From the sequence record MK250027.1: a DNA stretch of 64,000 nucleotides. One strand, written 5' to 3'. The position numbers were made by a program, and so were the translations under genes. Each line of letters starts with the position of its first letter. Position 1 is the first letter of the stretch. Shown here piece by piece: positions 1 through 64,000 of this stretch. A model generated the notes under the pieces. The model saw only the letters and a list, made by a program, of their open reading frames with translations. It ran no database searches and was not told where the DNA came from.

Positions 1-154
1 ATTTGATAGTATTTTATAAGAATTTTATTGGGTTTTACTTAATTTTTCTCAATATTTTTGAAGTTTTATTAAAGTTATAAGAATTTTAATAAAACTTCAT
101 TTTTATTTTATATGTGTTTATACTAGATAAATAATAAAAATGATTTTTTAATAA

Positions 155-430
155 ATGGAACCAAAGAAACATACTTCACGTGATGGTGGTTTAGACGTAG
201 TAGATGTTAACGATACACCAGAGGACGTATATATGGATTCATTCTTAGAAGATGGCGATGACGGTTTTGTAGAGAATTTGGAACCAGATAAGATGCCAGC
301 AGAAGACTTAAGAATTGAAGCATTGAAGAGAGCTATAGATATTGCAAAACTTATGAGTAATGTTACTACACAGGATGTTATTAACATTGCGGCTAAAATT
401 GCTGATTATATCAGTAACACACAAATTTAA
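155..430 (+). CDS. Small acidic protein, paralog of 455..850
   Basis: Shares ELxIExLKxAxxIxKLMSNVTTxDxxxIAxxxAxxI with the next ORF; ends TAA. Confidence 0.8.
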   Translation: MEPKKHTSRDGGLDVVDVNDTPEDVYMDSFLEDGDDGFVENLEPDKMPAEDLRIEALKRAIDIAKLMSNVTTQDVINIAAKIADYISNTQI

Positions 431-454
431 AATATACATATTTAATATATAACA

Positions 455-850
455 ATGAATACAACAACATTAAAAGAAAGATTAGGTCTTGATGAAGACG
501 CTGTTTTCGAAGATGGAGCGGCAACTGCAACAGATGATGGTATGACTGATGAGGAACTTAAGATCGAATCTTTGAAGATCGCTACAAATATCGGTAAACT
601 TATGAGTAATGTAACAACAGAAGATATTGTTAGTATCGCCGAGACAGTTGCCAAGTTTATCAAAGGTGGCGAAGGCGCATCTCTTGAAACATCAAATGAT
701 AATTCTTCTGATGAAAGTTCAGATGATACTGAGGAAGAAGCAGAAGATTTCGATACAAATGATGAAGATACATCTGATAACGGTGGAGAAGAAACAGATG
801 AGACTATTTCTCCGGTTGCTGGTGAAGATGAAGAAGATTTTGAAGTTTAA
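455..850 (+). CDS. Small acidic protein with D/E-rich tail, paralog of 155..430
   Basis: Shared motif; ends TAA. Confidence 0.8.
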   Translation: MNTTTLKERLGLDEDAVFEDGAATATDDGMTDEELKIESLKIATNIGKLMSNVTTEDIVSIAETVAKFIKGGEGASLETSNDNSSDESSDDTEEEAEDFDTNDEDTSDNGGEETDETISPVAGEDEEDFEV

Positions 851-972
851 TCATAAAGGAATAACATTATTTAACGATTTTGTTATTCCTTATTTTTATA
901 ATTTAAGTAAACTATTTCATGTATTCTGTATATAATCTTTAAATTGTTTAATAAAAATAAAGAAATAAGTTT

Positions 973-1497
973 ATGACAGAAGTAAATGTGAATGGATCTA
1001 TTGATCTTAATTTGAACCGTGGTAAGAGAGTGAATAATGATAAACGTCCACGTATTAAGCGAGAGGAACGTAAGCCACGTGTTAAGACAGATGAAGAGTA
1101 TATTGCGCAGCTTGAAGCAGCGATGCAGAAAGCGGGCGGACGTTATGTAAAGTTTGATGATATTGATCATACAGAGGGATTGATGGTTGCTGGTGTGCAA
1201 TGTAAAAACGGTAATTATATGTTCGCCGTTATGAATCGTGATCGTAAGGTACAGCTTGTTGGTAATAATGAGCATTTCTCAGTTATTCGTGATGTTCCAG
1301 CAAGTCTTTATGTATTGGATTATGTATATCATCGTGACCCTGAGATTTTGCTGAATATTGCTGATGCAACATTTTATCAGGATGAGATTAAGTTGATCAC
1401 TAAGATGTATATCAAGGTTGCAAAGAAAGTTAATAAGGATAATAAGAAAAACACAAAGAAATCAAAGAAGAACACTAAGAAAAACACAAAGAAGTGA
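973..1497 (+). CDS. Hypothetical protein with Lys-rich C-terminus
   Basis: 174-aa ORF followed by a hairpin terminator. Confidence 0.8.
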   Translation: MTEVNVNGSIDLNLNRGKRVNNDKRPRIKREERKPRVKTDEEYIAQLEAAMQKAGGRYVKFDDIDHTEGLMVAGVQCKNGNYMFAVMNRDRKVQLVGNNEHFSVIRDVPASLYVLDYVYHRDPEILLNIADATFYQDEIKLITKMYIKVAKKVNKDNKKNTKKSKKNTKKNTKK

Positions 1498-1530
1498 TTA
1501 ATAGATTTAATTTAGTTTACTTCTAAATAT

Positions 1531-1568
1531 AAAGAGATATATTCTAATATAGAGTATATCTCTTTTTT
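1531..1568 (+). terminator. Rho-independent terminator
   Basis: aaagagatatattct/agagtatatctcttt inverted repeat plus T-run. Confidence 0.7.
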
Positions 1569-1625
1569 CATAAACTTAATTTTAATTTTAACATATAATA
1601 TTTAAAGTTATAATATTTTTAATAA

Positions 1626-2024
1626 ATGGAAAAATTAAATTCATTCAAGGAACTGTTTACATGGAATAAAGATGAACAACAAGATTTAGAATTTGAAAAT
1701 CTGAATCTTATAACTGCTGTTTATTCTGCACAACGAATTGATTTGATACGGAGTGAATTTAAACGAACATATAAAGAATTAACAGATTTATTAGATATAA
1801 GGAAATCAAATGAATCGCTGAAAACAAGGATTAATAATTTTAATTCAGAAGATTGGATACATAAAGTATATTCATTGATGAATGCGTCCGTAAAGAAATA
1901 TGATGATTTAATGTATGCGATAAATTTTCATAATATATTATTTCCTGATGAACCTGCATTAGGATTAGATGAAGATGAAATAAAAGTTATAAATCAAATA
2001 AAAGGAATAGAGTTTATTACATAA
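1626..2024 (+). CDS. Hypothetical protein
   Basis: 132-aa ORF followed by a hairpin at about 2029-2064. Confidence 0.7.
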   Translation: MEKLNSFKELFTWNKDEQQDLEFENLNLITAVYSAQRIDLIRSEFKRTYKELTDLLDIRKSNESLKTRINNFNSEDWIHKVYSLMNASVKKYDDLMYAINFHNILFPDEPALGLDEDEIKVINQIKGIEFIT

Positions 2025-2084
2025 TAAAAATGGGGATATAACAAATTGTATGTTATATCCCTTTACTTGTTAATAGTTATTTAA

Positions 2085-2336
2085 TCAAAAGATACAATGT
2101 AGTATTCCACCTATGCAGATTACCAATGTATATTTTAACATATCTTTGTGATTGCATACGTCACACTTTTCTGTTTGCATATGATGTACATAACAAGAGT
2201 GTACGATCATCGCTAAGATTGAAAATGTAAATCCAGTTAACAAAGAAATTAATAGCCATGCTATGAACATGATAGCATTCCCGTTATTTGTTTTTACATC
2301 ATTCCAAACTTCCTTAAGTATTTCCAATATGTACAA
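2085..2336 (-). CDS. Possible small membrane protein
   Basis: 83-aa ORF with hydrophobic stretches; start uncertain. Confidence 0.45.
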   Translation of the reverse strand: MYILEILKEVWNDVKTNNGNAIMFIAWLLISLLTGFTFSILAMIVHSCYVHHMQTEKCDVCNHKDMLKYTLVICIGGILHCIF

Positions 2337-2538
2337 GCCAAAAGTTATGAAGAACTATTTAACTGAATCAAATGTTAATCCCTTAAGGAAATTAACTAAA
2401 TTTAAAAAAGAATTTAACATATCAAATTATAAATAACTATTTTTAGTATGTTATTAGTAAAACATACCTATATATTTATTAAACTATTTTATTTTATAAT
2501 CATATAAACAATATGAAGTTAGATTAATTTTAAATAAA

Positions 2539-3075
2539 ATGAAAGAGCAAAGATATACAATAAAGGATGCAGAGGAAATGTCTTATAATGAAGATATTAT
2601 CTGTTTTTGGAAACCATACGGAATAAATGAAATAGGTCCACATGTATTGTGTCAGTGGTATAAGTCAATATTTAGTGATGATAAGAATACTTATTCTTGC
2701 ACTGAACAATATATGATGTATCAGAAAGCTATTTTGTTTGGCGATGATGAAATTGCAATGAAAATTCTTCAAGAAAAACGTCCAGATCAAATGAAGAAAT
2801 ACGGAAGACTTATTAAGAATTTCGATGAAAAAGTTTGGAATGAAAATAAGTTTATGATTGTATATAATGGTAATTATCTTAAGTTCACGCAAAATAAGAA
2901 ACTTAAGGATTATCTTAAATCTACAGGAAATTCTATATTGGTAGAAGCATCTCCATATGATGCTGTATGGGGAGTAAAAATGTCAATGGATAATGACGAT
3001 ATTTTATATCCAGAAAAGTGGAATGGACAGAATTTATTAGGATTTGCACTGATGCAAGTAAGAGATGATATTTAA
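2539..3075 (+). CDS. NADAR (YbiA-like) family hydrolase
   Basis: Motifs EQYMMYQKAILFGD, LVEASPYDAVWG, GQNLLGFALMQVR. Confidence 0.92.
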   Translation: MKEQRYTIKDAEEMSYNEDIICFWKPYGINEIGPHVLCQWYKSIFSDDKNTYSCTEQYMMYQKAILFGDDEIAMKILQEKRPDQMKKYGRLIKNFDEKVWNENKFMIVYNGNYLKFTQNKKLKDYLKSTGNSILVEASPYDAVWGVKMSMDNDDILYPEKWNGQNLLGFALMQVRDDI

Positions 3076-3094
3076 TATTTAATTTTATATAACT

Positions 3095-3610
3095 ATGAAT
3101 ATACAAGAGATTTTAGGAGAGATTAAGAAATTATCTGATGATGATATTGTAAAGTTTAATAAGGAGTTTTCCACTTTTTATAAGCCATTTAAGAAGAAGG
3201 AAGATGAGATTAAAAAAGAGCAGAAAAAGAAAGAAGATGAATTGAAGCTTGTTCGTGTAAAAGAAATAGGTGATAAAATTTGTGAACTATATGAAATAAA
3301 TGGATTTCCAGTTTCAAGTGTACATAAGTGTAATGATGCACCTTACTCTACATATGAAGATTATGGTGGATATGTATTGGATGACTGTGATATAGAACCA
3401 TATATTAAAAAAGTAGATGAGGAGACTGATAAAGAATTAGATAAATTATTTAACGATTTTTATAATAATATGTCTGATAAAGAATATCTTAATGAGAAAA
3501 AAGAAGCTGATGATTTATATCCAGGTGATACAATATTTAACTTCTATATGAAAGGTGGAACATTTAAAAAAGTAATGGACAATGAAGTGGAATCTGTTAT
3601 TACAGTTTAA
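3095..3610 (+). CDS. Hypothetical protein
   Basis: ORF in a tightly packed co-directional cluster. Confidence 0.7.
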   Translation: MNIQEILGEIKKLSDDDIVKFNKEFSTFYKPFKKKEDEIKKEQKKKEDELKLVRVKEIGDKICELYEINGFPVSSVHKCNDAPYSTYEDYGGYVLDDCDIEPYIKKVDEETDKELDKLFNDFYNNMSDKEYLNEKKEADDLYPGDTIFNFYMKGGTFKKVMDNEVESVITV

Positions 3611-3887
3611 GAATTATATAAAATATAAAACACCTTGGAAATATTGTCAATATAATAAACAACTATATAAAAATGATAAATTCCGAATAGAATATTTTTG
3701 GAGAAGAGAAAATCATTTTGCGATAGGTTTTTATTATGATGGAAATTTTCATACAGAAGTATGGTCTAATAATGAAAGTTGGTTTGTAAATAAAATATAT
3801 ATTAATTTTATATATGCATCATTTTTAATTGTTACAAAGAAAAAGTTATATTGTAAATATCCAGATGATTATTTTGATTTGAATTAA
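3582..3887 (+). CDS. Hypothetical protein
   Basis: Fills the cluster; start uncertain. Confidence 0.55.
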   Translation: MKWNLLLQFKNYIKYKTPWKYCQYNKQLYKNDKFRIEYFWRRENHFAIGFYYDGNFHTEVWSNNESWFVNKIYINFIYASFLIVTKKKLYCKYPDDYFDLN

Positions 3888-3889
3888 TT

Positions 3890-4090
3890 ATGAAATTATA
3901 TCAGATTTATACCAAAGGTAATTATTGTAGTGGTGGATTTAATGAATCTTTTGATGAACCTATGGATGGTCCAGCATATAAAACAATTTTCACTACATAT
4001 GAAAAAGCAAAAGAACATTTACCAGAAAAACATGGTGATAGATTTACAGGTTTTGCTGAGTATTATATAAAAGAAGTTGAAATAGAATGA
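3890..4090 (+). CDS. Hypothetical protein
   Basis: ATGA overlap with the next gene. Confidence 0.7.
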   Translation: MKLYQIYTKGNYCSGGFNESFDEPMDGPAYKTIFTTYEKAKEHLPEKHGDRFTGFAEYYIKEVEIE

Positions 4091-4455
4091 TTGATAATAC
4101 GAAAGAATATATTGTATGTGCTGCTTATCTACAAACTAGAAATACTAGTAATAGACAAAATATGATAGATAAGCAAGGTAAAGATCCAAAATCAATATAT
4201 TATGAACCACATAATCAAGTATTTGATATGAGATTGGGATTTAGACATCCTGATATTATATATCAATATGGTGATGAAATAAACAATAAAGAATCTGATG
4301 GTGGATTTATGACATCAAAAGGAAGATATGTAGGAAGAGTAGAAGCAATGAAAATAGCTTATGAATGTGGTCAAGTATCCAAGGAAAAAGCTATCAGGAA
4401 TGATAAGTATATAAAGAATGGATATTGGCCATTATATTCAGAAGATATTTATTAA
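4087..4455 (+). CDS. Conserved phage protein of unknown function
   Basis: IVCAA...GFRH...GFMTSKGRYVGRVEAMKIA..CGQ pattern I recognise from phage hypotheticals. Confidence 0.75.
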   Translation: MIDNTKEYIVCAAYLQTRNTSNRQNMIDKQGKDPKSIYYEPHNQVFDMRLGFRHPDIIYQYGDEINNKESDGGFMTSKGRYVGRVEAMKIAYECGQVSKEKAIRNDKYIKNGYWPLYSEDIY

Positions 4456-4467
4456 TTTTAATACAAT

Positions 4468-4722
4468 ATGAAAAAGAATAAAATTACTATTGAACTATCA
4501 AATTCTGAAATTAATAGATTAACTAATCTGTTATTTAAAGGTACTGCATATGATGAAACTTATTATGATAAACGAACATGCACATTGGATGAAAAATTCA
4601 GAGAGAATTTTTGTCAGATGCTTGTAGATGGTTCAGAAAAATATAAAGATAAAAATATTAAAGTAACAACCTTTAATGGTATATTAAAAGATGTAGATAA
4701 AGATTATTACTTGTTTAATTAA
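4468..4722 (+). CDS. Hypothetical protein
   Basis: Packed ORF. Confidence 0.65.
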   Translation: MKKNKITIELSNSEINRLTNLLFKGTAYDETYYDKRTCTLDEKFRENFCQMLVDGSEKYKDKNIKVTTFNGILKDVDKDYYLFN

Positions 4723-4725
4723 ATT

Positions 4726-5034
4726 ATGAGTATGACATTAGATGAAGCTATTAAGCATGCAGATGAAGTATCAGAAACATGTGATAATAGAGATTGTGGA
4801 TTAGAACATAAGCAACTTGCTAGTTGGTTGAGAGAACTTAAGGAATTAAGGAATAAACATATTCAAGATGAGTTAGAGAAAGATGCTACATTTTATGCAG
4901 ATAAAACTATTTACGAAGGGAGTATATATGGATTTCCATCAGGTGATGTTAGAGAGAAATATAATGCCGTAAAATGTGCATATAAAGAAGGATTCTGCGC
5001 ATGTTTAAATAAAAATATTAATACAAATGAGTGA
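4726..5034 (+). CDS. Hypothetical protein
   Basis: MTLDEAIKHA..CxxEHKQLAxWLRELKELR pattern common in phage hypotheticals. Confidence 0.7.
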   Translation: MSMTLDEAIKHADEVSETCDNRDCGLEHKQLASWLRELKELRNKHIQDELEKDATFYADKTIYEGSIYGFPSGDVREKYNAVKCAYKEGFCACLNKNINTNE

Positions 5035-5338
5035 GATAAGAAAAGGATGCTATATGCATACATCATATAATGGTCCATGTGATGATGAGGAAACATGGAT
5101 TTTCCCTGATGGATTTGAAGGTGTAGATGATGATACTTATTATGAAATTGAATATGATTATCATTCAGCAGCAGATCCTATGGATCAATCATGTACATAT
5201 CATGTAACATCTATTAAACCTGTTTCTATATTGATGAAGAATGCTTATGAAATTATTCAGAAATATAAATATATGCAAAATCATATAGATGAGTTTGAAA
5301 AGTGGTTAAGTGACAATTATGAAATTAAACGAATATGA
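5027..5338 (+). CDS. Hypothetical protein
   Basis: Overlapping packed ORF. Confidence 0.65.
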   Translation: MSEIRKGCYMHTSYNGPCDDEETWIFPDGFEGVDDDTYYEIEYDYHSAADPMDQSCTYHVTSIKPVSILMKNAYEIIQKYKYMQNHIDEFEKWLSDNYEIKRI

Positions 5339-5669
5339 ATTATGTAAAGCTTTCATTATGCCATGTTATTGGTATATCGAAGGTGAAGAACATGAAAAAT
5401 TTTATGTTGATGAACAAACATGTGATTGGTATAATTTCATAGAAAATGATGAGTTTAATAATAACGAAAAAGAAATACGTAAATGGTGGAAAATAATGTT
5501 ATATAAACCATCAAATATAGAAACAAAGGATCTTACAGAAGAACAATGTAAATGGTTGGTTAATGAGTGTTATCATGATATGATTAATATATATGATGAT
5601 AAAGAAGATGATACAGATTATGAAAAATATGAATGGGATTTTAAAAAACATTGTATAAAAAAAGATTAA
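5310..5669 (+). CDS. Hypothetical protein
   Basis: Packed ORF; start uncertain. Confidence 0.6.
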   Translation: MTIMKLNEYELCKAFIMPCYWYIEGEEHEKFYVDEQTCDWYNFIENDEFNNNEKEIRKWWKIMLYKPSNIETKDLTEEQCKWLVNECYHDMINIYDDKEDDTDYEKYEWDFKKHCIKKD

Positions 5670-5699
5670 AGATATTTTTCATATTTAAATTTTAATATG

Positions 5700-5707
5700 T
5701 AACTTTG
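5700..5707 (+). promoter_or_regulatory. Bacteroidota sigma-A -7 element (TAACTTTG)
   Basis: Matches TAnnTTTG about 25 bp upstream of ORF 5733. Confidence 0.5.
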
Positions 5708-5732
5708 AATTATAATTTTAATTTAATATTAT

Positions 5733-5963
5733 ATGAAATATCGTATTACAAAATCAGAAAAAGGTTATCGTGCTGAAATTGGTAAACATAATGCACGAAA
5801 TGGTGTATTAGAATATATATCCATTGAGAACGATAATAATTATTTGTGTAGTTGTGAAACTTATTATGAAACCGAGATTGATGCAATTGAAGCATGTAAG
5901 AAACATCATCATGAAAAGGGATATGATAAATTACCTAAAGTAGTAGATGAGTTTGAACTTTAA
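5733..5963 (+). CDS. Hypothetical protein
   Basis: ORF downstream of the promoter motif. Confidence 0.65.
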   Translation: MKYRITKSEKGYRAEIGKHNARNGVLEYISIENDNNYLCSCETYYETEIDAIEACKKHHHEKGYDKLPKVVDEFEL

Positions 5964-5974
5964 ATTTATATATT

Positions 5975-6364
5975 ATGTGGTTAGCAAGGGATAAAGGCTT
6001 CGAATCATGCGGTAATGGATTTATTCTTGGTGATGTTCATCTTTTTTCAAAGAAACCAAAACGTAAAATTAATAAAGATCGTAAGTGGGAGAAAGAACCA
6101 TCTATATGGGATGGACATTGTGCAAAGATGAAGCTTAAATCGGATGAATATCCTGATTTAAAATGGGAAGATGAACCATTAGAAGTTGATTTAGATATTA
6201 ATCATAATAGATGGGATTTAGATATTTGGAAATATTTAACTGCAATTGAGAATATAGCAGGATGTTATGAAAATCAATTTACTAATGATAATCAAGGTTT
6301 AAAAATCTGTAATGAAATATATAATAAAGTAAAAGAGTTAAAGCAATTATTAGTTTTAAAATAA
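5975..6364 (+). CDS. Hypothetical protein
   Basis: MWLARDK...LFSKKP...LKWEDEP pattern seen in Bacteroidota phage hypotheticals. Confidence 0.7.
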   Translation: MWLARDKGFESCGNGFILGDVHLFSKKPKRKINKDRKWEKEPSIWDGHCAKMKLKSDEYPDLKWEDEPLEVDLDINHNRWDLDIWKYLTAIENIAGCYENQFTNDNQGLKICNEIYNKVKELKQLLVLK

Positions 6365-6400
6365 GTTTAAGAATATCTTTCTTATTCCAATAAAAATATG

Positions 6401-6408
6401 TATCTTTG
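6401..6408 (+). promoter_or_regulatory. Bacteroidota sigma-A -7 element (TATCTTTG)
   Basis: TATGTATCTTTGTA motif recurring upstream of six accessory gene blocks. Confidence 0.7.
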
Positions 6409-6441
6409 TAATAGAGTTTAATAATAATTAAAAGATATATT

Positions 6442-6906
6442 ATGGATAAGAAAGATATTCTTTATAATTTAAAGAAGGTTAATAAGTATATTGATTATAA
6501 AATAGGCGATTGGGTAGAAACATGTAACATGCTTCCAGGTATTGTACAAGAAATTCATAATTATTATGATCCAAGAAAAAATATGCAATGCTTTGTAGAA
6601 GATGTTATTATTTATTATCCACATTATGCTATTGATAATCCAGATTATCATGGTGGTTCATCATGTTCAATTACAGGATGTGGCGTTCATCAGATTTCAC
6701 AGGAATATGCAAAGATATTATTTTCATTAGGTTATGATAAACTTGTTAATCTGTGGAATGATTATAAATTAAAGGATGATGAAATATCATGGGATGATTT
6801 TGTCAAGAAAGAATATGATAAACTTTCTGACAAAGAGAAATTAAATGGTATTATATTATTTAATATCGGTGAAGAATATTCACGAAAAATTAAAGATATA
6901 AAATAA
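6442..6906 (+). CDS. Hypothetical protein
   Basis: 154-aa ORF. Confidence 0.7.
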   Translation: MDKKDILYNLKKVNKYIDYKIGDWVETCNMLPGIVQEIHNYYDPRKNMQCFVEDVIIYYPHYAIDNPDYHGGSSCSITGCGVHQISQEYAKILFSLGYDKLVNLWNDYKLKDDEISWDDFVKKEYDKLSDKEKLNGIILFNIGEEYSRKIKDIK

Positions 6907-7323
6907 ATGAATGATAATAAGTCAAATATAACGGGATTATATTTTGAAGATAATATGGCTGTTTTTAATAAAGCTGTAGTTTATCCTAAAAATTATAATC
7001 CTAAAACAGATTCAAAATTCATGCATGATTTGGATTATACATCTGAATGGTGTGAACATTCTGAAGAGAGATTATTTTGGAATAATGATCTCATTGAGAA
7101 TCCATTTATAACAAATGAATTTTATTATGCAGAAATTAATCATCCTACAATGGGTAAAGCTATATATAGAAAACGAAAAAATGGTAAATATATATGGCAA
7201 TTTGAAAATGAAAAAGATGTAAAGGTATCTATGAGATCATCATTTGGAAGTCAATATAAAGATATGATTAATGATGGTTATATTGTAATTAAGAAGGGAC
7301 ATAATAAAATTACATCAAATTAA
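6907..7323 (+). CDS. Hypothetical protein
   Basis: Abuts the previous stop codon. Confidence 0.7.
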   Translation: MNDNKSNITGLYFEDNMAVFNKAVVYPKNYNPKTDSKFMHDLDYTSEWCEHSEERLFWNNDLIENPFITNEFYYAEINHPTMGKAIYRKRKNGKYIWQFENEKDVKVSMRSSFGSQYKDMINDGYIVIKKGHNKITSN

Positions 7324-7334
7324 AATTAAAGCGT

Positions 7335-7853
7335 ATGTATAAAGTAAAGCATATTCCAACAGGTTTGTATTATCAACCTGTTACATCATCAGGAACAAAT
7401 CTTGGGAAGAAAGGAAAAATATATGAAACATCTTCATCTTGTTTATCAGGCAGTGAAGATTATATTATTATTGATATTAAGAAAACATCTCCTATATATA
7501 GAGATTTTGCTGGTATTCTTGATATGAAATACGGTTTAAAAAAAGCTGGTGCCAAATTTGGATATGTATATTGTAAAATTCCTAAATCAGATTTTGAAAA
7601 AGAATATTTACCTGTTGATATAAATACATTAGAAAATATTATAAGTAAACAGAGAGAAAAATATATAGATAATGATATTGTTCAAACATGTTTAAATGAA
7701 ATTATTGAACAAATAACAGGTGAAAAAGTAAATGTAAAATCAAAAAATAATGTACCTAATATGGATGAACTTGTTAAATCTGTTAGGGAATTAAAAGTTT
7801 CAAAAGAAAGAACAGAAGGACTTTTTAAAAATTTACATAGTATGTTATCATGA
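7335..7853 (+). CDS. Hypothetical protein
   Basis: 172-aa ORF. Confidence 0.7.
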   Translation: MYKVKHIPTGLYYQPVTSSGTNLGKKGKIYETSSSCLSGSEDYIIIDIKKTSPIYRDFAGILDMKYGLKKAGAKFGYVYCKIPKSDFEKEYLPVDINTLENIISKQREKYIDNDIVQTCLNEIIEQITGEKVNVKSKNNVPNMDELVKSVRELKVSKERTEGLFKNLHSMLS

Positions 7854-8053
7854 AAATGTTTCAAGATGGTAATATGGATTATGATTATTATGAACATAAT
7901 AATCATTTTACTGATGAGGAAGAAGATGTGATGAAAGATTATGAATGGTCTATCATGAGTCATTTATCAAAAGATGAAATAAATGAAATAAATGATTATG
8001 AATATAGTCTTTTATCTAGACAAGCAGATGATGAATATGATAATTTTTATTAA
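7850..8053 (+). CDS. Small acidic hypothetical protein
   Basis: ATGA overlap; internal duplication DYEWS/DYEYS. Confidence 0.6.
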   Translation: MKMFQDGNMDYDYYEHNNHFTDEEEDVMKDYEWSIMSHLSKDEINEINDYEYSLLSRQADDEYDNFY

Positions 8054-8058
8054 ATAAT

Positions 8059-8095
8059 AAAAGAGAGTTAAGAAACGAATCTTAACTCTCTTTTT
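8059..8095. terminator. Bidirectional terminator between convergent genes
   Basis: aaaagagagttaaga/tcttaactctctttt. Confidence 0.8.
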
Positions 8096-8097
8096 CT

Positions 8098-10233
8098 TTA
8101 TTCATATGTTTTAATTTCTATTCCTAATTTATTGGCTTTTTTCATTTTACTAGATGTCGAACATAAATCATCAGTAAATAAAATTTTACATTCAGTCCAT
8201 ATAGTAGTTTCTTCATATTCAGGATGTTCTTTTAGAAACTCTTTTTTTGTATTAAATCCAAAAGATTTTGGAGAACCAGTCATAATAATTTTAATTTTTT
8301 CAGAATTTTCATTACTAGAATTACTATTTACTTTTGTTGTAATATCTATATTAAGTAAATTAACAACTTCCATAACTAAATTATATTCTTCACTATTTTT
8401 ATCTAATGCCCAGTTATATGCAATAGAACTAAATCCAAAGGTAGAATACTCTTCATTTCTAATAATTTTAGCACATAATGAAGATGCTCTATGTCCACAT
8501 GATTTAAAGCAAAAACTTAATATAATATCTTCTAATGTAATATGTTCTCTATATGTTTTTAAGTTATCTACAATATTTTTAATAGATTTACTTGTACCTA
8601 AATATTCTGTAATTAATTTTAATCTTTCATCTGACATTAAATATACAATATTACGTAAATCATGAATTTCATTATGAAGATTACTATCCCATAACATATT
8701 TGCAACAGCAGGTCCAATAGTGTTAATATTTAATGCCGTAGCAGAAGCTAAAAAATTATTTTTATTAAACTCATCATGAGATTTAAAAACTTTCATAAGA
8801 TGCATAGTTCCAGATGATTCAGTTACAACTTCTGTATCCTCAGGAATATTAATATTGTTTATTCCAGCAGGCTTAATAATTTCATAAACAAATGGAATAA
8901 TATCTCCTGCTAATGAAATTCTTACTTCTGAACCTATACCGCATTGTTTCTTTATAATGTAATTATAATTATGTAATGATGCTTTCTTTAATTCTTTACC
9001 ATCCAAGTATATAGGTTCAATAATAGCTTTAGGAAAATATTCTCCTGTTTTTTTTACATTCCATTCAATATCTATAATTTTTGTAGTGTTAATCATAGGA
9101 ATGAATTTCATAGCAACGCAATCAAGAGGTCTTTCTCTATCTTCATTATATAATCTTGATGATGCAGAAGGTTTGAATACAATACCATCTAACGCATATT
9201 TAGAATTTTCATTTCTGAATTTTTCATATTCATCATAGATATGTTTTAAATCATCTCCTGATATATATCCATTATATGTATGACATTGACAGAAATGTAA
9301 TTCAGGTAATTCGCCTATATATCCTAAATATGGTTGTAACATTTCATATGTAGGATCCGTAGGATTCATCCATGATAATTCTGTATATTTTTGTGTATCT
9401 TTATTATATATACGATAATCATAACATACGAAATGTAAATCATTATCTATCAATAAATTTTGATCAATATCAGTTACTTTCCGACCAAGAAGACCTGCAA
9501 CATATGATCTAGGATTTGTAAATTTATCAGCAAAATTTTCATTAAACACTGATATTGGTACCAATACTTCACCACGAATACATAAAATATCACCTGGTGT
9601 TAATATATTGTGACAACATTCATTTATTAATGTCCATGTATTAAGTTTAGGTAAAAACCAATGTTTAATATCTGTTCCATAATTACCGTCACCTCTTGTG
9701 GCACATGAAATTAATTCAACATTATTATTTTTATCTAGTGTAAATTCTGTACTAAATGAACATCCATCTAATTTAGGTGTTGTCTCATAGGAAGTCGTAT
9801 TATGTGATTTATTGATATACTTATTTAACTCGTCTGCAAAATATTGCCAATTTACATTATTTGTTTCTTTATTTTCCTTAATTTGTACTTTTGATAAAGA
9901 ACCCATTATAAAACTATGTTTAATAGTATAATTCACATGTTTAGATGTATTTTTACTGCCAATATAGTTTTTATTTTCTAATCCTACAAATGATTCTAGT
10001 TCATCAAACATAGAATCATTAAGTATTTCCCTTTGTGAATTATAATACGAATCCTTACATATACGAAGCAATTCCTTTATTTCATCAGTAGATAAATTAT
10101 TTTTAATATCATCTATATTACTGTTAAATAAATTTGATTGTATACTTATATACATATCAGATGGATCCATGCCTTTGAGTTCATATTGCTTTACTGCATA
10201 TAACTCATTTTTTAATGTTGTATAATTTGTCAT
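8098..10233 (-). CDS. ligA: NAD-dependent DNA ligase
   Basis: KLDG adenylation motif, TRGDG, LDGIVFK, OB-fold region (ASLHN), C-terminal BRCT-like segment; no TAG. Confidence 0.92.
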   Translation of the reverse strand: MTNYTTLKNELYAVKQYELKGMDPSDMYISIQSNLFNSNIDDIKNNLSTDEIKELLRICKDSYYNSQREILNDSMFDELESFVGLENKNYIGSKNTSKHVNYTIKHSFIMGSLSKVQIKENKETNNVNWQYFADELNKYINKSHNTTSYETTPKLDGCSFSTEFTLDKNNNVELISCATRGDGNYGTDIKHWFLPKLNTWTLINECCHNILTPGDILCIRGEVLVPISVFNENFADKFTNPRSYVAGLLGRKVTDIDQNLLIDNDLHFVCYDYRIYNKDTQKYTELSWMNPTDPTYEMLQPYLGYIGELPELHFCQCHTYNGYISGDDLKHIYDEYEKFRNENSKYALDGIVFKPSASSRLYNEDRERPLDCVAMKFIPMINTTKIIDIEWNVKKTGEYFPKAIIEPIYLDGKELKKASLHNYNYIIKKQCGIGSEVRISLAGDIIPFVYEIIKPAGINNINIPEDTEVVTESSGTMHLMKVFKSHDEFNKNNFLASATALNINTIGPAVANMLWDSNLHNEIHDLRNIVYLMSDERLKLITEYLGTSKSIKNIVDNLKTYREHITLEDIILSFCFKSCGHRASSLCAKIIRNEEYSTFGFSSIAYNWALDKNSEEYNLVMEVVNLLNIDITTKVNSNSSNENSEKIKIIMTGSPKSFGFNTKKEFLKEHPEYEETTIWTECKILFTDDLCSTSSKMKKANKLGIEIKTYE

Positions 10234-10316
10234 ATTCTATATATAGTTTATCTAATTATTTTATAAAATAATAAGAAAAAAGTCTCATTAAATTTTTTAT
10301 TTAGGAAATTAATATG

Positions 10317-10324
10317 TATCTTTG
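10317..10324 (+). promoter_or_regulatory. Bacteroidota sigma-A -7 element
   Basis: TATGTATCTTTGTATTGT followed by the AACAATTAAAAATATA leader. Confidence 0.75.
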
Positions 10325-10369
10325 TATTGTTAATAAACAAATAAGTTGAACAATTAAAAATATAAGATT

Positions 10370-10759
10370 ATGTTATCATATACAGATTTACAATCAGATG
10401 AGTTTCTTTCAAAAGCAATTAAGAAGGCATATTTAGAATCATTAGGTTCAGAAATTAAGGAAATGATTCAGACTATTGAATCACAATGTGCAAAGATTCA
10501 ACAGTTAGAAGGCAACCAGAAGGCACTTGAACAAGAAATAGAAGCTCGTGATGCACAACTTAATACTCCAGAACATAAGGTCGCACTTGCAATTAAGGAA
10601 ATGATGCATGCAGAAGCTTTAGGTACTGTTGTAACAGAAACACCTTCTATCGTACGTTCACAAGTTACAAAGCATCTTGCGATCGATATAGATACCTGTG
10701 GATATTATGAGGATGGAGCAAAGCGATATGATTCAGACGCAACTGTTGAATGGCGTTAA
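10370..10759 (+). CDS. Hypothetical coiled-coil protein
   Basis: 129-aa ORF with its own promoter and terminator (10776-10813). Confidence 0.75.
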   Translation: MLSYTDLQSDEFLSKAIKKAYLESLGSEIKEMIQTIESQCAKIQQLEGNQKALEQEIEARDAQLNTPEHKVALAIKEMMHAEALGTVVTETPSIVRSQVTKHLAIDIDTCGYYEDGAKRYDSDATVEWR

Positions 10760-10845
10760 ATATCTAAATTATATTAAGAGATAGATAATAAACAAACTTT
10801 ATCTATCTCTTTTACTATAATAATAAATGATATTGATCTATACAG

Positions 10846-11466
10846 ATGAAAGTTTATATAGATGTTTACTATTATACAGATAATAAAACTAGTAAAGAGT
10901 ATGCTCATACAGTAGCTGGTCTTTTTAATGATTATTCAGATTTGGATTTTGAAAAAGTAATAGTAACAAGAACAGATAATATAGCAGAATATGAACAGGG
11001 TAATTTTTATAAGAGAGAATTACCTCCTATTATTGATGTATTAAAAGAAATTAAAAAACAAGGATATATACTTGATACAATAATAGTTGATGGATATGTA
11101 NNNNNNNNNNNNNNNNNNNNNNNNNNNNNNNNNNNNNNNNNNNNGTCAAGACTAAAAGATTATTTATTGGATAATAATATAGATATACCTATTATTGGAA
11201 TTGCAAAGCATCCTTATAAATGGATGTATAAAGATACGTATTTTAAATATGATAACAATATAATAAAATATGAAACTTTTGATAAATCTTTGAAATTACC
11301 AAAGAAAAATATGTATATAACATTTTCTTTAGAATATAAAGATGATGTTAAATTACAAATAGTAAAGGAAATTTATGCAATGAAGAAAGTTCAACGTGAT
11401 GCTAAATTTAGTTTACTGTTTACAAAAATTGATCAAATAACAAAAGAGTATAAACATGATAGTTGA
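10846..11466 (+). CDS. nfi: Endonuclease V-like protein
   Basis: IDVYY, YEQGNFYKRELP, IIVDGYV, IIGIAK motifs; contains an N-run. Confidence 0.8.
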   Translation: MKVYIDVYYYTDNKTSKEYAHTVAGLFNDYSDLDFEKVIVTRTDNIAEYEQGNFYKRELPPIIDVLKEIKKQGYILDTIIVDGYVXXXXXXXXXXXXXXXSRLKDYLLDNNIDIPIIGIAKHPYKWMYKDTYFKYDNNIIKYETFDKSLKLPKKNMYITFSLEYKDDVKLQIVKEIYAMKKVQRDAKFSLLFTKIDQITKEYKHDS

Positions 11467-11920
11467 TTTTAAAACATTTATATATGCCGGTTTCTTTGTA
11501 TCAGATGATGATAAGTAGAAACTTGAAATTGCATTTTGTGAGAATGTAGAAAATGGTGCTTCATATCTACAAGATTGGAAAGTGTATATTGATCACNNNN
11601 NNNNNNNNNNNNNNNNNNNNNNNNNNNNNNNNNNNNNNNNNNNNNNTATCATTAATTATTTGAAGGATACTCCACCTGATACACATATGTATTTAACGGT
11701 AGATGGAATTGGTAGATATGAAAATGTATTTGCGTTTAGGATTAAGAAAACAGAAGTAGTATCTATGTTGATTAAGAATAAACAACCACATATTACATGT
11801 GTATTAAATCCTGATACAAATAAACCTGTTGATAGTAATAAGATTTGTAACTGGATTGATATTAATCCTATTAAGATAGATACAGTTTGTAAGATTTTTA
11901 ACAAGAAGAAAAAGAAATAA
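11456..11920 (+). CDS. 2H phosphoesterase (RNA-ligase/PDE-like); one in-frame TAG at 11516
   Basis: YAGFFV..., WKVYIDH[N-run], QPHITCV, KPVDSNKI.NW; N-terminus only obtained by reading TAG as Gln. Confidence 0.65.
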
Positions 11921-11922
11921 TT

Positions 11923-12645
11923 ATGAATACTTATGATTTTACAGATCCATTTGATTATGAAGAATATATGAAATTATTGAATAATTTCTTAGAACCATCA
12001 GTTAAAGAGAAAAATAATATTATATATAATTCTCATTTTACGCTACGACCTGTTGATACTGATACTTATAATAAGTTTAAGGAATATCTTGAATATGAAT
12101 ATGATAAGAATACTTGTTTTTTTATGCATATTTGTATTGATGGAAAAATTATAAATGATTCTGTTTATTTTTGTAGATTCGATTCTTATGATTATTTATA
12201 TTCAAAGATAAAGGATTATAATAAGAAGAAACATTATTTTGAATTTTTCACTAAATGTGATATAGCGTCATATACAAAAGAAGAAGTTGATAAGTATAAT
12301 GATGAATATGAGCGTTATCATTATAGAGGAAAAAAACGAAAGGTTGGTGAGAAATATTTAAAGAAAACAGATGTTATTGTTAATCTTAAATCAGGTAAAG
12401 AAGTATCGTTTATTGAAATACCTAAGTATAATAGAGGATATATTGTATATGAGAAATATTATTCACCAAATGGTGAATATAAAATTATTTCTTTAGAAAC
12501 AGGTAGAATAATTGAATATGATTATGGTGATAAAATTGAAACAGATAATCATGTAATATTTAAAGCGAAACGTAATGATTATAATGATCCTGTTAAAGCT
12601 ATAGTTCTAGATAAAAGTACAGGTGATTTTATTTATATTGATTAA
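11923..12645 (+). CDS. Hypothetical protein
   Basis: 240-aa ORF. Confidence 0.7.
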   Translation: MNTYDFTDPFDYEEYMKLLNNFLEPSVKEKNNIIYNSHFTLRPVDTDTYNKFKEYLEYEYDKNTCFFMHICIDGKIINDSVYFCRFDSYDYLYSKIKDYNKKKHYFEFFTKCDIASYTKEEVDKYNDEYERYHYRGKKRKVGEKYLKKTDVIVNLKSGKEVSFIEIPKYNRGYIVYEKYYSPNGEYKIISLETGRIIEYDYGDKIETDNHVIFKAKRNDYNDPVKAIVLDKSTGDFIYID

Positions 12646-12659
12646 ATTATAATAAAATT

Positions 12660-13148
12660 ATGTTAGTATTTCATGGTAGTTCACAACGAATAGATTATAT
12701 TGATATAGATAAATGTCATTTAGGTTGGCATTGCGGAAATATTTGTCAAGCAATAGATATTACAGATCCTAAAAGACATAATGATAAATTTGATTGGGAA
12801 ACTACATATATTTATGTATCTGATATATATCCAACACATGATAATACAATTTATATAGAAGATAAATTTAGATATTCTGATAATTTTTTAGATGATATTA
12901 TTACAGAACTATCAAATAAGTTAATATCAGAATTTCCTAATATATCATTAAATGATTTATATACATGTGAGTCTGAAAGAGATGTTAGAGACTTCTTACT
13001 TTATAATAATATAAAATATATTGCATATGAAAATTTAATAGAAAGTAGAGGATTNNNNNNNNNNNNNNNNNNNNNNGGTGAAATAGATAATGTACAAGAA
13101 TATACATTTTATGATTTTTTAATAATAAATTTAAATGCTAAAATTTAA
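12660..13148 (+). CDS. Hypothetical protein, possibly ADP-ribosyltransferase-like fold
   Basis: N-terminal VFHGS..GWHCG..QA and late IAYENxxE pattern; contains an N-run. Confidence 0.4.
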   Translation: MLVFHGSSQRIDYIDIDKCHLGWHCGNICQAIDITDPKRHNDKFDWETTYIYVSDIYPTHDNTIYIEDKFRYSDNFLDDIITELSNKLISEFPNISLNDLYTCESERDVRDFLLYNNIKYIAYENLIESRGXXXXXXXXGEIDNVQEYTFYDFLIINLNAKI

Positions 13149-13365
13149 GAAACAACATAAACATTTCTTTATAACTAAATATAAATCTATGTTTTGTATA
13201 GAAGATATTATAAAAATAGCTCGTTATGATGATAATTGTAGAGGAGGAAAAATATATAAAGCAAGATTAAATGGAATAAATGAAGATTATGAGTTTAATA
13301 TTGATCCAGATGATCAAGAACGATTAGTAAAATATATTAAGCAGTTAGGATATGATAAAATTTAA
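13135..13365 (+). CDS. Hypothetical protein
   Basis: Packed ORF. Confidence 0.6.
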   Translation: MLKFKKQHKHFFITKYKSMFCIEDIIKIARYDDNCRGGKIYKARLNGINEDYEFNIDPDDQERLVKYIKQLGYDKI

Positions 13366-14014
13366 TTTTGATAATAAAGGAGTTTCTATTAGTTCTAAAG
13401 ATATGAAGGAATTTCAGGAGAATGTAATGACAGTAGAAGATATTGTTAATAGACTTTTGAAGTTTTATTCAAAGGATAAGACATATATGGGTGAACAGAA
13501 ACAAATGCTTNNNNNNNNNNNNNNNNNNNNNNNNNNNNNNNNNNNNNNNNNNNNNNNNNNNNNNNNNNNNNNNNNNNNNNNNNNNNNNNNNNNAGCAGAT
13601 AATAAATTGCATAAACTTATTATGTGGCGTGATGATAACGGTCTTCATAATTTTGCAATGTGGCTTAAGAATGAAGATATGCTTGGTGGTAAGCTTGTAA
13701 AAATTTATCCAGAAGATGATGATATTTTTACAAAGAATCAAATGGAAGGTGCAATGTATCTTGCAGAAATTAATAAGATACCATATTTTGAAGGATGTGA
13801 TGAACATGCGGATAATTATGTATATCAAACAAAGTTGAAGGAACTTGATGATGAAATTGAAAATATCAAGAATCAACGAACATCTTGTAAGAACGAAATG
13901 AAATCTATTCAAGATAGATATGCTGAACTTCTTACATATTATGCAAAGATGAAAGTAAAGCAAGTTAAATTGCAAATTGAAAGAGAAACATTAGTTAATA
14001 AACATAAGAAGTAA
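13352..14014 (+). CDS. Hypothetical protein with C-terminal coiled coil
   Basis: ORF in frame across an N-run. Confidence 0.6.
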   Translation: MIKFNFDNKGVSISSKDMKEFQENVMTVEDIVNRLLKFYSKDKTYMGEQKQMLXXXXXXXXXXXXXXXXXXXXXXXXXXXXADNKLHKLIMWRDDNGLHNFAMWLKNEDMLGGKLVKIYPEDDDIFTKNQMEGAMYLAEINKIPYFEGCDEHADNYVYQTKLKELDDEIENIKNQRTSCKNEMKSIQDRYAELLTYYAKMKVKQVKLQIERETLVNKHKK

Positions 14015-14213
14015 TAGAANNNNNNNNNNNNNNNNNNNNNNNNNNNNNNNNNNNNNNNNNNNNNNNNNNNNNNNNNNNNNNNNNNNNNNNNNNNNNNNNN
14101 NNNNNNNNNNNNNNNNNNNNNNNNNNNNNNNNNNNNNNNNNNNNNNNNNNNNNNNNNNNNNNNNNNNNNNNNNNNNNNNNNNNNNNNNNNNNNNNNNNNN
14201 NNNNNNNNNNNNN

Positions 14214-14946
14214 NGTATTAACTATTATTCGTATTCCTAACAGAAGTAGAACAGAAGATAATCAAGATCCTGTATATACTACAATACCGGTTGGTATGAT
14301 GATAAAGGATAATATTTTTATTACAGCATATTATGGACAGAATAATGTTATATCAAATTTCATTAATTGGAGTAATCAGAAAAAGATTAATGATAGAATA
14401 GGATATAATCTTTATATAAGTATATTTCTTGAATCTAATTTTTGGTTTCTTAAATATCTTAAACAAATTCATATTCAGNNNNNNNNNNNNNNNNNNNNNN
14501 NNNNNNNNNNNNNNNNNNNNNNNNNNNNNNNNNNNNNNNNNNNNNNNNNNNNNNNNNNNNNNNNNNNNNNNNNNNNNNNNNNNNNNNNNNNNNNNNNNNN
14601 NNNNNNNNNNNNNNNNNNNNNNNNNNNNNNNNNNNNNNNNNNNNNNNNNNNNNNNNNNNNNNNNNNNNNNNNNNNNNNNNNNNNNNNNNNNNNNNNNNNN
14701 NNNNNNNNNNNNNNNNNNNNNNNNNNNNNNNNNNNNNNNNNNNNNNNNNNNNNNNNNNNNNNNNNNNNNNNNNNNNNNNNNNNNNNNNNNNNNNNNNNNN
14801 NNNNNNNAGCAGCACTTATTCCAGGATTTTATGGAATGAATTTAAATAATGGAATAGAAACATGGGCATATGGATTTCCTTTTGCTGTTTGTTTAACAGG
14901 AATATGTGCAGGAATATCTTATTTTTTATGTAAACTATTTAAGTAA
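14214..14946 (+). CDS. corA: CorA-family Mg2+/divalent cation transporter (partial; start and middle in N-runs)
   Basis: TIIRIP...YTTIPVGMMIKDNIFIT before the gap and PGFYGMN plus a TM helix after it, in the same frame. Confidence 0.75.
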
Positions 14947-14960
14947 ATATAAATATAAAT

Positions 14961-15161
14961 ATGAGTATATGTTTTAGAAATATAGATAAATGTAAATATT
15001 CAAAAGAAGAAATAAAACTTCGTATTATTGAAAATCTTATAGAAAATAGGTTTAAAAATTACAGTAATAAAGAGTTGAAAGATTCTATGTATGGTACTAA
15101 TAATGTTTACCCAAGATTTAATGAAATTTATAATTGGATTTGTGAATATGTATTTGAATAA
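14961..15161 (+). CDS. Hypothetical protein
   Basis: 66-aa ORF. Confidence 0.5.
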   Translation: MSICFRNIDKCKYSKEEIKLRIIENLIENRFKNYSNKELKDSMYGTNNVYPRFNEIYNWICEYVFE

Positions 15162-15165
15162 TGAT

Positions 15166-15366
15166 ATGATACGATTTAAAAATAAAGATAATAATATAAA
15201 ACATGAATTAACAAATGAAGAGATAAATCTTAAAATTCATGAATTAGTATTAAAAACTATTACTGCAAAAAGAACTTATCTTTCTGATATATGTACAGAT
15301 ATGTCAAAAGAAGATGGATATTATAAAAAAATGGTATCTATTATAAAAGAACATATACATGATTAA
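15166..15366 (+). CDS. Hypothetical protein
   Basis: Short ORF following the previous stop. Confidence 0.45.
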   Translation: MIRFKNKDNNIKHELTNEEINLKIHELVLKTITAKRTYLSDICTDMSKEDGYYKKMVSIIKEHIHD

Positions 15367-15647
15367 GTTATTATATAAATTAAAAATAAACAAAATATTA
15401 AAATAAAAGATAATATTTAAATAATAAAATTAAATAAATAAAAGTATGTTGATTGGTTCATGTGTATTATCTNNNNNNNNNNNNNNNNNNNNNNNNNNNN
15501 NNNNNNNNNNNNNNNNNNNNNNNNNNNNNNNNNNNNNNNNNNNNNNNNNNNNNNNNNNNNNNNNNNNNNNNNNTATCGTCTATATTATTATTGGACGAAA
15601 GAGTGTAAAAGTTAATTATTAATTCACATTTAAATAATAATAGAAAA

Positions 15648-16133
15648 ATGGAAAATAATAAACAAGAGGTTAATGAGATTATTGAGAAGTATGATATTCT
15701 TATCAAAAATGCAATGAAGGCGCGTGAGAAAGAAAAACTTAATACTTATAAGTTGGTTAAGGCTCGTCTTCTTGAGTATAAAACAGGTGATAAGGATAAA
15801 AATGATAATTATCCAGTATTGGATGAAAAATCTGAAATGCAGATTCTTAATAAGATGGTAAAGGAACTTCAAGGTGATATTGAGATTCGACAGAAAACAA
15901 ATAGTCATTTGGATGAAGTTGAAGAATTTACACATCAGATGAACTATATTAAGGATNNNNNNNNNNNNNNNNNNNNNNNNNNNNNNNNNNNTTCAGTAAT
16001 TGATAAGTATATTTCTGATAATGGAAATTATTCTCAAAAAGAAATGGGTAAGGTTATCGGTTTTGTTCGTTCATCATTTAAAGCAGTTGATGGTGGAATG
16101 GTAGCAAAACTTGTTAAATCAAAGATGTCTTAA
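15648..16133 (+). CDS. GatB/YqeY domain protein
   Basis: AMKAREKEKL..., KEMGKVIG, VDGGMVAKLVK typical of YqeY. Confidence 0.8.
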   Translation: MENNKQEVNEIIEKYDILIKNAMKAREKEKLNTYKLVKARLLEYKTGDKDKNDNYPVLDEKSEMQILNKMVKELQGDIEIRQKTNSHLDEVEEFTHQMNYIKDXXXXXXXXXXXXSVIDKYISDNGNYSQKEMGKVIGFVRSSFKAVDGGMVAKLVKSKMS

Positions 16134-16153
16134 ATAATAACTAAATAAATTAT

Positions 16154-16194
16154 AAAGTGGGTATATTCATGTATATGAAATATATCCACTTTTT
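16154..16194 (+). terminator. Terminator at the boundary between TAG-free and TAG-recoded blocks
   Basis: aaagtgggtatatt/aatatatccacttt. Confidence 0.7.
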
Positions 16195-16239
16195 CTATAT
16201 TTAATAAAATAAATATTAAAAATATGTATATAATAAAGA

Positions 16240-16977
16240 ATGACTAGATCTGAATTTATTGAATGGTTAAAATCAGAAATAACAATGAGTAATACTATAA
16301 ATATTTCTTTATCGGACCGTGAATATGAAAGACTTGTAGATAGAGAACTAAGAATGGTTTATGAATTGGATAATGATAGCGTGCGTTATGATAAATATAT
16401 AATCCCACGAGATGTATTTTATTCTCAAGAATTTAGGAAAACTAGAACTATAAAATTTCCTGATTGCGTTTTATCTGTAGTTAAATTGGAAGAGATGAAA
16501 AGGAGAAATTATATGTATGGTGTGAACGACCCAGATCTATCATGGAACCGTATGTTTTAGACAGATATGTGGATGGGTCCGTAGATGGCGATGGACACTG
16601 TGATGTTTAGGACTATATAGTGGTCTAATTGGGATTAGTTAAAATAGTTTAATTTAGTTGATATAAAGCATAAGTGGAATAGACTTACACATTAGTTATT
16701 TGTGATGGGACATGATCCATATAATGATGTTTATTGTGAAGTAGCTGTAAAGGTAGATGAACAGGAATTATTTGAAGATCCTTGGGTAAGACAATGGATT
16801 GCAGCTAAATGTAAGTTATAGGTTGTGAAAAAATTAGGAACATTTACAGTGACTGCAATTGGAGGTGTAACTGTAAATACAGGAACATATTCAGAAGAAG
16901 CAAATAATGATATAAATGATTGTAAAGAATATTGGACTAATTTACGTCAAGCAGATTTTTTCGAAACAGGTTGGTAA
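16240..16977 (+). CDS. T4 gp13-like neck protein (TAG=Gln)
   Basis: Open to TAA 16975 when TAG is read through; C-terminal KLGTF..IGGVTVN...EEA resembles gp13. Confidence 0.6.
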
Positions 16978-17104
16978 TTAAAGAATTGGTTATTAATAAG
17001 TTAAGATATGTTAATAGAGAATGTAATATTTTGTAATTTATGAATATTGCATTCTCTATTTTTATAAAATAAATAATGTAAAATTAAGAATAATTTTAGT
17101 TAAT

Positions 17105-18904
17105 ATGGGATATAAAAGATATAGTGAAAATACATTTACAGTTGATAATAGTGGTGCTACATCAGGAACTTTAAAAAAAACTTCTGGAAAATATATATAT
17201 TTTGGTATAGCTAAACCAAAAGGAAGCAATACTTTTAGGAATTTAGATTAGTCAGATTTGGATAAAGGTATATAGAGTGATACATCTGGTTGTTCTGCAA
17301 CAATAACATATACATCTAGCAAATCAAATGTTGGACTAATAAATTATACATTATCATAGAATACATCTGGAGCAGATAGAACTATTATATTTAAATATAA
17401 TAATATAGATTTATTTTATATATTATAGAAATATAGTGGTGATAATTTAATATATGAAACTGGTAATATATATGTATGCGTAATTCCGAGCATATCTAAC
17501 TCTCCAGATAAAATATATTTATTTGTTGATCTCAATAATTATAGGCCTACACAAGCACAATTGGATTCAAATAATTATAAAACAATGTCCGGTACAAAGG
17601 GTTTTAATACAACATATTCTGGAAGTGGTTTAATGTTATATTTTTCCAATGTAACTTTACCTGAAAATAAAACAATAAAAGAATTAAAAGATGATGGGAT
17701 ATTAACAGTAGTTAGAGAAAATATTTCATTTACTTCAAATTCTCAGTATAATAAGTAGATACCATATCATATGGAAAAAGTAAATACACCAAGTGCATTA
17801 AATGGTTATTATGATTTTACTGATGAATCAAAAAAAAGTAATGCATTTGATAAAGAATATTCAATGTATAATGCTGCAGGAGGTGTGTATGGTAGTATAA
17901 GATTTAATATATTTAATAGTCATTATTATTATGGTATATATAAATTAAATATAAATGATTATTTTATTTATATAATAAAATTTAATACTTCAAAAACAAG
18001 TGGAATTATTGATAATATAGGCGTTATTGGTGATTATAAATATGGTATATCTTAGACATCTGGTGGTGCTTGGTATACTATTCTGTCTGGTGATATATTA
18101 TGGTATTATTCAAATAATATAACAATAAAAAATATAAATACATCTATTAAAACATTAATATCCAATGGAATATTAGAACCAGTTGAGTCTACAAATACAT
18201 AGTTAAATAATTCAAATTATATATTATATAAAGTTCCTTATAGTTATAATGGAGCAGTAGATAGCGCTGTTACAAGTGTTTCATTTAATGATGATATTTA
18301 TATATATGAAAATTCATCAGAAATAACACAAGATTCTGTAAAATGTATTACAATGGTAAATTTTAGTAATTTATCTACATCATATCATATGGGAATATAT
18401 AAATATAATGCGAACAATGATAAAGTAAAATATACTATATCTTTATATAGTATAGAAGCCTCATCTATTACAAGTGAAACAGGGTATAAATAGTATATAT
18501 TTAATATGGAAAATAATGCATGGACTGATTTTACAGAAACTAGTTCAACATCAAAATATATGAATTTACAATTTAAAAAAGAACCATCAAGTTCAACATG
18601 TTCATATTTACTATGGGAAAAATCTAATACATTATTATATGATAGTTTTAAACCAGAAACGATAAGTAATTTAAAAACAAAATATAATTTAAAATCAAAA
18701 AGTAATGCAGAAGATATAAATCATTTATATGGTCAATATGTATTGAATGTAACAGGTGATACAATATGTAAAAAAGGCAAATCAAGCAGATATACTTGGA
18801 ATGCAACATTAACTAATTATATATTTGAATTAAAAGATGGAGAAACTGAATTTAAAAAGAAATCAAACATAACATTAGTTGGTGCATTTACAATAGAAGT
18901 TTAA
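17105..18904 (+). CDS. Putative virion/tail-associated protein with a BACON-like domain (TAG=Gln)
   Basis: Joins three track ORFs in one frame; SDTSGCSAT...NTSGADRTIIFKYNN..LF.IIQ. Confidence 0.7.
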
Positions 18905-19025
18905 TAATTATTTTAATTCGTTATTCAAATCTAATTTTGCGTAACGAATTTTTTATTTATGTATATTAATACATAGGATTTTATATATTTGTATAGATAC
19001 TGAAATAATAAATTTCAATATTTTT

Positions 19026-19718
19026 ATGACAACATATAAAAAATATACATCATCAATAACTGCAAATATTTCTTCATCTGCTCATACAAATGAAGAATTT
19101 AAATGGTATGTAGGTTCTTCAACATAGTCTACTGTTTATTTTGGAATGGAAGATAATGATAATAACTTTACAGGTAAATTATCAAATTCATCATATACAT
19201 TATCATCAGATGTATCCGGATGTTCTGCAACAGTATCAAATATAGATTCAACAAAAACTGCAGGAATAATATATTTAAATATACCAGCAAATACAAGTAC
19301 AACTAACAGAACAATCGTATTTAAATATAATACAGTTTCATTATTTACAATAATATAGTCAGGTAGCACAACTTCTGTAACTACTATAATATTTAGTATT
19401 GGTGGTTTTTAGGGAAATAATAAAGTTATAATTCACTGGAGTGGAACTAATTTTTCATCAGATGGAACTACTGTAAGTTGTAGAATTAATGATAGTACGC
19501 CGAATTCAGATGGTTCATATAATGCACGATTTACTATAACTATACCGTCTGGATATGGACAATCATATGCAACATGTGATGGTGGATATGTATATAAAGG
19601 ACATAAGTATTCTTTAGTTGAACCATGTACACCATCATCATATGGTAATTATAGATTTAAATGTAATACTACAGAAGTTACTTATACAGATCGTATGGTG
19701 GGTACTATAACTACGTAA
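19026..19718 (+). CDS. Putative virion protein with a paralogous BACON-like domain (TAG=Gln)
   Basis: SDVSGCSAT...NTSTTNRTIVFKYNTVSLFTIIQ. Confidence 0.7.
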
Positions 19719-19777
19719 AGTGAGATATTGTATTTTCTAATTGAGTGTAGATATAAAAATTATTTTTTAATATTTTT

Positions 19778-20584
19778 ATGTCAACATATAATAAATATGG
19801 TTATGAAAATCCAACATTTATAGGATATACAAATTAGACAAATTCTATTATTAAAACAGATGATGGAAAATAGGTTTATTTAGGATTTGAAGATATTGAT
19901 AAATTATTTAAAGGAAAAAATAATATATCTGATGAAATTTAGTTATATGACAATGATTATTCAGATAAAGTAAATGGATTAACGGTAACTGCATATCCTT
20001 CAGATAATACAAATACTGGTTCTGATTTAAGATATACTTCAACATCTTATAAACATAAGTATCAAGTTGCATATAAAGGTATAAAATTATTTTAGCTTGA
20101 TATTAGAGAAAATAATATAATATTATTTGAAATAACTGTTAACTTTTTAATAGAAACACGATTGTTAGACGATACATCTGATAATTATGATGTATATGTT
20201 TCTACAGTCTCTCTTACATTATCATAGTTATTACCATTTAAATTAAATGTTTGTGTTAATTTAGTATATGATTCAACATTAGATGATGGTTCAATTGATT
20301 TAACTGAATGTATAGAAGGTTATGATTGGTATTTTGATGTAAATACTACTGTTGGAAAAGCAATGAATAACAATAATAATCGACCTAATATAATATTAAA
20401 TAAAGGTAATGGTCAATATGGGTTTCATAGTATAGAATTTTTAGATAGTACTAGTAATGATTATCGATTTGTTGGACCAGGTTCTACTAATAACCATACA
20501 AATGAGTATGCAGAAATAATATATGAAAATAAAATATATAGATGTAGTAATGTTAATTTTTCTCCTAATGATATGATATATTAA
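19778..20584 (+). CDS. Putative virion protein (TAG=Gln)
   Basis: Continuous frame with TAGs only; ends TAA. Confidence 0.7.
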
Positions 20585-20635
20585 ATATAAATTATCATGA
20601 ATAAATAATAAAAAGTTATTTTTGATATTATTTAT

Positions 20636-21049
20636 ATGAAAAGACATTCTATTCCATTAAATATACTTGATGAATACGCAAAAACAATTTCATCAAAATA
20701 GGTAAAAATGCTTTATGAATCAAAATGCAATAAGAAATNNNNNNNNNNNNNNNNNNNNNATATGAAATATCAAAATGATAAAAGTTATTCTATATATTTA
20801 AATGATTTCACTCTTGATGAAGCACATTCATCAGTAGACAAAGCATTAGTACGTTATGTAAATAAATATAAACTTCAATTCAACAAGGTATCAGATGGAG
20901 TTTACTTCTATACACCACTTGAAGAGAATTATATTTCTTTACTTAAAAATCTTGTTCAAGATGGATTTGACATTGATCTCTTAAAGGAAAATGTAGATTC
21001 ACAAAAAGCAACAGTTTATTTAGAAAAATTAAAGTTAAATAAGAAATGA
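20636..21049 (+). CDS. Hypothetical late protein (TAG=Gln)
   Basis: Upstream ATG in frame through one TAG; contains an N-run. Confidence 0.6.
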
Positions 21050-21753
21050 TTAAGATAAGAAGACGTAAACCTATTTTCGAGGACGATTAGAATACACAGC
21101 AATAGCAACAACCTGCAACAAATACTTAGCAACCAGCTACATAGGCGCCAGCTGCACAACCATAGTAGAATACAACTGCTCCATAGCAACCAACAAATAA
21201 TCAACAACCTAATCAAACGCAAGATTAGAATAATAATCAACAACAATAGGATTAGAATAATCAACAACAATAGCAACAACCAAATCCTAATGCATAGAAA
21301 GTATAGGATACATTGAAACAAATGGAGAATACATGGTGGATGATTTCTGTTAACCTTCCTGATGAAATTCAAAAAAATATTCCTGATTTTAAACAAGGTA
21401 ATCAACAAGCAGATCCGGCAATTAAAGCATGGAATGATTTCAAACAAAATCCATCAGAAGATACATTTAAAAATTTCTTAAATGGATTTAAATCATTTGG
21501 CGGATTATCTGGTGATTAGAATGCTAATAATAATCAACAACCATAGCAGAATAATGGAACAACAACTCAATAGCAACCTGCTAATAATACACAGCAACCT
21601 AATCAACAACCATAGCAGAATGTTAATGCAGGATTAAAAGCCGCATATTCATTCAGAAAGAATTTAATGGAAAATTTAGCTATTGCAAAATAGAAACAAT
21701 ATTATAATACAGTTTGTGAAGATTATTTTGATAAAAATGAATTTACATTATAA
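21046..21753 (+). CDS. Gln/Asn-rich low-complexity protein (TAG=Gln)
   Basis: TAG interspersed with CAA/CAG in poly-Q tracts; ATGA overlap with the previous gene. Confidence 0.85.
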
Positions 21754-21758
21754 TTATT

Positions 21759-22520
21759 ATGAAGAAATATAAATATGTTTACAACACAAAAACTGGACAT
21801 TTTATAAAGAAACTTAATGAGGATGATTCAAATGTAAAAACCGATACAAATCAAGATAATAATAACTCTAATAATTCAACGGATAGTAAAGATGATGCTT
21901 CTACTGGAAATACATCTTTTAAATCTGTTGAGTCTGATGAAACAATTCAAGACCTTACTGCGAAAGCATAGGAAAATGAAAATAAGTTTCAACAAGACTT
22001 AAATACGCAATAGAAATTATTAGACGCAGCCAAAGCTACTGCATCAAATAAAACACCAGCAGGACCATATGATCCTGTTATGACAGATTAGAATGTTTTG
22101 AATATCATGAAGAAAATAAATGATATGACAAAACAACATGCAATAGATTAGGCAAATTTTCAGGATTAGAAATTAGCTTAGCTTTAGAAATTATCACAAA
22201 CAAATGAATCATATTATAAAATTCCAGAGAAATATAAATGGTTGAATGAATCAAATATTCACACAGCGAAAATCTATATGGGTAATCTTATTAAACCTGA
22301 AGAAGATGCTCCATTAAAAGGCATGGCTGATTTTAAGCGAGCGTTTAAAGATACTGACTTACTTTATGGAAAAGATAAGAACGGATACTTCGTTGTTTGT
22401 GTGGATTAGGAAGATTTTAATACTTTATATGACACTCTTGAAGAAAATTCTTATGTTAGAGACGAAATAATTGATACAGTTATGCCTTAGTTATTTGACA
22501 GACATGAAATGATCCAATAA
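21759..22520 (+). CDS. Hypothetical late protein, possible internal head protein (TAG=Gln)
   Basis: Open to TAA 22518; KKLNED and WLNES motifs. Confidence 0.75.
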
Positions 22521-22544
22521 AAATAATTACATTAATATAAATTT

Positions 22545-23324
22545 ATGCAATATATAAGAACCACAGAAGATTTAGATCAAGATTTAATTTTATATGGAAC
22601 ATATCTGTTATATAATCCAACGACAAATGTAACAAAGTTAAGAGTTTCAGAAAAACCTATATATATAGGATTAGATGATTTCGTTGAAGTATTAAATAGT
22701 CTTAAGAAGATTGCATCTGATTTAAAAATAGTTCCTAATGAATATCCTGTATATCAATATATTCGTAGTAACAAATATAATGGTTCGACATGGAATATTG
22801 TTGCAGGTGTGGTTAATTCAGAGTTTAAAAAGATTGCAGATAAAGAATACTCAATGATTCCTAATATATAGAAGTTAATTCTTCCTAATAAGGAATATAT
22901 TGATTTCCCACATTTTGCCGCTGTTTTCAATGGTCTCATTAATAAGCATGGTGACCTTTGTGGATATTGTGGTGATATTGTTCAGTTCGCAAAAGATATA
23001 AAAGAAAATCCAATGGTTGAATTTCCATCTGGACATTTTGGAATCGAAGATTTAAGAACAGATATTGACGCTTATAATATATTTAAGATGAATAATAGCG
23101 ATACGATAAATTCATTTAAATCTTATTATGAAAATATGTCTGATAAGAAACGATTTTCATTATTTTTAGAAGATCATCCAAATATACTTGATAGCTTTAA
23201 TAATTCAACCGATAATTTTTATCTTAATATATTAAAGCAAACAACAGATAAAGATTTAACAGATGAACATATAAAATTAGCATGTTAGAAAATGCAATTA
23301 TATTTAGAAAATAATAAAGGTTGA
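22545..23324 (+). CDS. Hypothetical protein (TAG=Gln)
   Basis: Joins track ORFs; DFPHFAAVFNG...GDLCGYCGD...EDLRTDID motif. Confidence 0.7.
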
Positions 23325-23349
23325 GAATAAACAAAATTCTCAACCTTTT
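23316..23349. terminator. Bidirectional terminator
   Basis: aaaggttgagaat/attctcaacctttt between convergent genes. Confidence 0.8.
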
Positions 23350-23355
23350 CTTTTA

Positions 23356-24003
23356 TTATAAGCTTTCTATATATTTCTTTATTCCTTCTACATGAATATC
23401 AATTATAGTATTCCTGCCTTCGTTACTCAATAGCCAGGAAGCATCTTCCTTGTTGTCCATAAACATATTCTCTGTTAAACATGCTGGACAATTTGTTTTA
23501 CTTAATACATAGTAATTTGCTTCTTGATCAGGATCACCATCTGAATAATCAGGTCGAAGTTTCTTTCCTAATGGTGTTAGTTTTTCTTCTGCTACTTTAT
23601 ATAATGCAGTTGCTAATTTATCACCTTCTGTTTGACCTTTACTTGTATATACAGACCATCCTTGTGCTTTATACCACTCACCATTTCCAGCTGCATTTAC
23701 ATGAATAGAAATAAAAATAGCTTTATTTCCAGATTTCTTTTCTTCTGCATATTTTGCATTAGCACGTTGAACGCGAAGACTTAAATCATGAGACTGACTT
23801 GTAATCTCTTCAACTTCAGGATGAACAATATAGCATCTATAACCTTCAGAAATTAATTTATTATAAACTTCATATCCTATTGCGCGAACATATGCATATT
23901 CTTTTAATTTAGTCTATGCATTATCAAACACCGGACTGGATTTGCCAGGTGTATTTTGTCCGTGACCCATATCAAGCATTACTAAAACTTTACTCTTTTC
24001 CAT
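23356..24003 (-). CDS. N-acetylmuramoyl-L-alanine amidase (Amidase_3), putative endolysin; single in-frame TAG at codon 30
   Basis: LDMGHG..PGKSSP, RVQRAN, ISIHVNA, LTENMF; missing from the ORF track. Confidence 0.9.
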
Positions 24004-24005
24004 AA

Positions 24006-25469
24006 TCAATAACTTTTATCATATAATTTAAATGTATCTACTGCTAATTCTTTCAAACAATTATTACTTAAACATACTCCATCATTTCCAGCCGTAGGCG
24101 CTAAGAAATTCTTCCATTTGTCTGAAATACTCTTATTTACCTTAATTGTTTTCCTATTGCGTTTACCTTGTTTAATTTCATCTTTACATCTCTATAAAGT
24201 AGAATTAAGATTATCATATATTTTTTGAATATCTTCCTTATCCAATATATAAACGATATAATCAATATTACTAGTTCCTATATATCTTGGAAATAATACA
24301 TATTTTATATTATCATCTGATAATATATCCATTCCGCCTTTACGAGATATAGGAATTCTGAAATTATCTTCACTTGTACTCTTACGTTCAACAACAGCAA
24401 GCTCAAATTTTGCAGGATAATTTGGAACATTTGTTCTATTAGCAATATAAAAATCTCTACTACCAATACGCCTAGATGGTTCTCTTAATGATGCATACCC
24501 AAATTTATTTTTTAATACACCCTATATTCTCTATTTTAAATGAGAAGACGGATTATTATGCCCATAATCATATCTATCTTCATTAAGTGATTTCTTCACG
24601 CTAACTGCAATGGATTCAATTAAAGATTTATATAGTTCTTTTTTATTATTCATATTTTCAGTTAACTATAATTTTGATAACATATTTATTATTCGTTTAT
24701 CAATGACAGCATACTAATCTATATCATCTACCATATCTGCATTTTCTATAATAGCTTTAAAAAATTCGTTGTTAACCTTATTATACATATAAAATGGAAC
24801 ATTATCTATATAACATGTACTTGTATTAAACAATACATATTTAAATTGCTTAATTAACTATTTAAATAATTCAACCAAACATTTTTCGTTTTCAAACTAA
24901 CATTGTCTAATATAAACATTATTTGCTAATTGACTTAATCCCTAATTTACAATCTAAGGAAAATTCTAAACAAATTTTAAAGTTAATTTATCATCTGTAC
25001 TAGTTATCTATCTTTTATTTGATGTCTATATAACAAATCTTTTTCTTTTATCTTTTAATTCAAATATGATCTTATCTGTTATCATATCATATTCATTAAA
25101 CAACATATTAGCAAATGGTATCGCACATGCATCATCATCTACAATTATATCATTATTTTCATACTATGCAGGATAAACCTATATGTAATTCAAATGTGTA
25201 AATGAATCATTAAAACTGAATAAGCATGACAACATATTATATGTATACGGTAATATATCACCTTCACGTGTTTTATACTAACCTGAACAATGCTAAGGTT
25301 CATCATCTAATATTAATAAATAATGATCCTATACAACAGGAAACTAATATCTTTCTGTACCTAATTTCTTTATTAGTAACTATCCTATTTCTATAGGTAC
25401 TGTTGTTCTCATTATAGAATTTGTTAATTCAATATTATTACCAAAATCTATGTCATTAAATAAACCCAT
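24006..25469 (-). CDS. Hypothetical late protein (TAG=Gln), possible internal start at 24653
   Basis: 488 codons with only TAG interruptions; internal MNNKKELYKSLIESIAVSVKKSLNE. Confidence 0.7.
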
Positions 25470-25500
25470 TAAATATAAAATAACTATTTATTGTATTTAT

Positions 25501-25842
25501 TTAAAATGGTAATTCTTCACTAGGATCTTGCTGATAGAATGGAAGACAATTATTTCCGTAATGTTTCTTGAAATACTTTTTCTGAATCTTTTTTTCTTCA
25601 CGTGATTGTCTCATTGATTCCCTCGATACTGTGAAACTTGGACAATTTTCACAAATACCATACATATATTCATGTCTCTCGTTCTCTATATCATCATATG
25701 TTCTATTAGTAAAATGAGGTTGACGAGCACAATGGAACCATGAAATAAACATAGGATATGGATCATCAGTTACCATATCATCATAAGATTTATCATGCGT
25801 ACACTGACACATACAATATTTCTTTCTTAATCTACTTTTCAT
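25501..25842 (-). CDS. Cys-rich hypothetical protein
   Basis: 113-aa ORF. Confidence 0.65.
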   Translation of the reverse strand: MKSRLRKKYCMCQCTHDKSYDDMVTDDPYPMFISWFHCARQPHFTNRTYDDIENERHEYMYGICENCPSFTVSRESMRQSREEKKIQKKYFKKHYGNNCLPFYQQDPSEELPF

Positions 25843-25957
25843 ATTTGTTAAAATTAAAATATTATTATATAGTTTATATAATAATGTATAACTAATGTTT
25901 ACTAAACTTTATTTTTATAATTAAATACAATAATTATAAAATATTTTATTTATAGTT

Positions 25958-27094
25958 ATGACAGATATAGAATGTTTAGAATTTTATAATAAAAATATTA
26001 AATACAAACGATTTCATAAGAATTATTTAATTAAGATATATCCTGAATTTATGAAATATATACAAAATAGATTTTCGAATTTATCTGGTGATGAATCAGT
26101 TAAAGAATTAATATATAGAATAAAATATAAATTAGTAGAAAAACCTAAATGTCCTATTTGTGGTAAATTACTTAAATTTATTAATATTAAAAATAAATAC
26201 CAAACATTTTGTTCAAGAAAATGTCAATTTTCTGATGAAGGACAATAGATACAATCTCAACTTAGATTTAATACAAAATTAAAGCGCTATGGAAATGGCA
26301 CGTTCACAAATAGTGATAAAGCAAAGANNNNNNNNNNNNNNNNNNNNNNAGTTACAAATGTCGGAGCTGTAAAAGAAGTAAGAGATAAAGTAAAAGAAAC
26401 ATGTTTAAAGAAATTTGGTGTAGATAATCCCATTAAAAATAAAAATATAAAAGATAAAGTTAAGCAAACATGTTTAATGAAATTTGGTAGTGAAACGCCA
26501 TTTGAATCAAATGATATATAGAAGAAAGTAAAACAAACATGTATAGAAAAGTATGGTGTAAAAAATATAATGCAACTTGAAGAAACGAAAGAAAAAATTA
26601 AGCAAACATGTTTAATGAAATATGGTGTAGAATATCCTATGCAATATAAAGATATAATGTTAAAATCTTTTAAAACATGCTGGCAATTAAAAAAAGGAAA
26701 TAGAAGNNNNNNNNNNNNNNNNNNNNNNNNNNNNNNNNNNNNTACATTTATAGATAAAGATACAAAAAGACAATATTATTCAGAATTATATCCCTTCCAT
26801 TGTGACTTTTATTTACCAAAATATGATCTATATATAGAATATAATGGAACATGGACACATGGGAAACATCCATATAACAAAGATAATGAAGATGATATAG
26901 AATTACTCAATAAATGGAAAATTAAAGCAGAAAATAGTACATTTTATAAAAATGCAATTAAAAATTGGACTGTTAGAGATCCATTAAAAAGGCAAACAGC
27001 AAAATATAATAATTTAAATTATTTAGAAATATTTTATAATGATGATTATAAAACATATATATCTAATTATATAAATAGAATAAATGCTAAATAA
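25958..27094 (+). CDS. Putative free-standing homing endonuclease (Zn finger, TCxxKYG repeats, PD-(D/E)XK-like C-terminus; TAG=Gln)
   Basis: CPICG..FCSRKC; repeated KQTCLxKYGV; YPFHCDFYLPKYDLYIEYNGTWTHG; two N-runs. Confidence 0.7.
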
Positions 27095-27103
27095 TTTAAT
27101 TAT

Positions 27104-29266
27104 ATGGCAAGACGAAGTTCAACTATTAGAGATATTAGGGCAAACGCATTAGATAAGTAGTCAGAAAGTGTAAAAATGTCAACTGTCTATACAACTGCAA
27201 AAATTAATTAGATATTAGACGATATAAAGAAAGGTAAAAAACCAGATCTCAACCCATTTTATCATGGTAAAAAAGATTTGAGAGATTCAGGAATTACTTT
27301 TGAACGAACAGAAGAGGAAGATGAAGAATATAAAAAATGTGCAATGAATTGTATATATTTTGTTTCTAAATATGTGAAGTTTAGAAACGATAAAGGATTT
27401 ACATTAGTTAAATTAAGAGATTATCAAGAAGATGTTCTTCATCTTTTTTCTGATGAAATATGGGATGAGTCTTTACAAGATGTCCGTATGAAAAACCGTA
27501 GGGTAATCCTCCTGTAGGCACGTCAAACGGCTAAATCCACAACTTGTGTTGCGTATTTTGTGTGGTATTTGATTTTCCATGCAGACCGTAACTTGATGAT
27601 CACAGCTAATAAAGAATCAACAACTAAAGAGATCCTTAAAAAATGTATGGATGTATTCAAAGCATTGCCATATTTCTTAAAACCTGGTATTGAAGAATAT
27701 AGTAAAACCACATTAAGAACTGAAAATGGTTGTTCGCTTCGCGCAGTTGCAACTACAGGTGATTCAGCAACAGGTGATTCAATAAATATTTTACTCATAG
27801 ATGAATGTGCGTTGATATCACAAAATATAATTAAAGAATTCTGGGGTTCTGTATATCCAACTATGTCAAATTTCCAATAGTCTTAGATTATAGTGTTGTC
27901 AACACCACGTGGAAGAACAGGACTTTATTATGAGTTATGGGAAGGTGCGTAGAACGGAAAGAATGGATTTGTATCTAAACGTGTGGACTGGTGGCAAGTA
28001 CCTGGACGTGATGAGAAATGGAAATAGGATTAGATTTCTGTATTCGGACAGGACCTTTGGGAACGTGAGTTTGAATTATCGTTTGATACTAATGAGTCAA
28101 GACTTCTTTCTAAAACAGCGTTAGAAAAAATAGATCATATAAAGAGAAAATTTGAACATGTAGATATATATGGTGTTCCTAAGAGAGTGTCTGATAAGAT
28201 ATATTGGGATCCTGAATTTCATCCTGATTAGTTAACATATGAAGATAAGATATAGAGACGATTTGTATGTATAATTGATACGGCAGAAGGTAAAGAAGCT
28301 GGTGAATATGGTAAGGAAGACGCGGATTATAATGTCATGAATATATTTGAAATGAAATTATTAGATCCTGAAACCATATTGAAGAATCGATTAGGTTATA
28401 AAGCGGTTACATATATGAATTGTATATGTTTAGAATAGGTAGGTATTTATATTGATAATAATTTTGATGAAGAAGCGTGTGCAGAAGCAGCGCAACATAT
28501 AGCATTTGACGTATTCAGTAACGGTGGTGGTTATCAAGGTGAAATTGATAACATGAGAATATTGTTTGAGAAAAATTTCAATGGTAAGAATTTTTTAAAG
28601 ACATTTGCAAAGCATGATTAGTATTATGAAACCATTATATAGGGATTCTTAACAACAGGTGGAAATCACGGTAAGAAATATTTCTGCGAGTTAGGTTCCA
28701 AACTTATAGATTTAGGATAGATTATAGTTAAGTAGGATCATGAAATTCCCGTTATGTCAACAGTTGAATAGTTGAAATCATTTGGTAAAGTTAAGAATAG
28801 TTATGCAGGTTTATCAATGCATGATGATATTGCAGTTACAGTATTATTTGCGAGTAGATTTTTTGATGATGATGCTAATTTTGAATGGTTAGATGAATGG
28901 TTTAGTCAACTTCCTAATTATAATTATTCAACGATGGAAGAGAGAAATAAAGTTAATACTATATTGAATTATCTTCAAATATATGAATATACGAATGAAG
29001 ATGATGATTAGGAATCATAGAATTATGCAGAATTATCTAATATTGCTACTTCAGGATTTGGACAGATTACACAACAGGCATAGGGAACTTATGGTTCATT
29101 GATGCATGGACAAAATACATCAAATCCTTATTAGAATATGAATAATAATTATCCTATGATGAATGGTAATAATTATTATCAGTAGAATAACATGCAACCA
29201 CAATATTCTGGTACATATTCAAGTCTTAGAAATAATATTACAAATTCTAGATTTATTCGCAGATAA
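27104..29266 (+). CDS. terL: Terminase large subunit, T4 gp17-like (TAG=Gln)
   Basis: LLQARQTAKSTT, LLIDECA, IIVLSTPRG, IIDTAEG, HDDIA motifs colinear only with TAG read-through. Confidence 0.9.
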
Positions 29267-29296
29267 AAATAAATAATTAAAATACATTTATTTTTA

Positions 29297-30811
29297 ATGG
29301 ATAGAAAATTATATAAACTATTAGTAGAAGGAATATCTTAGTCATTGAAGGAAAGTTTGTTTGATGATGAGACTGATGAACTTTTGAATAATGGTGATAA
29401 TTATGATAATGTTAGTTTAATGGATGATGAGTTAAAGGAACTTATATTAAATTCATTATGTACAATAGATGATTACCATATTGTAAAATCAGATGAAAAT
29501 GATGGTTTACCAATGATTAAATAGGATCCTGAAAATACATTAAGATATTATATCGCTCCATATAGAACATATAAAACTGAAGGACTTGGACCAAGGAAGA
29601 GAAAACGATATACGTTAAATTATTTTTACAGATATATATTAACATTTGATAATAATGGTGGAATGACATTAGATATAACAAAATTTGGAGATAAACCAAA
29701 CTTTATTATTAATCTTCCATTATATAAATTTATTTGTAAAACACCATATACAATAAATGAGATAAAGCATCATTATCCATATAATGAATATAAAGAATAC
29801 GCAGAACATCAATGGGAAAAGATTTGGATATTTGAAGGAACACCGTATGGAAGTCAAAAACATATACCTAATAGTTTTGTTAAGAATTTTCCAGAAATTA
29901 TATCTCCTACTTTTTCTGATGAATTTAAAGATGATATGAATCCATCCACCAAATCTGTTATATCTAGGAATTGGTTTAAATCAGATGAAATGTTTTTATT
30001 ATTCATTAAAAAGTTAGTTAATAATCAGGCATGTATTGCAGATGAAAATTTCTTTGTTTATAATTAGAATACTATAGATGAAAGAGAAAAAGAAATTTTA
30101 TCTGGTGATTAGGATAAACAAATAGCTAATGAAAATGATGAAAAATTAAATTTCAGTAGGGATGTACTCGGCGAAAAATATTATCAAAAATTCTAGCAAA
30201 TTTAGCAATATTTTTAGCAAAATAATACAAAATTTTACTTAAAAACTATAAATACTTTAAGAACATGTAAAATTTGTTTAAAAGATACAATTCTTAATTT
30301 AAGAAAAGAAAACGGTTTTATATTTGATGATATTGATAATGTAGAAGAACCAAATAGAATAGAACCATTCTTCGAAAAACAACTTTTATATAAAATGTTT
30401 TATATAATGAAATCATAGAAACTAAATGATTGGAAAGTCGATTAGACATATGATGATTGTATTCATGGTGTTGCTAAATCATTTAATTTCTATACAACAA
30501 CCACAAGTTATTATGATTTAAATTCATTACCTATAAAGTTTGATAGTGATGATGCAATATATAAATTATATTATGTAATAGGTAAGGCAATAGCAGACAG
30601 TAAATCTATATATGATATTGGTTTAAAAGAATTTGAAAAATATTATTATAAAGATGATATAACATTAGGTCCAACAGAAGTATTAAGATCTTAGGATATA
30701 GAGAAAGCGAATAATACATCTTTTGATATACATAATTTTGATTATACATATTTAACAAATTAGTTAAAAACTATTATTGATAAAACATGTAAAAAATATA
30801 AACTAAAGTAA
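29297..30811 (+). CDS. Hypothetical late protein, possible internal head protein (TAG=Gln)
   Basis: Continuous frame; N-terminus MDRKLYKLLVEGISQSLKESLF. Confidence 0.75.
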
Positions 30812-30822
30812 TTTAATAAATT

Positions 30823-31416
30823 ATGAGGATAACTACATTAGAACAATTAAAAGAATATACCACATATACATATTTTAAAAATAATGATCCTGAATATACA
30901 AAAAAGAAAAAGGTATATATATGTCAACCTGTTAATTATATAGATGAAGGTTTGAAACATATGGATATATGGTCTGGATATATTTTCTATAAGACTAATG
31001 CAAATTCTCGTAAAGTCGGTTTTTATGGATTTATGTTAGATATTGATAATGATCCTACATATAAAAAGAAAACGAAAGGTCAACCTGAATATATGCGAAA
31101 ATTATCACCTATGTGGTATGTTAATAAAACTTTATATAAAACACAAAGTGAAGAAAATGTTAAGTTGTTTCCAGATTTAAAATTAGAAGAAAATTTTTTA
31201 ATCGAGAAAAATAAAGCTATATTTACATTAAAGAAAGAAGCAGAACAATATATAAAGGATATTAAAAACAACATTATTAAATTACCTGAGGTTGAACATA
31301 TAGTTACGATGAAAACATGGTATAAAGATAAAGACGGTAATAAGATAGAAGAAACTTCTGTAAAACATTTGCCAAGCGGTAGAACTGATGTAACAAGAAA
31401 AATAGTTAAAGAATAA
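30823..31416 (+). CDS. Hypothetical protein
   Basis: 197-aa ORF with no TAG; terminator at 31424-31456. Confidence 0.7.
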   Translation: MRITTLEQLKEYTTYTYFKNNDPEYTKKKKVYICQPVNYIDEGLKHMDIWSGYIFYKTNANSRKVGFYGFMLDIDNDPTYKKKTKGQPEYMRKLSPMWYVNKTLYKTQSEENVKLFPDLKLEENFLIEKNKAIFTLKKEAEQYIKDIKNNIIKLPEVEHIVTMKTWYKDKDGNKIEETSVKHLPSGRTDVTRKIVKE

Positions 31417-31503
31417 TATAAATAAAAGTCTTCATATTAGTTTATGAAGACTTTTTCTTTTTTATGACTATATAAATGTTAATTAACTATAATTTAATAA
31501 TAG

Positions 31504-32658
31504 ATGAATACAGAAAATAAATTTAATTATGTTCTCGTTGGTGGAACATACAATGATAATAAAGGTAAAGAATCTGGAGTTGTAAATAAATTATATCATG
31601 CATTAGGAACATTTAATGCAAAAATGTATAATGGTGGTAATTACTATGATTTAGTCGGAGAAGCATTATCCGCCATTTCAGAAACAGATCTTATTATATG
31701 GATGGCAGATGTTGATAACAAAAAAGAGAAAGTGTATCCAAAGAAAAATACCGGTTCTGTTTTGATTTGTTCAAAAGTTATTCGTGATGATTATACTTAT
31801 AAGGATGCAATAGCACGTATATTCAAAATGCATGGTAATGCCGTCATTGCAATTACAAAGGATAATGAAACAAATATGTTTGTATTTGAATTTTGGGACG
31901 CATTAGCAAACTGTTGGTATAGAGGAAGTGATATTGAAAAACTTGCATTAACTATATATCGTTTTTATATATTCAGTAGAGGTAGTATTCGCAGACAAAC
32001 ATATAGAGATAAATCATTAGTTTCATATAATGATGGAAGACCAGATGATTTGAATGATTTCATTAAGTTAAACAATGGATTAGCAGATTTTATTCAAACT
32101 TCATGCGGAGATAGGTTTTTTGGGAATTTGTCCACAAGATGTCAGAAGTTATTTCCATCAGAACGAAAAGGTAAATTTATTTATGTAAGTCCAAGAAACG
32201 TAGATAAGAATAGATTAACACCATCTGATTTTGTATTGTTTGATACTGATGATTATTCTTATTATGCAGTAGACGAAAAAATGAAACCTTCTGTTGATTC
32301 TCCTGTACAAGCAGAATTATATAAGGAATTTCCGACAATTAATTATATGATTCATGGACATGCATTTGTACATGTAATGAAAGATATAGATGAAGCAAAT
32401 ATACCAGTTGTAAGTACAGAGAACTATTTTCCATGTGGTGATCTCAGGGAATTGTCAGAAGTAAAGAAATTAATGAAGTTCATTATATATGATGAATGTC
32501 ATAAGAACTATGGTATCATTAATCTTAAAGGACATGGTTTTTTAATGTTCAGTCAGACTTTTGAACAAATGCAATATATGATTAATGATATACATTCATT
32601 TGTTATGAATGATGGTAATAGATTATTTAATTTAAAGCTAATTGATTATGGGATTTAA
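31504..32658 (+). CDS. Class II aldolase/adducin-like protein
   Basis: GNLS, YVSPRNVDK, KPSVDS..Q..LY, MIHGH, NLKGHG. Confidence 0.7.
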   Translation: MNTENKFNYVLVGGTYNDNKGKESGVVNKLYHALGTFNAKMYNGGNYYDLVGEALSAISETDLIIWMADVDNKKEKVYPKKNTGSVLICSKVIRDDYTYKDAIARIFKMHGNAVIAITKDNETNMFVFEFWDALANCWYRGSDIEKLALTIYRFYIFSRGSIRRQTYRDKSLVSYNDGRPDDLNDFIKLNNGLADFIQTSCGDRFFGNLSTRCQKLFPSERKGKFIYVSPRNVDKNRLTPSDFVLFDTDDYSYYAVDEKMKPSVDSPVQAELYKEFPTINYMIHGHAFVHVMKDIDEANIPVVSTENYFPCGDLRELSEVKKLMKFIIYDECHKNYGIINLKGHGFLMFSQTFEQMQYMINDIHSFVMNDGNRLFNLKLIDYGI

Positions 32659-33331
32659 TATTAAATCATTGTTTGTTGTAGAAGAAGATACTGCAAATAA
32701 AGATAAAGTTGAAATTAAGCAGGATAAAGTAGAACCTACTGTAAAAAAGCAAGAAGTAAAAGTAGAACAACCAGTAAAAACTGACGGTACTAATACAAAT
32801 GATGAATCAAAATCTCCTACTGATGAAGTGAACCATGAATTCCTTGATAAACTTTGCAATTATTTGGAAACATGTAAAATTGAAGGTGGCGATTATATGC
32901 AATTGAAGAAAGCAGCAAATAGTGAGGGTATGCAATGTATTCCCGATGAATCGGTTAGGTTCCAAGCTGCATTTGCAACACTTAAGAGTGTAAATCCTAA
33001 CCTTACAAAGGATATTATTCTTTCTTCTATTGATACTTATATTAATGAGATGAATAAGCAACGAGATATTGCTATTGATCAAGTTGAAAAGAAACGTAAG
33101 ATTAATGTAGGAGACAAGTCTAAAGCTATTGCAGATAAACAAAAACAAATTGCAGATCTTCAAAATGAAATTGTTAAGTTATCTACCGAGGTATCAACAA
33201 TGAAAGAAGAAGTTGATAAAGCAGATGAAGAATGTAATAGAAATGCACGAGAATTTACGAATGCTGTTAATATTATTGTTAACGCATTGGAATCAGATAA
33301 GAAAAAGATTTCAGAAAAATTAGTAGGTTAA
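32642..33331 (+). CDS. Coiled-coil protein, first gene of the ABC/OmpA operon
   Basis: Disordered N-terminus, helical core, long heptad C-terminus. Confidence 0.8.
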   Translation: MIMGFNIKSLFVVEEDTANKDKVEIKQDKVEPTVKKQEVKVEQPVKTDGTNTNDESKSPTDEVNHEFLDKLCNYLETCKIEGGDYMQLKKAANSEGMQCIPDESVRFQAAFATLKSVNPNLTKDIILSSIDTYINEMNKQRDIAIDQVEKKRKINVGDKSKAIADKQKQIADLQNEIVKLSTEVSTMKEEVDKADEECNRNAREFTNAVNIIVNALESDKKKISEKLVG

Positions 33332-33339
33332 ATTAATAT

Positions 33340-33522
33340 ATGAAAGTAATAATTAAGAATTATGATTCTACAAAAGCAAATGATATTGTAATTCCTGTTG
33401 AAAATAATATGGATAAACATGTAGACTTTTCTAGCGGTTATGTAGTATTATCAGATGGAAATAATGTTAAGAAAGTTTATATTGATTTTAACAAATATCC
33501 TGAAGTAGAATTAGATTTATAA
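33340..33522 (+). CDS. Small hypothetical protein
   Basis: 60-aa ORF inside the operon. Confidence 0.55.
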   Translation: MKVIIKNYDSTKANDIVIPVENNMDKHVDFSSGYVVLSDGNNVKKVYIDFNKYPEVELDL

Positions 33523-33543
33523 TATATAAAAATATTTTAAAGT

Positions 33544-34611
33544 ATGTCAGATTATAGTACAACAGATGTTATTAATGTTGCGAAGAATAAAGTATCACAA
33601 TGGGAGAAACCTGGTGGTACAACAGGTATGATTGTATTGGGTGTTGCCGTTGGTGCTATTGCAATTAATATTACACCTATTATGAATTTTATTGCGGCTG
33701 CTTGTGCAAGTACACTTAGTGCAATTGGAATGGCTGCTGCTCTTTTCCTTGTATTATATTGTTTGTTTGACCCACGTATTCGTAATATAGGTTCAACTAT
33801 CTATTTTATGATTATGAGGAAGATTGAAGGACTTCTCGTAGATTATGATCCTATTTCTATTGTGAAAAGAAAGATTGCAGAGATGAATAAGAAAATTCAG
33901 GAGATTACTGATAATATGGGTAAACTTCGTGGATTGATTGATAAATCAGAGAAACGTATTCAGGAAAAGAGAAAACAATGTGATCATGATTTTCAAATGC
34001 TTAATAAGTATAAGCAAACAGGAAAGATGCAAGATGCTGCTGTTTATGAAAGACAAGTAGCAAGACTTACAGAAGTAATTAAGAATTCTGAAGCGAGACT
34101 TACTCAATCAAAGCAGTGGTATGAGATTATGGGCAAACTTAAGCATCAGGCAGACCTTACAGTTCTTGATGCAACAAATGAGATTAATGAACGCGTAGAA
34201 GAATGGGAAATGATTAAGGCACAACACAAGGCATTCACTTCTATTGTCGGTATTATCAACGGTAAGGATGATCAATTCAGTTTGTTTACTCGTGCAATGG
34301 ATCATATGGCAGATGATATTTCTCAGAAGCTTGGTGAGATGTCATTTATTATTGAGGAAACTGGAGGTTTGATGTCAAAGATTGATATGGATAATCTTGT
34401 GATGTCTGATAAAGCAAATGCTCTTCTTGCTCAATATAATGCAGGTGGTTTGGATGCAGTTCTACTTGGTAGTTTTGCAAATCAACCAATTGAACATCAA
34501 CCATCAGAAACTGTAGAATTTAAGGAAGTAGAATATGCAAAAACTAATAGTAATGCAAGTTCTATTACAAATAATAAACAACAAACGCTTAGTCAACCTA
34601 ATTGGTTCTAA
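33544..34611 (+). CDS. Membrane-anchored PspA/IM30-like coiled-coil protein
   Basis: Two N-terminal hydrophobic helices then a long amphipathic coiled coil; PspA-likeness is inferred. Confidence 0.6.
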   Translation: MSDYSTTDVINVAKNKVSQWEKPGGTTGMIVLGVAVGAIAINITPIMNFIAAACASTLSAIGMAAALFLVLYCLFDPRIRNIGSTIYFMIMRKIEGLLVDYDPISIVKRKIAEMNKKIQEITDNMGKLRGLIDKSEKRIQEKRKQCDHDFQMLNKYKQTGKMQDAAVYERQVARLTEVIKNSEARLTQSKQWYEIMGKLKHQADLTVLDATNEINERVEEWEMIKAQHKAFTSIVGIINGKDDQFSLFTRAMDHMADDISQKLGEMSFIIEETGGLMSKIDMDNLVMSDKANALLAQYNAGGLDAVLLGSFANQPIEHQPSETVEFKEVEYAKTNSNASSITNNKQQTLSQPNWF

Positions 34612-34659
34612 GAATTATTTTATCATTCATTTCATTAATTATATTTTTTATTTAATCTT

Positions 34660-34698
34660 AGTGAACTATATGGATTTATTTCTATAGTTCACTTTTTT
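34660..34698 (+). terminator. Terminator
   Basis: agtgaactata/tatagttcact plus T-run. Confidence 0.7.
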
Positions 34699-34715
34699 AT
34701 TTAATATTTTATGTG

Positions 34716-34723
34716 TATCTTTG
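34716..34723 (+). promoter_or_regulatory. Bacteroidota sigma-A -7 element
   Basis: TGTGTATCTTTGTATTGT. Confidence 0.7.
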
Positions 34724-34760
34724 TATTGTAAATTATTTAACTAATTAAAATAGAAAAATT

Positions 34761-35102
34761 ATGTTAAAGGTCGTAGATACATCATATTATATAATTAATA
34801 ATAAAGAAAAGAAAGAATTCTTTATATATTATGATATAAACCATAAAATAGATTGTAATATGTCATTATGGGATATTATGTTTGATTTAAATATTGAAAA
34901 TGTAAATGAAGATAATAAAGATTTTCTTTTACAAGAATTCTTTAAAAAGAATTGGACACGATTCTTTATGATTAAATCTATTCCTTATGATACTATGGTA
35001 AATGTATTACCATGGGATAGTATTTTAAATATGGTAAATCAAATTGCGCAAACAATAGTTAAATATGAAGATTTAAAAGCTATTCCATCAAACAATAAGT
35101 AG
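34761..35102 (+). CDS. Hypothetical protein
   Basis: 113-aa ORF. Confidence 0.6.
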   Translation: MLKVVDTSYYIINNKEKKEFFIYYDINHKIDCNMSLWDIMFDLNIENVNEDNKDFLLQEFFKKNWTRFFMIKSIPYDTMVNVLPWDSILNMVNQIAQTIVKYEDLKAIPSNNK

Positions 35103-35171
35103 TTTTTAAAATAAAAGAATAATAGAAATAAACAAATTAATTTAATAACTTTAATAAAAGATTAAAAAATT

Positions 35172-36755
35172 ATGGCAAATGTAGTTTTGCGACCTTGGGT
35201 AAAGGTTGTAGGAGTTATTGCGGTAGTTGCCGCTATTATGTTTGGTGCATCGAAATTCTTCGGTGGTAATAGTGATGATAAGTCATCTTCTAATAGTGGA
35301 GGATTGTTCAGTAACATTTTCTCTGGTAGTGATGATAACGTTATTACTATTGGTACAAATACATATGCAGGATTCCTTCCATTTATGTATTTGAATAATG
35401 GTCTTAATCCTAATGAGGATTGCCCTATTTACAAGGAATATGGTATTAAGTTGAAGATTGTCGTACAAGATGATTTTGCTGCAGGTCGAGCCGCATTTAA
35501 GAACGGCGATATTGATATTATTTATTGTACTGCAGATGCTCTTCCTGTTGAAATGAGCGAAGGTTCTGATATGAATGATACAAAATTCTTCAATATTTCT
35601 AACTGGTCACGAGGTGCTGATGCCATTGTAGTTAATAAAGGAATTCAGAATGTAAGCGGACTTATTGGTAAGGTTGTTTGTTGTTCACAGGGTACAGCAT
35701 CTCATACACTTTTGTTGAATACACTTGAGACAAATGGTATTGGAACAGATAAAGTAAACATGAGTAATTCTGTTGATCCAAATAAGGTTAATGTGAAGGT
35801 TGTAGATAGTGGCTTGGATGCAGCAAGTGCATTCCGTGCAGGTTCATGTGATGCAGCAGTTGTATTCTCTCCAGATGATCAGGATTTGGTTGCAACTGTT
35901 AAGGGAGCGCATGTATTGATTTCTACAACACAAGCATCAAATATTATTTGTGATGGTTTGATTGCAAAGCAGAGTTATCTTGATTCTAATAAGGAAAATA
36001 TAAAGAAACTTATTTCTGCATTGTTGTGGGCAAATAATCTTATGAATACTGATAGTAAAGCTGTAGCAACAGCAGCAAAGGCATTTGCAACTGCATATAA
36101 TACAGATGAGAATTTCGCTATTAATGGTTCAAAGAATATTCATTATGTCACATTGGGTGATGCTCAGAATTTCTTTGGGTTGAATAGCTCATATACAGGT
36201 GTAAAGGGAGATGAATTGTATTCAAAGATGGCTCGTACATATGAGTCTCTTGGACTTTGTAAGCATCCACTTGCATGGAGGAAAGTATCTTATTCTGATA
36301 TTATTGAGAGTATTGCATCTGAGCCTGATAAGGTAAAGGGCGATCAGTCTGCAGAAGCAGGTCCAAAGTTTAATGAAACATCTATATCAGATGCAGAAAC
36401 GAAGACAGCAATTTCAGACAAGAAGGTAACTATTGAATATGGTGTAAATAGTGATATTCTTGATAACGCAGCACAGAGTATTATTGATAAGGAATTTGCT
36501 GGTATTGCAAAACAGTTTGCAGGTTCAAAGATTCGAATTATTGGTAATACGGATAATACAGGTAATTATGCATATAATGTAGATTTGTCTCGTAGACGTG
36601 CACAGTCTGTTGCTAATTATCTTGTAAAAGAATATGGATTTGATAAGAATCGTTTCATTATTATTGGTAATGGTCCAAAGCGTGCTGTTACAGATGGTGT
36701 AGTAGGAGATAATAAGTCATATCGTTCTACTGATTTTCAGTTGATTTCAGAGTAA
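35172..36755 (+). CDS. ABC substrate-binding protein (NMT1/SsuA-like) fused to a C-terminal OmpA-like peptidoglycan-binding domain
   Basis: N-terminal TM; WSRGADAIVV, GTASHTLL, DAAVVFSPD; IIGNTD...NVDLSRRRAQSVANYL...IGNG. Confidence 0.85.
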   Translation: MANVVLRPWVKVVGVIAVVAAIMFGASKFFGGNSDDKSSSNSGGLFSNIFSGSDDNVITIGTNTYAGFLPFMYLNNGLNPNEDCPIYKEYGIKLKIVVQDDFAAGRAAFKNGDIDIIYCTADALPVEMSEGSDMNDTKFFNISNWSRGADAIVVNKGIQNVSGLIGKVVCCSQGTASHTLLLNTLETNGIGTDKVNMSNSVDPNKVNVKVVDSGLDAASAFRAGSCDAAVVFSPDDQDLVATVKGAHVLISTTQASNIICDGLIAKQSYLDSNKENIKKLISALLWANNLMNTDSKAVATAAKAFATAYNTDENFAINGSKNIHYVTLGDAQNFFGLNSSYTGVKGDELYSKMARTYESLGLCKHPLAWRKVSYSDIIESIASEPDKVKGDQSAEAGPKFNETSISDAETKTAISDKKVTIEYGVNSDILDNAAQSIIDKEFAGIAKQFAGSKIRIIGNTDNTGNYAYNVDLSRRRAQSVANYLVKEYGFDKNRFIIIGNGPKRAVTDGVVGDNKSYRSTDFQLISE

Positions 36756-36773
36756 TTAAAATAAATTATAAAC

Positions 36774-36823
36774 ATGCGGTTTATAGAAAATAATTTTTAT
36801 TAAATTCTATAAACCGCATTTTT
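36774..36823 (+). terminator. Terminator-like hairpin
   Basis: atgcggtttataga/tctataaaccgcat plus T-run. Confidence 0.7.
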
Positions 36824-36827
36824 AATT

Positions 36828-37325
36828 ATGAAATATAAGCATGAATTAATAGGTAAGAAAGTATTAATTATATGTGATTGTGATGGTATAAGTATTCATC
36901 GAATATATTGTGCATATATATTGGGTGAAGTTATTGATTATAATCCTATTACAAATGAAATAAGTATTAGGATAATTAATAATGATATGAATTACTATAG
37001 AATGTACAAATTATTTTATAGTAAATTAGGAACACGTACATATTTTGAATTTAAACTTAATACATATGATCCTTTTGATCATAAATACTGTTCAGATAAT
37101 CGTTTAGGATATATAGATCCAAGGGACTATAATGATTTATGGTGGTATGAAGCATATTCAGGTAATGAAGCAATATCATTATTAAAAAATAACCTATTAG
37201 AAACAAAAGATAAACCTGTATATAATTATTGTTATCTATCTACTGATTGTTATGGTAGTTTTAAATCTAAAAAAGAATATTTAACATATCTTTTAAATGA
37301 ATTAAGTAATGAAAATACAGAATGA
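36828..37325 (+). CDS. Paralog family X, copy 1
   Basis: MKYKHELIGKKVLIIC...YCAYILG...DPF. Confidence 0.75.
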   Translation: MKYKHELIGKKVLIICDCDGISIHRIYCAYILGEVIDYNPITNEISIRIINNDMNYYRMYKLFYSKLGTRTYFEFKLNTYDPFDHKYCSDNRLGYIDPRDYNDLWWYEAYSGNEAISLLKNNLLETKDKPVYNYCYLSTDCYGSFKSKKEYLTYLLNELSNENTE

Positions 37326-37749
37326 TTTAATAGGTAAAAAAGTACTAATTATTCATACATATGTTAGTAAATTCTTTAGGAGTTATTGTACATACCATAT
37401 AGCAACAATTAAATATTATTATCCATCAGGTAATTTTATTATTGTAGAATGTCCGAATATTAATCGCACAAGATTTACATTAATAGATCATGATGATCCA
37501 TTTATAAATAAAGATTATTCAGATAAAAAATTGGCAATGAATTTTTCAACTAATGATGGATGGTATTATGTATTTACAAATGAATATTCAATCAAGCAAT
37601 TAAAATATAATTTAATACATTATAAGAATAAACGTTCATTCAATAGTTGTAGAATGATAGTTTCTACGGGGCGTTTAATGACAACAAAAGAACGAAAAAA
37701 CTGTTTTGAAACATTATTAAGTAAAATACAAGATGAAATATCGAAATGA
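37309..37749 (+). CDS. Paralog family X, copy 2
   Basis: MKIQNDLIGKKVLII...YCTY...DDPF. Confidence 0.75.
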   Translation: MKIQNDLIGKKVLIIHTYVSKFFRSYCTYHIATIKYYYPSGNFIIVECPNINRTRFTLIDHDDPFINKDYSDKKLAMNFSTNDGWYYVFTNEYSIKQLKYNLIHYKNKRSFNSCRMIVSTGRLMTTKERKNCFETLLSKIQDEISK

Positions 37750-38191
37750 TTTAATAGATAAGAAAGTATTAATTATATGTAATAGTTCTGGTCCTAACAA
37801 CTGGAATCATTATTGTAGTTATGTTGTTGGGAAAGTAATAAGTTATAATCCATCTATTAATTCTATAATGATTGAATATGGTGATAAAACACGAAACTAT
37901 TTTTCTTTAATTGATTATAATGATCCATTTAAGAAACATAATGATAGTTATAATAGAGGACTATATAAACGATTAGCATATAAAATACCATTGAATAGAT
38001 ATTCAGAAAGTTGGTGGTATGATGTCTTTTCATTACAATCTGCAGAAAAATTATTAAATCATAATATTAAACATTCACGAGAAAAATATGTATATGGTGA
38101 ATGTATATTATCAAAAGTATGTTATAATCATATAAGTAAAAAGAATTTTTTTGAATTATTATTAAAAGAATTAAAAGATGAATCTAATTAA
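37733..38191 (+). CDS. Paralog family X, copy 3
   Basis: MKYRNDLIDKKVLIIC...YCSYVVG...NDPF. Confidence 0.75.
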   Translation: MKYRNDLIDKKVLIICNSSGPNNWNHYCSYVVGKVISYNPSINSIMIEYGDKTRNYFSLIDYNDPFKKHNDSYNRGLYKRLAYKIPLNRYSESWWYDVFSLQSAEKLLNHNIKHSREKYVYGECILSKVCYNHISKKNFFELLLKELKDESN

Positions 38192-39011
38192 ACGTTTATT
38201 TAAATTTGGAGGAACTTCTGATTTTGGTACGTTAACAAATGTAATTATTAGTATCATAGGTGCTGTTATTATCATTATGGGATGGCATTTCATTTCTGCA
38301 TATGATATTGTATCTAGTAATATTCTTCCAGATCCATTTAAGGTAATTGGTAGTATTCCTACACTTATTACTGAAAATCATTTGTTTGCAAATATTTGGT
38401 ATACAGTGAAACTAAATCTTTCATGTTATGTATATGCAATTTTGCTGTCATTTCCAATAGGATTTTTTATAGCATTATATCCTATTAATAATATACTATT
38501 TGGAAAATATATTAATTCTGTAAGATTTATTCCATTGCCTTCTATTACAGGAATTTTCTTAGCAATATTTGGACTTACATTTGGAATGAAAGTATGGTTT
38601 CTTACTGTTGCAATTATGATTTACATTATTCCTTCTGTTGTTAATAAGGTAAATGATTTACAAAATCCTGCTAATGAAAAAGATAATGTATATCTTCAGA
38701 CCGCACAAACAATGGGTATGTCTGCATGGCAGAAGTTCAGATATGTATATTTCCCTTATGTAACAGGTGGTGTAGTTGATTCTTGTATTGATTTGCTTGC
38801 AATTAGTTATAGTTATGTAGTTATTGCAGAAATGATTTATAAGGATGGAACTATAAGTGGTATGGGTGCATTGATTAATACGATGGTAAGACAATCACAA
38901 ATGTCTTCCGCATATGCATTGTTATTCTTAATTATTATTATTGGTTGCGTACAGGATTTCTTGTTTAAGAAAGGTGCAAGACTATTATTTCCTTACAAAT
39001 ATAAAAATTAA
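38178..39011 (+). CDS. ABC transporter permease (SsuC/NitT-like)
   Basis: LPDPFKV, multiple TMs, EAA loop YLQTAQTMGMSAWQKFRYVYFP. Confidence 0.9.
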   Translation: MNLIKRLFKFGGTSDFGTLTNVIISIIGAVIIIMGWHFISAYDIVSSNILPDPFKVIGSIPTLITENHLFANIWYTVKLNLSCYVYAILLSFPIGFFIALYPINNILFGKYINSVRFIPLPSITGIFLAIFGLTFGMKVWFLTVAIMIYIIPSVVNKVNDLQNPANEKDNVYLQTAQTMGMSAWQKFRYVYFPYVTGGVVDSCIDLLAISYSYVVIAEMIYKDGTISGMGALINTMVRQSQMSSAYALLFLIIIIGCVQDFLFKKGARLLFPYKYKN

Positions 39012-39019
39012 TAAAGATT

Positions 39020-40009
39020 ATGAGTGATTTTAAAACATTATTTGGACAAAATAATCAAGAGGATAAGAAAACACCTATCCTGTTAGAACAAGAAAAAAAT
39101 ATTAATTCATCTACAAATGATTCCAGTATTCCTGATGTAAGTAATAATGTAGATAAGTCAAATACACCAGATGTAAGTTTACCTAATAATCAGAAAAAAG
39201 ATCGGGGTGATGGTAAAATAGATGTTGTTAATTTTAAAAATTTAACACAAATATTTAATAAAGGTAAGAAAAATGAATATAAATTATTTGAAAATTTCTC
39301 TTTGAATATAAATGATATTCCGAATGATTTTCAATCCGTGAGTATTATGGGCACATCTGGCTGTGGAAAAAGCAGATTAGTACGTCTTTTATGTGGATTG
39401 GATGACGTTCAATCTGGAAGTGTTTCTGTATATGGTAAATCATTATCAGAATTTGGTAATATTCCTATGGTATTTCAAAATCATAGTAATAGTAATTATC
39501 CTTGGATGAAAATTATAGATAATGTAATGTTACCAATGATTATTAGAGGATTTTCTAAAAAAGATGCGTATGAGAAAGCATTACAATTGATTAAGTTAGT
39601 TGGACTTGAAGGAAAAGAAAACGATTATCCAAATATGCTAAGTGGCGGACAAAATCAACGTATAGCAATTAGTAAATGTCTTGCTTCGAATTCTCAAATT
39701 ATTGTATTAGATGAAGCAACTGGCGCATTAGATATAAAAATGAAAAAAGAGATTCAAAATATTATTTTAAAAATATTATATGATTCAAACGTAGATCCTA
39801 CTATTATTAATATTACTCATAGTATTGAAGAGGCTCTATATATAAGTAATAAAATTTTTATATTAAAAGCTAACCCTTGCGGTATTGTTAAAGTTATGAA
39901 TATTCATTATCCAAATGAAGAAAATATGCACCGAGATGAATGGATTTTTCAAACAGAAGAGTATAAAAAATATTATTTAGAATTATCAAAAACATTATCT
40001 AATATTTAA
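39020..40009 (+). CDS. ABC transporter ATPase (SsuB/TauB-like)
   Basis: Walker A GTSGCGKS, Q-loop VFQ, LSGGQNQR, LDEATGALD, ITH. Confidence 0.92.
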   Translation: MSDFKTLFGQNNQEDKKTPILLEQEKNINSSTNDSSIPDVSNNVDKSNTPDVSLPNNQKKDRGDGKIDVVNFKNLTQIFNKGKKNEYKLFENFSLNINDIPNDFQSVSIMGTSGCGKSRLVRLLCGLDDVQSGSVSVYGKSLSEFGNIPMVFQNHSNSNYPWMKIIDNVMLPMIIRGFSKKDAYEKALQLIKLVGLEGKENDYPNMLSGGQNQRIAISKCLASNSQIIVLDEATGALDIKMKKEIQNIILKILYDSNVDPTIINITHSIEEALYISNKIFILKANPCGIVKVMNIHYPNEENMHRDEWIFQTEEYKKYYLELSKTLSNI

Positions 40010-40052
40010 ATAGATAAATATAATGGATTCATAATTATTTATGAATTTATAT

Positions 40053-40090
40053 TTTGCAAAGTTGAGCATATTACTAAATTTAGTAATATG
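40053..40090 (+). terminator. Terminator between the ATPase and the endonuclease
   Basis: gagcatattactaaa/tttagtaatatgctc plus T-run. Confidence 0.75.
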
Positions 40091-40139
40091 CTCTTTTATT
40101 TTATAGATAAATATAATGCAAAATATAAATTAAATAATT

Positions 40140-41303
40140 ATGAGAAATATTACACATGATGAATTTATCACATGTGCTAGATCTATACACGGTGATAAAT
40201 ATGATTATTCATAGACAAAGTTTATTAATAAATCTACGTTAATTAAGGTATCTGATAATATACATGGTATTTTTGAAATTCTTCCATTTAAACATTTATT
40301 ATACGATGGATATAATAAAAATTATTTAAATAGTTATGCGAATGAATACAAAAAACATTTTATAGAAGTATGAGTTCATAATAATAAATATGATTATTCA
40401 AAAACAGTATATATACATTCATAAACAAAAATGTTAATAACATGTCCTATACATGGTGATTTTTATCAATTACCAATGTCACATATACATGGTAAAGGTT
40501 GTAGTAAATGTGGTGATTTATCTACAGCTTATAAACAAGCATATACAACTGAAGAATTTATTAATAAATCAAAATAGATACATGGTAATAAATATGATTA
40601 TTCTAATGTACATTATATAAGTAACAAATATAAGGTTATTATAGGATGTCCTATACATGGTAATTTTTTATAGTCTCCTGATAAACATTTAAATGGTTGT
40701 GGTTGTAGAAAATGTGCTGATATTTATACAGCAAATGTACGTAGAAAAACTACAGAATGGTTTATTACTAAAGCAATACAAATACATGGTATGAGATATG
40801 ATTATAGTAAAGTAAATTATACTGGTATTTGGAATAAAATAAAAATAATTTGTAATGAACATGGGACTTTCTTTTAGTCTCCTCGAAAGCATTTATTAGG
40901 TCATGGTTGTCCAAAATGTGTTTTATATAAATTAGAAAATACAATATCATTATTACTTGATAACAATAATATTAAATATAATAAAAATTATAAAGAATTT
41001 AAATGGTTAATAAATGATATTAATCATTCATTAGAATTAGATTTCTATATACCTGAATATAATATTGCTATAGAATGTTAGGGTAAATAGCATTTTGAAC
41101 CAGTTGAAAAATTTGGAGGAAATGAAGCATATCAAATATAGGTTAAAAATGATTAGATAAAATAGACATTATGTAAATAGCATAATATAAAATTATGTTA
41201 TTTTTGTGACAAATATAACTATATAAATAATTATAAATTAGGATATTTAACATATAAAACAGAAAATTTATTAGAATATATACGATTTCATTTATTGGTT
41301 TAA
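40140..41303 (+). pseudogene. Decaying homing-endonuclease-like gene (DUF723-like Zn repeats plus PD-(D/E)XK domain), TAG=Gln; true stops at 40371 (TGA) and 40422 (TAA)
   Basis: Repeats IHGxKYDYS...CPIHGxFxQ.P..H..G.GC.KC; LDFYIPEYNIAIEC[TAG]GK[TAG]HF; 10 in-frame TAG. Confidence 0.8.
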
Positions 41304-41308
41304 TATAC

Positions 41309-41656
41309 ATTTCAATAGCCCGATCACTTGCATGTGATTCAAAATTACTTATGTTAGATGAATATTCGTCAGGTCTTGATTATTTCACTAAATTTGAATT
41401 ACAAGATCTTCTATTAAGTATTTTTAATAATAGAGATGTAGATAGAACATTCTTGATGGTTACTCATGATATTTCAGAGGCTGTATATCTTTCAAATCGT
41501 ATTTATATATTGGAACCAAATCCATGTAGAATCAAGGATGTAATTGATATTAAATTCAGTCAACCAAGAACACAAGCTATTCGTGAAACAGATGAATTTA
41601 AAAATTATCAAGCTAAAGTTCTTAAAGCATTAAATGAAACAATTAATAATAAGTAA
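41309..41656 (+). pseudogene. Orphan C-terminal half of a second ABC ATPase (ATG at 41351 gives 101 aa)
   Basis: ISIARSLACDSKLLMLDEYSSGLD...VTHD colinear with 39020 from just after its LSGGQNQR; no Walker A. Confidence 0.85.
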
Positions 41657-41667
41657 TTTTAAAAATT

Positions 41668-42003
41668 ATGACAAAACATATTATAACATTTGGTGATCTT
41701 AATTCTGGAGATCATATTTTTAGATATAGAATTGTTAAAGACAAAGCTAAATTAGAAACATTAGTAGTACAAGATATTAAAATTACAAATGATAAAGCTA
41801 TAATAATTATAAAAGATTCATCCATAATTTATACTTTTGATAAAGAACGAACATATATTATGGGCGGTAATAATGATGATTGGAGTAGTTCTGTCATTGT
41901 CTCCGATTATGAATTAGTGGAATTCATTAAAACTGTTATTAATATAACAAAACAACCACTTATAAGACAACATGTTAATTTAATAAATTTTATATCAGAT
42001 TGA
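41668..42003 (+). CDS. Hypothetical protein
   Basis: 111-aa ORF; terminator at 42009-42048. Confidence 0.65.
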   Translation: MTKHIITFGDLNSGDHIFRYRIVKDKAKLETLVVQDIKITNDKAIIIIKDSSIIYTFDKERTYIMGGNNDDWSSSVIVSDYELVEFIKTVINITKQPLIRQHVNLINFISD

Positions 42004-42061
42004 AATATAAAAAGGTGAGATAATATACTAAACTATCTCACCTTTTTTCTTTATATATAAT

Positions 42062-42514
42062 ATGAAAATATTAAATGATATAGTTAATAAAAAAGTATTA
42101 ATAATATATAAATGTAATGGTCCTGCTGGATGGCATAGAGATTATTGTGGTTATAAAATTGGGAAAATAGTAGAATATAATATTGAAAATAATACTATTA
42201 ATATTGAAGATAAAAAGAAAAATATAAAAACATATAAAATTATAGATAAAAAAGATCCATTTAATTTAAATTTAATACAAAATAATGATAATAGATTCGC
42301 ATATTATCATATTTCAAAATATAGGCAAATACGTGAATGGGAAAATGTTTTTATATATAATGATGCATTAACTATTTTAAAAAATAGTATTAAACAATCA
42401 CATTCACAATATGTATATAAACTATTTTGTTTATCTTCATTTTCATATGGTAAAAAAACAAAGAAAAGGTTTTTAAGAGATTTATTAAAGGAATTAGAAG
42501 AAAATTATCAATAA
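42062..42514 (+). CDS. Paralog family X, copy 4
   Basis: MKILNDIVNKKVLII...YCGYKIG...KDPF. Confidence 0.75.
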   Translation: MKILNDIVNKKVLIIYKCNGPAGWHRDYCGYKIGKIVEYNIENNTINIEDKKKNIKTYKIIDKKDPFNLNLIQNNDNRFAYYHISKYRQIREWENVFIYNDALTILKNSIKQSHSQYVYKLFCLSSFSYGKKTKKRFLRDLLKELEENYQ

Positions 42515-42539
42515 TATTTTTTGTTTAAAATAAAATGTG

Positions 42540-42547
42540 TATCTTTG
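42540..42547 (+). promoter_or_regulatory. Bacteroidota sigma-A -7 element
   Basis: TGTGTATCTTTGTATTGT plus AACAATTAAAAATATA leader. Confidence 0.75.
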
Positions 42548-42588
42548 TATTGTTAATAAAATAATGAACAATTAAAAATATAAACAAT

Positions 42589-42915
42589 ATGAAAGCAAAT
42601 TTTGTAACGGTTATCAAGAAGAGAGCAATCAAGAATGTACCAGCATTTCAAGATTTCTCAATGAAACAGATTAAGGTTATTAGTAATTCACCTAATTATC
42701 CAAATTCTGTAACTTTGTCTATGGACATTTATTGTGATAATGTTGATGGTTATATTTTTAATAATGCATCTACAAATGAACAATATGCATTGACATCTGT
42801 TCAACTTAGTGACGCATTACGTAAGATGATTAGTAATAAAAAGTGTTATAAGCCTAACAGTAAGGAAGATTTACTTAGACTTACATTTGATACTATTGAA
42901 TCTTTTAAATTTTAA
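42589..42915 (+). CDS. Hypothetical protein
   Basis: 108-aa ORF behind the promoter. Confidence 0.7.
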   Translation: MKANFVTVIKKRAIKNVPAFQDFSMKQIKVISNSPNYPNSVTLSMDIYCDNVDGYIFNNASTNEQYALTSVQLSDALRKMISNKKCYKPNSKEDLLRLTFDTIESFKF

Positions 42916-42925
42916 TTAATTTAAA

Positions 42926-42956
42926 TGTAGACAATAATACATTATTAATATATAAT
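42926..42956 (+). promoter_or_regulatory. Sigma70-like promoter TAGACA-N17-TATAAT
   Basis: TGTAGACAAT motif with exact 17-bp spacing, recurring at 43014 and 47125. Confidence 0.65.
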
Positions 42957-43013
42957 ATATATAAATTATTTGATTAAACAAATTAATGAAAAATTAAAAA
43001 TAATTTATTAAAA

Positions 43014-43044
43014 TGTAGACAATATCAAATAAATAACATATAAA
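43014..43044 (+). promoter_or_regulatory. Sigma70-like promoter TAGACA-N17-TATAAA upstream of the tRNA
   Basis: Second copy of the motif. Confidence 0.65.
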
Positions 43045-43164
43045 TAATATAATAATTAAAAACAAACGCTTATTTGATTTTCGTAGCGTTATGGATAAGT
43101 TGATAGAATTCAGAAATTCCTTTTAAGACGAATACACATGGAATGGTCCATTGGTGGAATTGGT

Positions 43165-43473
43165 AAAGTGTTTGCCTGCATTAATTTGTAGAATCCATCA
43201 AATTCAGTATCAGTTAGGATTAAATTTTAAATATTAGTAGTTGCTATTGACGAAAATATTGACAATAATTAATTTATTGTTACCTGAGGAATAAGTGTTT
43301 ATTTAATAAACAACGAAGAAGCTGACTAAGAAAACCTAAGGTCTTCATAAGAAGATAGCTTGGTAATACTGAGCCAAGATAATTTTTAATTATAAGGTGC
43401 AGAGACTATACGGTGGGAACTAATAGCAAGTTAAGATATAGTCCAAACTTTATAGAAATATAAAGAGTTTTTG
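43165..43473 (+). ncRNA. Group I intron in the tRNA D-loop (309 nt, no ORF)
   Basis: 5' exon ends in U and intron ends in G; P1 GGU-AAA/UUU-GCC; P10 AGACAC/GUGUUU; GCAGAGACUA and AAGAUAUAGUCC core elements. Confidence 0.85.
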
Positions 43474-43488
43474 AGACACGAGGGACTT

Positions 43489-43836
43489 AAAAAATTTGAG
43501 TGCTCTATTGAGAAATCATAGAAGTAGAATCTCCCTAACGAAACGGAAGCCTAATTATTGGTGACAATAATGGTGGTGACGAACTCACTAAGTTGTTATA
43601 GAACGTTAATCTATATTAAATGTAAATTGAAGTGTTACAGCATAAATAGCGAAGAGACTATAGAGGAGATACCTAAGTTAAAGTACACGAAGAATAATCA
43701 ATTAGATTATCACTATATATGAAGAGTATATAGTTTTATAATAAGGAATGCGCATTACTTTAATATGGTAGTAAAATAGTCCAGACTACAACATCTTAAT
43801 AATTAAGATGGCTTGTATTAAAGCAAGAGTAGTAAG
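43489..43836 (+). ncRNA. Group I intron in the anticodon (U^AA; 348 nt, no ORF)
   Basis: P1 ACUU/GAGU with U.G at the splice site; GAAGAGACUA and AAUAGUCC core; terminal G; same site as the cyanobacterial trnL intron. Confidence 0.85.
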
Positions 43837-43893
43837 AAAATCCCTTGGGCAGAAATGCCCGTGCCGGTTCGAATCCGGCATGGACCACATATA

Positions 43894-43933
43894 AAAGTCT
43901 GATAATCAATAGGTTAGATTATCAGACTTTTAT
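43894..43933 (+). terminator. Terminator after the tRNA
   Basis: aaaagtctgataatc/gattatcagactttt. Confidence 0.8.
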
Positions 43934-43972
43934 TTTTATATAGTATATAAAGTATAATTAATATTTTTAATA

Positions 43973-45109
43973 ATGATTACAATTACAGAACAATATATAA
44001 AAGAGTACCAAAAGAAATTAGATGATATTTCTAAATCATTTGATTTAGAGAAACAACATATTATAGTTGAAGAATTATCAATTAAAGTTTCTGCACCAGA
44101 TTTTTGGGATGATTTTGAAAGTGCGACATCAATCACAAAAGAACTTAATACAGCAAAAGAAAAGATAGATGATGTTGAACATATGAAAATGCTTATTGAT
44201 GAGTTATCAACTGCATTAATGTATTATAAGGAATTTGAAGGTAAAGATGAAGAAGAATATGTAAATCTAGCGAATTCTGAATTAATTAGTGAATTCAGTA
44301 AATTTGAGGATAAGTATAGATTTGTTGATCCTACAGATTCATTAGGAGCTGTATTAGACATTAATGCAGGTGCAGGAGGAACAGAAGCAAATGATTGGGC
44401 AAATATGTTATTCCGTATGTATGAGATGTGGGCAAAATCAAATAATTATAAGTTTAATGTTTTATATTATTCAGAAGGGGATAAAGTAGGTATTAAAAAT
44501 GTATCTATTGAAATTACTGGTAATAATGCGTATGGAACATTAAAAGGTGAAACCGGTGTTCATAGAATGGTAAGGGTTTCACCATATAATGCACAAGGTA
44601 AACGTATGACTAGTTTTGCTGCAGTTTCTGTTGTGCCTTTAGTAGATAATTCTATCAAGGTTGAAATTGACGATTCTAAATTAACAATAGATACATTTAG
44701 ATCTTCTGGTGCTGGTGGTCAAAATGTAAATAAGGTAGAATCTGGTGTACGTGTAAATTATATGTATACAGATCCAGATACAGGTGAAACAGAAAAAATT
44801 CAAGTTGCAAATACAGAAACAAGAGATCAACCAAAGAATAAAGAAAGAGCAATGCAAATTCTTAAATCTATTCTTTATAAGAAAGCATTGGATAAACAAT
44901 TAGCTAAGAAAAAAGAAATAGAAGATGCAAAACTTAAAAATGAATGGGGTGCACAAATTAGATCTTATGTATTTGATGATAAGCGAGTAAAAGATCATCG
45001 TACAGGTTATCAAACAACTGATGTTGATTCTGTTATGAATGGAAATATAAATGGTTTTATAGAATCATATAATAATTGGATTATTGAGCAAGAAAATAAT
45101 AGACTTTAA
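43973..45109 (+). CDS. prfB: Peptide chain release factor 2
   Basis: GAGGTEANDW, VRVSPY (SPF-type anticodon motif), GAGGQNVNK, WGAQIRSYV; single uninterrupted ORF. Confidence 0.93.
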   Translation: MITITEQYIKEYQKKLDDISKSFDLEKQHIIVEELSIKVSAPDFWDDFESATSITKELNTAKEKIDDVEHMKMLIDELSTALMYYKEFEGKDEEEYVNLANSELISEFSKFEDKYRFVDPTDSLGAVLDINAGAGGTEANDWANMLFRMYEMWAKSNNYKFNVLYYSEGDKVGIKNVSIEITGNNAYGTLKGETGVHRMVRVSPYNAQGKRMTSFAAVSVVPLVDNSIKVEIDDSKLTIDTFRSSGAGGQNVNKVESGVRVNYMYTDPDTGETEKIQVANTETRDQPKNKERAMQILKSILYKKALDKQLAKKKEIEDAKLKNEWGAQIRSYVFDDKRVKDHRTGYQTTDVDSVMNGNINGFIESYNNWIIEQENNRL

Positions 45110-45166
45110 TTAAATATTTTCTTATAAATAATTAATGAAATATTTTCCTATATAAAATAAATTATG

Positions 45167-45174
45167 TATCTTTG
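45167..45174 (+). promoter_or_regulatory. Bacteroidota sigma-A -7 element
   Basis: TATGTATCTTTGTATTGT plus AACAATTAAAAATATA leader. Confidence 0.75.
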
Positions 45175-45221
45175 TATTGTTGATAATTAAATTAGTATAA
45201 ACAATTAAAAATATAAAGGTT

Positions 45222-45443
45222 ATGAAAGTACGTATAGGAAGAGACGAAAAGTTCATTGAACTTGGTAAGTATGACGATATAACAATTATAGATGATGCTG
45301 GTACAGAGTATCGCATTGAAGCAAATGATCCTTGTTATCAAGGTAAGGGTATAAAAGTTTATGATATTGATGGGTGCATTCTTGTAAAACCATCTACATC
45401 AAATCTTGTACAAATTTTCTCAACATCAAAGATTGAGTTGTAA
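45222..45443 (+). CDS. Hypothetical protein
   Basis: 73-aa ORF behind the promoter. Confidence 0.7.
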   Translation: MKVRIGRDEKFIELGKYDDITIIDDAGTEYRIEANDPCYQGKGIKVYDIDGCILVKPSTSNLVQIFSTSKIEL

Positions 45444-45498
45444 TATCTATAATTGTTTTATATGTTAATATGAAAATTTTAACTATAAAATATATTAT

Positions 45499-46026
45499 AT
45501 GGGTTGTCACACATGGGTTTATAAGCGAATCAGTTCGATGTCTAAAGATGAAATAAACAGAGAAATTGATTGTGTTATTAACGAACGTAAACAGCGTTTT
45601 TACATGTCTTCTAATGAAGATGAGTATGCAAATAGAATGGTAAAACTTACTAAAGATAGTTCTGTTGCACCAATGTCTTATGCAGATGCTATTAAACGTT
45701 ATAAAGAAGCAAGAGAAGAAACACAACTTATTATAGATAAGTTAACACTTGCTAAGCAAACAGGTGATTTATCTGTAATAACATATAAAAATGGATTTGA
45801 TACATCAGAAGATGATACATATCTTTTCTTATGTACAAATACTCCATTTAGATGTTATGAATATACAGATAAACAATTTACAAATAAAGATGAATTGATT
45901 TCATATATACATTCTGTTGATCCAAAAAAAATTGAAGTTTATAATAATGATAAATCATTAGATGAACAGATATATGATTTCTTTAAACTTCATGGTGACA
46001 ATAATTTATTATTTGAATTCGGTTAA
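45499..46026 (+). CDS. Hypothetical protein
   Basis: MGCHTWVY start; 175 aa. Confidence 0.75.
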   Translation: MGCHTWVYKRISSMSKDEINREIDCVINERKQRFYMSSNEDEYANRMVKLTKDSSVAPMSYADAIKRYKEAREETQLIIDKLTLAKQTGDLSVITYKNGFDTSEDDTYLFLCTNTPFRCYEYTDKQFTNKDELISYIHSVDPKKIEVYNNDKSLDEQIYDFFKLHGDNNLLFEFG

Positions 46027-46028
46027 AA

Positions 46029-46493
46029 ATGAGAACAAATAAGTTAAATGAATGTGTACTACCAATGATGTATACAAACATGGATTTAGAAATTGATTCT
46101 TATTCATTGTTATGTTGTTTAGATGAAATTGGATTTACATATCCGCCCTATCCTAATTCAACTGAATATTTGAATATTGGTGAATCACGGAACCTTAGAG
46201 AATTTAATGAAACTAATAAACATGTATTCTATCACATGATTTATGATTTTATTAAATGGACATATGGAATATCTGTAAGTTTCTGGGAATCTAAATCAAT
46301 ATCATATAATGAAAGAGGAACAATTGAAAAAGTTGATATTGAAGGTATGGATGAAACATCAGATATATATGGTATTATTACAAATATGGTATTTGATGAT
46401 TTAAATACTGCATATAAAACTGTTGCACATATGATTGTTTCTGATTTAAATTGGAGACATAAGCAAAAGAAAGAATTTTCTAAGGTTAAATAA
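46029..46493 (+). CDS. Hypothetical protein
   Basis: 154-aa packed ORF. Confidence 0.7.
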   Translation: MRTNKLNECVLPMMYTNMDLEIDSYSLLCCLDEIGFTYPPYPNSTEYLNIGESRNLREFNETNKHVFYHMIYDFIKWTYGISVSFWESKSISYNERGTIEKVDIEGMDETSDIYGIITNMVFDDLNTAYKTVAHMIVSDLNWRHKQKKEFSKVK

Positions 46494-46554
46494 GACTTTT
46501 TTAATAAACAAATATATACATAATAATTAATAATATTTTAAATTCTATTTAAAT

Positions 46555-47115
46555 ATGGGATTGTTTGATTTTCTTAATAAGAATAAGTCAGAGGATGTAA
46601 GTACATTGTTTACTGACGAAAATAAAGGAAGTTGTGCTTCTGCAGCTGATGCATATAAGAAGTCTCGTTATGGAATTCTTAAGACTGATAAAATGATGCT
46701 TGAGGAATTTTTCACGGATGTTAAGCTTCTTGTAGAACAGAAAAATATGGAGCGAAGCTATTGTGGAATGGTTCAAATCGGGGATGATATTATTAAGTAT
46801 CTTCCTAAGATTAAGGATCGTCTTGGACGTCAGCTCGGTTATAAAGTAATTGTGTTGGATGATAATACAGTTATTACTAATAATGTATCAAATACAAAAG
46901 ATACAATTAAGAGTGGACATACGTATCTCCTTCTTATTTGGGATAAGTTGTCTGTAGAGGAAGTTGCAGAATATAATGCTACACATCCAGTAAATGATGA
47001 TTCAGATGATACATCAACTGTTGATTCATTGAAGCAAGATGAAGATACAAAGAAAGTTGAAACATCTGATACTTCAAAGAAAAACACAAAGTAGAAGAAA
47101 CTTAATAAAAAATAA
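46555..47115 (+). CDS. Hypothetical protein (ends TAG 47094 in code 11, TAA 47115 in code 15)
   Basis: 179-186 aa. Confidence 0.75.
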
Positions 47116-47124
47116 TTATCAATT

Positions 47125-47155
47125 TGTAGACAATTTGTTTATTAAGTAATATAAA
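47125..47155 (+). promoter_or_regulatory. Sigma70-like promoter TAGACA-N17-TATAAA
   Basis: Third copy of the tRNA-type promoter. Confidence 0.6.
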
Positions 47156-47161
47156 TATTAA

Positions 47162-47390
47162 GATAGAGAAAATGGTGATAGTAATTATACATTTGATGCT
47201 TTTATAATTAACCATTTAATTTGTGTATAATTACTTTTCTTGTAAATATTTGGTTCGGTTAATTAACGAATATTTACAAACAAAGAAGAAAGAAGTAAAA
47301 TGTTTTAGAAGAGAAACATTTTACAAATGGAAAAGGAAAGATAGATATGAGGTGAAAAGTCGTTGTGATAACGGTTTTTCACCATTTTTA
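47162..47390 (+). ncRNA. Candidate structured ncRNA (four hairpins)
   Basis: Hairpins at about 47169-47217, 47240-47279, 47295-47324 and 47351-47383 (last has a T-tail); no ORF; tRNA-type promoter upstream. Confidence 0.5.
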
Positions 47391-47425
47391 TTTTTATAAT
47401 ATTTTCATAATTTAAAAATTATATG

Positions 47426-47433
47426 TATCTTTG
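47426..47433 (+). promoter_or_regulatory. Bacteroidota sigma-A -7 element
   Basis: TATGTATCTTTGTATT. Confidence 0.7.
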
Positions 47434-47462
47434 TATTATAATAATTTAAATATAGAACTATT

Positions 47463-49055
47463 ATGAAATATTTGGTTAATTGGATTGAAAAAGAAATGCA
47501 TCCAGATCAGCATATAAGTTCTAAGTCAACATCTTCAGAATATTTTTACTTCTATGGTAAAAAGGTTCGACTATCTGATCACTTAAATGGTGAACATAAA
47601 GATAATGATTTGGAAATTATATGTGTGCATGATTTATTCGGTAAGAATAAACAATACATTGTAAAAGAGGGTTCATCTCCTTCTATCATGTCTGTTCCTG
47701 ATGTAAAGACTTTAAAAATTGTATTATCTACTTTTTTATTTCAATATAAAAATAGTTATGATAATATACGAATAAAAAATGCTATTACAGAAAGTACACA
47801 AAAAAGTAATTTTGATGTATGCATTGATAAACTCAAAAATGGTGGAATTCTAAATTCTTCTGATATTGGTTCTATTAACGTATATATGAATACTATTTGT
47901 AAACAATGGGGAAGTATGAAAGAAGATCTTCGATTAACAATGTTACATCTGTTTAATTCTGGTAAATCTGTTGATGAAGTTAAAAATATCATTAATGTTG
48001 AATTTCCTGTTAATAATGCAAATAATTGGCAAAATGAAAATATTCAAGATAACATAAACAAAGTATATCAATATATGCCATATGATTATAAAATAGATGA
48101 ACATATTATTTGTCAGAAATCATTATCAGTAAAGAAAATAGAAGATAGTTATAAGAATCTTCTTGTTGAATATGAAAATTATAGACAGCAAACAATAGAG
48201 AAATTGTGTCAGCAAGATAAAGACAGATATGTTAATATCTTTGGTTCATTACTTGTAAAAAATACAGATGGACGTTATTCTAAGTTATCTATAGCACAGA
48301 GAAAGAAATTTAGAGAACTTGCATACAACAAAGTCCCTTATGATATATGTCTTAACGTATTTAATCATACATTTAAGATAAAGAAAAATAAAAGATTCTT
48401 ACCAGAACCTACAGAGCTTGGTAATGTGGTAAATAAATTTTTAAAACTATACAACATTGGTATTGTAAAATATCCAGACGAAGAAGATTTTGATAATATA
48501 TATTCTTCTAACTTTGAAACTAATATTACTACTGTAGAAAGTAATAATGTAGACGAAGTAGAAACTAATAATGTAGACGAAGTAGAAACTAATGATAATA
48601 ATGTTAATGTAGAAGAGATAATCAATTATGATAATGATATAATTCATTTTATTCATGATACTGATAAAGTTATAAAGGAATCTTATGAATATGCAAATGC
48701 AGAATTTTTGAATATTATTGATATTCATGAAATGTTTGATAATAATCAGATTAATATTCTTGATGAAGTAATTAAGAAGATTAATGATACAGATAAGTAT
48801 ACATCATTTGAAACTCGTCGTATCACTGATGTATTTGCAAAGCATTATTCTGATATATGGGATAAGTTAACATGGGGTCAAAAAGAACTTTGTTCAACTA
48901 TTATTACGGAAGAACGAATGAATCTTAATGAAACAGATTTTATTATCAATAAGATATTTGATAAAACATCATTTAATTGGCCTGTAACAGAGCAATGTCG
49001 CAAGGATATTAAAATGTATTGTCAACGTATAAAAGAGAGCCGTATGGCTGCTTAA
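47463..49055 (+). CDS. Hypothetical protein
   Basis: 530-aa ORF with no TAG; 24-bp tandem duplication (NNVDEVET) near 48544-48591. Confidence 0.8.
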   Translation: MKYLVNWIEKEMHPDQHISSKSTSSEYFYFYGKKVRLSDHLNGEHKDNDLEIICVHDLFGKNKQYIVKEGSSPSIMSVPDVKTLKIVLSTFLFQYKNSYDNIRIKNAITESTQKSNFDVCIDKLKNGGILNSSDIGSINVYMNTICKQWGSMKEDLRLTMLHLFNSGKSVDEVKNIINVEFPVNNANNWQNENIQDNINKVYQYMPYDYKIDEHIICQKSLSVKKIEDSYKNLLVEYENYRQQTIEKLCQQDKDRYVNIFGSLLVKNTDGRYSKLSIAQRKKFRELAYNKVPYDICLNVFNHTFKIKKNKRFLPEPTELGNVVNKFLKLYNIGIVKYPDEEDFDNIYSSNFETNITTVESNNVDEVETNNVDEVETNDNNVNVEEIINYDNDIIHFIHDTDKVIKESYEYANAEFLNIIDIHEMFDNNQINILDEVIKKINDTDKYTSFETRRITDVFAKHYSDIWDKLTWGQKELCSTIITEERMNLNETDFIINKIFDKTSFNWPVTEQCRKDIKMYCQRIKESRMAA

Positions 49056-49061
49056 AATAAC

Positions 49062-49105
49062 AAATAGGATAGATTACTAATTAATAGTATATCTATCCTA
49101 TTTTA
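49062..49105. terminator. Bidirectional terminator
   Basis: aaataggatagat/atctatcctattt between convergent genes. Confidence 0.75.
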
Positions 49106-49108
49106 TTT

Positions 49109-52100
49109 TTATATTGCATATCCATTATTACCTTTTGATTTATTATCAGACTATGCTTCTTGTTTCGCTTGCCATGCTCGCGCTTTAGCATTATCGTCAA
49201 CGTCAACAAAGTTCTAGCCATTAGAAACTAAATATGTATTTCTATTTCCTTGGTTAATTTTTGTCATTGTCATATGTTTATGTTTAGGAATATCTGGTAT
49301 ATTATCTTGCATCTTCATATGTTGTCTATGTCTATTCCTTAACTCATCATATGTAGATTCTATTACATCTGCTAATGAAACAAGTTGCTATATATTTGTA
49401 TCCTTTAATTCATCAGTATTTATGGATGTTAATGCTTTAATCTTATTAAATAATTGTTTATCTTTTTCCTATGATATTTTAACCATTTTCATTTCTGGAT
49501 TATAACTAGGATTTTCAATTATATTATCAAATATCATAGATGTTGGAACACTTGTACTTGTATTTAATGAAGGCATCTTCATATTAGAAGTGTCATAACT
49601 ATTATTATAATGATTGTTTACCATTGGAATATTATTAGTTGAACTATTTAAAATAGGTTGTGTCATTTGCATATCTATTTTACTTTCGTTCAATAATGGT
49701 TCAGTCATTACCATATTCTATTGATAATCATTATATACAGGTTGTGTCATTACCATTGATAAACTACTGTCAATTATTTCTGGTGAAAACATTTTCATAT
49801 CAGGTATTGAAGTATTATCAATAGGTTTAGACATAACCATATTTGATAAAGATGTATCATTTATTAATTCAGTCATTACCATATTTGATAAAGATGAACT
49901 ATCTGTTAATTCAGTAAATTTCATATCAGCTGTAGATACATTCATATCTAAATATGTCATATCCATATCTGCTAATGAAATATCTTCATTAGGTTTAACC
50001 ATAATCATATCAGGTAATGATGTATTCAATTCTGGATATGTCATTTTCATATCAGCGGTTGAAACATTCATATCTAAATATGTCATATCCATATCGCCTA
50101 ATGATGTACTTGTATTTAAATATGTCATATCCATATCAGGTAATGATATACTTGCATTAAGATATGTCATATCCATATCTGCTGTAGATACATTCTATTT
50201 TATTGAAGTCATTGTCATATCTCCTAATGATGTACTTGTATTAAGATATGCCATATCCATCTATATTTTTGATGTACTAATATCCATTGGTGTCATCTTC
50301 ATCTAACCATTCGAAGCACCTGTAATTTCAACTTCAAACATCTGATTAGTAAATTTAGTATCATCTCCTTTATTTGGTATCATATCCATCTTTGTTTTAG
50401 TAAGATACATATCCATTTCTACCATTTGATTATGTGCTTGTGGTATATCATCACCTTCCAATGGTTGTAAATTATGATGTTCCTTACTAACATTCTATGG
50501 ATTTGGAATTAAATTCATCTTATTCTTTACTGCATCCTATGGAACAGAAATAAAATTCATACCATTATGTGAACTATCAATATTGATACCAATGAAATTC
50601 ATGTCGACTTTACTTGTATCAAAATATGTAGAATCTTTTTTCATATTCATTTTAGTATGTTCAAGATTCATTTCAGGTTTTACATATGTCATAGAATTAT
50701 GTGAACTGTCTAACTAAGGTTTAACATATGTCATAGAATTATGAGATGTATCTATATTTAATTCTACATATGTCATATCTGATTTAGATATATCCATTTC
50801 CGGCTTAACATATGTCATAGAATTATGTTCTGTATTCATATCGGGTGAAACATAATTCATATCAGTATGATCTAAATTCATCTTAGGTTTAACATAATTC
50901 ATATCTGCATGATCAAGATTCATTTCTGGTTCAACATAATTCTAATCATGTTTATCCAAATTCATATCAGGTGAAACATAATTCTAATCAGGTTTATCCA
51001 AATTCATTTCTGGTTTAATATAATCCTAATCTGGTTTATCTAAATTAAATTCAGGAACAACATATGTCATATTATCATGGTCTAGATTCATTTCTGGTTC
51101 AACATAATTCTAATCTGGTTTATCCAAATTCATATATGGTTTAATATAATTCATAAGATTATGATCAAGATTCATATCTGGGCGAACATAATTCTGTTGA
51201 AATTTATCAAGATTCATTTCTGGTTTTATATAATCCTAATCAGGTTTATCTAAATTAAATTCTGGGATAACATATGTCTAATCTGGTTTATCTAAATTCA
51301 TTTCAGGTTCAACATATGTCATATCATTATGATTCAAGTTAAACTCTGGTGATATATAATCATACTATGGTTTATCAAGATTCATATCTAATTCTTGATA
51401 ATTCTATTTAATCTTATCTAAATTTTCATTAGGTCTAATATAATTATGTTGAATTTTATCAAGATTCATATTAATACATGGATCTATCAAGATAAAACTT
51501 GCATCATCGCCTGTTATTTTTATATTAGGATCTAATTGAGCAGCAGATGTATCTATAATTCCTGGATCAACTATATTATAATATGCATCACTTCCAACTA
51601 CATATGTATTATGTAACATATATTGTATCATTACTTTGATACGATTTTTCATTTGTTCCTATGCTTTTATAACATCAGGTCCATATAATAATTGTTCATG
51701 ATCATAAATATAAGATTCTTCATTAGGTCGTTGTAAATCATTATAGAATGTATCTCTATCAGGATTTGCGGAATCTCTTACTAATACAGGTCTAGAATGA
51801 ATAACTTTCTTAAGATATTTCTTCAAATCTTTCCAAGACTATATAGAATATAAACTATCTCGTACATTTGCCATATGCCATGTATTATCTGGAAGCTGGG
51901 GTCCATATACATCTGCCATACCGTATAATCTATCATAATCAGAATTATCACCAACTTTATGCGTTATTTCTTTATCAAAATACGCAGTATATTCAGATGG
52001 TGTCATGAACATTCTTCTCATCCATCTTGTTCTGAAATTTGCATGATTATCAAAATCAGTTGATGTATAAGAACCTCTTTCTGTAATAGAATCAAAATCA

Positions 52101-53206
52101 GAAATCCAATTAACTGCGTTTTCAGAAGTTGTACTCTTTTTAGAATTATCATCCTAATTTGGATCTAATGTATCTATTTTCTTCATCAAACCATTAGAGT
52201 AATAAGTCTTTACATTCTTAACACTTATAGTTATCTTTGTCTCCGCGTCCTTATGTTCATCATATGCAGTAGCGTATTCATTATCCCATATAGATTCTAT
52301 ATCAAACTCACATGGTCCACATTCCAATGCATATATAGGAAAATTATTCTAATCAACACTATATACTGCAACTTTATCACCTGTAGATTTATCTAACTTA
52401 TATCCTGTCTATAATATACGTCTATCAAATACATATATAATCATTTTGAAATATCTGTATATATCAGGTAATATCCATCTTTGCCATACATCATCATATG
52501 CTGCTTTCCTATACATCTCCAATAATGTTCTGATTTTCAAATCAACACCTTCGTAACATTCCAATGTAATCTTTGCATCTTTTAAACGAACACCCTTTGT
52601 AGCATCAAATGATGTAAGTTTCTCTAAACCGGATATTTTCTTAAATAAATAAGGCATACTTCTTTGAATCTCATACAAACCTTTAACGAATGTTTTTATA
52701 TAAGAAGCTCTCGCATCTTCATTTCTATTCATTAAATAATTATATGTATTATAATGTTCCTGATTACTCCAATTCTCTGTTCTATCAAAATTCAAAAAAT
52801 TAAGGTTAAGCAACCCCATTGGATATTGATCATAATCTTCATAATAGATATTATTGAAAAGACTTGTTTTTTGTTGATTTTTTATTGTTTCTGTATCCAA
52901 AACAGAACATCCCCAATCACCAAACTCAACTTTGAACATAAGTCTTGTCGGATCTTCAAAACCACTACTGAATATTTCCGAATTCATTTCAGTACCGTAT
53001 TCATTTCCCATATGAAATCTTTTCATAATTTCATTCTGTTCCATGAATCTTCCTGATGGTAATGGCCATGTTTCACTATTGGTTACTTTCTCCTCTAATT
53101 CATTTGTCTTTGTATCACCAGTAAGTAATGAATTAAAACCACTTAGGAAATTATATGCTGAATTTGTTCCTTTAACTATATTTTTAACTGCACTAAATAA
53201 ACTCAT
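49109..53206 (-). CDS. Large virion-type protein with 14-aa tandem repeats, 1365 aa (TAG=Gln)
   Basis: Six track ORFs lie in one frame, separated only by TAG; ends TAA 49109. Confidence 0.8.
49560..50300 (-). repeat. Coding 42-bp tandem repeat, tract B (SLxDMxMTYLxxxx)
   Basis: 14-aa period, e.g. SLPDMDMTYLNTST / SLGDMDMTYLDMNV / SLADMDMTYLDMNV. Confidence 0.8.
50640..51480 (-). repeat. Coding 42-bp tandem repeat, tract A (EMNLDKPDQNYVxP)
   Basis: About 19 degenerate units read directly. Confidence 0.85.
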
Positions 53207-53221
53207 AATTTAAATATCATT

Positions 53222-54772
53222 TTATTTTACTGGTGTAATGAATGGTGTCTTATTAGGATGATTTGGTGTATCTACCAATATCAATTTACTTTCATTTCTT
53301 GTTACCGGTGAATACATATCCAATTTATAATTATCACCAATTTCATATTCGTTTTCATATAATCTTATATTACACATCTATAAATTATTTCCTATGTTTT
53401 CAATAGTAAATTCATTTATAGAAAAGTCAAATATATTCCAATCAATAGTTTTATCAGTCTTAAGCACATCTCCTATAACTTTATCGTCTATTTCCTTTGG
53501 TGAACTTATAACTATTCTTGTTTTATCTGGTGATATGTCTAACATTATATAAGACCATATATCAAACTCAAAATTAACAGGTATATGTTTAGATTTATTA
53601 CCGATCTATATTTGTAATTCATTCTATCTTATAAGAACGTCAAACTATATTTTATTATCTTCATCATATCCTCTGATTAATTTATAAATATTAGTCTTAT
53701 AAATTTTAAGAAACTATGAATTCTCATACCATTTTGTTAATTTTTTATTTGCTTTAGTCATATCAGATGATTTAATAGCTATACCTAATGAGTCAACACA
53801 TTCATCTAACTCAACAACGATACCATTAACTTTTATTAATGAGCCTCTTGTTATTGTTATATTATCACCTAATTCCAACTATAATGTTGTCGATACTCTG
53901 AAATACCAATAATTAGAATCTTTTGAATAATATACCAATCGAATAACCTAACTATCTAATATATAGCTTGCAAGATTAACCCAACATGAATATATAAGAT
54001 GATTTCTTTCTGAATTAATTTCATATATTAAATCATCATGATATGTAATATTCTTTGTTGCAATAGAAAAATCATAATATGCATTAGATATAAGATTTCC
54101 ATTAGAACCAAATATTTGATTTGAAATAATAGATTCTATATCACAGTCTTTCTAAGGATCAACATATGTAGTATTATTATAAGATGTTTCAATAGGTGCA
54201 TCAACATCTGCAACTTCTTGTGATATTGTATCTCCAAACAATTCTTCCTATGATGTTGTAAGTTCTTCTACAGAATCTCGGAATTCCTATGTTTCTTGTC
54301 TGGAAGCAGATGGACTATATTTAGATAATATGACTTTATAATATGTTGGAAGTGCTGCTATTGTATAAATTAATTCAGAAGACTATACTTCAAACAATTT
54401 GTGATATATCTATACATAAACAATATCTCCTTTCTACGGCATTGTATTTACACCAAACATACTTTGCCATTCCTATATTGTTATATTAATTTCCAATGGC
54501 TAAACATAATTTAACCCATAAAGATCTATAGTATATTCACCAGGATTATAATCAGCGTTAGAAACAATAACTTTAATAGTTTTAGGACATTCCAATCCAA
54601 CCTATGTTAATGTATATTCCTATAAAACAACATCTTCAGAATTGATAACAGGTGTTGCTCTTGCCCACAAACAGTCAGTTCCAACAGTCTCTGTTGCTGA
54701 CTGTTGGATCTCCTTAACTGTTTCATATGCTGATTTTATAATCTCATTAATATCAATTCCTAAACCTGCCAT
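53222..54772 (-). CDS. T4 gp14-like neck protein with a C-terminal extension (TAG=Gln)
   Basis: EDVVLQEYTL, FGVNTMPQKGDIVYV..LFEV..YKVILSKY resemble gp14; continuous frame. Confidence 0.6.
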
Positions 54773-56469
54773 TAGTTATTTAATGTTTCATTTATTTTTG
54801 TTTCTATCTATGATATTTCATCGCATATCTTAGATAAATCATCTATTTGTGATTTTATATTATCCCTTGTATTTTTTAATATATTAACTTGATAAGAACT
54901 CATTTGTTTTGTATTTGAATAATCTTTCTTAAATGTTGCAATATTAACCTAAATTTTCCCATATGATATTAATGAAGATTTTAAAACTTTTGAATATACA
55001 CCATATAATGTCATTAAAATTTTAAATTTATCTCTATCTATTCTTATAACTTTCTTTATCTCAGAACATAATACCTAACCGGTTTTTGTATATGCTTGTA
55101 ACTATGGTAATATTTTCTTTAAATCTTCATTAAAATTTGAAACACCTATCATAGATCTATTCTTTGCAATTAATGCTTTATATCTCTTTATATTGTTTTC
55201 TGCTATTTTATTACAATATTCATCATCACCATATAAATCGTTATAATCATACTCTGATAATTTAACACCATAATTAAAATATCTATTCTAATCGCCATTC
55301 GCATATGGTTTATATTTACCAAATAAATCTTTTACCCATTTATATGTCTATCTATTATCAAATGCTTCCCTCTAATCATTCTTACGTTTATTAAAACCAT
55401 TTTCTGTTTTATAATCATTATAACTTTTTACTGTTGAATCCGGTAATGTATAATGTTTATCATTAGTTGATCTATATGTAGATACAACAGAACCATTAAA
55501 ATCCTTATGGACTTCTTCTGGATAATAAATTATTACATAATCATTTAAAGAGGAACCCCAACCTGTACACTTTGATAAATTACTTGCTTTTGATGTTACA
55601 GCACCAACAGTTTTTAATTTCATTTTACCATTATGCTAATTTAAATAAAGATACTTATCAACAAAATCAATACCTACTAAATCTCGTTTATCTCCAATAA
55701 ATGACATACGTGCAATAGTAGGAAATTTTAATTCAGTGCCATCATTTAAAGGCATGGCTAATGTATTTACAATAAGATTATCTTTCTTAACAGCATTTTC
55801 TATTCTATCTTTAGATATATCATCATTCAAGTACCAACGTCTACCTGTTGTCGCAGTAACTAAAGGATTATCATTATCTATTGCAAATAGTTTTAATGTA
55901 TTATTACAGCTTACAACTAATATTTCTCCTTCTTCATTAAACCAAAAACAAAGGTTATCTTTAGATGCTTTATTTACTTTTTCTTTAAGATTTTTATCTT
56001 TTTTAATTTCCTATAATGTATATTTTTCAAAATGTTCATCAGTAAGATTAAATAAATCCATTCTATATTTTGTGAAATAACCATATGTGGCATCAGAAAA
56101 TGCAATGCACGGAATCAACTATGGATCTGGTTTTATAAATAGTTTTGTTGTATAATTTACATATTGGTTAAACAATTCCATATATTTTTTATGTAAAGCA
56201 CGTTTATCATCATCTGAAACTATACCATCACCTTTATAATAAACACTATCTTTAACTTTATTATTCCATGAATTAAATGTATTCTCTATAATAGATTTTA
56301 ATTCGTTATAATACTATTTTGCTTTATAATACATTGTACCTGGATAATACATCTTATAATAAATAAACATTCCTCCTTTATCATTTAGAATATCATTAAC
56401 TAATATATCAGACTGAAGTTTCTCGGTAAGATATTTTTCTGTTATATATTTCTTTAAACTAAATTGCAT
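54772..56469 (-). CDS. Hypothetical late protein (TAG=Gln)
   Basis: 566 codons with TAG-only interruptions; TAATG overlap with the next gene. Confidence 0.75.
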
Positions 56470-56565
56470 AATAATCCTATTTAATATTCTATTTTAATTA
56501 TTTATTTTGATAATTTGATATATTGCGAAATAAATAATAAAACCAATATTTTTATTAATACGGAT

Positions 56566-59187
56566 ATGGGTAGTTTAAATTAGAATAGTATAGCAGATCA
56601 ATATAAAAATCCTTTAAAAAAATACGGTATAGATATATCGAATGAGAATTTGGATGATGTTATTTCAAAAATGACATCATTAACTGACTCATCTTTATAC
56701 TCATAGCAAAACAGTCCATTATATGGTGTATTTAAAAATGTGCTTGATACTTCTGCAAAGCAAGCTGATGCATTTGAACCGGGTGGATCAATAAATGATG
56801 AAATTACTAGTTACCGAGCATGGGATCCTAGACTTCATAGAGTGGACGGATTTGTATCTAGGTCTGCGACAAGCGATGATCACCCAACAGTTGTTCCTTT
56901 CGCTTCAGAAACAGCAGCAGGAGCATTTTATGATATGGTATTTACAATAGAAAAAGGTATCGGTGACAAAATGTCTGAAACTACTGTATATAAAGAAGGA
57001 ACAAATACTAAAGATTCAAATGACAATGAAAAAACATCATCAGATAATACGTTTTATACAGTAGATAAAAATAGTGGTGAAACTATTACAGATGTAAATA
57101 AATCAACAAAAAATTTTTATTTACCTAATAAAACAGGTAGTAATGGAGTAAATGCAGACACAATAAAAAGTTAGATTTTAAATGACGGAGATTCTTATGG
57201 TGTGGCTTCTATTGTTAATCCGTATACATTAACAAAATTATGTGGAGGCCTTGTAAAAGTCAAAGGAAATAATGATGAAAAAGGTAATAATGCAATAGAA
57301 GTAGAAAATCACATGTATGATATTAGAGATTCCCGAAGATTTTATGGTAATGTAATTGAAGGTGAAAATAATACAGATTTTTTAACCGTTACAAATCCTA
57401 CGACGACTAATATAATAACATGGAGCAATTAGGATAGATGGGGACGAACACCATATTATTTTTAGGATTTTGTTTTTTGTAAATATTGGAATATTATACC
57501 TAATAACCGTTTAATAACATTAAGAAAGTATCATGCACCTGTATATGATAATCTTCAATTTTCAAATATGTTTGATAACAAAAAAACACATCCGTTTGCA
57601 CCTATTGCTACAGTTGTAACATACTTTGGAGATGATACTGGCAATACATTATCATCATTATTTGGTTTTACCGCCGGTACAAAATGGAGAGAATTAAAAT
57701 CAGATGTACATGATGTCCAAGGAGATTCTGGTTCAGATCCACATGCAGTTATTGATAACATGTTCACAGGCGGTGGCGGATTTTCTACCGGTGAATCTAA
57801 TATAATGCAACAAGTTATTGGTGGTGCAAATATGCTTACTGGTAAAATGTTTTCATTAGGTAAATTTGTCGGATTATTAAGTCCAAATGGATATAACATG
57901 GGTAAGGATTAGGCAGTATTTGATAAAATCTCATAGGCGAATGTGGATCCATCAGAACAAATATATGCAAATAAAATTAAAGGTCCTGTTAATAGAATTG
58001 AAACAACTAAAGCAAGAGATGCCGGTATTGTATTTGATTAGAAATTTAGTTTAACTTGTCAATATGTAGCAAGACCTATTGGTGGTGTTAATACAAAAGC
58101 AGCAATGCTTGATATATTATCAAACTGCATGGAAATGGCATCTGCTGATGCAGTATTTTGGGGTGGTGGATATAGATTTAATATTAAGCCTCACATGTAT
58201 CCATTTAAAAATACAGCATTTAAAAATAGAATAATGGATGATTTATATGCAGGTCGTATATTTGGTAAAGATGGAGCATTATCACATACAGTAGAAGGTA
58301 TAAAATCATTTGGTACAGATGCATCCGGTAATTTCTCTTGGAGTGAAATCGGTAAACATTTAAGTGAATATCTTGGTGAGACTTTAGGTGCATTAGGTGA
58401 AATGTTCAATACATTACAGAATATGGTTTTTGGTTCAGGCGGTAGTTCAATTGGAGACTGGTTAAAAGGTAAAGGAAATGATATTGGAGGCGATAGTAGC
58501 ACAGCTGGTGATAATGGGGCGAAAAAACTTAATAGCTTAGGTAAAAATCTTAATATGATGTGGCGATCAAAAGTTATCCAATCATCAACAATGCCATCCA
58601 TTACCGGTATGCGTGCATTATTAACAGGTGAAGCAGTTGGAAACTGGCATTTAACAGTAGGTAATCCTCTAAATCCTATTATGGTAATTGGTAATCTTAT
58701 CTGTACAGATATGAAAGTAGAAGTCGGAGAAGAATTAGGTCCTGATGATTTTCCAACAGAATTAAAAGTTGTATATACGTTAGAACATGGTATGCCACGT
58801 GATAAATCTGGTATACAATCTATGTTTAATAGGGGTGGTGGTCGTATATATTAGTTACCTGACTGGATTAGAGCATCTTCTGATTATGAAACAAAAGTTG
58901 ATAACTATACTGGTGGAAGTAACTTCTATCAACCTTCATATATGAGTTCGTCAAAACTTATGGCAATATCTGGTGCTCATGGATACTAGACCTTTAAATA
59001 TGATAAAGGTAAAACACCTGATATAAATGCACATACATCAAATGTTGTTATAGCTAAATTCACACCGCCTGATGTAGATGCAGCTATCAGTAATATAGTT
59101 GATAAATCTTCATCATTCTTTGGTTCTAATAATTCATCTAGAGCATGGATTAGAGGTACAACAGCTACAAGAAAACTTATGAATTAA
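56566..59187 (+). CDS. Putative baseplate/tail-tube-initiator-like structural protein (TAG=Gln)
   Basis: Four track ORFs join in one frame; WHLTVGNPLNPIMVIGNLICTDMKV..GPDDFPTELKV; directly upstream of the gp53-like gene. Confidence 0.6.
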
Positions 59188-59192
59188 TTAAA

Positions 59193-59927
59193 ATGTTTGT
59201 ATATACAATAGATAAAAAACCAGAAATTACAGATTCAAAAGGAAATACGATTGTTGATTTTATTAAACCATTATTTAATAATGAATCAACTGGTGTTGCA
59301 GATTATCAGATTATGCGTGTAGATGCTGAAAAATACCAAATGCGTCCAGATCTCATATCAATGGCAATGTATGGTGATATTGATGAAGCAGAATATATAT
59401 TAAAATTCTCTGGTATATCAAATCCTTTTTCATTAGATAAAGATGATATATTAAAAATTCCTAATGATTAGGAAGTATATGGTATGATGGCGGTTAATTC
59501 ACCAGATGAAGATACCACAAATACTGTAGATACTGCAGCTGAAATACGTCATAATTTTAAATATTATGATCCTGAATTGAATCCATATAATAAAGATGGT
59601 CAATCATATAGAGATTTAGAAAATAAGAAAATACCATCTGGAATTATTGATAAAGGTAAAATTGTCAATAAAACAGGTAATATCATGGTACCATATATAT
59701 CAGAAGATGGACGAACTGCAGTTACTATCCGAAATGGTAAAGTATATTTTGGTGAAGATAGTGGTTTAAATATAGCATCATCTGAAAAAATATCACAGGT
59801 CGCGAACATTACATCAACCATATAGAATGCAATAAATAATACAATGACAAAATTATCAGATTCAAACTGTTTATATAATGGTTCGAACTTAGCAGATTTT
59901 GTAAGAACAAATTTTAATAATAACTGA
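59193..59927 (+). CDS. T4 gp53-like baseplate wedge protein (LysM-like; TAG=Gln)
   Basis: MRPDLISMAMYGD..EYILKFSGISNPFSL..DDILKIP. Confidence 0.7.
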
Positions 59928-59934
59928 TTGAAAT

Positions 59935-62900
59935 ATGAATACAAAATATCCTTTAAATGGTAGACTGGCAACATTAGCAGATTTGGTACATGAATACGGT
60001 CCAAATTCTGGATGGCCTAGTAATAAAACATATGATCTTTTAACATTAAATGCAGATGACACATAGCCATTTTAGACTTTAATTTTTAAATCTACATTAG
60101 ATTCTAATAATAAATTTTAGGCGGAAATACCATATGAAATTGTATATTTTGATGATGTATATTCTAAAAATCAAAAAGATAATAATGGGAAAAATATGAG
60201 GCTTATATAGAGAAATGACAGCTCTGTATTTTATAATAATGAAGAATATACTACTTATGGTTAGTTAAGTCCATCATCATATATAATTGCAAATATTGTT
60301 TCAAATCCTACTAAAATTAAAAATGGTTATTTTGGATTCAAATTTATTGGCGCTAATATAGATAAGCAATCACTCAATTATTAGCAATATTATTATAATT
60401 ATAAGACATCTGATGGAGAAGCTACTGTTATGTATGCGCTTAGAAATATATTATATATATTAAAAAAGTCAAGTAAGACGAACGATAATTAGAAAAAACA
60501 TTTTATTAATAGTATTTTTTCAGATTATACTGAATTAAAAAATTCAGACTATTATAAGAATGAGGAAAATAAACCTATAATGGTAGATGTTCTAAAAGAT
60601 ATATTAGATAATACAGATAAAGAATTTTCATCATGGCAATTAGATACAGATGCATATAAATATTTAGGTGATGCTATATGGACTTCAAAACATATATATT
60701 ATAAAAATTATACAAGTGAAAAAGATAGTACAAAAAATGAATATGAACAAAATATTGTAAAAAAAGCTCGAGCTGCTAAATATTTTACTAATGCCATTGT
60801 TAAATTCAATAATTTAAATAATACTATATATACTATATTAGGTATTAATACTACAAAAAATAACTATTATTCATATAATAGTATGTTGGATGATTCATTA
60901 TATAGGAGATTATTATATTTTTTTGACTTATTTTTAAATTCATAGCGTTTTTTTATAAGTTTTGTAACATCATTTAGATTTTCAAAAATTTCGAATTATT
61001 CATATTTATAGAAAGATCCAGTTTTAAGGTGTGATTTGGGTGTAATGCAGTTATATGAATATATTATAATATAGAATGCTGTACATGATTGGCAAACAGC
61101 ATTGCCCGCTGGTGAAATAACATATAATACATCTATAAATATTATTATACAATATAAAGTAAAATATAAAAATTTAACGCAACTTAGTAATATAATAACA
61201 ACAACATTAGGACCTATTACATTTGATGATATTAGAAAATATAGAACACCTACTGTTAAAGATACAAATGGAAATAATGTTGAAAATGATATATGGTATG
61301 CATTAAAGACATACCCAAAGAATAGTAGTACGTTACCTAATGAAATAAATCCTAATTTACATGGTAATTCTATTACACCAGGATTATATAGTACAAATAC
61401 TATTCTATATGGAACATCGTTTTTCCCAGCTTTACCTCATAAAGATTTTGAAAATAATAATGATTATAATATTAGTAAAGTAAATTATTCATTAGGACTA
61501 TTAAGATGGCCCGTTGGTGAAAACTTAACATTGTTATCATTAGATGATGTAAAGAATTCAATGAATAATCCTAATTTCATTAGTCCTATAACAAATCAAA
61601 AAAACTATGCAGATACAAGTGACGAAACATTATTTGGTGAAAATGATCCTAATGATATTATTAAAAAAAGTGGCATTGCTCCATTTGGTGTATTACGTAT
61701 ACATACTTCATTAGATACATCAGACGAAAATAAATATGGTTCATCTATCTATTTTGATATAAAATTATATAGATGTAAAAATTATTATTATATATCTACG
61801 GAGAATGCTGATAGTGACGATGCAAATGTTTATGCATATTTTATGCCAAAGTATACAGATACAACGCCTTATATATCATTACCAATAATTAAATTAAAAA
61901 ATGATGAAGACAATAGTATAAATAATATTATCACCGAATTAGATAAAAAATTTAAGGATGGATATATTTACTCAATACCATCTCATACAATTATTACATA
62001 TTTTACAATTCAAAGTGGAACTGCAAAAACAATAATATATGCATCTGGTAGAACTGATACTCAAAATAATCTCGGTTCTGATACATATACAAATAAAAAT
62101 TAGATTACGTTCTATTATTATGTAGAAGATAGCAATGAATGGGTACAAGTAACTGGCGATTATATAAATATTAATTCAAATCCATCTGGAAATAATATAA
62201 GTAAACAATATGAAATAACTTTTAATTTATCACAAAATTATCATCAATATTGGCGATTTACATTAAATAATATAAATTAGTATTATTATTTTAGATGTAA
62301 TTATTATGATAAACCAAAAGATAACACATCATTTATAAATATGACTATACATCATCTTTTTGTATCTGATGAGTCTTTAATATAGGGAATGATAGAATAT
62401 CAATTAGGTATGAGAAACCAACAGGATAAATCTACAAATCAAATATCATTAAAATATGCAGTATATAATACAATTACTGATATTAGAAATGATAATGAAA
62501 AACCTAATGATAAGTCATCATTATCAATTATAGAACATGCAATTAATAACGCTGAACAATAGAATGTTATTATATGTATTGATAAAATAATATACATAGA
62601 ACCTATTGCTTTTAAATCAACAGAACGATATGTATCAGAAAAATTTTATGGAAATATATATAGTCCGTTCCATGTAGCATATGAAACAAAATCATTTGAT
62701 GGTATCTCAGCGTTTAATATACAAAAACAAATATATGGATATAATTTTAATTCATGTGCATTATTTGATAAAACTTCAGACTCGCGTGTAAAAATAGAAA
62801 AACTATATAAAAAAGAAAGTGTAAATGTATATTTAGCATTTGAACCTATTTATATAATTAATAATGGTAATACATTTAAAGACAATAATGCAAAAGATGA

Positions 62901-63987
62901 AGATATTATAAATGAGTATTCTACTTATTTTAATACATGTTCAATAACAAATATAAAATTAAGCAATAATGGTACAGAACAAACTATTAACAAGAATTCT
63001 GGTAATTCAAACAATAATTTTATTAAAAGTATATTTTCTAAATCTGTATATATTGACGCAACATCAATATGTATAAGTGTTACAAGTAATAAAACAGAAC
63101 CAATTTCTTCACTTATATATGATACAACCGATGGTTTAATAAACACCTATTTGTTCGATTTTGATATAAAATATTACAAATATAAAAATAATACAGAGAA
63201 ATTTGAAGAAACAAATAGTGTAAATGTAACAAATAAAATATAGTTAATGTAGCTAAATAATACATTAAGAAATATATAGTTGAATGGTGATGAGTAGTAT
63301 TTAATAAATATTGTTCTTAAAAAATTCAAGGAAAGATTAAAACATTTTACTATAACTGTTGTATCTAATATGGATGGATTAGAAGGTGTATGTAAAATAA
63401 AAATTAACGATCTTCCACAAGATTATGAAGAAGACACATTAAAGAAGTTTGTTGATGACGCTGTTTATTATACAAATACATTACAAGTTCCAAAAGGAAC
63501 TAAAATAGAAATAGAAATTATGTATGATTGGGATAATTAGGATGTATTTACATATAATGGATTATCAATAAATAATAGTGAACAGCATGATAAAACAGAA
63601 AATAATATTATATATACAGTAACTGATACTACAATAATACGATTAAATATAAGTTATAAGAATAATCAATCAGGTGGTACAGGAAATCAAATAAATTTAA
63701 ACAATTATGCAATTTAGATAAATTTTTAGAAAAATGGAGATAATGTTAAACCTGTATTATCAATATCGCCTGCTAATTCAACTATAGATATATATTATGC
63801 TACATATACAGATAAAAATAATCCAATAACATCATTAAACGGTGAAAATTCAATACGTTATAATGCAAACTAGGGAATACGTGAATATTCTTCTAATATA
63901 GGTATTTCTGCTACATTATATTATAATGGTCATTTTAAAAGTGGTGATAGCAATGCAACATATCGTTTTTATGAGTTTTCTGAGTAA
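59935..63987 (+). CDS. Large (1350 aa) putative tail/baseplate-associated protein (TAG=Gln)
   Basis: Single frame to TAA 63985 with TAG-only interruptions; N/Y/I/T-rich beta-type composition. Confidence 0.75.
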
Positions 63988-64000
63988 AATTAAATATATA

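What the first reader, a model, noticed from the sequence alone, without database searches (positions are those of the whole stretch)
47162..47390. Candidate novel ~230-nt structured RNA
An ORF-free interval holds four consecutive hairpins (including the perfect GTAAAATGTTT/AAACATTTTAC and TTGTAAATATT/AATATTTACAA) joined by purine-rich single-stranded linkers. It starts right after a tRNA-type promoter and ends in a terminator-like stem with a T-run. It does not look like a tRNA, tmRNA or intron. It could be a protein-sponge or regulatory sRNA.
Basis: partly seen in the sequence, partly recalled or inferred. Interest (0 to 1): 0.7.

Follow-up and report, generated by a model that had tools for sequence, protein, structure and literature searches.

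The report
New structured RNA gene in Lak megaphages
A 230-base stretch between genes of a giant gut phage (Prevotella phage Lak-B7) is a conserved, non-coding RNA gene; it folds into four hairpins, two of which lock together loop to loop, matches no described RNA family, and its function is unknown.

Summary
The window is Prevotella megaphage Lak-B7/B8, which reads TAG as Q. The four hairpins are real, and the stretch folds far better than shuffles (z = -5.7). Sixteen distinct versions were recovered from Lak-A, -B, -C and other metagenomic relatives. The 14 that were aligned keep all four helices: 98.8% of cells pair against 38-54% in slid controls, and 18 of 49 pairs changed on both sides. 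Invariant G-U pairs place the RNA on the + strand. A new finding is that the loops of hairpins 1 and 2 are exact complements over 9 bases in all 14 sequences, with one A-U to U-A swap. This indicates a kissing-loop tertiary contact. The element has a sigma-70-like promoter (TAGACA, 17 nt, TATAAA) of the type found before a nearby split tRNA gene. It ends in an intrinsic terminator whose upper part is invariant. It is single-copy, non-coding (the 58-aa ORF breaks in close relatives), has no Rfam match, and was not found in 185,579 prokaryote genomes or in the papers searched. No RNA-seq data could be reached, so transcription and function are inferred. My best guess is a stable trans-acting RNA that offers an invariant purine-rich strand and terminator loop as a binding surface.

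The parts
47127..47155 (+). Sigma-70-like promoter: -35 TAGACA (47127-47132), 17-nt spacer, -10 TATAAA (47150-47155). The predicted start is about 47161-47164.
   Evidence: The pattern TAGACW-N16-18-TATAAW has 5 hits in the window, all on the + strand, against 0.73 expected; 0 of 100 shuffles reach 5. The same TGTAGACAAT..ATATAAA lies before the split tRNA at 43014. The boxes and the 17-nt spacing are kept in Lak-B, the Lak-A type and L037/L038/L040 although the spacer letters differ. No start site has been mapped.
47162..47180 (+). 5' leader. It is purine-rich and contains GGUGAU, which is invariant in all 14 sequences (47174-47179).
   Evidence: Alignment A6. In L039 similarity to the other loci begins only about 15 nt before GGUGAU, which sets the 5' limit of the conserved element.
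47181..47234 (+). Hairpin H1: an 11-bp stem (47181-47191 / 47224-47234) and a 32-nt loop.
   Evidence: 99.4% of cells pair, and 2 pairs changed on both sides (A-U to G-C).
47205..47213 (+). Kissing-loop strand 1, in the H1 loop: UAAUUAACC (UAAUUAUCC in the Lak-A type and L038).
   Evidence: It is the exact complement of 47257-47265 in 14 of 14 sequences, with one A-U to U-A swap split 7 to 7. A complement this long arises in 13 of 20000 loop shuffles for B7 and 25 of 20000 for A2.
47240..47279 (+). Hairpin H2: a 13-bp stem (47240-47252 / 47267-47279) and a 14-nt loop.
   Evidence: 97.3% of cells pair, and 4 pairs changed on both sides.
47257..47265 (+). Kissing-loop strand 2, in the H2 loop: GGUUAAUUA (GGAUAAUUA in the Lak-A type and L038).
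47280..47294 (+). Purine-rich linker J2/3. It is variable in sequence but always A/G-rich.
   Evidence: Alignment A6.
47295..47324 (+). Hairpin H3, a 12-bp stem. Its sequence is almost wholly replaced between the Lak-B and Lak-A types and its loop is not conserved. It probably serves as a structural spacer.
   Evidence: 8 of 11 modelled pairs changed on both sides, and 98.6% of cells pair.
47325..47350 (+). Single-stranded purine tract J3/4. It contains the 17-nt block GAAAAGGAAAGAUAGAU (47330-47346), which is invariant in all 14 sequences.
   Evidence: Alignment A6. The flanking 530-aa protein is only about 50% identical between the same genomes.
47351..47395 (+). Hairpin H4 (47351-47383) plus a U-run, forming an intrinsic terminator. 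The upper stem and loop are invariant, including G-U and U-G pairs; the base of the stem covaries.
   Evidence: Terminator scan. 100% of cells pair and 4 pairs changed on both sides. G-U at alignment columns 219/235 is invariant (14/14); U-G at 220/234 is in 13 of 14.
47223..47399 (+). 58-aa GTG ORF that overlaps H1-H4. It is judged spurious.
   Evidence: It is intact only in B7, B1 and B4. It is cut by 1-2-nt indels in L034-L037 and absent in the Lak-A type.
47424..47433 (+). Not part of the RNA. This is the Bacteroidetes-type -7 box (TGTATCTTTG) of the next gene (ATG at 47463), and it marks the 3' boundary of the unit.
   Evidence: Exact copies on the + strand at 6399, 10315, 34714, 42538, 45165 and 47424 each lie 30-47 nt before an ATG. 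The box is kept in all relatives, including those without the RNA.

Best explanation
This is a separate gene for a non-coding, structured RNA of about 230 nt. The family is so far seen only in Lak megaphages and close relatives. A sigma-70-like promoter of the type found before the phage's tRNA genes starts transcription near 47162. The intrinsic terminator H4 ends it near 47390. The 5' half (H1 and H2) is locked into a compact fold by a 9-bp loop-loop (kissing) helix. H3 is a spacer that is free to vary in sequence. The 3' half presents an invariant 17-nt purine-rich single strand next to the invariant top of H4. I infer that the RNA accumulates as a stable species and acts in trans. The invariant 3' surface would bind a partner, most likely a protein (as decoy or scaffold) and less likely a pyrimidine-rich RNA. 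The kissing domain would give rigidity and resistance to nucleases. What is shown: the structure, the strand, conservation, non-coding status, single copy, and the promoter and terminator motifs. What is inferred: transcription, stability, action in trans and the partner.
For: Structure: the fold z-score is -5.7. A CM built from 7 Lak-B-type sequences finds full-length matches of 107-248 bits in all 14 distinct loci. 98.8% of cells pair, against 38-54% when partners are slid, and 18 of 49 pairs changed on both sides. RNAalifold predicts the same four helices on its own. Tertiary contact: the 9-bp loop-loop complement is kept in 14 of 14 sequences with one compensatory swap, and is rare in loop shuffles. 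RNA rather than DNA, and + strand: G-U and U-G pairs in H4 are invariant or nearly so, and changes within lineages are to G-U. The + strand folds at -57 kcal/mol against -42 for the - strand. Non-coding: no ORF is conserved. Own gene: the promoter motif is enriched and shared with a tRNA gene, and a terminator follows. The next gene has its own promoter box. Sequence-level constraint: the linker and the top of H4 are 100% identical across genomes whose neighbouring protein is about 50% identical. This is more than a terminator alone needs. One copy per genome. [quoted passage not shown]
Against: No transcript evidence could be obtained: no listed run is on record as RNA. The covariation comes from about three lineages (the Lak-B group, L038, the Lak-A/C group), so the number of independent events is small. 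No binding partner is identified. No complementary target stands out in the phage genome, and host targets were not searched. There is no terminator between the upstream ORF (which ends at 47115) and the RNA. Read-through from the promoter box at 45165 would therefore make the element also a 3' UTR. In Lak-C1 and L039 a roughly 200-nt repeat separates the promoter from the RNA, so the 5' end may differ there. The most distant clade of the neighbouring gene (39-40% identity) lacks the RNA at this position.
Confidence: 0.5

Rival explanations
1. Base-pairing regulatory sRNA. The invariant purine tract or the loops would act as a seed that pairs with pyrimidine-rich sites in host or phage mRNAs.
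For: The architecture is that of a typical sRNA: promoter, hairpins, a single-stranded conserved block, and a terminator. The 17-nt block is invariant.
Against: Complements of the block are no more frequent in Lak-B7 or Lak-A1 than the reversed-pattern control. A purine-rich seed cannot pair with the A/G-rich start regions that Bacteroidetes sRNAs usually target (own knowledge). Host genomes were not searched.
Confidence: 0.17
2. Cis-acting 3' end module of the upstream operon (promoter box at 45165, four small ORFs). The stacked hairpins would protect that mRNA from 3' exonucleases and insulate it from the next gene.
For: No terminator lies between the upstream ORF's stop at 47115 and H4. The box at 45165 could drive 45222-47115 and then the RNA.
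Against: A protective 3' end does not need a covarying kissing loop, an invariant single-stranded tract or its own conserved promoter. In L039 the element follows different upstream genes yet is fully conserved.
Confidence: 0.13
3. Attenuator, riboswitch or processive-antitermination leader that controls read-through of H4 into the 530-aa gene.
For: The RNA always sits directly before that gene, even after the rearrangement in L039. In the Lak-B type the leader AAAAUGGUGA can pair with the 3' arm of H4 plus its tail, UCACCAUUUU. The kissing H1/H2 pair resembles the aptamer architecture of purine riboswitches (own knowledge).
Against: A conserved promoter box lies between H4 and the gene in every locus. 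The gene exists without the RNA in the 39-40% clade. When the H4 3' arm changes in the Lak-A type, the H4 5' arm compensates and the leader does not. No P1-type helix encloses H1 and H2.
Confidence: 0.08
4. Self-assembling RNA. The L1/L2 complement would act between molecules, as in phi29 pRNA, to build dimers or rings that serve as a scaffold, for example in the virion or the packaging machinery.
For: Two loops are mutually complementary, as in pRNA. Sequence alone cannot tell intra- from intermolecular pairing. A late-type gene with 24 in-frame TAG codons and a weak minor-head-protein match lies 1.7 kb downstream on the other strand.
Against: There is no match to Rfam's phage pRNA family or any other family. 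There is no link to portal or terminase genes. The two hairpins are adjacent and joined by only 5 nt, and H1 has a 32-nt loop, which permits an intramolecular contact.
Confidence: 0.05
5. Not an RNA at all: a DNA-level element (origin, packaging or protein-binding palindromes) or a small protein gene.
For: Inverted repeats also form on the - strand (z = -6.5). A 58-aa ORF exists in B7.
Against: G-U and U-G pairs that are invariant or arose within lineages would be A-C mismatches on the other strand or in a cruciform. The + strand is 15 kcal/mol more stable. The ORF is not conserved. The stems change sequence while keeping pairing, which is not expected of protein-binding palindromes.
Confidence: 0.03

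Closest known systems
Stable small RNAs encoded beside phage tRNA genes (T4 RNA C and RNA D; own knowledge, not tested here)
   Same: It is a phage-encoded, non-coding, structured RNA of 100-250 nt. Its promoter type matches that found before tRNA genes of the same phage. Its function is unknown.
   Different: No sequence or structure relation was tested or is expected. The Lak RNA is a stand-alone unit with its own terminator and lies outside the tRNA clusters of Lak-B7.
phi29-family packaging RNA (pRNA)
   Same: It is a phage RNA in which two hairpin loops are complementary, including an AACC/GGUU core.
   Different: There is no Rfam match. pRNA loops pair between molecules over 4 nt, whereas here the complement is 9-10 nt between neighbouring hairpins of one molecule. 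The phage lineage and packaging system are different.
Purine-riboswitch-type aptamers (parallel hairpins held by a loop-loop contact)
   Same: Two adjacent hairpins have a covarying loop-loop interaction, and a terminator follows.
   Different: There is no enclosing P1 helix or three-way junction. An H3 hairpin and a 26-nt linker separate the domain from the terminator. A promoter lies between the terminator and the next gene. There is no Rfam match.
CsrB/RsmZ-type protein-sponge RNAs
   Same: It has several hairpins, purine-rich single strands that contain GGA, and a terminator hairpin.
   Different: GGA is not repeated in the hairpin loops. Only the J3/4 tract carries it (about two copies), and the conserved loops carry UAAUUA-type motifs instead. 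Bacteroidota are not known to have CsrA (own knowledge).
Bacteroides sRNAs such as GibS (own knowledge)
   Same: The host phylum is the same. The RNA is short and terminator-ended, with hairpins and single-stranded conserved blocks, in organisms that lack Hfq and ProQ.
   Different: There is no homology (no Rfam match). It is phage-encoded, has a different promoter type (TAGACA/TATAAA rather than TAnnTTTG), and has a tertiary kissing contact.

Membership tests
Any Rfam 15 family | Covariance-model score at or above the family's gathering threshold | tested here: not met
   There are 0 matches in the whole window at gathering scores. With E up to 10 on 47000-47550, only chance-level hits to the terminator appear (AgrB 23 bits against 40; snoR125 17.5 against 100).
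tRNA / tmRNA | Cloverleaf or tRNA-like domain detectable by ARAGORN | tested here: not met
   ARAGORN finds 0 genes in the window. There is no T-arm motif in 47162-47395.
Intrinsic (Rho-independent) terminator (H4 only) | G+C-containing hairpin directly followed by a U-run | tested here: met
   15 pairs, 5 of them G-C, a loop of 3, then ATTTTTATTT. It is kept in 14 of 14 sequences.
phi29-type pRNA | Match to the pRNA covariance model | tested here: not met
   No Rfam hit of any kind.
phi29-type pRNA | Loop-loop pairing that acts between molecules to form a ring on the portal | not testable with these tools
   The complementarity exists. Whether it acts within or between molecules needs gels or structures.
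CsrB/RsmZ-type sponge | Many repeats of A(N)GGA, mostly in hairpin loops | tested here: not met
   GGA occurs only in the J3/4 tract, and the loops of H1-H4 lack it.
Riboswitch / transcription attenuator | Lies in the 5' UTR of the regulated gene, with no promoter between the terminator and the gene | tested here: not met
   The box TGTATCTTTG at 47424 lies between H4 and the ATG at 47463. It is the recurrent promoter box of this genome.
Riboswitch / transcription attenuator | A conserved alternative (antiterminator) pairing that excludes the terminator | tested here: inconclusive
   The leader can pair with the H4 3' arm in the Lak-B type, but that pairing does not covary when H4 changes.
6S RNA | A long, largely double-stranded rod with a central bubble closed by the 5' and 3' ends | tested here: not met
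   The consensus is four separate hairpins, and no 6S model matches.
Small protein gene | An open frame kept across relatives | tested here: not met
   The longest frames differ in strand and phase among the 14 sequences under tables 11 and 15.

The most novel reading that the evidence does not exclude
The RNA is the core of a new phage ribonucleoprotein that acts on the host's translation or RNA machinery during the Lak code switch (TAG read as Q). It is driven by a tRNA-type promoter. In most Lak genomes it sits in a neighbourhood that holds an intron-split tRNA and the phage RF2 gene. Its invariant purine strand and terminator loop could sequester a host factor such as RF1, a ribosomal protein or an RNA-binding protein. 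Alternatively, the kissing loops could build a multimeric RNA scaffold of a kind known so far only from phi29 pRNA.
Probability: 0.07. Interest if true: 0.85.

Novelty: new variant of a known kind. Interest (0 to 1): 0.6.

Why it matters
[quoted passage not shown] They are uncultured, and most of their genes have no assigned function. [quoted passage not shown] This locus gives one such region a concrete identity: a promoter-to-terminator RNA gene with a secondary structure supported by covariation and a tertiary contact. It offers a defined molecule for probing, pull-down and structure work. It adds a new family to the small catalogue of phage-encoded structured RNAs. It also gives a covariance model that can mark Lak-type phages in metagenomes. 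If the partner turns out to be part of the translation apparatus, the RNA would bear on how these phages take over a host that reads a different genetic code.

Tried and rejected
- **Rfam:** searches at gathering and at permissive thresholds found nothing relevant.
- **ARAGORN:** no tRNA or tmRNA in the window.
- **Expression:** the run search returned 13 runs, none on record as RNA. Read laying was therefore not used and expression stays untested.
- **Whole genome:** none is held for the window. The GenBank records were searched through handles instead.
- **Paralogues:** CM search of the complete Lak-B7, Lak-A1 and Lak-C1 records gave one copy each.
- **More distant homologues:** IMG/VR and the metagenome scan gave only Lak-A/B/C-type copies and two minor new variants. 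The 39-40% clade of the neighbouring gene has no RNA at the syntenic site and is not in IMG/VR.
- **Prokaryote genomes:** one chance 20-mer match, which the CM does not support.
- **Targets by complementarity in the phage genome:** not above control.
- **Other long-range pairings:** a scan for pairings kept in all sequences found only trivial A/U runs besides the five helices.
- **First promoter guesses:** TATTAAG..TAAATA and TGTAGACAATTTG with mismatches were not enriched. The -35/-10 reading was enriched.
- **Neighbouring proteins:** Pfam and PHROGs gave nothing except RF2 and a weak minor-head match. The protein atlas had no usable hit. AlphaFold2 of the 530-aa protein gave pLDDT 64 and an all-helical core with no fold match at E <= 0.001.
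- **Shine-Dalgarno mimicry:** I considered GAGGUGA and GGUGAU as mimics and rejected this. The H4 copy is base-paired and not conserved in the Lak-A type.
- **Repeat as promoter:** I considered the resemblance between the promoter spacer and the end of the dispersed repeat as a shared promoter and rejected it. That repeat end is the 3' arm of a hairpin.
- **Literature:** no paper describes the element, and its sequence strings occur in none.

Full report
**Where the window comes from.** The stretch 46500-48000 is 100% identical to Prevotella phage Lak-B7 and Lak-B8. It is 98-99% identical to the other baboon Lak-B genomes and 72-75% identical to the human Lak-A1, A2 and C1 genomes. Lak phages read TAG as glutamine (Devoto et al. 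2019, PMC6784885), so I read ORFs with table 15. Under that code the interval 47116-47462 lies between two + strand genes, 46555-47115 (186 aa) and 47463-49055 (530 aa). It is one of only four gaps of 250 nt or more in the window.

**The observation.** The sequence shows the four hairpins as described. As RNA, the + strand of 47150-47400 folds at -57.1 kcal/mol against -35.8 +/- 3.8 for shuffles (z = -5.7, none as good). The - strand is 15 kcal/mol weaker. H4 (47351-47383) followed by a T-run is the only terminator-like site in 46000-49500. A 58-aa GTG ORF (47223-47399) overlaps the element. It is intact only in B7, B1 and B4. In close relatives 1-2-nt indels break it, and the longest frames differ in strand and phase across the family. 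The region is therefore non-coding.

**Relatives.** The downstream 530-aa protein has a graded series of homologues in public assemblies, from 97% down to 39% identity.
- I fetched twelve of their contigs.
- All seven loci with 85-49% identity carry the element directly upstream.
- The five loci at 39-40% identity lack it. They have a terminator, the same promoter box and a 96-aa ORF instead.
- Together with GenBank Lak-A/B/C and IMG/VR contigs this gave 14 distinct sequences. A metagenome scan added two minor variants.
- The sequences fall into about three lineages: the Lak-B group, L038, and the Lak-A/C group.

**Secondary structure.**
- MAFFT misaligned the divergent stems. I therefore built a covariance model from seven Lak-B-type sequences with the four helices as structure and used it to align all 14. 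Every locus gives a full-length match of 107-248 bits.
- On that alignment 98.8% of cells form standard pairs, against 38-54% when the 3' partners are slid by 1-3 columns.
- 18 of 49 pairs changed on both sides: 2 in H1, 4 in H2, 8 in H3 and 4 in H4. No shuffle reached the observed covariation score.
- RNAalifold predicts the same four helices without being told.
- The alignment was fitted to the structure and the lineages are few, so the number of independent events is small. H3, however, is almost completely rewritten between the Lak-B and Lak-A types and still pairs.
- The G-U pair in H4 is invariant and the adjacent U-G is in 13 of 14 sequences. Changes within lineages are one-sided transitions to G-U. 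This fits an RNA on the + strand, not a DNA cruciform or a - strand transcript.

**A tertiary contact.** The H1 loop contains UAAUUAACC (47205-47213) and the H2 loop contains GGUUAAUUA (47257-47265). These are exact complements. In the Lak-A type, and in L038 whose H2 stem is otherwise Lak-B-like, the two loops read UAAUUAUCC and GGAUAAUUA. Both sides have changed and the 9 pairs are kept in 14 of 14 sequences. A complement this long arose in 13 of 20000 shuffles of the two loops for B7 and 25 of 20000 for A2. A scan for any other pairing kept in all sequences found only A/U-run trivia. I read this as a kissing-loop helix that locks H1 and H2 together. Whether it acts within one molecule or between molecules cannot be told from sequence.

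**Sequence-level constraint.** Stems vary, but some unpaired parts do not. GGUGAU in the leader, the 17-nt tract GAAAAGGAAAGAUAGAU (47330-47346) and the whole upper half of H4 with its loop are identical in all 14 sequences. The neighbouring protein is only about 50% identical between the same genomes. A terminator needs no such conservation, so these bases are probably contacted by something.

**Boundaries and transcription signals.**
- The decamer TGTATCTTTG, which contains the Bacteroidetes -7 consensus TAnnTTTG (own knowledge), occurs exactly six times on the + strand of the window. Each copy lies 30-47 nt before an ATG, including 47424 before the 530-aa gene and 45165 before the four small upstream ORFs. 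The next gene thus has its own promoter, and it is present even in relatives without the RNA.
- Upstream of the RNA there is a different, sigma-70-like signal: TAGACA (47127-47132), 17 nt, TATAAA (47150-47155). The pattern TAGACW-N16-18-TATAAW has five hits in the window, all on the + strand, against 0.73 expected.
- Two of those hits lie before a tRNA gene at 43145-43887 that is split by a group-I-like intron. One of these shares the full TGTAGACAAT...ATATAAA with the RNA's promoter.
- Genome-wide in Lak-B7 there are 36 hits against 20 for the reversed control, several of them next to tRNA genes.
- The boxes and the 17-nt spacing are kept in the Lak-A and Lak-B types although the spacer letters differ.
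No start site has been mapped, and read-through from 45165 is also possible because no terminator precedes H1.

**Copy number and distribution.** The model finds one copy in each complete Lak-B7, Lak-A1 and Lak-C1 genome. It finds none in the 39-40% clade loci. A 20-nt core pattern hits only one chance site among 185,579 prokaryote species genomes, and the model does not confirm that site.

**What it is not.**
- It has no Rfam family, even at E up to 10, and is not a tRNA or tmRNA.
- It is not a CsrB-like sponge, because no GGA repeats sit in loops, and it is not a 6S-like rod.
- As a riboswitch or attenuator it fails on the intervening promoter and on the lack of a covarying antiterminator.
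- As a pRNA relative it fails the family model, although the loop-loop logic is similar.

**Neighbours.** Upstream lie the split tRNA, a bona fide RF2 gene (prfB, 402 bits against a cut-off of 370) and four small ORFs without family matches. Downstream lies the 530-aa protein, which has no Pfam, PHROG or atlas match. Its AlphaFold2 model has pLDDT 64 with a helical core and no fold match. In L039 the RNA and the 530-aa gene follow entirely different upstream genes. The link to RF2 is therefore not obligatory.

**Mechanism.** My best reading is a stable, independently transcribed RNA. Its 5' domain is a rigid kissing-hairpin pair. Its 3' domain presents an invariant purine strand and hairpin loop to a partner, most likely a protein. 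Bacteroidota lack Hfq, ProQ and CsrA (own knowledge), so the partner would be something else, from the host or the phage. A base-pairing role is the main rival. I found no enriched complement in the phage genome and did not search host genomes. A purely cis role as 3'-end protector or attenuator is less likely for the reasons above. Expression is unverified: no RNA runs were reachable. [quoted passage not shown]

**Novelty.** I found no description of this element in the Lak papers, in surveys of structured RNAs in microbiomes, or by searching for its sequence strings. It is a new RNA family of a familiar general kind, a phage-encoded small structured RNA. Its distinctive features are the covarying kissing loop and the tRNA-type promoter.

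Noticed in passing
window 43145-43887 (+); promoters at 42928-42956 and 43016-43044; hairpin with T-run at 43891-43945: The 1057-nt 'intergenic' gap before the RF2 gene is a tRNA gene split by an insertion of about 650 nt. The 5' acceptor strand GGTCCAT is at 43145-43151. The T-arm GCCGG-TTCGAAT-CCGGC and the 3' acceptor strand ATGGACC are at 43863-43886. The insertion matches Rfam Intron_gpI at 43291-43465 (40.5 bits, E = 1.2e-8, just under the gathering score of 50). ARAGORN and the tRNA model miss the gene. It may be the intron-bearing tRNA-Tyr that Devoto et al. mention for baboon Lak genomes; the anticodon was not verified.
   Followed up: partly
window 43973-45109 (+): Phage-encoded release factor 2 (prfB, 402 bits against a cut-off of 370), read in one frame without the frameshift usual in bacterial prfB. 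This is already reported for Lak phages. With the split tRNA and the new RNA it forms a loose translation-related neighbourhood.
   Followed up: partly
window 6399, 10315, 34714, 42538, 45165, 47424 (+): The exact decamer TGTATCTTTG, which contains the Bacteroidetes -7 box TAnnTTTG, lies 30-47 nt before six ATG starts, often followed by TATTGT and a shared leader (caattaaaaatataa). It is probably the host-type promoter class of this genome region. It is distinct from the TAGACW/TATAAW class at 41163, 42928, 43016, 45100 and 47127.
   Followed up: partly
L003:2156-2397 (Lak-C1), L039:1954-2195, L060:1208-1449, L083:546-787(-), L084:572-813(-), L085:377-618, L086:624-865(-): A dispersed repeat of about 200 nt ends in TGTTATTAAGTTAAATATCTAA, with 1 to 5 copies per Lak genome. 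It has conserved hairpins and always lies just before a gene, a tRNA or the new RNA. In Lak-C1 and L039 it is inserted between the promoter's -10 region and the RNA. L039 also has different upstream genes, which suggests recombination at such repeats. It could be a MITE-like element or a transcribed leader cassette.
   Followed up: partly
window 49109-53206 (-): A 1365-aa ORF is readable only with TAG = Q (24 in-frame TAG codons). It contains dozens of tandem peptide repeats of about 11 aa (MNLDKPDQNYV-like, then DMxMTYLNTSxSL-like) and gives a weak PHROG match to a minor head protein (E = 0.003). It is probably a late structural gene, convergent with the 530-aa gene.
   Followed up: no
window 14001-16000: G+C drops to 15% here against about 26% elsewhere. 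Two gaps of identical length (281 nt) lie at 14015-14295 and 15367-15647. This was not examined.
   Followed up: no
L041-L045 (contigs whose 530-aa homologue is 39-40% identical): In this more distant clade the site of the RNA holds a terminator, the same TGTGTATCTTTG promoter box and a 96-aa ORF. In L041 and L045 no gene is called over that stretch. A DNA polymerase B exonuclease-domain gene lies upstream. The RNA is either younger than the split of these clades or was lost or moved.
   Followed up: partly
window 47463-49055 (+): The 530-aa protein after the RNA is conserved across all Lak-like contigs found, with no TAG codons. It is predicted to have a helical core (110-345, 410-530), a low-confidence N-terminal 100 residues and a disordered acidic linker (349-412). 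There is no family or fold match.
   Followed up: yes
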